NCBI RefSeq assembly: GCF_004376175.1
Contig: NZ_SNUY01000011.1
Location: 20,341-52,340, forward strand
Source of the DNA: Halalkalibacterium halodurans
Lineage (GTDB): Bacteria > Bacillota > Bacilli > Bacillales > Bacillaceae_D
Direction of reading: 5' to 3'
Length of the DNA: 32,000 nucleotides
The translations under genes were made by a program, and so were the position numbers. The notes below the pieces were generated by a model. It had not been told where the DNA came from, did not search any database, and saw nothing but the letters and a program-made list of their open reading frames with translations. This document shows, one piece after another, positions 1 to 32,000 of this stretch; positions within the stretch are counted from its first letter, which is position 1; each line of letters starts with the position of its first letter.

Positions 1-348
1 CAAAAAATTGTCTATGGTCCAAGGGAGAAGTCTACCCTTTTTTAGGTGCGATTTTGAGTGGGGCGAAGGTACATTTTTTTGTCTGAAATTATTTTACTTT
101 CATTACCATTAATGGAAGTGTAGTCAACTGATTTTCTATTTATGATTTGATTAAAAAGGTGCTTTTTGAACAAGCTCTAGAAAAGAGCTTGTTCGCCAAA
201 AGGACGAAACAATTATAAAAATACTATAAATATTTCGATTTGTAAATAATATTAAGAAAATTTATGCTGCGCTTACACATCGTTTGTTTGCAGGAAACGA
301 GCTCTCCTTTGCATATGGTTATAGTAGGAAGAAGGGAGTTGAAACAAG

Positions 349-957
349 GTGAATGAATCGATTTTACCTGTTCAAATCGGCACGAAGCATCTCATTGAAA
401 AACAAGCAGACGTCTATGTTCCGCTCGTGACAGGTGGAACCAATGCACAGGTAAGGAAAAGGATAAATGAACGGATTGAACAGCAAGTAAGGACCCTGCT
501 TCGAAAATCGGGGGTATCAGAGCCTAACACGGAAATAACAGGAGGATATGAAATAAAAACGAACCAACGTCATGTCCTTAGCTTAACGAATAGCCAGTAT
601 ACGTATACGCAATCAGCTGCCCATGGGATGACCTACTTGCGCTCGCTTACGTTTGATACGATGACAGGAAAAGCTTATCGCTTAAACGAGCTATTTAAAC
701 CGGGGAGTCCGTATCAACAACTAATCAATGAACAGATTAAGCAGCAAATTGCCGAGCGCGACATGCCGCTGCTTGCACCTTTTGAAGGAATTGCGCCGAA
801 TCAATTTTTTTATATTGCAGATAAAGCACTTGTGATTTATTTTCAGCTCTACGATTTGATGCCGTATGCATATGGTTTTCCTTATTTTCCGATTTCCGTT
901 TATTCACTAGCATCTATTGTGAAAGAAGATGGACCGTTAGGACGGATGATGTACTAG
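349..957 (+). CDS. DUF3298/DUF4163-like protein (RsiV/PdaC C-terminal-domain-like)
   Basis: 202-aa ORF with a GTG start, preceded by a purine-rich GGAAGAAGGGAG. The family call rests on remembered pattern only (AAHGMTY..SLTFD..TGK...L.ELF ... ALVIYFQ.Y...PYA.G). Convergent with dps and followed by a shared hairpin. Confidence 0.5.
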   Translation: MNESILPVQIGTKHLIEKQADVYVPLVTGGTNAQVRKRINERIEQQVRTLLRKSGVSEPNTEITGGYEIKTNQRHVLSLTNSQYTYTQSAAHGMTYLRSLTFDTMTGKAYRLNELFKPGSPYQQLINEQIKQQIAERDMPLLAPFEGIAPNQFFYIADKALVIYFQLYDLMPYAYGFPYFPISVYSLASIVKEDGPLGRMMY

Positions 958-978
958 AAGGAGATCTTTACATGAAAA

Positions 979-1011
979 CCCCCTCATACACGGGTTCCGT
1001 GAGTGAGGGGG
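979..1011. terminator. Hairpin between convergent genes (likely bidirectional terminator)
   Basis: CCCCCTCA (979-986) pairs with TGAGGGGG (1004-1011). It lies between the stop of the 349-957 ORF and the stop of dps. Confidence 0.55.
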
Positions 1012-1020
1012 CTTCAGACG

Positions 1021-1461
1021 TTACTTCAAGAACGATCGTAGCATCCAATTGTGTTTTTCTAGTGATTGATGAATGGCAAGAAGCATGTCTGCGGTCGTCT
1101 CGTCACCTAGAGAATCAGCCGCCTCCATTCCTTCTTTTAACTCATCAATAAGGGTATCAAAATCTTTACTAATTTCAGCGACCATTTCATCTGCAGTCTC
1201 TTCACCCCGGGCTTCAGTAACAGAAGAGATTTCTAGGTATTCACGCATCGTTGCAGCGGGCTGACCTCTCAGGGCGAGAAGACGTTCCGCTAACTCGTCA
1301 ATATGTGTCGCTGCTTCATTGTAAAGCTCTTCAAATTTCTCATGAAGTGTGAAAAATTGAGGCCCTTTGACAAACCAATGGTAATTGTGAAGCTTGACAA
1401 AAAGGACACTCCAGTTTGCGATTTGTTTGTTCAGGATCGAGGCTACTTTTTCGTGACTCAT
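1021..1461 (-). CDS. dps: Dps-family DNA-protecting ferritin-like protein
   Basis: 146 aa. N-terminal [38 protein letters not shown] is the classical Dps ferroxidase-site helix pattern. Size is typical. Confidence 0.9.
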
Positions 1462-1526
1462 GATTTGTTTCGTCCTCCTTTGCTGTTTTCATTTTACATT
1501 TACCCGAACGTATTCGTTTTAAACAT

Positions 1527-2207
1527 TTATTTTTTAATCACGGTATGAGCAGACGTTCCACCGTGAATTTGGACAAACATGTGAGCGGCTGCGGTTAAAA
1601 GCTTTTCCGTGTCTTGATCGGTGAGCGACGGCCGCAAATAGGCAATTTGAATTGCAGACGTCGTTTTTTCGGTCACAGCAGTTCGCTTTGAGTCAACGAT
1701 GGGGCTGCCGAACGGCCCTTCCGCATCGCACGTAACTAGCTTTCCTTCCATTGCATTGACCCGTCCATTTAACCCTTCATATTGTGCGCCAATATCTCCT
1801 AGTTTAAGCACAATATCTCCGTTAATTTTTTCCGCGTCATAAATACCAAAAGGGCACTCATATTCAAGGGAGAAGAAGTTGTTTACGTCAACAGCTGAGT
1901 GAATTTCTGGAAGTGACTTTCCTTGTTTTATTCGGCGGTATAAGGCTTCGGAGGACGGACGATACTTGGACGGATCAATCCCAAGCTGCTTAAAGGTTTG
2001 CCGCCATTCGACAATTCCTTTATAATCAGTAACGGTCTTAGTTGTATTAGTAGCGACTTTGACTTCCTCTTGGAAAAATTGCAGTCGCCCTCTGAGCATT
2101 TGCGGAGATGGTGTGACGACGATATTATGGTATGTAATCATGCCGATTTTAAAGGATGGCACTCGTTCAAAAATAGATGATTCAATCGTGAGCTTGGTCA
2201 TAAACAT
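1527..2207 (-). CDS. B3/B4 domain-containing protein (PheT B3_4-like)
   Basis: 226-aa ORF. Pattern W...F..LGIDPSKYRPS.EAL.RR...GK.LP.I...VD..N..SLE...P.G.YD matches my memory of stand-alone B3/4 domain proteins. No search was possible. Confidence 0.55.
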   Translation of the reverse strand: MFMTKLTIESSIFERVPSFKIGMITYHNIVVTPSPQMLRGRLQFFQEEVKVATNTTKTVTDYKGIVEWRQTFKQLGIDPSKYRPSSEALYRRIKQGKSLPEIHSAVDVNNFFSLEYECPFGIYDAEKINGDIVLKLGDIGAQYEGLNGRVNAMEGKLVTCDAEGPFGSPIVDSKRTAVTEKTTSAIQIAYLRPSLTDQDTEKLLTAAAHMFVQIHGGTSAHTVIKK

Positions 2208-2297
2208 CCCTCTTTCCTAATATGTGAATTATATTTATAGTATCATCCTTTGCGACGTTCATCGACCCTTTAGACCGAAAGAAAGGAGGAAAGGAGC

Positions 2298-3473
2298 ATG
2301 ACACCTGCCCAATTAAAAGACGAGCTTATTGCATATAGTAAAACGATCGGGATCGATAAAATCGGTTTTGCTTCTGCAGATCCGTTTTTAACATTAAAAG
2401 AGCGGTTACAAACACAACAGGCGCTCGGGTATCAATCAGGATTTGAGGAGCCAGATATTGATAAACGAGTGTACCCAGAGAAAATTTTACCGAAAGCACG
2501 CTCCATTATCTCAATTGCCTTGGCATACCCTTCCAAAATGAAAAATCCTCCAAAAAGTAAAAAAGGCGAGCGACGTGGCGTCTTTTGCCGTGCTTCCTGG
2601 GGGAAAGATTATCACGATATTTTGCGCGATCGCTTAAAAAAGCTTGAAGATTTCTTATTGGAACGCGTCCCTGATATGAAGGTGTTGTCGATGGTCGATA
2701 CGGGTGCACTATCGGATCGTGCGGTTGCAGAACGAGCTGGAATCGGTTGGAGCGGTAAAAACTGTGCTGTCATTACACCAGAATTCGGGAGCTATGTGTA
2801 TCTAGGGGATCTGGTGACAACGATTCCTTTTCCTCCAGATATTCCATTAACCGATCAATGTGGTACGTGTAACAAATGTGTGGATGCCTGTCCGACCGGT
2901 GCTCTAATTCAAGGGGGACAGCTCGATTCGCAAAAATGCATTGCGTTTTTGACACAAACAAAAGGATTTCTGCCGGAAAAATATCGCAAAAAATTAGGAA
3001 ACCGTCTCTACGGCTGTGATACGTGCCAGCAAGTTTGTCCAGCAAATAAAGGGAAGAATTTTCACTTCCATGAGGAGATGGAGCCAGATCCAGAAATTGC
3101 AAAGCCGAAACTGATCCCATTGCTAACGATGAGCAACCGTGAATTCAAAGAGAAATTTGGCCACGTGTCTGGCTCATGGCGTGGAAAAAAGCCGATTCAA
3201 CGGAATGCGATTCTCGCCCTCGCTCATTTTAAAGAGGAGGCCGCCTTACCGATTCTTGCCGATTTACTACGGCAAGATCCTAGACCTGTGATTCGTGGAA
3301 CGGCAGGATGGGCATTAGGGAAAATTGGTGGTCCAGAAGTTGAAACATGGTTGAAAGATGCGCTAAAACGAGAAAAAGACGAGGATGTCCGAGCTGAAAT
3401 CAGCAGAGGGCTCGAGATCCTTGCCTACGGTGATTCAGGGAATGGAAAAGAGACGGAGGATTCGATAAGATAA
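2298..3473 (+). CDS. queG: Epoxyqueuosine reductase QueG (B. subtilis YhbA orthologue)
   Basis: 391 aa. Two 4Fe-4S ferredoxin motifs (CGTCNKCVDACP and CDTCQQVCP), FCRASWGKDYH, a C-terminal HEAT-like repeat, and near-colinear similarity to remembered YhbA. RBS AAAGGAGGAAAGGAG lies upstream. Confidence 0.9.
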   Translation: MTPAQLKDELIAYSKTIGIDKIGFASADPFLTLKERLQTQQALGYQSGFEEPDIDKRVYPEKILPKARSIISIALAYPSKMKNPPKSKKGERRGVFCRASWGKDYHDILRDRLKKLEDFLLERVPDMKVLSMVDTGALSDRAVAERAGIGWSGKNCAVITPEFGSYVYLGDLVTTIPFPPDIPLTDQCGTCNKCVDACPTGALIQGGQLDSQKCIAFLTQTKGFLPEKYRKKLGNRLYGCDTCQQVCPANKGKNFHFHEEMEPDPEIAKPKLIPLLTMSNREFKEKFGHVSGSWRGKKPIQRNAILALAHFKEEAALPILADLLRQDPRPVIRGTAGWALGKIGGPEVETWLKDALKREKDEDVRAEISRGLEILAYGDSGNGKETEDSIR

Positions 3474-3506
3474 GAGCAAGACAGGAAGTGGAAGGAAGGG
3501 ATAAAG

Positions 3507-4034
3507 ATGGCCGAACAATCACTGTTGTACGATGAAATGGAAAGCCCGATTGGTTGCCTTTCAATCGTCTCAACAGATCAAGGTGTATGTACAATTTTAT
3601 TTGGCTCCCTCGAATCCAATCAAGTGACATTAAATGTTTGGCTAAAAAAACATAGGCTTCCATGCCAACTGTTAAAAGACGAAGAGGCTATTCGTCCAGT
3701 GATTGCCCAGCTCCAGGAGTATTTTGACGGCAAGCGCCACTCTTTTGATGTGCCGCTAGACTTATATGGAACCCCGTTTCAAAAACGGGTTTGGCAAGCA
3801 CTTCAAACCATTTCTTATGGCGAGACGCGCTCCTATAAAGAGATCGCCCAACACATAGGTGCACCAAAAGCAGTAAGGGCCATCGGCGGTGCTAATAACC
3901 AAAATCCGATTCCAATCATCATTCCGTGCCACCGCGTCATTGGTAGCAACGGCGCAATGGTCGGATATGGCGGGGGATTGGAGAAAAAAGAGTGGCTGCT
4001 TAGCATTGAAGGAGCTTATGAGAAAATTAGTTGA
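3507..4034 (+). CDS. ogt: Methylated-DNA--protein-cysteine methyltransferase
   Basis: 175 aa. Active-site PCHRV motif, GT.FQ..VW..L..I.YGET.SY..IA and NP...IIPCHRVIG. Confidence 0.9.
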   Translation: MAEQSLLYDEMESPIGCLSIVSTDQGVCTILFGSLESNQVTLNVWLKKHRLPCQLLKDEEAIRPVIAQLQEYFDGKRHSFDVPLDLYGTPFQKRVWQALQTISYGETRSYKEIAQHIGAPKAVRAIGGANNQNPIPIIIPCHRVIGSNGAMVGYGGGLEKKEWLLSIEGAYEKIS

Positions 4035-4062
4035 ACAGTAGAAATAGAATGATTGTATTTAC

Positions 4063-4107
4063 AAAAGATGACTTGAAAGCCAGCAGGCTGGAGAGTCATC
4101 TTTTTTG
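4063..4107 (+). terminator. Rho-independent terminator after ogt
   Basis: AAAAGATGACT (4063-4073) pairs with AGTCATCTTTT (4094-4104), followed by a T-run. Confidence 0.7.
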
Positions 4108-4353
4108 TTTGATAAAAAACGTATAACTAGAGATGTTTAACGCAGGGCGTCCCAAGAGTGCCCGCCGATAACGGATCAAAAGTGTGCCTTTATCGAAAGT
4201 TGTTTGTAAGGGCGAAAGGATAATCAAAAGCTAGGGTCATGGCGATAAGTTAAGTTTTTTCTAACATAAGTTTTAGGACGAATGTGTTCATGATCCCTCT
4301 TTTTCTTTCATAAAATTGGCTACAAGTACAACGGGAAAAGAGGAGGGAAAATC

Positions 4354-5250
4354 ATGAGCCGAAACGCTTTGCAACAGCTACATTCACTGATTGAAAAGCG
4401 AAATGAAGGCTTTGTGAACGGGAAGGTTGACTTTCTCTGTCATGAAGATGACTTGCTCTCTCTAGAGCGACGGCGACAGCGGGATAAAAATCGAGGGGCC
4501 GAAACAGTAAAAGCGAACGTAAACGGGGCGATTGTCTCAAGGCGACAAATCGATGAAAAGCTGATAGTCGACTATTCGATTAAATATGAGTTCTTGATCA
4601 GAATGAACAAGCGCTTTTATATTGAAGAACAGCAGCAAGAACGGAGAGCGATTTTTCTTGACGATGGTCTGTTAGAAGATCGAGAAATCCCAGTGCTTGA
4701 GGAAGAATATGATCATTCCGATACTCAAACAGTGTTTCTCACATCACCTGTCGCTCAGCGTTCGAGCTACGATCGAAGGGAGGCGATCCGCTATGCTGAA
4801 CGCTGGTGGAACGATTACAACCCGAACTATAAAAACTTTGAGAACAATTGTACCAATTTCATCTCTCAGTGCCTTCGAGCAGGAGGGGCTCCGACGACGG
4901 GAGCACCGAACCGATCGAAGGGATGGTGGTACCAAAACAACAATTGGAGCTACAGCTGGACGGTGGCAAATGCGATGCGCTGGCATTTAAGCGGGGCTAG
5001 AACGGGGCTGCGTGGGGAAGAGCGAAAAAGTCCCCGTGATCTCATTCCAGGTGATGTGATTTGTTATGATTTTAATGGGGATGGTAGATGGCAGCATACG
5101 ACGATTGTTGTCGCTAAAGACGTAAATGGTGATCCACTCGTTAATGCACAAACCACAAATAGCCGGATGCGTTATTGGGCCTATGAGGACTCGACAGCGT
5201 ATACACCGAACATTCAATATAAGTTCTTTCATATTGTTGATCGGTTTTAA
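4354..5250 (+). CDS. Putative amidase-domain protein (B. subtilis YhbB-like)
   Basis: 298 aa with RBS GAGGAGGG upstream. The C-terminal half (NCTNFISQCL.AGG ... GD.I.YD..GDG.W.HT.IV) looks like an NlpC/CHAP-like putative amidase domain. Its position between queG/ogt and trmL matches yhbB synteny as I remember it. Confidence 0.65.
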   Translation: MSRNALQQLHSLIEKRNEGFVNGKVDFLCHEDDLLSLERRRQRDKNRGAETVKANVNGAIVSRRQIDEKLIVDYSIKYEFLIRMNKRFYIEEQQQERRAIFLDDGLLEDREIPVLEEEYDHSDTQTVFLTSPVAQRSSYDRREAIRYAERWWNDYNPNYKNFENNCTNFISQCLRAGGAPTTGAPNRSKGWWYQNNNWSYSWTVANAMRWHLSGARTGLRGEERKSPRDLIPGDVICYDFNGDGRWQHTTIVVAKDVNGDPLVNAQTTNSRMRYWAYEDSTAYTPNIQYKFFHIVDRF

Positions 5251-5315
5251 ACATGATCAAAGGGTGAAACTAGTGATATAATAAGGTCCGAAGTTTAAAA
5301 AAAGAGGTGCAAATC

Positions 5316-5789
5316 GTGGGGTTACATATCGTTCTATATCAACCAGAAATTCCAGCCAATACGGGGAATATTGCCCGGACATGTGCTGGAACAAATACAG
5401 AATTACATCTAATTCGCCCGCTCGGTTTTTCAACGGATGATCGCATGTTAAAGCGCGCAGGCTGCGACTATTGGCCTAATGTAAACATTCATTACTATGA
5501 TTCGGTTGATGAGTTGTTTGCTACGTTTCCCGATGGTGAGTTTTATTTTATTGAGACTGTTGGCTCAAAAAACTATGCTGATTTTGATTATAGTGATGGT
5601 TCAAAGGATCACTTATTTGTTTTCGGAAGAGAAACGACTGGATTGCCGAATGAGCTAATCGAACAACATCTGGACCGTTGTTTCCGCATTCCACAAACAG
5701 ACAATGTCCGTTCATTGAATTTATCCAATACGGCAGCGATTGTCATCTATGAGGCGATTCGCCAACAAGGTTTTGCCGGATTAACTTAA
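5316..5789 (+). CDS. trmL: tRNA (cytidine/uridine-2'-O)-methyltransferase TrmL (CspR)
   Basis: SPOUT motifs: LYQPEIPANTGNIARTC, LHLI.PLGF and a C-terminal NLSN.AAIV.YEA. The ORF track starts at 5307. I prefer the in-frame GTG at 5316, which sits 6 nt after AGAGGTG and aligns with the remembered CspR N-terminus. Confidence 0.85.
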   Translation: MGLHIVLYQPEIPANTGNIARTCAGTNTELHLIRPLGFSTDDRMLKRAGCDYWPNVNIHYYDSVDELFATFPDGEFYFIETVGSKNYADFDYSDGSKDHLFVFGRETTGLPNELIEQHLDRCFRIPQTDNVRSLNLSNTAAIVIYEAIRQQGFAGLT

Positions 5790-5796
5790 AGCATAC

Positions 5797-5830
5797 AAAA
5801 ATCCCCCCTGCAGCTACGGGGGGGATTTTT
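5797..5830. terminator. Bidirectional terminator hairpin
   Basis: AAAAATCCCCCC ... GGGGGGATTTTT forms a perfect G/C stem, flanked by an A-run on one side and a T-run on the other. It sits between trmL (+) and a small minus-strand ORF. Confidence 0.8.
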
Positions 5831-5831
5831 C

Positions 5832-5921
5832 TTAGTTTTTATGAGGATTGTCTTCATATCCTGCTGTGAAAATCGAAACAAGAAATGCAAGACAAACGCC
5901 AAGAATCAGAATCGTATTCAT
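5832..5921 (-). CDS. Small hydrophobic protein (29 aa), unannotated in the ORF track
   Basis: The minus strand reads AAAGGAGGACGACA-ATG then MNTILILGVCLAFLVSIFTAGYEDNPHKN. It has a strong RBS and one predicted TM helix, and it ends at the bidirectional terminator. Confidence 0.45.
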   Translation of the reverse strand: MNTILILGVCLAFLVSIFTAGYEDNPHKN

Positions 5922-6140
5922 TGTCGTCCTCCTTTAGCCATCCTTCGCTACATTTTATTATAACGGAAAACCGTCCACAAGGGAAACGTTGATCTGAAAT
6001 TCAAAGGGCATGTATTAGGCACTAAGAGAAAGTTTACAGGATTGTCACATTTTTGCCGAACTAGAGAATCTCTTCACATCTAGTCCAAATGACTGTCGTG
6101 GCACGACCTGCTTCCAAAGAATGCTTGAAATGCATGTTTG

Positions 6141-6190
6141 TTGACAAAATAAATGATAATGCTTATCATTTTCACTGATAATGATTATCA
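6141..6190 (+). promoter_or_regulatory. Promoter with two tandem Fur boxes
   Basis: -35 TTGACA at 6141-6146 and a TATCAT -10 candidate at 6164-6169 (17-nt spacer). TGATAATGCTTATCA (6154-6168) has one mismatch and TGATAATGATTATCA (6176-6190) is a perfect match to the 7-1-7 Fur consensus TGATAATnATTATCA. Confidence 0.75.
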
Positions 6191-6222
6191 CTTTTAGGTG
6201 TTTCTGTTGGAAGGAAGATGTC

Positions 6223-7176
6223 ATGAAGAAACGTTATCTCTTGCCTGCTTTACTTCTTTTCTCCATCTGTTCGTTGTTTATCGGCGTGAGTGAAGTCACG
6301 CTTTCCGGCCTGCTGCGAATGGATGAGGGACAATGGCAAATTCTTTTCACAAGCAGACTACCACGGTTGATGAGCATTTTAATTGCCGGCATTGGCATGA
6401 GCGTTTGCGGTTTGATCATGCAGCAGCTTACACGAAATCGGTTTGTTTCACCAACAACAGCGGGAACACTTGATTCTGCTCGCCTAGGCATCTTAGTTTC
6501 GATGATCCTGTTTGCTTCAGCAGGACCGATCGAGAAAATTTTTGTCGCTTTTTTATTTGCCTTGGCTGGGACGTTCATTTTTATGATGTTACTTGATCGA
6601 ATGAAGTTTAAGGACCCGATTTTTATTCCCCTCGTTGGCCTCATGTTTGGAAGCATCATTAGTTCAATCACGACTTTCTTTGCTTATCGCTATGATCTAA
6701 TACAGAACATGTCGGCATGGCTTCAAGGAAATTTCGCCTTAATGATCAAGGGACAGTATGAACTGTTGTACATAAGTATCCCCGTTCTCATTCTAGCTTA
6801 TGTGTTTGCCAATCGTTTCACTGTAGCAGGAATGGGAGAAGAGTTCGCTGTCAACTTAGGCTTAAAATATAAGCAAGTAGTGAATATCGGACTGGTCATT
6901 GTAGCTTTAGTTACATCTGTCGTCGTGTTGACTGTAGGGATGATTCCCTTTCTTGGATTAATCATTTCAAATATCGTATCGATCTACAAAGGGGATAATT
7001 TGCGAAAAAATCTACCATATACCGCCTTGTTAGGCGCATTGTTTGTTCTTTTGTGCGATATTATCGGTCGGGTCATTATTTATCCTTATGAGATAGCGAT
7101 TGGGCTGACGGTTGGTGTGATCGGAAGTGCGATTTTCCTATACATGCTGTTAAGGAGACATAAATATGGGTTTTAA
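6223..7176 (+). CDS. yclN: Iron-siderophore ABC transporter permease (FecCD family, YclN-like)
   Basis: Polytopic membrane protein. The start is moved to ATG 6223 (MKKRYLL, RBS GGAAGGAAG), because the track start at 6181 lies inside the Fur box. The order permease-permease-ATPase-SBP matches yclNOPQ. Confidence 0.8.
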   Translation: MKKRYLLPALLLFSICSLFIGVSEVTLSGLLRMDEGQWQILFTSRLPRLMSILIAGIGMSVCGLIMQQLTRNRFVSPTTAGTLDSARLGILVSMILFASAGPIEKIFVAFLFALAGTFIFMMLLDRMKFKDPIFIPLVGLMFGSIISSITTFFAYRYDLIQNMSAWLQGNFALMIKGQYELLYISIPVLILAYVFANRFTVAGMGEEFAVNLGLKYKQVVNIGLVIVALVTSVVVLTVGMIPFLGLIISNIVSIYKGDNLRKNLPYTALLGALFVLLCDIIGRVIIYPYEIAIGLTVGVIGSAIFLYMLLRRHKYGF

Positions 7177-8113
7177 AGCAAAAATCATTTCCTTAACAGT
7201 CCTGAACATTGTGTTGATCGGACTCTTTTTAACGATCGGTGTGAACAACTGGGAGTATGCGTTGCCGAGAAGAGGCGCTTCTGTTGCAGCAATTGCCGTT
7301 ACCGGAGCTGCCATTGCTTTCTCTACTGTTGTGTTCCAAACGATTACGAATAACCGAATTTTAACGCCGAGCATCATCGGCTTAGATTCGTTGTACATGC
7401 TGATTCAAACGTTCATTATCTTCGTGTTCGGGTCTACAAGTTTTTTGGTCATCGATCGACATGTTAACTTTTTATTGTCGGTCGGGATGATGATCTTATT
7501 TGCGGGCTTGTTCTACAAGCTTTTGTTTCGCAGAGAAGGACAGCACTTATTTTTACTTTTGCTCATTGGCTTAGTGCTCGGAACGTTGTTTTCCAGCCTG
7601 TCCACCTTCATGCAAGTACTCATTGATCCGAATGAGTTTCAAACCGTGCAAAACCGAATGTTTGCCAGCTTTAATAACATCAATACGGACCTGCTTTATT
7701 TAGCCATTGCTTTATTTATTGGAATCACGATTTATTGTTACAAATATTTCAAGTTTTTAGATGTACTTTCGCTAGGGAGAGAGCATGCGGTTAATTTAGG
7801 AATTCCGTATGATTCGGTGATCAAACGATTGTTGATCGTTGTTGCCATTTTCATTTCGATTGCAACAGCACTCGTTGGTCCGATTACATTCCTTGGATTG
7901 CTCGTTGCCAATGTCGCGTACGAGTTTATGCGGACACACAAACATCGTGAGATCATCATCGGTGCGATCTTAATCAGCACGATCGCTCTCATTGGCGGGC
8001 AGCTAATTGTCCAGCACGTCTTTACATTTTCAACGCCTCTTAGCGTCATCATTAATTTTATTGGCGGTGTGTATTTCCTCTATCTTTTATTAAAGGAGAA
8101 TAAAAAATGGTAG
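7166..8113 (+). CDS. yclO: Iron-siderophore ABC transporter permease (FecCD family, YclO-like)
   Basis: 315-aa polytopic membrane protein. RBS TAAGGAGA, and an 11-nt overlap with the upstream permease. Confidence 0.8.
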   Translation: MGFKAKIISLTVLNIVLIGLFLTIGVNNWEYALPRRGASVAAIAVTGAAIAFSTVVFQTITNNRILTPSIIGLDSLYMLIQTFIIFVFGSTSFLVIDRHVNFLLSVGMMILFAGLFYKLLFRREGQHLFLLLLIGLVLGTLFSSLSTFMQVLIDPNEFQTVQNRMFASFNNINTDLLYLAIALFIGITIYCYKYFKFLDVLSLGREHAVNLGIPYDSVIKRLLIVVAIFISIATALVGPITFLGLLVANVAYEFMRTHKHREIIIGAILISTIALIGGQLIVQHVFTFSTPLSVIINFIGGVYFLYLLLKENKKW

Positions 8114-8865
8114 ACATTCAACAAGTGACAAAGCAATATGGAGAAAAATTAGTGATAGACGATGTGTCTGTTTGCATCCCTCAAGGAAAAATTACGTCCT
8201 TCATCGGACCGAATGGGGCAGGCAAAAGTACGTTGCTTTCCATGGTTAGTCGCTTGTTAAAAAAGGATGCAGGTCAGATTCTAATCGACCAGCATGAAGT
8301 AACCCAGTACGATAGCCGAGAGTTGGCGAAAATGCTATCCATTTTAAAACAGGCCAATATTATTAACATTCGTTTAACTGTGAAGGATCTCGTTTCGTTT
8401 GGGCGTTTCCCGTATTCTCAAGGGGCCTTAATGAAAGAAGACCATCGTCTAATTGATGAAGCGATCCGTTACATGGACCTTACTGACTTAGAAGATCGCT
8501 ATTTAGATCAGCTCAGTGGTGGACAAAAGCAACGGGCGTTTATCGCGATGGTGATTGCCCAAGATACGGACTATGTCCTTTTGGATGAACCATTAAACAA
8601 CCTTGATATGAAGCACTCCGTTCAAATTATGAAAGTGCTCAGACAAATGGTCGAGGAATTAGGGAAAACAGTCGTTATTGTTTTACATGACATTAACTTT
8701 GCTTCCTGTTATTCAGATTATATTGTCGCATTGAAAAATGGAAAAGTTGTGCGACAAGGTCCAAAAAACGAGATTATTGACCGTGAAGCTCTTCGGGACA
8801 TTTACGATATGGACATGGAGGTTAATTGTATTAACGATCAAAAAATTTGCGTGTACTTCACGTAA
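8107..8865 (+). CDS. yclP: Iron-siderophore ABC transporter ATP-binding protein (YclP-like)
   Basis: Walker A GPNGAGKST, ABC signature LSGGQKQR, Walker B VLLDEP and an H-loop HD. Overlaps the permease stop. Confidence 0.9.
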   Translation: MVDIQQVTKQYGEKLVIDDVSVCIPQGKITSFIGPNGAGKSTLLSMVSRLLKKDAGQILIDQHEVTQYDSRELAKMLSILKQANIINIRLTVKDLVSFGRFPYSQGALMKEDHRLIDEAIRYMDLTDLEDRYLDQLSGGQKQRAFIAMVIAQDTDYVLLDEPLNNLDMKHSVQIMKVLRQMVEELGKTVVIVLHDINFASCYSDYIVALKNGKVVRQGPKNEIIDREALRDIYDMDMEVNCINDQKICVYFT

Positions 8866-8896
8866 AAATATAGACATAAAAAAGGAGTTGGGGAAC

Positions 8897-9886
8897 GTGA
8901 GAAAAAAACCGTTCTATATGGCAATTGTAGTAGGGATCGTGTCACTATTAATGGTAGCATGCGGAGCTGATGATACCGCAGAGCCAGCTGATGCTGAGCA
9001 AGAGGAAGCCGCTCAAGACACAGTAGAAGAGGAAATGGTAGAAACAGAAGCAGGCGGTGAGGTAACCGTTCAACATGACCTTGGGGAGGCAGTCATACCA
9101 AAAAATCCTGAAACCGTTGTTGTGTTTGACTTTGGGACATTAGATTCTCTTGACCGTTTAGGTGTCGAAGTAGCGGGAGTCCCACAAGCCAACGTGCCAG
9201 CATACTTATCTCAGTATGAAGAGGAAACGTATGCCAACGTAGGGACGCTATTTGAACCAGATTTTGAAACGATCTATGATCTTCAACCTGATTTAATTAT
9301 CATTTCTGGGCGGACATCAGAAGCGTACGACGAGTTAAGTGACATTGCCCCAACTTTATTCGTTGGCCTTGACACAGAAAACTATCTTGAATCATTCCGT
9401 TCCAACATGGAAACCTTAGGTGAAATCTTCGGTAAAGAAACTGAAGTGGAAGAAGCGTTGGCGAGTCTAGAGGCTAATATTGAGGAAGTACAGCAATTAG
9501 CAGCAGAGAAAGAAGAAACAGGGTTAATTGTGCTAGCGAATGATGGGAACGTGAGCGCTTACGGTCCAGGTTCACGCTTTGGTGTCATCCATGATGAGTT
9601 TGGTGTGACCCCAGTAGATGAAAACATTGAAGTGTCCAACCATGGACAAAGCATCTCCTTTGAGTATATTGTAGAGAAAAACCCAGATCATCTATTCGTG
9701 ATCGATCGTGGAGCTGTCGTACAAGAAGGAGAAGAGACCAATATTGAAAATGAACTAGTCCAGCAAACAACGGCATATGAAGAAGGAAATATTCATTATT
9801 TAACCCCTGACTACTGGTATATTTCGGGCGGCGGACTCGTATCCGTTGAACAGATGATTGACGAAATGAAAGCCGCTTTACAGTAA
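8897..9886 (+). CDS. yclQ: Siderophore-binding lipoprotein (YclQ-like, petrobactin/catecholate-type SBP)
   Basis: GTG 8897 lies 9 nt after AAAGGAG. Signal peptide with lipobox LMVAC-G. From VTVQHDLGE..IPKNPE.VVVFDFG.LDSLD onward the protein is colinear with remembered B. subtilis YclQ. The mature N-terminus carries a very acidic linker. Confidence 0.8.
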   Translation: MRKKPFYMAIVVGIVSLLMVACGADDTAEPADAEQEEAAQDTVEEEMVETEAGGEVTVQHDLGEAVIPKNPETVVVFDFGTLDSLDRLGVEVAGVPQANVPAYLSQYEEETYANVGTLFEPDFETIYDLQPDLIIISGRTSEAYDELSDIAPTLFVGLDTENYLESFRSNMETLGEIFGKETEVEEALASLEANIEEVQQLAAEKEETGLIVLANDGNVSAYGPGSRFGVIHDEFGVTPVDENIEVSNHGQSISFEYIVEKNPDHLFVIDRGAVVQEGEETNIENELVQQTTAYEEGNIHYLTPDYWYISGGGLVSVEQMIDEMKAALQ

Positions 9887-9901
9887 ACTAAAGAAATCGA
9901 A

Positions 9902-9932
9902 AGGTGCACGGCGATTCCGTGCGCCTTTTTTC
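9902..9932 (+). terminator. Rho-independent terminator after the ABC operon
   Basis: GGTGCACGG-CGATT-CCGTGCGCC followed by TTTTTT. Confidence 0.75.
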
Positions 9933-10044
9933 AATTGATAAGGCTTCTATAAAAGGTGGGGAATTCGAAATTAGGGTGAATCAACAACCTTTTACGTGCA
10001 TAGATTGAATTAATCGCTCTTGACCACGGATGGAGGTTGACCTG

Positions 10045-11940
10045 ATGGATATTTTAAAAAAAGTCGAACAGTACAGAGAAGAGGAAGAACGACTTAAGTG
10101 GGAAGGGACGTTTGCGGATTATTTGGCTCTGTTAAAGGAGAAACCATGGGTTGCACAAACGGCGCATGCCCGCGTGTATAACATGATTAAAGATGCTGGT
10201 TTCGAGGAGAAAGATGGTCGAAAAACATATAGCTTTTTTAGCGATCAAATTTTTGGCTTAGAAGATTCGATTGAGAAATTAGTAGAAGAATATTTTCATT
10301 CAGCGGCTAAACGGTTGGATGTACGTAAACGGATATTACTGTTAATGGGTCCAGTCAGTGGGGGGAAATCGACGATTGTGACAATGCTCAAGCGAGGCCT
10401 GGAAAACTATTCTCGAACCGAACGGGGAGCGGTGTATGCGATTAAAGGCTGCCCGATGCATGAGGACCCTCTCCATTTAATTCCTCAGCATTTACGCCGT
10501 GATTTCTATGAAGAATACGGAATACGTATTGAAGGGAATTTATCACCGTTGAACATGATGCGTCTGCAAGAAGAGTATGGTGGACGAATTGAAGATGTGA
10601 TCGTGGAGCGGATCTTTTTCTCGGAGGATAAGCGCTGCGGGATCGGTACGTTCAGTCCGTCTGATCCGAAATCTCAAGACATTGCTGACTTAACGGGTAG
10701 CATTGACTTTTCAACGATTGCCGAATATGGCTCAGAATCGGATCCGCGAGCATATCGATTTGACGGAGAGTTAAATAAAGCCAATCGTGGCTTAATGGAA
10801 TTTCAGGAGATGTTAAAGTGCGATGAGAAATTTCTCTGGCATCTACTTTCCCTTACGCAGGAGGGGAATTTTAAAGCGGGAAGGTTTGCACTCATTAGCG
10901 CGGATGAAATGATCGTCGCCCACACGAATGAATCGGAATACCGTTCGTTTATTGCCAACAAAAAGAATGAGGCGCTCCATTCGCGGATCATCGTCATGAA
11001 AATTCCGTACAATTTGCGCGTGTCAGAAGAAGAACGAATTTACGAGAAAATGATTGAGGATAGCGATCTGTCTAATGTTCATATTGCGCCTCATGCGTTA
11101 AAAGTGGCGGCAATTTTTACGATTTTAACGAGACTGAAGGAGCCGAAGAAGCAAGGCGTTGATCTTCTAAAGAAAATGCGACTGTACGACGGGGAAGCGG
11201 TTGAAGGCTACAATGTGCAAGATGTGGAGGAGTTACGCAAAGAATATGAAGATGAAGGCATGAGCGGCATTGACCCCCGTTATGTGATCAACCGAATTTC
11301 ATCTGCGATTATTCGTAAGCAGCTAACGTCAATTAGCGCGCTCGATGTTCTACGTTCGATCAAGGAAGGGTTAGATCAGCACGCATCGATCTCAAAAGAA
11401 GACAAAGAACGCTACATGGACTTTATCGCCATCGCGCGGCGCGAGTATGATGACATTGCGAAGAAAGAAGTACAAAAAGCGTTTGTTTATTCGTATGAAG
11501 AATCAGCGAAAACGTTAATGGATAACTATCTCGATAATGTGGAGGCATACTGCAATAAATCAAAGCTCCGCGATCCACTTACAGGAGAGGAAATGCAGCC
11601 TGATGAAAAATTAATGCGCTCCATTGAGGAGCAGATCGGTATTTCCGAAAATGCGAAAAAAGCCTTTCGTGAAGAAATTCTTATTCGAATTTCGGCATAT
11701 GCCCGAAAAGGGAAGAAATTTGATTACAATTCACATGAACGGCTTCGTGAAGCCATCCAGAAAAAATTATTTGCTGACTTGAAAGATATTGTTAAGATTA
11801 CAACGTCCGCAAAAACACCAGATGAGTCACAGCTAAAGAAAATCAATGAAGTCATTGCTCGTTTAATCGATGAACATGGGTACAATTCTGTGTCTGCTAA
11901 TGAGTTGCTTCGCTATGTCGGCAGCCTGCTCAACCGTTAA
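10045..11940 (+). CDS. prkA: PrkA AAA-type serine protein kinase/protease (sporulation-associated)
   Basis: MDILKKVEQYREEEERLKWEGTFADYL matches the remembered PrkA N-terminus. Walker A GPVSGGKS. ATG 10045 lies 6 nt after GGAGGT; the track start at 10030 is probably too far upstream. Confidence 0.92.
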   Translation: MDILKKVEQYREEEERLKWEGTFADYLALLKEKPWVAQTAHARVYNMIKDAGFEEKDGRKTYSFFSDQIFGLEDSIEKLVEEYFHSAAKRLDVRKRILLLMGPVSGGKSTIVTMLKRGLENYSRTERGAVYAIKGCPMHEDPLHLIPQHLRRDFYEEYGIRIEGNLSPLNMMRLQEEYGGRIEDVIVERIFFSEDKRCGIGTFSPSDPKSQDIADLTGSIDFSTIAEYGSESDPRAYRFDGELNKANRGLMEFQEMLKCDEKFLWHLLSLTQEGNFKAGRFALISADEMIVAHTNESEYRSFIANKKNEALHSRIIVMKIPYNLRVSEEERIYEKMIEDSDLSNVHIAPHALKVAAIFTILTRLKEPKKQGVDLLKKMRLYDGEAVEGYNVQDVEELRKEYEDEGMSGIDPRYVINRISSAIIRKQLTSISALDVLRSIKEGLDQHASISKEDKERYMDFIAIARREYDDIAKKEVQKAFVYSYEESAKTLMDNYLDNVEAYCNKSKLRDPLTGEEMQPDEKLMRSIEEQIGISENAKKAFREEILIRISAYARKGKKFDYNSHERLREAIQKKLFADLKDIVKITTSAKTPDESQLKKINEVIARLIDEHGYNSVSANELLRYVGSLLNR

Positions 11941-11948
11941 AATTTCTT

Positions 11949-11976
11949 AGGTCCCTCAAATAGGGGCCTCTTTTTG
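11949..11976 (+). terminator. Terminator after prkA
   Basis: GGTCCCT-CAAAT-AGGGGCC followed by a T-run. Confidence 0.6.
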
Positions 11977-12123
11977 TTTGTTAAAAAGCAAACATGTTAG
12001 GTTCCATAAGCACGACGTTACCAGTGAAGGTTCACTTATCCGACAAAAGGACTTAATTAAGAGATTCAGAAAAAAGAAGATTGTGTCTTCACCCTAAGAG
12101 TGGTAAATTAAAGGAAAAGACAT

Positions 12124-12672
12124 GTGGAGGCACTGCTTGTGGATACAAAGAAAAGTGATATAAATGAATGGATAAAAGCCATCTTGATTGCTTTGCTACT
12201 TGCGGTTTTGATTCGTTCATTTGTGTTTGTAAGCTATGAGGTACGTGGGGAATCGATGGAACCAACAGCCTATGAAGGCGAAATGTTTATAGTGAATAAA
12301 CTTAGCTATGAGTTTTCTGAACCGAAACGGTTTGATTTAATTGTCTTTCATGCAACGGAAACAGATGATTACATAAAGCGGATCATTGGTTTACCAGGGG
12401 ACACAATTCGAATGGAAGATGACATTCTCTACATTAATGATGAGCCTTACGAGGAACCATACTTAGACGAATGGAAAGAAGGACGACCTGGAAAATACAC
12501 GCAAGATTTTGTTGTGGAAGAACCCATTCCAGATGGATATGTGTTTGTTCTCGGGGATAATCGTCCAAGAAGCTCAGACAGTCGCGCCTTTGGCCCTGTC
12601 CCGTTAGAAGAAATCGTCGGGAAAGTAGGAGTGCGTTTCTGGCCTGTGACAAAAGTAGGCGTTTTAAATTAG
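12124..12672 (+). CDS. Signal peptidase I (S26 family)
   Basis: N-terminal TM helix, catalytic Ser box GESMEPT, Lys box YIKRIIGLPGD and GDNRPRSSDSR. The start is uncertain: GTG 12124 or in-frame GTG 12139. Confidence 0.88.
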   Translation: MEALLVDTKKSDINEWIKAILIALLLAVLIRSFVFVSYEVRGESMEPTAYEGEMFIVNKLSYEFSEPKRFDLIVFHATETDDYIKRIIGLPGDTIRMEDDILYINDEPYEEPYLDEWKEGRPGKYTQDFVVEEPIPDGYVFVLGDNRPRSSDSRAFGPVPLEEIVGKVGVRFWPVTKVGVLN

Positions 12673-12683
12673 TACGACACGCG

Positions 12684-12712
12684 AAACCTTCAGCGACTGC
12701 TGGAGGTTTTTT
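12684..12712 (+). terminator. Terminator after signal peptidase gene
   Basis: AACCTTCAGC-GACT-GCTGGAGGTT followed by TTTT. Confidence 0.7.
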
Positions 12713-12778
12713 ATACTCTAAGAAAGGGATATAAATCACGACTAGAGCAAGCGAAAACTAGTGTTACAAAAGTGGCGG

Positions 12779-13015
12779 CCAATATTATATTTTGGCAAAA
12801 CGGTTCGTGCCGATGGTGGTACCATTAAGCTTCATGAGGTAGCTATGCTAGCAGCTTTACCGAAAGGATCGGAAATCTATTCCCTTAAAAATATGGAGGC
12901 GGCCATAGAGCGGTAGCCATTCGTTTTAAGTCGAATGAAGGAATATGGCAGAAATAGAGGAGCAAGAGGCGATCTCTAATGATGTGAACGCCAATCATAA
13001 CAGGGGACAGAAATA
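12779..13015 (+). pseudogene. Relic of a class A PBP / GT51 transglycosylase gene
   Basis: The translation ILYFGKTVRADGGTIKLHEVAMLAALPKGSEIYSLKNMEAAIER-stop-PFVLSRMKEYG, then after a frameshift AEIEEQEAISN, resembles the end of the PBP1A glycosyltransferase domain (YFG...L.L.E.A.LA.LPK......N.E.A..RR..VL..M...G.ITEE). It has no start, an in-frame TAG at 12914-12916 and a frameshift near 12945. Confidence 0.45.
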
Positions 13016-13218
13016 ACGTTTAAAATGTTGCGACCGCCTGTTGACGTGTATGTCGAAAGTGAGCGAGGGTACCTAGTTTACATTTGGCCCTTTTGAATCG
13101 ATTTAATCATATTCCACTATTGGATAGGGATTTCAATCATGGGAGAGAGGCAACTTCCTAAAGAAGCAATGAGTAAAAAAAGCTAGTGAATTGGCAAATT
13201 GGCATGGACGTGTGTGTA

Positions 13219-13251
13219 GAAAGCCTTGACAAAATCAAGGCCTTCTTTTTT
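13219..13251 (+). terminator. Orphan rho-independent terminator
   Basis: GCCTTGA-CAAAA-TCAAGGC with extra flanking pairs, then TTTTTT. It lies downstream of the PBP relic and upstream of yhbH. Confidence 0.5.
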
Positions 13252-13453
13252 AAAAAAAAGAATAACACTGCTGCTACGGGATTTGTCAGAATTTATAAGC
13301 AACTCTTCCCTTTCTTTGCATAGGATAAAGTAAGTCACGTTCCGAAAAACGATGAGCGTGACCCACATTAGCATATGACGGTGAATCAGATTTGGTGATT
13401 TGTCCACAAAATAAAATGTCAATACCATCAAAATTGAAGGAGGGGTTGGACGC

Positions 13454-14626
13454 GTGAAGAAAGGGAGTCGACATAATTTCGTGGTTTCACAGGAAAATTG
13501 GACCCTCCATCGAAAAGGTTATCAAGACCAACGCCGCCATCAGGAGAAAGTAAAGGAAGCGATACGGAAAAATCTACCCGACCTTGTGAGCGAAGAAAAC
13601 ATCATCATGTCAAATGGGCGCGAAGTCATTAAAATCCCGATCCGCTCATTGGATGAATATAAAATTCGCTACAATTATGATAAGAATAAGCACGTCGGTC
13701 AAGGGGATGGAGACAGCCAAGTCGGGGACGTGATTGCCCGTGATCCAAGTGCTGGACAGCAAGGACCGGGCAAAGGCCAAGGAGCAGGTGATCAGCCTGG
13801 AGAAGACTATTTTGAAGCAGAAGTGTCGATTCTAGAATTGGAGGAATTGTTGTTTCGCGAGCTGGAGCTGCCGAACTTGCAGCAAAAAGAAGAGGATCAT
13901 CTCGTCGTCGAACATATCGAGTTCAACGATATTCGCAAAAAAGGCTTGATGGGCAATATCGATAAACGGCGAACGATTCTATCTGCAATCAAGCGAAATG
14001 CATTAGAGGGAAGACCTGGACTTATACCAATTTACAATGATGACCTAAGATTTAAAACATGGAACGAAGTGGTCCGCCCAGAGTCAAAGGCCGTTGTCCT
14101 CGCGATGATGGATACATCAGGGAGCATGGGGCGTTGGGAAAAATATATGGCTCGCAGTTTCTTTTTTTGGATGACGCGCTTTTTGCGTACGAAATATGAA
14201 ACGGTAGACATTGAATTCATCGCCCACCATACTGAAGCAAAAGTCGTATCGGAAGAAGACTTTTTCTCAAAAGGGGAGAGCGGTGGGACGATTTGTTCAT
14301 CCGCTTATCGGAAAGCACTCGAGCTCATCAATGAAAAATATGATCCTGCTCGCTACAACATTTATCCGTTCCACTTCTCAGATGGTGACAATTTAACGTC
14401 TGACAACGCTCGCTGCCTTAAGCTTGTGCATGAGCTAATGGAATCGTCCAGCATGTTTGGCTACGGTGAAGTCAATCAGTACAGTTCCTCAAGGTATAAA
14501 CGTTCATCTTTAATGAGTACATTTAGTCAAATCACTAACGTGCGGTTTAGAAACTTTATATTAACAAAGAAGGAAGATATATTTCATGCCCTTATATATT
14601 TTTTTAAATGGAAAGTGGACAATTAG
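13454..14626 (+). CDS. yhbH: YhbH (DUF444, PrkA-partner sporulation protein) with chimeric, phage-derived 3' end
   Basis: GTG start after GAAGGAGG. Colinear with remembered B. subtilis YhbH ([87 protein letters not shown]). The last ~45 codons remain homologous (S.LMS....I....FR..IL..K.D.FHA....FF) but become abruptly AT-rich. Confidence 0.9.
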
Positions 14627-14691
14627 CATGGTGAGTCCGTAATGTCTAATGAAGGCATTTATTTGGTTAGATCAGTAAGAAACTGTCAACA

Positions 14692-14706
14692 ATACTTATT
14701 AAGTAT
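14692..14706. promoter_or_regulatory. Perfect 7-1-7 palindrome upstream of the cargo cassette (candidate operator)
   Basis: ATACTTA-T-TAAGTAT is flanked by an imperfect outer inverted repeat TGTCAACAA ... TTGTTATTGACA. It lies 42 nt upstream of the first cassette gene. No convincing -35/-10 assignment. Confidence 0.3.
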
Positions 14707-14747
14707 CATAGGTTGTTATTGACAATCATCAGTTAGGAGGTGAAAAT

Positions 14748-15044
14748 ATGAGTAAGGGGGGGAAAAATGTGGCGACTCAAATTTATGATAATAAAGAATT
14801 ATTAGTTAAATTAGTGTCCACGGGGATTTTAATGACTGCTGCTAAAGAAAAGGTAGATAACTACTTAAAACAACATAGTATTGTAATTCAGGAAATGATG
14901 GAAGATGAAGAATCGATGGAGTATTTTAATATGTACTATGAGGAGAATGAAGAAGAATTAAAAAATGCAGCAGAACATTCTGTAACAACCTCAGCAGAAG
15001 TAGAGAAAGTCTTGGAAAAGTGGAGAAAAGAGTATGAGTTTTAG
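14748..15044 (+). CDS. Small acidic protein, candidate antitoxin/neutraliser (cassette gene A)
   Basis: 98 aa with RBS TAGGAGGTG 6 nt upstream. The C-terminal half is strongly acidic (MMEDEESMEYFNMYYEENEEELK). The ORF overlaps the MazF-like gene by 11 nt. No RHH/AbrB motif recognised. Confidence 0.6.
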   Translation: MSKGGKNVATQIYDNKELLVKLVSTGILMTAAKEKVDNYLKQHSIVIQEMMEDEESMEYFNMYYEENEEELKNAAEHSVTTSAEVEKVLEKWRKEYEF

Positions 15045-15564
15045 AGGGAAAATTAAAAGGGGAGAAATATATGTTGCTGACTTAGAGCCCACTCTTGGAT
15101 CTGAACAAGGTAAAGAGAGAAGGGTTCTTATTGTTTCTAATGATATCGGAAATTCGAACCCTAAGTCACCTGTAGTGATCGCTTTACCTATAACAGGTGA
15201 AGTTACGCCAAAGAAACTAAAAATGCCTATGTATGTTCAAATTAGACCAAGTAAACTAAATGGTCAAACTAAGATGGCTTTAATCGATTGTGGACAAATA
15301 AGAGTATTGGATATAGATAAGAGGCTTAAGGAATTAAAAGGAGAAGTAGAAAAGGAAGTTTTAGAAGCTGTTGATGCAGCTTTAGAAACAGTCTTACAGA
15401 TTAAGACATGCCCGGCATGTTCAAAAGTATTACTGCCGAATCGAAATCATTGTGTGAGTTGTAAATACATATTGGTAAGAGTTTGTATAAACTGTAATAG
15501 TAAAATAAATAGCCAATACATATTTTGCCCTCATTGCGGGCAAAAAAGGGAGGGAGATACATGA
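15034..15564 (+). CDS. MazF/PemK-family endoribonuclease fused to a C-terminal double zinc ribbon (cassette gene B)
   Basis: Residues 1-125 align with remembered B. subtilis EndoA/MazF (KRGEIYVADLEPTLGSEQGKERRVLIVSNDIGN vs [33 protein letters not shown]; also QIR.LD..RL and V..AL). Residues 126-168 hold four CxxC pairs: CPAC, CVSC, CINC, CPHC. Confidence 0.85.
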   Translation: MSFRGKIKRGEIYVADLEPTLGSEQGKERRVLIVSNDIGNSNPKSPVVIALPITGEVTPKKLKMPMYVQIRPSKLNGQTKMALIDCGQIRVLDIDKRLKELKGEVEKEVLEAVDAALETVLQIKTCPACSKVLLPNRNHCVSCKYILVRVCINCNSKINSQYIFCPHCGQKREGDT

Positions 15565-16073
15565 GAGAGTATCATAAAAGCAAGTTATTGACGAAGCTAG
15601 CAGAACTACTACCTCCCTTTGCTAATTCTTTAATGCAACTTGTAGCTTATATTAATAGTGATAAGGAACTATCCATTACCAAGGAACTATTAAATAGCTT
15701 AACAACCGTAACTCGCGAGGCGGAACAAATTAGGTTGGCTTTAAATAATCAGGCAAAAGAATACGCTAGAATGCTCGAAAATACATCAAGAAAACTTACT
15801 GATAATGAAGTCAATCATATAAAAGAATTTATCGAAATACACCAAAAGTTAATGGCTGCTCATAAAGAAGTCTTACAAGGGATCAATATGCTTATATATC
15901 TTCTAGTCGAAGAAGTAGTTGCGCACAATGACCCAGAACAAACAGGGAAAAAGATGATGGATGAAATTTTAAAGAGTATAGAAGGACCACCTAGTGTTGA
16001 GGAAGCCATAAATAATTTATATTATGGTGCTAAAAAAATCACTGAAGGAATTGATAATATTATAGAAAAATAA
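15561..16073 (+). CDS. All-helical protein of unknown family (cassette gene C)
   Basis: ATG 15561 overlaps the gene B stop as ATGA and is preceded by AAAAGGGAGGGAG. 170 aa, no motif recognised. The track start at 15525 lies inside gene B and is less likely. Confidence 0.65.
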   Translation: MREYHKSKLLTKLAELLPPFANSLMQLVAYINSDKELSITKELLNSLTTVTREAEQIRLALNNQAKEYARMLENTSRKLTDNEVNHIKEFIEIHQKLMAAHKEVLQGINMLIYLLVEEVVAHNDPEQTGKKMMDEILKSIEGPPSVEEAINNLYYGAKKITEGIDNIIEK

Positions 16074-16077
16074 TTAG

Positions 16078-16113
16078 ACAACACCTGCACTTTGTTTAAG
16101 CAGGTGTTGTTTA
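16078..16113 (+). terminator. Terminator closing the cargo cassette
   Basis: ACAACACCTGC (16078-16088) pairs perfectly with GCAGGTGTTGT (16100-16110), followed by TT. Confidence 0.7.
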
Positions 16114-16148
16114 AAATTGTATTAGGGTTTGCCATTTAATTTAGGGCA

Positions 16149-17681
16149 TTAAATTTTAAGATAAATTTTTATTTCAAAATGATCAGGTTCTACCCAATCT
16201 TTTTTGCGAGTGTACTCAATTTTTTCAATTATGCTTTTTAATAGTTTATTCTCTTCAAAAGCATTATCCGTTTCATAAAATGCCTTTAATGCATTTCTGG
16301 CTTTAGGCAAAAACTGATCATAATGTTTTTCTTTCTCTTGTTCAATATCAATCTCTTTTTTGAGTTGTGCAATTTTCTCTTGGGCGTTTTTGATCCGCTC
16401 AGTGATAGCTTGCTGGCGTTCCATGAAAACATCAATTGTGTAAATTCCTTGCTCCAAAAGGTCATGAAGATTATCTTTTTGAGTTTGAGCTTTCTTTAAC
16501 ACAGTTTGCTGTTCTTTAAGGGCGCGCTCTTTTTCAGGTATAAGAGAAACTTTCTTCCGTTCTAGTAGCTCACCTTCAAACTCTATCGATTCTAATATAT
16601 CCGATAGAGATTCTATTACTTTGTCCATAACTAAGTGTAATCCAGCCCCCTTATGAAAAGGAGCACAAGTCCTTGTGTAACAACGAATATGATGATTAGG
16701 GCGGTCTCGATTTGGCTGGTATTTCATAACACGTCCACAAATAGAGCAACGTAGAAGCCCAGCTAATGGATTAGTGAGAGTGTTCGGCTCAACCATTGGG
16801 GGACGCCAACGAGAGGAATGGGCTTCATTAGCGCGGTCAAAGAGTTCTTTACTGACAATTGGTTCATGTGCATTTTCTTTGATTATCCAATTCTCACGAG
16901 GCATCTTTTTCCTAACCCTTTTTCCATTACGTTTATATTGTTTAGTTTTTCCCCATATGATTGTACCAGTATAAACTTCGTTTTTTACTATCGCCGTAAG
17001 AGTAGAGTGTTCCCACTGGTTTGCACGCTCAGGCGGTGGGATTTTATGCTCATCCAAATAACGAGCTAAAGCATGTCGGCCATAGCCTTCCGACATTTTT
17101 TCAAATATCAATTTTACCACCCATGCTGTTTCTGGATCTGGAACTAGTTTCATTTTTTCGTTTCGCAAGTATCCATAGGGTGGTTTTTTGCCGATGAACT
17201 TTCCTTCCGAAGCACTTGCACGTCGTCCTCGCTGTAATCGTTTGTTTATGTTTTTTAATTCCTCGCGAGAAAGGATAGATTTAACACCAAATAAAAGTTC
17301 AGCTCCTTCTTCGGTAGGGTCGATTACTTCGGTTGGTGTGATAACTAAAGTTTCACTATAGGCAAATGCTCGGTATATTAATCCCATATCGAACATATCA
17401 CCGCGACCCAGCCTGTCTAGGTCCATCACCAGGACTGCATCAGCAGCACTGTTTTCTACTTCTCTTAGGAGCTCTTGAATTTTGGGACGTTCATTTATAT
17501 ATTCACCAGATACAACTTCTTCAAATGGAGGAGCAACCAAATTATGATTCTCTTTTTTTACAAGTTCCAAAAGTTGTTTACGGTGGCGTTCAAGTGTATC
17601 GTATTCTCCGTTTTGTTCCCTTTCTAAGTCCTTACGGCTTTTACGCAAATAAATGAACACATCCAATCCAGTGGGGCGCAT
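16149..17681 (-). CDS. Large serine recombinase (prophage integrase, SprA-like)
   Basis: 510 aa. N-terminal resolvase catalytic domain (VFIYLRKSRKDLEREQ.. resembles the remembered SP-beta SprA YLRRSRQDMEREK), a recombinase domain (PPYGY..., W..STL..I..NEVY.G), a zinc-ribbon region (CSICG...CYTRTC) and a C-terminal coiled coil. RBS AAAGGAGA. Confidence 0.9.
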   Translation of the reverse strand: MRPTGLDVFIYLRKSRKDLEREQNGEYDTLERHRKQLLELVKKENHNLVAPPFEEVVSGEYINERPKIQELLREVENSAADAVLVMDLDRLGRGDMFDMGLIYRAFAYSETLVITPTEVIDPTEEGAELLFGVKSILSREELKNINKRLQRGRRASASEGKFIGKKPPYGYLRNEKMKLVPDPETAWVVKLIFEKMSEGYGRHALARYLDEHKIPPPERANQWEHSTLTAIVKNEVYTGTIIWGKTKQYKRNGKRVRKKMPRENWIIKENAHEPIVSKELFDRANEAHSSRWRPPMVEPNTLTNPLAGLLRCSICGRVMKYQPNRDRPNHHIRCYTRTCAPFHKGAGLHLVMDKVIESLSDILESIEFEGELLERKKVSLIPEKERALKEQQTVLKKAQTQKDNLHDLLEQGIYTIDVFMERQQAITERIKNAQEKIAQLKKEIDIEQEKEKHYDQFLPKARNALKAFYETDNAFEENKLLKSIIEKIEYTRKKDWVEPDHFEIKIYLKI

Positions 17682-17717
17682 AGTGATTTCTCCTTTCTAA
17701 AGCAAAAACAAAAAGTT

Positions 17718-18335
17718 TCAGAGCAGCTTCCTTATATCAGCATTAATGTTATCTGCACCAACTTGATCTGCTAATTGCTGTAGAATCAGTTTCGTTGATT
17801 CATAAATATGCTCAGGTTGAAGAGATTTTCTTCTTCTTTTCATTTCAGATAATTGAATGACATTTTGGAATGCCTGACACTTCACCTGATTACGTATAGT
17901 CATGAAACGTCTGATAATATACTCTCTAGGCAGCTTAAATAATTCTTCTAAGGTGTTGATAGATTGATATTGCTTTACTGCAGGAATAAAAATATGACGA
18001 GGCATTGCAGCATATAAAGCAAGACAATTTGCTTGATTCTCTTGTAATTTTGAAAAGTCTTCAGGTAAATTTTTTTGATTCCCTGGATGAGATATAACAT
18101 GTGCAAACTCATGAAAAAATTTATACCGTTGCTCGTAAGGAGACAACCTGCTATCTATATATATTAATGCGTATTCATCATCTTCATGGATACAATGGCT
18201 TCTTTTAGGTCCGTAAATCACATCGAGATTAAACTTGTCGGATAAGTTTTCTATACTAAGGTCATCAGTGGTTAGAATCCCCTTGTCGATCATAAGTTGA
18301 GTTATCTTTGTTTCTCTCCATGTAGCAAAGCGCAT
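17718..18335 (-). CDS. ImmA/IrrE-family metallopeptidase (anti-repressor protease)
   Basis: HEFAHV zinc motif in an ImmA-type context. The preferred start is ATG at 18335 (MRFATWRE), 5 nt after AGGGGGGA. The track start at 18461 would add 42 unlikely residues. Confidence 0.8.
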   Translation of the reverse strand: MRFATWRETKITQLMIDKGILTTDDLSIENLSDKFNLDVIYGPKRSHCIHEDDEYALIYIDSRLSPYEQRYKFFHEFAHVISHPGNQKNLPEDFSKLQENQANCLALYAAMPRHIFIPAVKQYQSINTLEELFKLPREYIIRRFMTIRNQVKCQAFQNVIQLSEMKRRRKSLQPEHIYESTKLILQQLADQVGADNINADIRKLL

Positions 18336-18387
18336 AATGATCCCCCCTAAACTAAAAAAAGGAATGTATGTTCTGTTTTTTGTTTTA

Positions 18388-18410
18388 GAAAAAAGCCCTA
18401 ATGGGCCTTT
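18388..18410 (-). terminator. Minus-strand terminator between membrane-protein gene and immA
   Basis: The minus strand reads AAGGCCC-AUUA-GGGCUU followed by UUUUUU. It lies in the 122-nt gap between the two genes. Confidence 0.5.
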
Positions 18411-18457
18411 AATTTTATCTTTCTGTAAACCAGATTTTAGTTTATGTATACTTTGAA

Positions 18458-18841
18458 TCAATGGCTTTCGTTTTTTTCTCTGGAAGCCATGTCATCCATC
18501 CACTCTATTGCTCCTATATGTGTTCCAGCAGAAACCAATAAGGCTATGATGGCAAATACTATCCCAGCTATTGGACCGCCTAAAGCAGCGCCTATTGCAA
18601 ACCCAATGAGCGTCCAGCAAATAGAAAATATAATAGTTAATATAATTGCCCCTTTTCTAAACCATGTGGTGACGAGTAAAGCAAGTAAAACTAAACCAAA
18701 CACAGCCCAATTAAAAGTTGCTAAACCTGCAATTATAGCAACCACAAAACACTCACCGAATAAAAAGTTGGCAGCACTATCGTTAAATTGAGCTTGGGTG
18801 TTTCCTTTTCTTACATCTTTGTATCCCAATTTAATCCCCAC
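18458..18841 (-). CDS. Small integral membrane protein (3-4 TM, glycine-zipper-like)
   Basis: 127 aa. Hydrophobic stretches FVVAIIAGLATFNWAVFGLVLLALLV, AIILTIIFSICWTLIGFAIGAALGG and IAGIVFAIIALLVSAG. The start is uncertain: GTG 18841 abuts the GGGAG, and an in-frame TTG 12 nt downstream is possible. Confidence 0.6.
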   Translation of the reverse strand: MGIKLGYKDVRKGNTQAQFNDSAANFLFGECFVVAIIAGLATFNWAVFGLVLLALLVTTWFRKGAIILTIIFSICWTLIGFAIGAALGGPIAGIVFAIIALLVSAGTHIGAIEWMDDMASREKNESH

Positions 18842-18918
18842 TCCCTAGTTTAGGTATTGTAACATTACTTTAGCACTTATTAAATTGAATTTACAAGAAT
18901 AAAATAAGGAAAATAGAC

Positions 18919-19281
18919 TTATTTTTTTTCGTCCTGTTGCAGACGCTTTTTCATACGTTCCTTCATTTTACGGTATTGTTCTAACTGCTCTTTCAAAAAA
19001 ATCTCCTCATCCTCATCCTCCAGTTCAAGTCCGTTCCCGCCATCATAGTGAATGTTTATTGAACCTTGAGGGTTATCTGTTCTGCCAAGTAGATAATCTG
19101 TAGTAACATCAAAAAGATTTGCTATTTTAACTAACATTTCATTATCTGGTTGTCTTAGTCCATATTCCCAATTCGCATACGTTGAAACTGTTTTTATGTT
19201 CAATTTTTTTGCAACGAGAGACTTAGTCCATCCTTCTTTTTCTCGCAGCATTTGAAGTCTTTTACCAATTATATTAGCCAT
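18919..19281 (-). CDS. XRE-family phage repressor (CI/ImmR-like)
   Basis: HTH_3 pattern: GKRLQMLREKEGWTKSLVAKKLNIKTVSTYANWEYGLRQPDNEMLVKIANLFDVTTDYLLG. The preferred start is ATG 19281, 8 nt after GGGAG. Divergent from the cro-like gene. Confidence 0.85.
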   Translation of the reverse strand: MANIIGKRLQMLREKEGWTKSLVAKKLNIKTVSTYANWEYGLRQPDNEMLVKIANLFDVTTDYLLGRTDNPQGSINIHYDGGNGLELEDEDEEIFLKEQLEQYRKMKERMKKRLQQDEKK

Positions 19282-19300
19282 ATTGAAAACTCCCAATTTC

Positions 19301-19425
19301 ATTTTCTGTGTAAATTTTATCATGATTTACACTCAAAATATAAAAAGTTTCACAAAAAGAATAAAAAAGTATTGACTTACACGAAAGGAGTAATTATTAT
19401 GTAATTAACAGCTACACAAAACGAG
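19301..19425. promoter_or_regulatory. Lysis/lysogeny switch region: repeated TTACAC-type operator half-sites and rightward promoter
   Basis: GTGTAAAT (19308-19315) and ATTTACAC (19325-19332) form an inverted repeat. Further copies are TTTCACA (19348-19354), TTACAC (19377-19382) and CTACACA (19412-19418). Rightward promoter: TTGACT (19372-19377), 17 nt, TATTAT (19395-19400). Confidence 0.6.
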
Positions 19426-19434
19426 TAAAGAGAG

Positions 19435-19677
19435 GTGAACAAATTGAATTTATCTAAAGTAAAGCAAGTCCGTATTTCAAAAGGGATCTCTCAAACCCGA
19501 ATGGCGAAGTTACTAGGATACAAATATGCAAGTGGTTACGCTAATTTAGAAAACGGACGGAATAAACCCAGTTTAGAAAAAGCAAAGCAAATAGCAGAAA
19601 TTCTAGGAGCTGATGTAGAAGAACTTTTTTTTGAAGAGAAGTTACACGTAAAGGGTAAAAACACGTCCGTTTCATAA
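19435..19677 (+). CDS. Cro-like XRE-family HTH protein
   Basis: 80 aa. VRISKGISQTRMAKLLGYKYASGYANLENGRNKPSLEKAKQIAEILG is an HTH_3 pattern. The start may be TTG 19444, which is better spaced from AGAGAGGTG. Confidence 0.75.
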   Translation: MNKLNLSKVKQVRISKGISQTRMAKLLGYKYASGYANLENGRNKPSLEKAKQIAEILGADVEELFFEEKLHVKGKNTSVS

Positions 19678-19766
19678 ACCATGTGAAAGGAGGTTTGCTA
19701 ATGAACTTAGCTAGGACCGTCCACCTCCCCCCTAAGCATACAAATGTATCAAAGGGGGATGAGCAT

Positions 19767-19949
19767 ATGGACAGCAAGACAATGAAATTAGGAAACTCAA
19801 CGGTTACTGTTTATTCCAACCTTGTGAACATGTCGCCTGAAGAACGCAAAGAATGGTTTGACCGTGAGTGGGCAAACGGAAACAGCGTTCTAAAGGACAT
19901 GGCAGGAGTTATATCAGAGATCGCAACAACAACTGAAACTGATCCTTGA
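19767..19949 (+). CDS. Hypothetical early protein
   Basis: ATG 19767 is preceded by AAGGGGGA (MDSKTMKLGNSTVTVYS...). The track start at 19683 lacks an RBS. Confidence 0.5.
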   Translation: MDSKTMKLGNSTVTVYSNLVNMSPEERKEWFDREWANGNSVLKDMAGVISEIATTTETDP

Positions 19950-20052
19950 TAGGGGACCATCCCTATCCAACTGGACAAGCCTTTAATCAAAGCATAGCAA
20001 CCTGCTTGCAACAAACATAGTTGTCAAATGTTACGAAAGGAGACGGAAGGTA

Positions 20053-20577
20053 ATGGCAATCGGAACAGATATCGCAGCAGCCAGACAACGAAAAGGTCTC
20101 ACGCAACATGAGTTAGCTGAAAAGTTACCGTTTTGTAGATCAAGCGTAGCGCTCCACGAAACAGGCAGAAGAGAGGTCAATAAAGAGGATTGGAAGTATT
20201 ATTGCCAAGCGCTTGATGATGCAGTATTCACCTTGGAGCGACAACGCGATGCGACTGGGGGAGTCTATATCCCATATTTGGACGGGCCTATTGTAGAGCA
20301 CAATCCAGCGGCACTAACATTCTTAGCTCGTAGGGAGCTAAAGCAGGCCAAGGAGCATTTGAATGAAATCGATGTGAGTAAGCCGGTGGATATGATGTCA
20401 GGTGCTGAGACTTCCCATGTTGAAAGGACAATAAATGAATTACTCGACGCAGCAGCAGCGGCTCAAACGCTTGTAATTGATTTATGTAGTCGTCTTGATA
20501 TGTCCTTCAGTAAAGAGGTCAAACAGTGGCAGGGAAGCCTTATGGCTCGCCAGATGATAGCAAGGAGGAATGGATGA
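20053..20577 (+). CDS. XRE-family HTH protein with C-terminal domain of unknown function
   Basis: The N-terminus AARQRKGLTQHELAEKLPFCRSSVALHETGRR is HTH_3-like. RBS AAAGGAGACGGAAGG. Confidence 0.65.
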   Translation: MAIGTDIAAARQRKGLTQHELAEKLPFCRSSVALHETGRREVNKEDWKYYCQALDDAVFTLERQRDATGGVYIPYLDGPIVEHNPAALTFLARRELKQAKEHLNEIDVSKPVDMMSGAETSHVERTINELLDAAAAAQTLVIDLCSRLDMSFSKEVKQWQGSLMARQMIARRNG

Positions 20578-20948
20578 TGATGACAAAACCGCTTAAAGAT
20601 TTAAATCGCGCGGAACTGGAAGTAATTTTGTCGGCAATGAGGCTCCAAGTGAGAACGCTCAAAGGAGCAGAAAAGGATTTATTCTCTCTGGATTATCAAA
20701 AGGTTTTAAAGAAGGGGAGAGAGGTAGAGCTAGATGGCATGGGGATGAAACACATTTGCTATGCGCTAAGAAGAAAAGCACTCATGTTAACGGCTGTATA
20801 TGGAAATGAGGCACGCAAGGCGCAGAAAAAAATGCTCTATAACCTAGCTTACAAAATCACAATGAAACGGATTCGGTTCCAAGAGGAACATAATCCATTA
20901 AACAAACACAAAGAAACGCCTGCCCTCCCGAAAGCAGACGTTTCATAA
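20574..20948 (+). CDS. Hypothetical early protein
   Basis: An ATGATGATG start cluster follows AGGAGG and overlaps the upstream stop (translational coupling). 124 aa. Confidence 0.55.
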   Translation: MMMTKPLKDLNRAELEVILSAMRLQVRTLKGAEKDLFSLDYQKVLKKGREVELDGMGMKHICYALRRKALMLTAVYGNEARKAQKKMLYNLAYKITMKRIRFQEEHNPLNKHKETPALPKADVS

Positions 20949-20999
20949 AACACTCGTTTCCCAATTTCATAGTAGCATAGTGATTCTAACTTGGCAAGC

Positions 21000-21083
21000 C
21001 TTAGCGGTTTGCCGAGAGGGACACAACCATCCCCCCGTTTCTATCTATCTCCCCTAGGTTGTGTCTCTCTCGGTGCGGCTAAG
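21000..21083. repeat. Long imperfect inverted repeat / stem-loop in early-region intergenic gap
   Basis: CCGAGAGGGACACAACC (21012-21028) pairs with GGTTGTGTCTCTCTCGG (21057-21073) at 16 of 17 positions. CTTAGC (21000-21005) and GCTAAG (21078-21083) extend the stem. The 28-nt loop is C/T-rich. Confidence 0.6.
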
Positions 21084-21113
21084 CACCAACAAAATTTGAA
21101 AGGGGAAAAATAA

Positions 21114-21395
21114 ATGAACGCAAGTGAAGCAAACTTACTATCTCGGAGTTGTGGGGACAGGTTAGCAGAATCTCAGTTTAAGGAGATCACGAGTCACATT
21201 GAAGCTGAAATTGTTAGAGCAGCTCAAAAAGGTCAATATGAAACCGTGATAGAGGTGTTTGATACATCTGAGTTTATCAGGTATTCGTATCATCACAAAG
21301 TTTCAAAGTTGTTTATTGACAAAGGTTACAAAGTTGATATTAACCATGGGGATGTAGATTCTCCTGAGTACAAGATCAAAATCAGTTGGAAGTGA
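21114..21395 (+). CDS. Hypothetical early protein
   Basis: 93-aa ORF. RBS AAAGGGGA, 8 nt spacing. Confidence 0.55.
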   Translation: MNASEANLLSRSCGDRLAESQFKEITSHIEAEIVRAAQKGQYETVIEVFDTSEFIRYSYHHKVSKLFIDKGYKVDINHGDVDSPEYKIKISWK

Positions 21396-21399
21396 AGTC

Positions 21400-21642
21400 A
21401 TGGGCCAAAAACAAATGTCACTTCATTCTGTGTTGGCTCAAGTTTCGATCGCCAACACAGAGCAGCAATTAAAAGAATTGGATCGGATGTTCGATAGGGC
21501 TTCTCGTCAATTGGAGCAGCTTAAAAGGACCATTCAGGAAATAGAGCAATTTCAGTTTGAAGTCAAAACAAATTTGATTTCAGAGATCTCCATTGGTGAG
21601 AAAAAGGGGAAAGGGGCGGAAAACCTTGATGACAACAACTGA
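21400..21642 (+). CDS. Hypothetical coiled-coil protein
   Basis: 80-aa ORF starting 5 nt after the previous stop. Heptad-like composition. Confidence 0.5.
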   Translation: MGQKQMSLHSVLAQVSIANTEQQLKELDRMFDRASRQLEQLKRTIQEIEQFQFEVKTNLISEISIGEKKGKGAENLDDNN

Positions 21643-21853
21643 ACAAGTGGGGTACACCAAACGCTTGAACGAAATCCTTTGTTTTAGACCTTCGGAACAG
21701 CGTGATAGACGTCTAGCCAATTTCATGACTGACTTAGAGGTCGCTTATCAAATACCACTGGTTGGAAAGGATCGAATTGAGGATTTTGAAGTAAGGAATC
21801 CAAAAGTTATGCAACTTTATCGTATTGCTTCAAAAGCAAGGACATTTAGATAG
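21629..21853 (+). CDS. Hypothetical early protein
   Basis: ATG 21629 (MTTTEQVGY...) overlaps the end of the previous ORF. The track start at 21593 is less likely. Confidence 0.45.
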   Translation: MTTTEQVGYTKRLNEILCFRPSEQRDRRLANFMTDLEVAYQIPLVGKDRIEDFEVRNPKVMQLYRIASKARTFR

Positions 21854-21863
21854 GGGGGAGAAC

Positions 21864-22058
21864 ATGCGTAATACGAAGCTAGTCACGTTTACTGAAGGTG
21901 AGGACTTCTACCTTTACCACCATATCGAGGTGTTAGGTGAGGCGGAAGGGTGCCTACGTTGTGCACACCAAATGTCAAAAGAGCCGAGACACATATTAGA
22001 TCGATATCGGCTTTTAAAGTCGCAGCAAAAAGAAAAGACCCGCCAGATTGCCGTCTGA
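21864..22058 (+). CDS. Hypothetical early protein
   Basis: ATG 21864 lies 4 nt after TAGGGGGGAG (MRNTKLVTFTEGE...). Confidence 0.5.
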   Translation: MRNTKLVTFTEGEDFYLYHHIEVLGEAEGCLRCAHQMSKEPRHILDRYRLLKSQQKEKTRQIAV

Positions 22059-22139
22059 CGAGTCTCAGGGTCACCTTTACTATCCTCTTACACCTTAGTA
22101 TAAGGTGGCCCTCCAAAAAATGCAAGGGAGGGATATTGA

Positions 22140-23081
22140 ATGTTCAAACCTGCCGAGAAAGTAAAGAAGAAATTAAAGATTGTTGTGTACGGGGCATCCG
22201 GAGTCGGTAAGAGTTGGTTCGCTCTTTTAGCAAATGGTAGAAAGGCAGTCATTGATACTGAAAATGGTACAGATTTCTATGCTGACAAGTTCGAGTTTGA
22301 TGTTTTCAAAACAAGAAAATATACGGATGTTATCGCGGCCATCGAACATATCGAAAATAATCCTGATAAGTATGACGTGTTGATTATTGATCCAATTACC
22401 AACATATATCAAACGCTTAAGGATGCAGCTCAAGTAGCCGCTGAAAAGCGTGCCGTTAGAAAGCGAAGAAGTATTGAAGATGTGTCTCTAACTCAACGAG
22501 ATTGGGGAAGCATCAAGCAAAAATACACCTCTCTCATTTCAAGGTTATGTAATTTACCTTGCCACGTCATCATTACTGGTTGGGTGAAAGATGTTTATGA
22601 AGGTGAGGGGGAGAACCGAAAAAAGGTCGGTACTAGCATCGATGCTGACAAAAAAACCGAGTATCAACCAGATGTTATTATTCACCTTCAAACAAATGGT
22701 CAAGGGCAACGCTTTGGAGTAATTGAGAAAGATCGTACAATGACTTATCAAAAAGGACAAAGTGTGAAGGATATTTCTTTTAATGATTTTCTCGATGCTG
22801 TCACCGACGAAGGGGCCGCAGAAACACGCTTGCAAACAGAAGAAGAAGCAGCGGAACAAGAAGCCAACGGTTTTGAGTATGTAAGTTCTGAAACTATAGA
22901 AGCAGTTAAAACCAAATGGTTGGAAAAGGGCTTCGAACCAAGGAAGCTGATCGCTCAAGCTAACAGCCTGTACGGTGTTTCTGACATTTACAAATTGACC
23001 GAAAGCCAAGGGTTAGATTTGCTCACTTTGTTAACTGATATGAAGGCAAATCAAAAGAAAGGCACTGGTGATGATAAGTAA
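22140..23081 (+). CDS. AAA_24/Sak4-like phage ATPase with C-terminal extension
   Basis: Walker A YGASGVGKSW, Walker B DVLIIDP, and the layout typical of RecA-like AAA_24 phage recombination/replication ATPases. About 100 extra C-terminal residues. RBS AGGGAGGG. Confidence 0.7.
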   Translation: MFKPAEKVKKKLKIVVYGASGVGKSWFALLANGRKAVIDTENGTDFYADKFEFDVFKTRKYTDVIAAIEHIENNPDKYDVLIIDPITNIYQTLKDAAQVAAEKRAVRKRRSIEDVSLTQRDWGSIKQKYTSLISRLCNLPCHVIITGWVKDVYEGEGENRKKVGTSIDADKKTEYQPDVIIHLQTNGQGQRFGVIEKDRTMTYQKGQSVKDISFNDFLDAVTDEGAAETRLQTEEEAAEQEANGFEYVSSETIEAVKTKWLEKGFEPRKLIAQANSLYGVSDIYKLTESQGLDLLTLLTDMKANQKKGTGDDK

Positions 23082-23271
23082 TGAATTAGGTTTTTACCAT
23101 GTCGAGATACCTAAACTTTATTTGTGGATGGTTGATGAGGTAGAAGACCGAAGTAAAAAAGAATTGCTCTTCAAAAGGTACGTTAAAGGTTATCTTGCAA
23201 AATCCCATCCAGAGATGCAACTGGTGAGGATTTCGCAAATGACAGCAGTTTGTACAAAACGTGAAGAGTAA
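23071..23271 (+). CDS. Hypothetical protein
   Basis: 66-aa ORF overlapping the ATPase stop. Start at ATG 23071 or GTG 23068. Confidence 0.45.
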   Translation: MISNELGFYHVEIPKLYLWMVDEVEDRSKKELLFKRYVKGYLAKSHPEMQLVRISQMTAVCTKREE

Positions 23272-23289
23272 AGGGGGAAAGCAAGAACA

Positions 23290-24252
23290 ATGTCATATCC
23301 GTTCACCACTTACAGCGGGCTTCTTACAGCAGAGCACTACCGACGAATGGGGAACGCTATCTGGCTATTCCTTTGGTGTGTTAGCTCGACAACCAAAGAG
23401 GTAGAGCGAGACGGGGAAAAGTGGGGCATTGTTCTTGGGAATAAGCCCCTTAAGATCACCGAATTAGCGGAGATATTCGGTGTGAATGAAAAGACTGTAA
23501 GGCGTTGGGTGAAAGACCTTGCAGAACATGATTATATTCGTGTCACTAGAGCTCCTTACGGTTTAATTTTCAGCGTTAAAAATTCAAAACGCGGACTCAG
23601 TTCGGACAAAAAAGCCCGATCGGACATAAGTGTCCAGTCAGCTAAAGAACGGACAAAAATGTCCGAACCAGAACGGACAGAAACGTCCAATCACCCGGAC
23701 AAAAATGTCCGATCTAATAAAGATATTACAGAGATAAGTAATATTACTACTACTAAATCTAATATAAGGCCGCCAGCCGAAGGAGAAGAAAGTGGCGGGG
23801 TGTCGTTCCCCGGTCCATTGCGTGACGATCGCCAAGGAGAAAACTTTGGTGCAGAAATACCACAAACTTCAGAAGGCGATGCGGTCGACATGCTTGCTAA
23901 TCGCTATCTAGAGCTTAGGGCGTCGGGGTTTAATTTGAAACCAGATGATTATGCATCTATTCAGCGCACTCTCACTACTGTACCAATCAAGGCAGCTATT
24001 AAACTATTAGAGGCCTGCTTCAGAGATTACGAAAAGAGCAAGCGACCTGGATCAAAGATCAATTCATTTTCGTACTGCGAACCGTACATCATAGATCGGT
24101 ATAACGAGCTTATTGCTCGCGAACAAGCAAAGAAGGGCGCGAAAGGAGGAGCGTATGCACCCGATAGGCGAGGTACTGCGAAAGTTGCAGGAAAGAGCAA
24201 AACAATCCCAATCGGTAGCGGTCGCGTCGGCAGAATCGGAAAACGAGCGTGA
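23290..24252 (+). CDS. Phage replication initiator / replisome organiser (wHTH N-terminal domain)
   Basis: The N-terminal LKITELAEIFGVNEKTVRRWVKDLAEHDYIRVTR is a winged-HTH pattern. A low-complexity linker is encoded by the iteron array. The C-terminal domain precedes the helicase-loader gene. RBS AAGGGGGA. Confidence 0.65.
   Translation: MSYPFTTYSGLLTAEHYRRMGNAIWLFLWCVSSTTKEVERDGEKWGIVLGNKPLKITELAEIFGVNEKTVRRWVKDLAEHDYIRVTRAPYGLIFSVKNSKRGLSSDKKARSDISVQSAKERTKMSEPERTETSNHPDKNVRSNKDITEISNITTTKSNIRPPAEGEESGGVSFPGPLRDDRQGENFGAEIPQTSEGDAVDMLANRYLELRASGFNLKPDDYASIQRTLTTVPIKAAIKLLEACFRDYEKSKRPGSKINSFSYCEPYIIDRYNELIAREQAKKGAKGGAYAPDRRGTAKVAGKSKTIPIGSGRVGRIGKRA
23592..23770. repeat. Iteron array plus AT-rich tract (putative phage origin) inside the initiator gene
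   Basis: CGGACAnnAnnGTCC units at 23621-23635, 23650-23664, 23674-23688 and 23696-23710. Units 2 and 4 are identical (CGGACAAAAATGTCC), and each is an internal palindrome GGACA-N4-(T/C)GTCC. Partial copies lie at 23592 and 23603. An AT-rich stretch at 23711-23770 follows immediately. Confidence 0.6.
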
Positions 24253-24964
24253 ATACGATTGTCCGAAGTGCAAAGACCAACGAGGCTACCTCGGTAGAAA
24301 TTCGGAAGGTGATGAGGTTTGGATAAGGTGCTCATGTGTGGAATGGATGAAGGTTCAGAGAATCATGAAAGCTAGTGAGATAACAGATGAATTTCGTAAG
24401 CTAGCTTTTGCCAACTTCGTCACAGAAGGAAAACACGAGTTAATCCTTGAGGCACATGACTGCGCCCTCGAATACTATCAACGCTTTGATGAGATTCATG
24501 GCAATAGACAAAACAGTCTATCCCTTCTTGGCCAACCAGGGACGGGGAAAACGCACTTAATCACGGCCGTTGCAAATAGTCTAATGCGCAAGAAGGGCGT
24601 GCCGGTGCTCTATTTTCCGTATGTCGAGGGATTTAATGACTTACGGGATGATCTCGATGAATTAGAGGTTAAGCTCGAGAAGATGAAGGGCATTGATGTT
24701 CTGTTCATCGATGATTTATTTAAACCAGTGAATAAAAAGCCGCGTGCAACAGAATGGCAGATTGAACAAATGTATGCGGTCATTAATCACCGATATATCA
24801 ATCACAAACCTATTATGGTTTCGTCGGAACTAAACGTTTCTGAATTGATCATAGTTGACGAGGCACTTGGAACGAGAATCTATGAAATGTGCCGAGATTT
24901 CACGGTTGTTTTAGAAGGTGACCCGCTAGAACTGAATCATAGATTGGAGGGGCTTGAACTATGA
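24155..24964 (+). CDS. DnaC/DnaI-like helicase loader (IstB-like AAA+ ATPase)
   Basis: Walker A GQPGTGKTHL, Walker B VLFIDDL, and an N-terminal Cys cluster (CPKC...CSC) as in DnaI-type loaders. ATG 24155 lies 5 nt after AAAGGAGGA. It overlaps the initiator ORF by 98 nt. Confidence 0.8.
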   Translation: MHPIGEVLRKLQERAKQSQSVAVASAESENEREYDCPKCKDQRGYLGRNSEGDEVWIRCSCVEWMKVQRIMKASEITDEFRKLAFANFVTEGKHELILEAHDCALEYYQRFDEIHGNRQNSLSLLGQPGTGKTHLITAVANSLMRKKGVPVLYFPYVEGFNDLRDDLDELEVKLEKMKGIDVLFIDDLFKPVNKKPRATEWQIEQMYAVINHRYINHKPIMVSSELNVSELIIVDEALGTRIYEMCRDFTVVLEGDPLELNHRLEGLEL

Positions 24965-25128
24965 ACGGAACGGTGGAGGATATTGGATACGGTTATTATT
25001 TCAAGCCACCCAGGTTAAGTGAAAAAGAATTTGAACGCCGTTGGGAAAAGCGGAAGGAAGAACTACTGGACATCAAGCGGCGGTGGGAAATCCAAGAAAG
25101 GGAGTGGAAAAAACATGGAGTCAAATGA
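24961..25128 (+). CDS. Small basic protein (55 aa), not in ORF track
   Basis: An ATGA overlap with the loader stop. The translation MNGTVEDIGYGYYFKPPRLSEKEFERRWEKRKEELLDIKRRWEIQEREWKKHGVK looks more protein-like than the alternative-frame N-terminal extension of the next ORF. Confidence 0.45.
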   Translation: MNGTVEDIGYGYYFKPPRLSEKEFERRWEKRKEELLDIKRRWEIQEREWKKHGVK

Positions 25129-25318
25129 TCTATATACTACTTGCCTTCGTTGTGGCCGTCAGCTAAAGACAGCAAGAAGTCGTCAGTTGGGGCTGGGGCC
25201 AACATGTGCCAAAAAAATGAAAGAAGAGCGAGAAAAACAGCAACAGATTAAACTCTTCGAAGTCCAGGGAGAGAACTTTCTTGACGAATTAAAGAAACGT
25301 AAATCAGCAAGCGCTTAG
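25115..25318 (+). CDS. DUF6011-like small zinc-ribbon protein
   Basis: MESNDLYTTCLRCGRQL...LGLGPTCAKK recalls the DUF6011 signature (CxxCGR...G.GP.CAKK). ATG 25115 follows GGGAGTGGA. The track start at 25019 gives a low-complexity extension. Confidence 0.55.
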   Translation: MESNDLYTTCLRCGRQLKTARSRQLGLGPTCAKKMKEEREKQQQIKLFEVQGENFLDELKKRKSASA

Positions 25319-25327
25319 GAGGATCAC

Positions 25328-25849
25328 ATGGTAGTTAACTACGGTAAAAGGGGGATGGCCCTTGAACAGGGCATCATCCATACCAATAGCACATATAGGG
25401 CCCAAGGTATAGCGCTTGTCGATAAAATACCAACACCTTGGCGTGTTTATTATGACAAGCGATCGAATAGAAGTCAGGCCACCCCGATGGAAAAATCGAC
25501 GGTAGATTTTAGCGGAACCATTCGGGGTGGAAGGGCAATTCATTTCGAAGCCAAAAGCACAATAAACAAGACAAGTTTCCCATTAAAAAACATAAGTGAA
25601 CACCAGGTAGATTACCTAATTTCCGTTCAAAATTTGGGGTCAATAGCGTTCTTCATAATTGAGTTCGAGGCATTGAATGAACGGTACCTGGTCCCGATTG
25701 ATTTCATCAAAACGTGTTGGGATCGGATGTTTAAGGGAGGGAGAAAATCAATCGCGATCAAGGAGCTGCGTGAAAATTCGTGGTTGATTCCTACCACAAA
25801 CGTTTATTGTGATTACCTATCGATAGTGTTCAAGCACTTGTGGGAGTGA
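25328..25849 (+). CDS. recU: RecU-type Holliday junction resolvase
   Basis: GIALVDKIPTPW, STVDFSG...GRAIHFEAKST.NKTSFPL.NI.EHQVDYL matches the remembered RecU catalytic core (D...E.K). RBS AGGAGG. Confidence 0.8.
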   Translation: MVVNYGKRGMALEQGIIHTNSTYRAQGIALVDKIPTPWRVYYDKRSNRSQATPMEKSTVDFSGTIRGGRAIHFEAKSTINKTSFPLKNISEHQVDYLISVQNLGSIAFFIIEFEALNERYLVPIDFIKTCWDRMFKGGRKSIAIKELRENSWLIPTTNVYCDYLSIVFKHLWE

Positions 25850-25887
25850 TCAAATGACAACCCTTAAAGATTACCGCATCGATCTAA

Positions 25888-26115
25888 GTGAGGGACGAGG
25901 TGACAGAGTTGAAATACCAAGAAGCTCAACAGGAGCTTAGAAGGATACTTAAGGAGCAGCAAACTGTCAGTGTCCCTAAGCTGAAAAAAATCCTTAATAG
26001 CTTGAATATTTCGCTCAAAAAGCCAAGTTCACAACAGGAGATAGATTATCTGAAAAGTGAAATAAAAAAGCTTAAAAAAATGTTAAAGATAAGGAGCAGA
26101 TTAAATGAAACTTAG
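25888..26115 (+). CDS. Hypothetical coiled-coil protein
   Basis: 75-aa ORF. The start is uncertain: GTG 25888, GTG 25900 or TTG 25909. It overlaps the next gene start. Confidence 0.4.
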   Translation: MRDEVTELKYQEAQQELRRILKEQQTVSVPKLKKILNSLNISLKKPSSQQEIDYLKSEIKKLKKMLKIRSRLNET

Positions 26116-26794
26116 TAGATTTTTCAGGCTTCAAGCGACACTAGATCAACATATCAAGAAGAGAAAAGGCTTGGAAGATAAAGACCTTCTTCTTGATAAG
26201 ATCCAAGCCCTACAAGTGGAACTGGGTGAACTGGCTAACGAATGGCGAGGGTTTAAGTTTTGGAGTAATAAACAAACTCCGGAAGTAGAGCAAGAGGAAT
26301 GCGATTATTGTGGTGAGTACGTAGACCATACAAGACCAAGTCCTTTCATGGGGGATAGTGCCTCAATGTGTAAACCATGTTGGGATATGACAAAGGAAAC
26401 TTATGCATCATCAACTGGTGAACATATTCCTGAATTTGAAGATTACCCGCACTTTAGGAAAAAGGTAGCAAATAAACTTCTAGAAGAATACGTTGATTGC
26501 CTGCATTTCTTCTTATCGATCGGCAACGACCTGAACATTAACGAGAATATGATCTTTAATAAGAGTGGAATCCCAAATGCAAGAACTTTGTTTGCACTCA
26601 TCAACCGCTATGTAGCTGAAATGTGGTGGGTGTATCACGATAAAAAATCAAGTGACGCTGCAGTCAAGTGGTTCCATGCATTCGAACATTATCTACAACT
26701 CGGCGAAGTCCTAGGATTCGCTTGGGAAGAAGTCGAGGAAGCCTATCTAAAAAAGAACGAGATTAATCACGAGCGTCAAGAGTCGGGCTATTGA
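26105..26794 (+). CDS. Dimeric dUTPase-like / all-alpha NTP pyrophosphohydrolase with Cys4 insertion
   Basis: L.VELGELANEWRGFKFW and LLEEYVDCLHFFLSIG resemble the metal-binding helices of the dUTPase_2/MazG-like fold. About 60 inserted residues carry CDYC...CKPC. Confidence 0.5.
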   Translation: MKLSRFFRLQATLDQHIKKRKGLEDKDLLLDKIQALQVELGELANEWRGFKFWSNKQTPEVEQEECDYCGEYVDHTRPSPFMGDSASMCKPCWDMTKETYASSTGEHIPEFEDYPHFRKKVANKLLEEYVDCLHFFLSIGNDLNINENMIFNKSGIPNARTLFALINRYVAEMWWVYHDKKSSDAAVKWFHAFEHYLQLGEVLGFAWEEVEEAYLKKNEINHERQESGY

Positions 26795-26805
26795 GGTGCA
26801 GAAGC

Positions 26806-26946
26806 GTGGATATTAGAAAAGCAACAGATCAACAACTGCATTATATAGCAAAAGATGAGAGTGCGAGGCTTATATATCGTTATGAAGCAGCGAGGGAGCT
26901 GCAGAGGCGGAAGGAAGAGAAGAAACAGGAAAGCCGAGGTGCATGA
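26806..26946 (+). CDS. Small protein (46 aa), not in ORF track
   Basis: GTG 26806 lies 7 nt after GAGGTG. The translation is (M)DIRKATDQQLHYIAKDESARLIYRYEAARELQRRKEEKKQESRGA. Its stop overlaps the next start as ATGA. Confidence 0.4.
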   Translation: MDIRKATDQQLHYIAKDESARLIYRYEAARELQRRKEEKKQESRGA

Positions 26947-27254
26947 TGCAAATTTTAAACACTTATCAAGAAGCAAGCGAGTTGATCAAATTATGTGCCA
27001 TATTTGGTGGAATCGCGTTAATGATATCGATCTTCATCATTGTCTACATGTTGACGGAAAAGGACTATAAAAAGTCTTTAATCGTATGGAGTCTTATCTT
27101 GTTCAGTTTGTCAGTTGGTTTGTTGTATAAGCATTTTACTCTCGAGAAAGACACGTACCATGAAGTCATTATTGAGGACAGTGACAACTTTGATTTTGAA
27201 GCATACGAGATCGTTGAAAGTCGCGGAAAAATCATTGTAGTGAAGGAACGATGA
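26943..27254 (+). CDS. Small membrane protein (2 TM)
   Basis: 103 aa. Hydrophobic stretches LCAIFGGIALMISIFIIVYML and LIVWSLILFSLSVGLL. Confidence 0.55.
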   Translation: MMQILNTYQEASELIKLCAIFGGIALMISIFIIVYMLTEKDYKKSLIVWSLILFSLSVGLLYKHFTLEKDTYHEVIIEDSDNFDFEAYEIVESRGKIIVVKER

Positions 27255-27274
27255 ACCAGAAAGGAGCTGGTTTG

Positions 27275-27391
27275 ATGAAGAAAAGCAGTCAAATGACTAG
27301 GGCTGATTGGATTGAATGGCAAAAGCAGGTCATTCGGGAGGAGTATCGGGATAACTCGTTACCTGATAGGAAAACAAAGGAGAACAACTGA
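27275..27391 (+). CDS. Small protein (38 aa), not in ORF track
   Basis: ATG 27275 lies 7 nt after AAAGGAG. The translation is MKKSSQMTRADWIEWQKQVIREEYRDNSLPDRKTKENN. Confidence 0.3.
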   Translation: MKKSSQMTRADWIEWQKQVIREEYRDNSLPDRKTKENN

Positions 27392-27488
27392 TCTGAGGTG
27401 TGATCCATAAATAAACAATTGAAAAACTCATGGGTATGGACTGAATTGGCCCAAGTAAAGAAACCGGATCGAAAGGCAGGGGAATAAC

Positions 27489-28256
27489 ATGCAGCAACTT
27501 CAAAAAGTTTTTAACTATCACGACGCAGAATTGAGAACGGTCATAATCGATGGTGAGGTTTGGTTTGTTGCAAAAGACGTCTGCGAAATCCTAGAACTCT
27601 CCAATCCTACAAGAGCAGTAAGCAGATTAGATAAAGATGAACGGTCTAACTTCAAGTTAGGGCGTCAAGGAGAAGTCAATATTATCAACGAGTTCGGGCT
27701 ATACAGCTTAGTTTTATCTAGTCGGAAGCCTGAAGCGAAGAAATTTAAAAGGTGGGTCACGCATGAAATCCTCCCGTCAATCCGCAAAACAGGGGTATAC
27801 CAGGTAGAAGCTGCCCCTGCCCCCTCCTATATGATTGAGGACCCGATCGAGAGGGCTAAACAATGGATAAAGGAACAAGAGAAGGTTCGGTTGCTGGAGC
27901 AACGAGCAGCCGAATATGAGGAGAAAGCGAACTACGTGGACCAGATTCTTCTGTCCAGAAAGACCATGACCACCACACAGATTGCCAAGGACTACGGGAT
28001 GAGTGCTCAAAGGCTGAACCAAATCTTGAAAGAAGAAGGCATTCAGTACAAGTTGCGCGGTCAGTGGTTACTCAAGGCAGCCTATCATGATAAGGGTTAT
28101 ACTAAGTCGCGCACCGTCGATATTAGACGCAGCGATGGGCGGGCAGATATCGCTATAAACACGGAATGGACGCAGGAAGGACGTCTTTTTATCCACAAAG
28201 TGTTAACAAGTCGTGGGTATGTGGCTCTTATGGATCGGGAAGAACAACATGCCTAG
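27489..28256 (+). CDS. Phage antirepressor (Bro-N domain + KilAC-type C-terminal domain)
   Basis: The N-terminus F.....LRTVIIDGEVWFVAKDVCEILELSNPTRAVSRLD...INE.GLYSLVL.SRKPEAKKFKRWVTHEILPSIRKTG is a textbook Bro-N/AntA pattern. The C-terminus has TTTQIAKDYGMSAQRLNQILKE. Confidence 0.85.
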   Translation: MQQLQKVFNYHDAELRTVIIDGEVWFVAKDVCEILELSNPTRAVSRLDKDERSNFKLGRQGEVNIINEFGLYSLVLSSRKPEAKKFKRWVTHEILPSIRKTGVYQVEAAPAPSYMIEDPIERAKQWIKEQEKVRLLEQRAAEYEEKANYVDQILLSRKTMTTTQIAKDYGMSAQRLNQILKEEGIQYKLRGQWLLKAAYHDKGYTKSRTVDIRRSDGRADIAINTEWTQEGRLFIHKVLTSRGYVALMDREEQHA

Positions 28257-28278
28257 GTAAATGAGAGGTGTAGAAAAA

Positions 28279-29058
28279 ATGAACGTTCGAGCGGATTTGA
28301 TCAAAAGAGCCTTAAGCAAAAAACACCATCAAGATTTCTTTCTCACCGAAGTGAAGAATGGACCTACTCATTTTGCTTCTGAGCTCGCAATTATAGATGC
28401 CCTAGCTATAAAAAAGAGCTGGGCCAAGCCTTGTATCACAGGGTATGAGGTCAAGGTATCACGTCAAGACTTTCTCAACGACAGCAAGTGGCCGGTATAC
28501 AAAGACATGTGCCATCGCTTCAACTTTGCATGTCCCAAGGGGCTTATTTCGCCTGATGAGGTTCCAGAAGATGTCGGATTGATCTGGTTCAACCCCGAAA
28601 CCGGAGCGTTATATACACGCAAGAAATCAAAATTCCGAGAAATTGAAATGCATGCTGACATGCTCTATTACATCCTTATGAGTCGAGTGCAAAGTGACCG
28701 ACACCCTTTTTTTAGCGATGAAAGGGAAGAGATAGAGGCGTTTATGCAAGATAAAACCCATCGCAGATATTTGGCAAATGTTTACGAGAACAAGCTCGCT
28801 AAACAAGCTGAGCAAGCCATCAAAGAGGCTGAGCAGAAGGAAAATGAAGCAGAAAAGGTAATGGAAAACGCTCGGCGCTTCGAACGTGTAGTTGAAATCA
28901 TGAAAAATAACGGCATTAAATTCCATCGTTGGACATGGGAAGAGGAATTGGACGAAGCTTTGAAACATGGTATGCCAAGGGATTTCCGGATGGTAGTTGC
29001 TCAGTTAGAAAGGGATGTCGAATCGTTAAAAAATATAGCGGGGAACGACAATAAGTAG
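28279..29058 (+). CDS. MmcB-like PD-(D/E)xK protein with C-terminal coiled-coil extension
   Basis: F.TEVKNG.T......IDALAIKKSW..P.ITGYEVKVSRQDFL.D.KW..Y...C..F.F.CP.GLI resembles MmcB-family DNA repair proteins, from memory. ATG 28279 follows GAGAGG. Confidence 0.5.
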   Translation: MNVRADLIKRALSKKHHQDFFLTEVKNGPTHFASELAIIDALAIKKSWAKPCITGYEVKVSRQDFLNDSKWPVYKDMCHRFNFACPKGLISPDEVPEDVGLIWFNPETGALYTRKKSKFREIEMHADMLYYILMSRVQSDRHPFFSDEREEIEAFMQDKTHRRYLANVYENKLAKQAEQAIKEAEQKENEAEKVMENARRFERVVEIMKNNGIKFHRWTWEEELDEALKHGMPRDFRMVVAQLERDVESLKNIAGNDNK

Positions 29059-29180
29059 AAGGATATTGCGAAGGAGTGAAAATTTAGAGTTACTAAAGGT
29101 AGTGATTGGGATTATGAAGACGAAGTGGAAATCAAAAGGAGAATTATGCCTAGTAGAGTCATACTGAGAAGGAGATAAGC

Positions 29181-29501
29181 ATGAACAATCCGCGGGTTTT
29201 CTCTAACCCTTGTGCCATTTGCAGAGTTAGAGAGGCAACTAAATTATGTGATTATGTGACCGGGTATAACAACTCGCCAATTTTTGTTAACAACTATAAA
29301 AAATTCGTTGAATTAAACTCCGGTTGTAGACACGAGACTTGCGATTTGCCAATGTGCGGTGAATGCGCAAAGCAAATGGGGCTGAACGTAGACTTTTGTC
29401 CGCATCATTATAAATTGCACATACAGGCTGAGTTACCGGCAAAGTTAAAGCAAGCGCAGATCAGACAAAAATCTAAACAATATTATGAAATGGAGGAGTG
29501 A
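29181..29501 (+). CDS. Cys-rich (zinc-binding) hypothetical protein
   Basis: 106 aa. CAIC...C, C..ETC..PMCGEC, C.HH. RBS GAAGGAGA. Confidence 0.55.
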   Translation: MNNPRVFSNPCAICRVREATKLCDYVTGYNNSPIFVNNYKKFVELNSGCRHETCDLPMCGECAKQMGLNVDFCPHHYKLHIQAELPAKLKQAQIRQKSKQYYEMEE

Positions 29502-29666
29502 CGGTTGAACATTAATTTTTTCAAAAACATTTAATTGTGTAATAAAAAAACCGCCCCTTTCGGAACGGCAAAACTCTATCGACTTTAGTATATCACATTC
29601 TGAAGGGGGAACATACATGCGCCTTGAGAAGTTAGAGATCAATCCGGAAAAATCGAAATAGATTTA

Positions 29667-29810
29667 ATGAAACGCGAGGGACCATTCGTTGTAGTGGTAT
29701 CTGATGGGCGGGCTAAAATAACGAGTTTACCACCTCATGGTGAAACCAAAGTATTAACTCACCAGGGGAAGGTGAAAAGAATTAAGTTTGACGAGGGAGA
29801 AGAATTTTAA
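29667..29810 (+). CDS. Small protein (47 aa), possibly the 3' part of a frameshifted 64-aa gene starting at 29617
   Basis: ATG 29667 has no RBS. A 14-codon ORF with a strong RBS (GAAGGGGGA-N6-ATG 29617) ends at 29661 in the adjacent frame. Confidence 0.35.
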   Translation: MKREGPFVVVVSDGRAKITSLPPHGETKVLTHQGKVKRIKFDEGEEF

Positions 29811-29831
29811 ATAGTTCTACCAGACATCTGG

Positions 29832-29882
29832 AGGACACTGATTGGATTACGGGATACACGTGTCTGTCGGTGTCCTTTTTTG
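29832..29882 (+). terminator. Rho-independent terminator before the late-regulator gene
   Basis: AGGACAC (29832-29838) pairs with GTGTCCT (29870-29876), then TTTTTT. An additional inner pairing is CAGACA/TGTCTG. Confidence 0.65.
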
Positions 29883-29911
29883 CTTAAAAAAATTTAAGGA
29901 GGCGGTTGTCC

Positions 29912-30415
29912 ATGCAAGAATTGATTGAAGAGTATACAGAGACTTTGCACGACGTCGAAAAAATGCGAGAGAAGGCAGCGGAAGATGACAAAATAATCTT
30001 GGGCAGCATGGCAAGCGATCTTAAATACGCCATTCAGTGGATGAAAACCGGCAGGCAACCAGGCAACCGCAGAGGGGTGGAGAGGCTGGCCGCATATCAA
30101 AAAGAAAAGAGCTTCGATCCGCTAGAAATGCAGAAATTTTTCCGTTCTACATGCGATTCATATTCATGGACAGAGGATGGTCGAGAAGAAAATGCCATCA
30201 CCGAATGGGATAAAATTCGCATTGAGGATGCTCTGTCGGTGCTCACCGATCGTGAAAAAGAAATATATTTGATGTCTCGAGGGCAAATGTTGTCATACGA
30301 TGATATTGCCAAGTTGCTGTGCGTTTCAAAGAGCACAATCCAGACGACGATTGAACGTGCAGAAAATAAAATACGCCAACAAATTTCTCAAAGCCTATTC
30401 TCTTTTACGGGATAG
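29912..30415 (+). CDS. Sigma-70-family late-gene activator (Xpf/ArpU-like positive control factor)
   Basis: Resembles the remembered PBSX Xpf (DL.YA..WM..GR.PGNRRG..R; RIEDALS.LT.REKE..LM; region-4 HTH SYDDIAKLLCVSKSTIQTTIERA). ATG 29912 lies 9 nt after AAGGAGG. Confidence 0.75.
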   Translation: MQELIEEYTETLHDVEKMREKAAEDDKIILGSMASDLKYAIQWMKTGRQPGNRRGVERLAAYQKEKSFDPLEMQKFFRSTCDSYSWTEDGREENAITEWDKIRIEDALSVLTDREKEIYLMSRGQMLSYDDIAKLLCVSKSTIQTTIERAENKIRQQISQSLFSFTG

Positions 30416-30425
30416 GCTTTTTTTG
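30391..30425 (+). terminator. Terminator overlapping the 3' end of the sigma-like gene
   Basis: AAGCCTAT (30391-30398) pairs with ATAGGCTT (30412-30419), followed by a T-run. Confidence 0.65.
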
Positions 30426-30623
30426 TCGTACGAATGCCACCTATATATAAAGAGGTTATTCAAGGTAACGGAGTGAGACGATGGAAATACGCAAAGTACC
30501 TGTTGGGGATTAATACAGGGGACGATCTAAAAAAACTCGTCGAACTTGATCTCCAACTCCAGCGTGACGAGTTTTGAAACAAACACAAACTTAAACCAAT
30601 ATATGGGGGTGGCGGTGATGTAG

Positions 30624-31514
30624 ATGGCTAGACCGAGAGACCCGCGGAGGGATGAAGCAAAAGAAGCGTGGTTAAAATCCAACGGGGAAGCGAAATTGAA
30701 GGACATTGCCACCTATCTAGGTGTTTCGGCTTCAACCATCCGCAAATGGAAAGCTCAAGACCGTTGGGAAGATGAATTGAAAGGGAGCGCTCCTAAACCG
30801 AAAAGGAGCGCTCCTAAACAGGGAGCTCCTAAAGGCAACGATAACGCCAAAGGTAATAAAGGCGGTGCTGCGCCCAAAGGCAACAAAAATGCAGTAGGAA
30901 ATTCGGGCGGAGCTGCACCACGAGGGAACAAGAACGCACTCACCACGGGCGAGTATGAATCCATCCTTATCGACACATTGTCCGAAGAGGAGCAGGCACT
31001 ATTCGACATTGTGGACACGTCTCCTGTCTCTCAAATTGAAGAGAATATCCGTATCCTTGCAATTAGGGAAAGGCGAATGTTGCAAAGGATAAACGACATC
31101 ATAGAGGGTATGACAGAGAAGGAAGTGCGGATTCTAAAACAACTAAGAAAAACGAAGGTGCCAGTTGAAAAGCCGGACTTTGAAAATGGTGGCTTTAAAG
31201 AGGTTATAGTCAATAAGGAAGAGTTAGTCGTTGTCGAAGAGGAAGAGACCACATATCGAAAGATTGACGACATACTGAAGATTGAAGACGCCCTCACACG
31301 AGTGCAAAATCAGAAGCAAAAAGCCATCAAGATGTTATTCGAGATGACCGAGGCGTATTCGCAGCGTACAGAGATTGCCTTGCGTCGCTTGAAGTTGGAT
31401 GAGGAAGCTGCAAAGAAGGATGCTCAAATTGATCTTGTGAAGGACAATGTGGATCTGTCTAACCTTTCAGACGAAGAGCTAGAAAAGGAACTGAAAAAGT
31501 ATGGATTATCGTAG
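30624..31514 (+). CDS. Terminase small subunit (XtmA-like, N-terminal HTH, GNKNA repeats)
   Basis: MARPRDP...LKDIATYLGVSASTIRKWKAQDRWEDEL followed by APKGN.NA.GN.GGAAP.GNKNA repeats, as in remembered PBSX XtmA-type TerS. It overlaps the large-subunit start. Confidence 0.85.
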   Translation: MARPRDPRRDEAKEAWLKSNGEAKLKDIATYLGVSASTIRKWKAQDRWEDELKGSAPKPKRSAPKQGAPKGNDNAKGNKGGAAPKGNKNAVGNSGGAAPRGNKNALTTGEYESILIDTLSEEEQALFDIVDTSPVSQIEENIRILAIRERRMLQRINDIIEGMTEKEVRILKQLRKTKVPVEKPDFENGGFKEVIVNKEELVVVEEEETTYRKIDDILKIEDALTRVQNQKQKAIKMLFEMTEAYSQRTEIALRRLKLDEEAAKKDAQIDLVKDNVDLSNLSDEELEKELKKYGLS

Positions 31515-32000
31515 AGCGCTATTAGAAGAGAAATTGCGACGCGCCATGCGTGAAACGATTTTGAATGCTAGGCGTAATTTCTGGGACTTCTGTAAGACCA
31601 GGGCGCCAGATTTCTACAAAGAGGATCGATGGTATCTAGAACTCTATTGTAAAACTCTCGAAGCTCTATATAGGAAGCACCTTACAAAACAATACTTTTA
31701 TTCCTTGGCAAAAGAGATCGCTCCCGACTGGTTTATAGAAGAGTTTGAGTGGGAACTAATTCCCGATCGATCACAGCCTTTTGAAAAAATGATCATCAAT
31801 ATGCCCCCACGTCATGGGAAATCACGAACTCTCAACATGTTTTGTGAATGGCTGCTGGGTGATGATCCCGATAACAAGATCATTACGGCCAGCTACAATG
31901 AGGATATGGCCACAACCTTCTCCCGTAATACTCGTGATGGGATAGCGGAGAAAAAGGTTGCACCGCAGCACTTGGTCTATTCGGATATCTTCCCGAATAT
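31501..32000 (+). CDS. Terminase large subunit (5' partial, runs off window)
   Basis: ATG 31501 opens a frame that stays open to the window end. Walker A-like MPPRHGKS and ITASYNEDMA are typical of TerL ATPase domains. It is absent from the ORF track because there is no stop in the window. Confidence 0.8.
   Translation, partial: MDYRRALLEEKLRRAMRETILNARRNFWDFCKTRAPDFYKEDRWYLELYCKTLEALYRKHLTKQYFYSLAKEIAPDWFIEEFEWELIPDRSQPFEKMIINMPPRHGKSRTLNMFCEWLLGDDPDNKIITASYNEDMATTFSRNTRDGIAEKKVAPQHLVYSDIFPN

Follow-up and report, generated by a model that had tools for sequence, protein, structure and literature searches.

A prophage of Halalkalibacterium halodurans carries a compact operon of three same-strand genes, A, B and C, built around a MazF-type toxin (B), and the three genes were found in the same order and on the same strand in 15 of 15 distinct loci encoding a toxin of the B type, with gaps of −44 to +15 nt. 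As other Bacillales also have this trio on their mobile elements, it looks like a toxin-antitoxin or phage-defence module of a variant not yet described. On balance, the cassette is read with moderate confidence as an autonomous promoter-to-terminator operon carried as mobile-element cargo, which would form a tripartite MazF toxin-antitoxin or abortive-infection module. In it, A would act as a non-canonical antitoxin, and C would be indispensable as a modulator or sensor; the functional assignment, be it toxin-antitoxin or abortive infection, is one that we infer. No prior description of the A−B−C cassette was found in the literature, and A and C lie outside known families, which bears out the proposal of an undescribed system made in an earlier note on this DNA.

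To our knowledge, almost all descriptions of MazF toxins, which are among the best-studied bacterial RNases, concern gene pairs in which the antitoxin is a DNA-binding protein of the MazE type. The cassette represents a MazF lineage with three fixed changes, namely an invariant double zinc ribbon on the toxin, a candidate antitoxin devoid of a DNA-binding domain and an obligatory third protein whose family is novel and diversifies rapidly. Among spore-forming Bacillales, prophages and ICE-like elements carry it as one self-contained unit from promoter to terminator. If confirmed by experiments, it would enlarge toxin-antitoxin and abortive-infection biology by a tripartite architecture of a new kind and define two new protein families. 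It could additionally reveal how a MazF RNase is gated by accessory domains and subunits, and whether zinc ribbons serve generally as trigger sensors in RNase-based immunity, and the homologues in the B. subtilis group, such as the P0016-type copy of locus L007, would then make the system a tractable model.

Operon architecture and element boundary

The window, that is, the whole stretch of 32,000 nt that was analysed, contains gene A at 14748..15044, gene B at 15034..15564 and gene C at 15561..16073, all on the plus strand. These reading frames were recovered exactly as the earlier note had called them, together with its overlaps of 11 nt between A and B and of 4 nt (ATGA) between B and C, and Shine-Dalgarno sequences were found upstream of both B and C. 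The attL region, where the integrated element begins on its left side, was placed approximately at 14470..14500, within the 3' end of yhbH. The identity of YhbH to its B. thuringiensis orthologue is ~77% up to residue ~343 (nt ~14480) and then ~40%, with a 4-aa indel, and the GC content falls from ~0.45 to ~0.32 at the same point. Judging by this break, the divergent C-terminus of YhbH is a replacement supplied by the integrated element. The cassette sits between this junction and the convergent gene of a serine integrase, which is followed by ImmA, the Xre repressor and the replication genes; the identity break, the GC drop and the neighbouring genes agree with the position that had been claimed for it, between the yhbH junction and an oppositely oriented integrase.

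A sigma-A-type promoter (TTGACA-17-GAAAAT; 14719..14747, plus strand) with a 10/12 consensus match was identified 5' of A, its spacer ending in GGAGGTG and its predicted transcription start lying at about 14753−14756, and the element TTGAC[AT]-N16-18-[GC]A[AG]AAT was present in 14 of the 15 distinct homologous loci. On the 3' side, an intrinsic terminator hairpin (16074..16114) with a 15-bp stem and a dG of −21.9 kcal/mol lies between the convergent C and integrase genes. Its stability (z = −6.2 against shuffles, with 0 of 200 shuffles equally stable) confirms the strong terminator that had been noted there, and comparable hairpins were found 3' of C in most homologous loci.

Nested inverted repeats were also found 5' of A (14684..14724), with outer arms TGTCAACAA (14684−14692) and TTATTGACA (14716−14724) enclosing an inner palindrome, ATACTTA-T-TAAGTAT (14692−14706). 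The palindrome pointed out in the earlier note thus exists and is nested in a second repeat, but it does not qualify as a conserved operator: comparable matches are expected in shuffled sequence (chance expectation of the order of 0.2−2), and its sequence was not conserved in the homologous loci. An operator common to the prophage immunity region was ruled out on the same grounds, with only one copy in the window. The nested repeats are a possible operator, one without statistical backing.

The claim that the cassette is AT-rich relative to the prophage, with a low-GC block in C, held. With a GC content of 0.34 (host 0.427, prophage 0.415), the cassette ranks among the 2.6% of equal-sized windows that are poorest in GC, and the 60-nt block of lowest GC in C has 18% GC. 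The ImmA-Xre lysogeny module is nearly as AT-rich (GC 0.347), so that AT-richness by itself is no proof of the separate acquisition that the earlier note took it to suggest. A hidden RNA component, as in type III systems, was rejected, as no Rfam or tRNA matches were obtained across the window.

Conservation and genomic context of the trio

The 15 distinct loci were drawn from Bacillus, Priestia, Paenibacillus and metagenomes. Two outcomes that the earlier note had regarded as damaging to its proposal were a gene C without conserved linkage to B, as expected of a moron, and a B-type toxin occurring without A or C in most genomes. A-like and C-like genes were found to flank the toxin in 15/15 loci, the C-like gene being directly 3' of it in each, and no locus with the toxin and without A or C occurred among them. 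These counts bear directly on the reading of the cassette as an ordinary two-gene mazEF pair followed by an unrelated passenger gene. Databases do label B simply as a PemK/MazF family toxin; nevertheless, the C-like gene is linked to it by overlaps or near-zero gaps in every locus, no test makes A MazE-like and the toxin bears an invariant extra domain, so that this reading is effectively refuted by the conserved linkage. The obligatory third partner and the modified toxin that had been postulated are both upheld, the former by the presence of C in all 15 loci and the latter by ribbon cysteines that do not vary in 32 sequences.

Most copies are located at prophage ends or on other mobile elements. 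The cassette lies directly 3' of a lysis cassette in loci L004, L007−9, L023 and L024, and also in L013 by a weaker Amidase_2 call; it adjoins tail genes in L010 and ImmA in L011, lies near a resolvase and an integrase in L014 and, in L015, belongs to an ICE- or plasmid-like element. In about half of the cases, the cassette is directly 3' of late lysis genes and in the same orientation, and SPbeta-like phages co-opt B. subtilis MazF activity in the lysis-lysogeny decision. Both observations would suit a cassette unrelated to toxin-antitoxin function or defence, in which A−B−C would be a regulated RNA-processing factor of the element, acting in host shut-off or in the control of its own transcripts at induction, with A and C as structural or specificity subunits. 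This explanation is considered improbable, since the cassette comes with a conserved promoter, a terminator also precedes it in one locus at least (L003), the H. halodurans copy is at the integrase end and convergent with int, and further copies occur in ICE- or plasmid-like and non-phage contexts.

The family is rare, with B forming ~33 clusters at 90% identity and C 12 representatives at 50% identity. The cassette was not found in 50,697 sequenced phage genomes or in IMG/VR, and a scan of JGI metagenomes returned only canonical MazFs, with 27−33% identity. Two matches were discarded as non-members: a plasmid match (H26), with an apparent coverage of 93%, is a plain MazF of 119 aa, and H27 is a standard AbrB-MazE/MazF pair.

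Across the loci, B was found to be basic (pI 8.5−9.3), and A and C acidic, with pI values of 4.2−4.9 and 4.5−5.6, respectively. Mean pairwise identity was highest for B (57%), followed by A (38%) and C (29%), which fits the usual order of conservation, with the toxin above the antitoxin. The dN/dS values of A, B and C were 0.17, 0.12 and 0.33, respectively, indicating purifying selection on all three, with C the fastest to evolve; within C, the middle reached 0.52 and the ends 0.09−0.17.

Domain content of the three proteins

The product of gene B (176 aa, pI 9.2) consists of a MazF/PemK endoribonuclease domain and a C-terminal double zinc ribbon, as the earlier note had suggested from a MazF/PemK-like sequence with a zinc-ribbon tail. 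The MazF/PemK domain (residues 8−121; 15055..15396, plus strand) matched PF02452 with 87.8 bits (cut-off 23.1; E = 7e-25) over profile positions 1−109 of 109, and the B-family profile matched B. subtilis EndoA (4mdx) over the whole domain with an E value of 3.9e-25. The catalytic residues of Bacillus MazF are Arg25 and Thr48 (PMC7354611), and in the alignment with EndoA their equivalents in B are R29 and T54. All 32 B-family sequences have R29; at position 54, 27 of them carry T or S and the other 5 neither. By homology, B is shown to be a MazF-family, sequence-specific single-strand endoribonuclease and the effector of the cassette. The C-terminal helix of the MazF domain passes directly into the double zinc ribbon (residues 126−169; 15409..15540, plus strand), which is composed of four CxxC pairs with predicted binding of two Zn and which scored above the cut-offs of PF12773 (30.4 bits, cut-off 27.3) and PF17032 (30.9 bits, cut-off 28.9). 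All eight ribbon cysteines are invariant across the 32 B-family members, and dN/dS values of 0.04−0.09 indicated strong purifying selection on the ribbon.

Gene A encodes an acidic protein of 98 aa (pI 4.7), predicted to be all-helical, which belongs to a novel family and is the candidate non-canonical antitoxin. A GTG at 14769, preceded by the Shine-Dalgarno sequence AAGGGGGGG, gives an alternative product of 91 aa and may be the true start instead of the ATG at 14748. No family match was obtained for A in Pfam, NCBIfam, PHROGs or PADLOC, and its profile retrieved nothing from PDB sequences at E ≤ 10. An apparent likeness of A to the C-terminal toxin-binding helix of MazE, in the register 'Y.E.....L....E...TT..E' with EndoAI, was rejected, as hhalign against EndoAI/MazE (4me7_E) gave a probability of 0.1 and shuffle-controlled Smith-Waterman alignment with the MazE toxin-binding tail gave a mean z of 0.6, no better than shuffles. 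The AF2 model of A is likewise all-helical, with neither an RHH nor an AbrB strand. The sequence searches and the model thus agree with the view that A lacks an RHH or AbrB motif, and neither makes it a standard MazE/PemI antitoxin. The family does share a conserved acidic helical core, EMxEDEE...YYEE...AEES.

Gene C encodes an acidic protein of 170 aa (pI 5.6) that is predicted to fold into a bundle of some five helices and belongs to a second novel family, in which the N- and C-terminal helices are conserved and the middle is hypervariable. Its description as helical with no recognisable family was corroborated: Pfam, NCBIfam and PHROGs gave no family match, and a PDB profile search returned nothing meaningful. 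The AF2 models of A and C are of moderate confidence (pLDDT 70; pTM 0.35 for A and 0.57 for C) and were built from alignments of two sequences and one sequence, respectively. Foldseek searches with these models against PDB and BFVD retrieved nothing other than helical bundles of a generic or de novo kind (E ≥ 0.03 for both proteins), and a known fold was therefore rejected for A as well as for C. An apparent relative of C with 4,789 aa (P0066) proved to be spurious, being a T9SS surface protein that contains Ig and DUF285 repeats.

Possible roles and relation to known systems

In the tripartite module proposed here, the overlapping upstream gene would yield A at a constant ratio to B, and A would neutralise the toxin, its conserved acidic helical core filling the basic RNA-binding groove of the B dimer. 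C, translationally coupled to B, would dock through its conserved terminal helices, probably on the zinc-ribbon module, and would either reinforce neutralisation or serve as a trigger-sensing subunit with its hypervariable middle exposed. Loss of the element, or a superinfecting phage that perturbs A or C, would free B, which would then cut cellular and phage RNA, and the resulting growth arrest would stabilise the element or abort the infection. Against a toxin-antitoxin function, A showed no likeness in sequence or fold to any antitoxin in the searches run. Moreover, A, B and C are all devoid of a recognisable DNA-binding domain, so that the autoregulation typical of type II systems is not accounted for by the cassette proteins.

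As A and C are both acidic, either of them might by its charge be the neutraliser of B. The roles may be swapped, with C as the direct antitoxin and A in an accessory part, for instance as an adaptor, as a chaperone of C or in regulating how the operon is expressed. In all loci, C is present and acidic; it is coupled to B by the ATGA overlap, its conserved terminal helices suggest a fixed binding partner, and toxin-antitoxin systems with a downstream antitoxin are known in higBA and hicAB. Nevertheless, this arrangement is judged unlikely, given that the divergence of B is tracked more closely by A (r = 0.72) than by C (r = 0.44), that the antitoxin of the MazF family is normally encoded upstream and that the conserved acidic segment is denser in A. 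It is less likely still that B is served by two separate and partly redundant antitoxins, A and C, after the manner of SpoIISABC, perhaps for different conditions or transcripts. Both are small, acidic, helical and always present, and expression that depends on conditions is hinted at by the two nested translation starts and by a promoter within the 5' region, but the sequences of A and C are not related (hhalign probability 0.13), which excluded SpoIISB/C-like paralogues, and purifying selection keeps both of them in 15/15 loci, which argues for non-redundant roles.

A more specific version of the tripartite reading, held only tentatively, is that the ribbon of B would combine with the fast-evolving C to sense a protein or assembly of an invading phage directly, and that the MazF restrained by A would be licensed through the hypervariable middle of C; the cassette would then mediate superinfection exclusion by the prophage as a new abortive-infection system, with a sensing logic akin to that of CapRel or RAZR but made from wholly different parts. 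In RAZR (PD-T7-4), a fusion of a zinc finger and an RNase acts as a phage sensor, with the zinc-finger domain setting phage specificity (PMC13017515). B resembles RAZR and the fused toxin-antitoxin CapRel in that an RNA-targeting toxin, carried on mobile elements, is joined to a Cys4 zinc ribbon or zinc finger. RAZR, however, is encoded by one gene, and its Cys4 zinc finger is N-terminal and linked to a HEPN (DUF4145) RNase with an Rx4-6H motif, whereas B has a MazF fold, a C-terminal double ribbon and two obligatory extra proteins. No HEPN or DUF4145 match was found for B in Pfam; the two proteins are not homologous, and RAZR is a functional analogue only.

Among established modules, the closest are MazEF/EndoAI-EndoA (NdoAI-NdoA) and the PemIK of Staphylococcus, whose toxin domain is homologous to B (E ~4e-25 to EndoA) with the catalytic Arg and Thr kept, and in which the gene of a small acidic protein likewise lies directly upstream of, and overlaps, that of the basic toxin. 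These modules comprise two genes, in contrast to the three conserved genes of the cassette (C in 15/15 loci), and their MazE/PemI antitoxins carry an RHH or AbrB/SpoVT DNA-binding domain, whereas A has no such domain and no detectable MazE/PemI likeness. The invariant C-terminal double zinc ribbon of the toxin and the novel family encoded downstream of it also set the cassette apart.

With the tripartite systems PasABC, omega-epsilon-zeta, PaaR-PaaA-ParE, HigBA-SecB ('TAC'), SpoIISABC and mazEF-mazG, the cassette shares the logic of a toxin, a neutraliser and a modulating third protein, and the order antitoxin-toxin-helper of pasABC and mazEFG is the one proposed for it. A SecB chaperone, an RHH/HTH repressor, a MazG NTP-PPase/pyrophosphohydrolase or a paralogous antitoxin was found in none of A, C or their family members by Pfam, NCBIfam and hhalign, and a MazF-zinc-ribbon fusion is present in the cassette and in none of the tripartite systems listed. 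In PADLOC-DB v2, A and B had no match and C only weak partial ones (ZorA as the best, E = 2.7e-4 over 97 of 545 positions, Cas2 and Csm2), which are consistent with generic helical similarity.

Bacillus MazF has been reported to act in phage defence and to be neutralised by small phage proteins (10.1101/2023.04.27.537455). AimX/YosL of SPbeta-like phages are such small proteins of Bacillus temperate phages, neutralising a MazF RNase without a MazE-type DNA-binding domain. They are recognisably homologous to the C-terminal tail of MazE and target the host MazF, whereas A and C have no likeness to that tail and are encoded together with a toxin of their own.

Architecture and conserved linkage of the cassette

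The three overlapping plus-strand genes and the 3' hairpin described in the earlier note were all found in the ORF list and sequence: gene A (14748-15044, 98 aa), gene B (15034-15564, 176 aa) and gene C (15561-16073, 170 aa), with overlaps of 11 nt (A/B) and 4 nt (B/C, ATGA) and with Shine-Dalgarno sequences in front of both B and C. The products matched E2L07_05540, E2L07_05545 and E2L07_05550 at 100%; the databases label B merely as 'PemK/MazF family toxin' and A and C as hypothetical. The terminator hairpin (16074-16114), between C and the convergent integrase gene, has a 15-bp stem (dG -21.9 kcal/mol, z = -6.2), a stability equalled in 0 of 200 shuffles. A palindrome claimed upstream of A was present at 14692-14706, with 7-nt arms and nested in a second inverted repeat, but it was found to be chance-level, with no second copy in the window and a sequence not kept in the homologous loci. 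The AT-rich composition also held in part: cassette GC was 0.34, compared with 0.427 in the host flank and 0.415 in the prophage, and lay in the lowest 2.6% of equal-sized windows, but the adjoining ImmA-Xre module was similar (0.347). A minus-strand terminator-like hairpin with a T-run within the 3' end of B (15523-15545), the sole consensus-scan match for this region against a chance expectation of 0.8, is probably fortuitous.

The MazF/PemK-like nature of B and its zinc-ribbon tail were borne out by a full-length PemK/MazF domain at residues 8-121 (PF02452, E 7e-25) and a double zinc ribbon at residues 126-169, with both PF12773 and PF17032 past threshold. Its nearest solved relatives were EndoA/MazF of B. 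subtilis and MazF of S. aureus (family profile E ~4e-25). The catalytic residues of Bacillus MazF, Arg25 and Thr48 (PMC7354611), align with R29 and T54 of B; across 32 B-family members R29 was invariant, position 54 was T or S in 27, and all eight ribbon cysteines were invariant. Toxins bearing the zinc ribbon grouped as a clade of their own (E <= 4e-43), far removed from the canonical MazFs of ~115 aa (E >= 2e-15).

Linkage was evaluated in 15 distinct loci with B-type toxins (the window, L001-L004, L006, L007, L010-L015, L023 and L024; the duplicates L005, L008 and L009 were outside the count). Each of the 15 had an A-like gene of 84-116 aa directly 5' of B and a C-like gene of 139-190 aa directly 3', on the same strand, the junctions ranging from -44 to +15 nt; these neighbours were homologous to the window genes (A 29-50% and C 17-31% identity). 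The proposal of an obligatory third partner thus passed its co-occurrence check, and no B-type toxin without A or C was present among these loci; a mazEF pair with an unrelated passenger gene is contradicted by this 15/15 linkage and effectively excluded. HMMER, run exhaustively against 1.84 billion representatives, gave only 12 C-family matches, and a word-indexed search gave one A homologue, sharing its contig with a B homologue. The architecture is robustly conserved and unusual, and the family is rare and confined to Bacillales.

A promoter-like element (TTGAC[AT]-N16-18-[GC]A[AG]AAT) was found upstream of the cassette in 14 of the 15 loci and terminator hairpins 3' of C in most of them, which makes the unit a self-contained module running promoter-A-B-C-terminator. 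In gene A, the annotated ATG directly adjoins the -10 element. A second start, GTG 14769, with a Shine-Dalgarno sequence of its own, matches the conserved 'MA..I' N-terminus, so that A may in fact be 91 aa long. In the window (14719-14771), the spacer of TTGACA-17-GAAAAT contains GGAGGTG and an in-frame start codon comes right past the -10, a layout shared by L002-L024, and the second Shine-Dalgarno and start follow 7-9 codons past the first in the window and its equivalents; either the A start was misplaced by gene callers, or read-through transcripts and those from the cassette's own promoter yield two isoforms of A.

Proteins A and C and the proposed mode of action

Proteins A and C are two new protein families. 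No significant match was obtained for either in Pfam, NCBIfam, PHROGs or PADLOC, also when each family member was scanned singly, nor in profile searches of PDB sequences. In the AF2 models, A consists of four helices and lacks strands (pLDDT 70, pTM 0.35) and C is a bundle of five helices (pLDDT 70), and Foldseek returned only generic helical bundles, in agreement with the earlier description of A as lacking an RHH or AbrB motif and of C as helical and without a recognisable family. A MazE-like identity for A was rejected (hhalign probability 0.1 against EndoAI, the B. subtilis MazE), as were a by-eye resemblance to the MazE toxin-binding tail (score not above shuffles) and a mutual relationship of A and C, which are unrelated in sequence. 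The sole A homologue in the databases, P0003 (L003, 789-1076), was named 'DNA topoisomerase VI subunit A' by JGI, almost certainly a mis-annotation of a small acidic protein.

In every locus B was basic (pI 8.5-9.3), whereas A (4.2-4.9) and C (4.5-5.6) were acidic; that A and C act as two independent antitoxins of B was nevertheless considered quite improbable. B had the highest mean pairwise identity (57%), ahead of A (38%) and C (29%), and A tracked the divergence of B (r = 0.72) more closely than C did (r = 0.44). For the closest pair, dN/dS values of 0.17 (A), 0.12 (B) and 0.33 (C), indicative only as dS was near saturation, argue that all three are real genes under selection; with the same restriction, values were 0.09 for the zinc ribbon and 0.52 for the middle of C, compared with 0.09-0.17 for its ends. 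C therefore combines conserved putative docking ends, with the motifs 'L.E.LPP....V' in the N-terminal and 'A[IV]..LY.G[AS]K..[IV][ID]' in the C-terminal helix, with a fast-evolving, indel-rich core.

In the proposed mechanism, B would be the effector, a MazF endoribonuclease, and A its most likely neutraliser, since A is upstream, co-translated with B, co-diverges with it and has a conserved acidic helical core; being devoid of a DNA-binding domain, it would be non-canonical. The reverse assignment, with C rather than A as the antitoxin, was judged unlikely. In the main reading, C would be an obligatory third subunit, probably binding the invariant zinc-ribbon module through its terminal helices, and would either strengthen neutralisation, as PasC does, or act as the trigger-sensing part; element loss or phage attack would then lead to activation and to post-segregational killing or abortive infection. 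A Gabija variant has recruited a MazF-like domain, Bacillus MazEF is a phage defence that two small proteins of phage origin, AimX and YosL, neutralise (10.1101/2023.04.27.537455), and in RAZR phage assemblies are recognised by a zinc-finger domain joined to an RNase (PMC13017515); by analogy, these precedents support the plausibility of such a role, not membership. As judged from sequence, the cassette is a candidate type II toxin-antitoxin or abortive-infection module. Full-text literature searches for MazF/PemK with zinc-ribbon, DZR, tripartite or three-gene gave no description of the fusion or the cassette.

Mobile settings and the yhbH prophage

The following settings of the cassette are all typical mobile-element cargo ('moron') sites: at a prophage end directly after an XhlA/holin/endolysin lysis cassette (L004, L007-L009, L023, L024; L013 is of the prophage-end class, its preceding gene having a weak Amidase_2 match only), after tail genes (L010), adjoining ImmA (L011), near a resolvase and a tyrosine integrase (L014), in an FtsK/Replic_Relax ICE- or plasmid-like element (L015), and between attL and int in the window. 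An RNase complex of phage development, as a reading of A-B-C, was given little probability. A-B-C at 100% protein identity occurs in two differing downstream neighbourhoods (L007 versus L008/L009), which indicates that the cassette travels with mobile prophage; an opposite-strand YolD-like gene immediately follows it in several Bacillus prophages (L007-L009, L024).

In the window, the attL-integrase placement was upheld, with the yhbH junction at ~14480 on the left and the convergent integrase on the right. YhbH (DUF444, 13454-14626), encoded upstream of the cassette, is ~77% identical to a Bacillus orthologue up to residue ~343 and ~40% identical, with a 4-aa indel, over its last 43 residues. 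Because the GC drop falls at this break (nt ~14480), the element is placed in the yhbH 3' end, where it provides a replacement C-terminus. The ORF of this sporulation gene is thus intact despite insertion of a serine-recombinase prophage, reminiscent of the intervening elements in other sporulation genes of Bacilli. The minus-strand genes 3' of the cassette encode a large serine recombinase (Resolvase, Recombinase and Zn_ribbon_recom domains), an ImmA/IrrE metalloprotease, a small membrane protein and an Xre-type repressor. Further right come regulators, a Sak4-like protein, DnaD and DnaC loaders, RusA, a MazG-like NTP pyrophosphohydrolase and Ant; together these genes make up the lysogeny and early region of a temperate phage. 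The MazG-like gene (26105-26794, plus strand; phrog_173, E 2.5e-38) lies 10 kb from the MazF cassette; in E. coli, mazG occupies the third position in the mazEFG operon. The gene at 18458-18841 (minus strand; phrog_15014, E 3e-21), flanked by those for the ImmA protease and Xre repressor, encodes a small, apparently hydrophobic and likely membrane protein and may be a further cargo or exclusion gene expressed in the lysogen.

Follow-up and report, generated by a model that had tools for sequence, protein, structure and literature searches.

The closest described relatives of the protein considered here are EndoA/MazF (NdoA) of Bacillus subtilis and Staphylococcus aureus MazF (PDB 4MDX, 4ME7 and 4MZM), which belong to the same family and share its fold at 38–42% identity. 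Both are single-domain toxins of 116–133 residues, encoded in a chromosomal two-gene operon together with a MazE antitoxin (RHH in EndoAI). B. subtilis MazF serves as an anti-phage defence, against which phages deploy the MazE mimics AimX and YosL (bioRxiv 10.1101/2023.04.27.537455).

The protein analysed here, MazF-DZR, is encoded in a 32,000-nucleotide stretch of Halalkalibacterium halodurans DNA (the window), where a PemK/MazF core is continued by a double zinc ribbon (DZR) and the gene is flanked by two others, A upstream and C downstream. Its chemistry is probably like that of EndoA/MazF, namely sequence-specific RNA cleavage by a dimer. In contrast to EndoA, however, MazF-DZR carries a 50-residue double ribbon, has a partner other than MazE, is accompanied by an obligatory third gene and resides in a prophage. 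MazEF systems have a MazE/PemI-type antitoxin upstream of the toxin; judged from its sequence, the protein in this position is of another type, and the cassette falls outside the MazEF definition. The genes and domains of the cassette are as follows:

14748..15044, forward strand: gene A, 98 aa, acidic (pI 4.7), putative antitoxin of an orphan family; its end overlaps the start of MazF-DZR by 11 nt
15034..15564, forward strand: MazF-DZR, 176 aa, basic (pI 9.15), proposed toxin/effector (ORF and Pfam)
15055..15396, forward strand: PemK/MazF endoribonuclease domain, residues 8–121 (Pfam)
15409..15540, forward strand: double zinc ribbon (DZR, PF12773), residues 126–169, 30.4 bits against a gathering cut-off of 27.3 (Pfam)
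15561..16073, forward strand: gene C, 170 aa, acidic (pI 5.6), predicted all-helical; its ATG overlaps the MazF-DZR stop codon (ATGA, 4 nt)

RAZR (PD-T7-4) is a ring-activated zinc-finger RNase to which rings of phage protein bind directly, leading to abortive infection (PMC13017515). It shares with MazF-DZR a Cys4 ribbon fused to an RNase and is the best functional analogue for a tail of the sensor type. However, RAZR is a single gene with an HEPN/DUF4145 RNase and one N-terminal ribbon, whereas MazF-DZR combines a MazF RNase with a double C-terminal ribbon; the resemblance is one without homology and serves as an analogy only. In the prophage-encoded fused toxin-antitoxin CapRel SJ46, the toxin is reportedly autoinhibited by a zinc-finger-like domain at its C-terminus, which also senses a capsid protein. 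Unlike the cassette, CapRel is a toxSAS tRNA pyrophosphokinase with a pseudo-zinc finger and without separate partner genes. In the type II system MqsR/MqsA, a Cys4 zinc domain is said to mediate the contact between toxin and antitoxin, an example of a zinc module acting as the interface between proteins in a system of this type, but there it is the antitoxin that carries the zinc domain, and the toxin is RelE-like. TAC systems resemble the cassette in having three co-transcribed genes, the third protein controlling the toxin-antitoxin pair; their third component is a SecB-like chaperone, whereas the product of gene C is a predicted all-helical bundle matching neither SecB nor any other family. 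The tail itself shares its four-knuckle layout, at a similar spacing, with small four-CxxC proteins of the HVO_2753 type and with archaeal ribosome-bound 'Zn-ribbon RNA-binding proteins'. These, however, are archaeal proteins that stand alone, at a length of about 60 aa, and their homology with the tail is not established. HVO_2753 binds one zinc despite its four CxxC motifs (PMC11241148), and a stoichiometry of two zincs in the predicted DZR tail is therefore not assured.

The MazF-DZR protein and its relatives

The reading frame of MazF-DZR runs unbroken from an ATG at 15034 to a stop codon ending at 15564. Its N-terminal part matches Pfam PF02452 (PemK_toxin) over the entire profile (positions 1–109 of 109; E 7.1e-25, 87.8 bits against a cut-off of 23.1) and PHROG 1936, 'MazF-like growth inhibitor', at 2.8e-21. 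The tail has the spacing CPAC-x10-CVSC-x7-CINC-x10-CPHC, as taken from the translation, with knuckles at C126/129, C140/143, C151/154 and C165/168. The first-pass annotation had read a complete MazF core and two tandem Cys4 ribbons in a single ORF, and this architecture was recovered by Pfam, by profile alignment with EndoA, by Foldseek and by the family alignments. Its placement of the tail at 15409–15564 and its cysteine spacing are exact to the letter: the C126 codon (TGC) occupies 15409–15411, and the interval extends from this first cysteine codon through the stop. The tail of the window protein is basic (pI 9.1, net charge about +6), and among homologues its pI is 8–9 in nearly all cases and 6.4–9.3 overall.

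The structure prediction proposed in the annotation gave an AlphaFold2 model that is confident through the tail (mean pLDDT 85.9, pTM 0.72; tail blocks at pLDDT 83–90). A Foldseek comparison of this model with the PDB returned 4MZP, 4MDX and 1NE8 (S. aureus and B. subtilis MazF) at E values of about 1e-10 and target-normalised TM scores of 0.84–0.87, and the fold match assigns the modelled core to the MazF/CcdB-type SH3-like barrel with a C-terminal helix. The Foldseek matches comprise MazF cores only (S. aureus MazF, B. subtilis EndoA and M. tuberculosis MazFs) over about 118 columns; all of them leave the tail uncovered, and no solved MazF with such a tail was found among them. The family profile aligns with EndoA (4MDX) over residues 7–123 at E 3.9e-25, which agrees with the earlier observation that the terminal helix of the core corresponds to the EndoA C-terminus. 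In this alignment, R29 is paired with EndoA R25 and T54 with EndoA T48, which we take to be the catalytic residues of EndoA. R29 and R30 are invariant in the alignment of 32 close sequences; T54 is present in the window protein, and the position is occupied by L, M, S or K in a minority of homologues. The profile alignment and the two residue matches suggest a catalytically competent core. Only a very short, conserved stretch (L121-x4-C126) links the last helix of the MazF core to the first CxxC. For the tail alone, comparison with PDB sequences gave no significant solved relative; the best, non-significant matches (E 0.015–3.7) were small archaeal proteins with four CxxC motifs, HVO_2753-like or described as 'Zn-ribbon RNA-binding protein involved in translation'.

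The fusion is conserved well beyond H. halodurans. In a search of 5.8 billion proteins, the same architecture was recovered in about 34 clusters (at 90% identity) of 171–191 aa, which are 47–73% identical to the window protein and originate from Virgibacillus, Bacillus (tropicus, atrophaeus and inaquosorum), Priestia, Paenibacillus and metagenomes. When 1.84 billion representatives were searched exhaustively with a profile, 9737 MazF relatives were obtained; among the best 150 of these, at least 15 further representatives (at 50% identity) show the same ribbon pattern at the C-terminus, each with three or four CxxC motifs. The distant fusions, which include proteins of Clostridium estertheticum and Bacillus safensis, are 29–36% identical to the window protein. 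All eight tail cysteines are invariant in 32 close homologues (47–73% identity), and in a set of 17 sequences that includes 15 distant fusions seven of them never vary, with C126 present in at least 90% of the sequences; other than Cys, Gly and Pro, residues of the tail are poorly conserved across the wide family. The conservation of the cysteines across homologues excludes a chance motif. Likewise, homologues are each a single continuous ORF of 161–209 aa, which excludes a frameshift or the joining of two adjacent ORFs, as the annotation had argued from the continuous frame in the window.

By sequence and fold, MazF-DZR belongs to the PemK/MazF and DZR families and is not categorically new. 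The first-pass annotation had contrasted the fusion with the single-domain MazF/PemK proteins; it is not unique to this genome, being a recurrent architecture in databases, where it goes only by the generic name 'type II toxin-antitoxin system PemK/MazF family toxin', the products of A and C each being listed as 'hypothetical protein'. Full-text literature searches found no description of a MazF/PemK protein fused to a zinc ribbon and no characterisation of the fusion, which the annotation had allowed might prove to be an already characterised family.

Collections of phages and mobile elements were searched as well. Among 50,697 sequenced phage records in INPHARED the fusion is absent, tblastn returning plain MazF cores of which none covers at least 80% of the query, and genes A and C have zero matches there. 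A pattern scan of IMG/VR viral contigs gave no confirmed relative, no viral protein with the fusion was found in BFVD, and JGI metagenome contigs contained only seven plain MazF genes, matching residues 3–124. The fusion was not found on the plasmids searched either; a Subdoligranulum plasmid match with 93% coverage proved to be an ordinary MazF of 119 aa, with tblastn reading past its stop codon. A scan of GTDB genomes with narrow patterns gave two loci only. MazF-DZR is a fairly rare, prophage-restricted family, and its association with phages rests on prophage context, since sequenced phages, the IMG/VR pattern scan and the plasmids yielded no fusion.

The three-gene cassette and its prophage setting

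The layout A, MazF-DZR, C was found in all 13 distinct loci examined (the window, L001, L002, L003-6, L007/8, L009, L010, L011, L013, L014, L015, L023 and L024). Across these loci, the upstream gene encodes 83–115 aa and the gene directly downstream 134–190 aa, and the junctions overlap or abut. The C. estertheticum locus and the B. safensis locus, the latter in an SPbeta-like region, share this layout. The components differ in their conservation and charge, A and C being acidic and both the toxin core and its tail basic. Mean pairwise identity (eight close loci) and pI are as follows:

Gene A: 37%; pI 4.3–4.8
MazF core: 62%; pI mostly about 8–9.8
Zinc-ribbon tail: 55%; pI mostly 8–9
Gene C: 27.5%; pI 4.5–5.6

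A homologous small acidic gene precedes the fusion in 13 of 13 loci (pI range from nine scored proteins). Identity of gene A to the window protein is 33–45% within the close group, and hhalign still recognises homologues of it (91%, E 1e-6) at the Clostridium and SPbeta-like loci. Gene A has no match in Pfam, NCBIfam, PHROG, PADLOC or the PDB, nor to models of MazE, PemI, AbrB or RHH proteins, and it contains no recognisable DNA-binding domain. Comparison with EndoAI (the verified 4ME7_E sequence) by hhalign revealed no detectable similarity. Its putative role as an antitoxin therefore rests on position, size and charge only. A derivation of gene A from a diverged MazE was considered, as Y63-x-E-x5-L-x4-E resembles Y-M-E-x5-L-x4-E of EndoAI by eye; hhalign gave nothing, and the motif was retained as a lead only.

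Gene C is more divergent. Its identity to the window protein is 17–28%, and no homology is detectable between it and the C proteins of the Clostridium group. AlphaFold2 predicts a helical bundle of four long helices and one short helix (pLDDT 81.6), for which there is no PDB neighbour below E 0.1, the matches being generic or designed helical bundles. No meaningful match to gene C was found in Pfam, PHROG, NCBIfam or PDB sequences. Among the defence models of PADLOC-DB v2, A and MazF-DZR have no match, and C has only a weak, partial match to ZorA2 (E 2.7e-4, 17.9 bits) over a coiled-coil-like stretch.

The region around the cassette in the window is laid out as follows:

13454..14626, forward strand: yhbH (DUF444 in Pfam, sporulation protein); the last ~46 codons, from about 14485, are prophage-supplied
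14535..16148, no strand: variable segment of 1614 bp that holds the whole cassette; 130 bp at the same site in a sister H. halodurans prophage (L012)
16074..16114, no strand: stem-loop of 15 bp between gene C and the convergent integrase gene
16149..17681, reverse strand: large serine recombinase (prophage integrase; Pfam Resolvase, Recombinase and Zn_ribbon_recom), convergent with the cassette

The yhbH C-terminus departs after ...GEVNQYS from the 388-aa C-125 BH1031 form (P0217), and the 3' end differs again in other strains in which the same serine recombinase adjoins yhbH. These diverged C-termini indicate that a serine-integrase prophage integrated inside yhbH and supplied a surrogate 3' end, with attL near 14485, which places the cassette inside the prophage, with attL on one side and the integrase gene on the other. 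The prophage identity is confirmed by the ImmA/IrrE, repressor, Sak4, DnaD-like loader, Ant and TerS genes that are found downstream in the window, beside the integrase. In a blastn comparison with the sister prophage L012, the window aligned at 8665–14534 (99.3%) and 16149–17722 (95.1%), the gap between them remaining unaligned, and in the L012 map the recombinase end and the yhbH stop are 27 bp apart. The 1614 bp of the window correspond to only 130 bp in L012, and the cassette therefore represents an accessory insertion.

In the loci L002, L003-6, L007/8, L011, L015 and L024, the cassette comes straight after XhlA/holin/endolysin genes; about 1.5 kb separate it from the preceding holin and amidase genes in L013, and in L009 the genes before it are tail genes. 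In a circular phage genome, this post-lysis position is the same lysis-to-integrase accessory region as that occupied in the window.

A promoter scan of the window region called fewer promoter-like sites than were called in shuffled sequence. Immediately ahead of gene A there is a -35-like TTGACA, and an imperfect inverted repeat, TGTCAACAA/TTATTGACA, overlaps it. At the other end, the 15-bp stem-loop is predicted by RNA folding at -21.9 kcal/mol (z -4.45, with none of 200 shuffles as stable) and is probably a bidirectional terminator that closes the cassette; a simple terminator scan did not call it, its T tract being weak.

A tentative mechanism and its alternatives

Retargeting of the RNase, infection sensing and docking of A or C had all been offered in the first-pass annotation as roles of the tail. 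The operon of A, MazF-DZR and C, the accessory position in the prophage and the fast evolution of C make a role in protein interaction somewhat more likely. The reading that we favour, with a confidence that stays short of even, places MazF-DZR at the centre of a conserved, as yet uncharacterised accessory ('moron') cassette of three genes, carried in prophages of temperate phages of Bacilli and Clostridia, with A as the antitoxin and with a tail that docks C or a trigger. The MazF core would act as a toxin by cleaving RNA and, as in other MazF proteins, would form a dimer. Gene A would provide the antitoxin in trans, its acidic, aromatic C-terminal half blocking the RNA groove through charge complementarity, an action that would be MazE-like in spite of the lack of homology between A and MazE. 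The zinc-ribbon tail would be a non-catalytic platform for protein interaction, docking the fast-evolving C, an incoming phage protein or both. C may be the specificity or sensing component, because such a component is expected to diverge fastest, as C does. The event that releases the RNase would then be either infection, giving abortive infection or superinfection exclusion, or prophage loss, giving addiction. The precedents for this mechanism, namely MazF as a defence, RAZR, CapRel and MqsA, are analogies.

A narrower version, in which the three components form an abortive-infection or superinfection-exclusion system whose tail receives a signal through C or a phage protein, thereby displacing A and freeing the RNase, is possible but doubtful. 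Such a design might make the toxin immune to AimX and YosL, the MazE mimics used against host MazF. The A–MazF-DZR–C cassette is a good candidate for a new three-component toxin-antitoxin or anti-phage module, unproven but experimentally tractable.

The cassette departs from the usual picture of MazF as a single-domain RNase controlled solely by a MazE-type antitoxin: in prophages of Bacilli and Clostridia, this lineage adds a zinc-ribbon appendage, an unrelated partner in the antitoxin slot and an obligatory third protein. If the tail senses or docks, MazF would join RAZR and CapRel among the toxins that read phage proteins directly, and the cassette would offer a compact model in which to follow the conversion of toxin-antitoxin modules into immune sensors. 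It would also connect with the biology of Bacillus phages, in which host MazF and phage MazE mimics already steer the choice between lysis and lysogeny, and would give a functional context to two orphan families, A and C.

The basic charge of the tail, with a pI of 8–9 in nearly all homologues and a net charge of about +6 in the window protein, would equally suit a module that binds RNA or the ribosome and retargets the RNase to rRNA, tRNA or ribosome-bound mRNA, with C as a second regulator or second antitoxin unrelated to the tail. Cleavage of rRNA or tRNA is known for some MazF toxins of M. tuberculosis, and the nearest solved sequences to the tail, at non-significant E values, are the archaeal four-CxxC 'Zn-ribbon RNA-binding' and HVO_2753-like proteins. 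However, this archaeal likeness is driven by the cysteines and lies below significance, the weak conservation outside Cys, Gly and Pro argues against a conserved RNA target, and plain MazF requires no added RNA-binding module. We regard retargeting by the tail as unlikely.

An ordinary addiction module that stabilises the prophage, without any part in phage defence, would account for the classic type II order of a small acidic gene followed by an overlapping toxin. Its tail would be structural, stabilise the dimer or bind an operator for autoregulation, and the last of these options fits the lack of a recognisable DNA-binding domain in A, whereas zinc ribbons can bind DNA, as well as the presence of the inverted repeat at the -35-like TTGACA upstream of gene A. 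Nevertheless, the operator idea hangs on that single 9-nt imperfect repeat, the strictly conserved but fast-diverging gene C is left unexplained, and accessory regions that contain other conflict genes in some loci are more typical of defence cargo; simple addiction is therefore quite unlikely.

The short, conserved linker would fix the tail beside the core, and the pTM of the predicted model suggests a defined arrangement of core and tail. Both features could indicate a cis-autoinhibitory domain, of which CapRel is reportedly a precedent, that would cover the MazF active site as long as no phage protein is bound to it; A and C would then be accessory or anti-anti-defence factors, and neither would be the antitoxin. 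The invariable presence of an acidic gene A upstream is, however, most simply explained by a trans antitoxin, which leaves autoinhibition in cis improbable. Finally, the chance that a sequencing or assembly error joined two adjacent genes is negligible, as the frame is continuous in the window, dozens of homologues from many genera and independent assemblies show the same ORF, and nothing speaks in favour of such an artefact.

Other conflict genes near some of the loci include LXG toxins with immunity genes and YolD-like genes, and there is also a faint NACHT match.

Insertion of the prophage in yhbH

The serine-integrase prophage that carries the cassette of gene A, MazF-DZR (a PemK/MazF domain with a C-terminal double zinc ribbon, DZR) and gene C sits inside yhbH, a DUF444 sporulation gene.

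13454-14626, yhbH, sporulation gene and host of the prophage insertion
near 14485, attL, inside yhbH
16149-17681, minus strand, serine integrase gene

The 3' end of yhbH, approximately 46 codons, is a surrogate supplied by the prophage, and the open reading frame stays open. The YhbH C-termini are unlike one another, with total lengths of 388 aa in C-125 (BH1031), 390 aa in the window and 394 aa in other lysogens. Comparison with L012, a sister H. halodurans prophage, revealed approximately 50 bp in common beyond the yhbH crossover point and divergence after that (window positions 14535-14626), indicating that the surrogate tail varies even among closely related phages. The insertion could represent either a phage sparing its target gene or a regulated interruption of a sporulation gene.

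The cassette: upstream sequence, gene C and neighbours

Directly upstream of gene A lies an imperfect inverted repeat, a candidate operator through which the cassette might regulate its own expression.

14684-14692, left arm of the repeat, TGTCAACAA
14716-14724, right arm of the repeat, TTATTGACA

The best -35-like hexamer, TTGACA at 14719, shares positions with the right arm. The only defence-library signal among gene A, MazF-DZR and gene C was a weak match of gene C (15561-16073) to the PADLOC model ZorA2 (E 2.7e-4, 17.9 bits), in which residues 15-112 align with model positions 319-415; this match probably reflects the compositional likeness of long helices.

At prophage ends in other loci, the cassette often adjoins further accessory or conflict genes. 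A convergent YolD-like gene lies downstream of it in L003-L006 and L024, and LXG polymorphic toxins with immunity genes are found nearby in L006 and L010. In L013, the neighbors of the cassette are a Metallophos protein of 1464 aa, which matches NACHT faintly, and a protein of the metallo-beta-lactamase fold, whose match to Apyc1 is weak.

Other extensions and fusions of MazF

A second, distinct Cys-rich C-terminal extension was found on eight MazF toxins of 173-220 aa (P0107, P0126, P0128, P0148, P0162, P0164, P0187 and P0188). Its pattern consists of LCxxC, approximately 24 residues, CxxC and then a (R/K)(R/K)G(F/W)(D/P/A)(Y/F) motif; in the four members scanned, Pfam recognized the PemK domain only. 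Given this second, different extension, zinc-type tails seem to have been joined to MazF more than once. In another MazF, P0067 (209 aa), the first DZR is followed by a second ribbon unit, and the chain has seven CxxC motifs in all. Tandem MazF-MazF fusions are represented by P0066 (266 aa) and P0074 (471 aa), with two and four PemK domains per chain, respectively.
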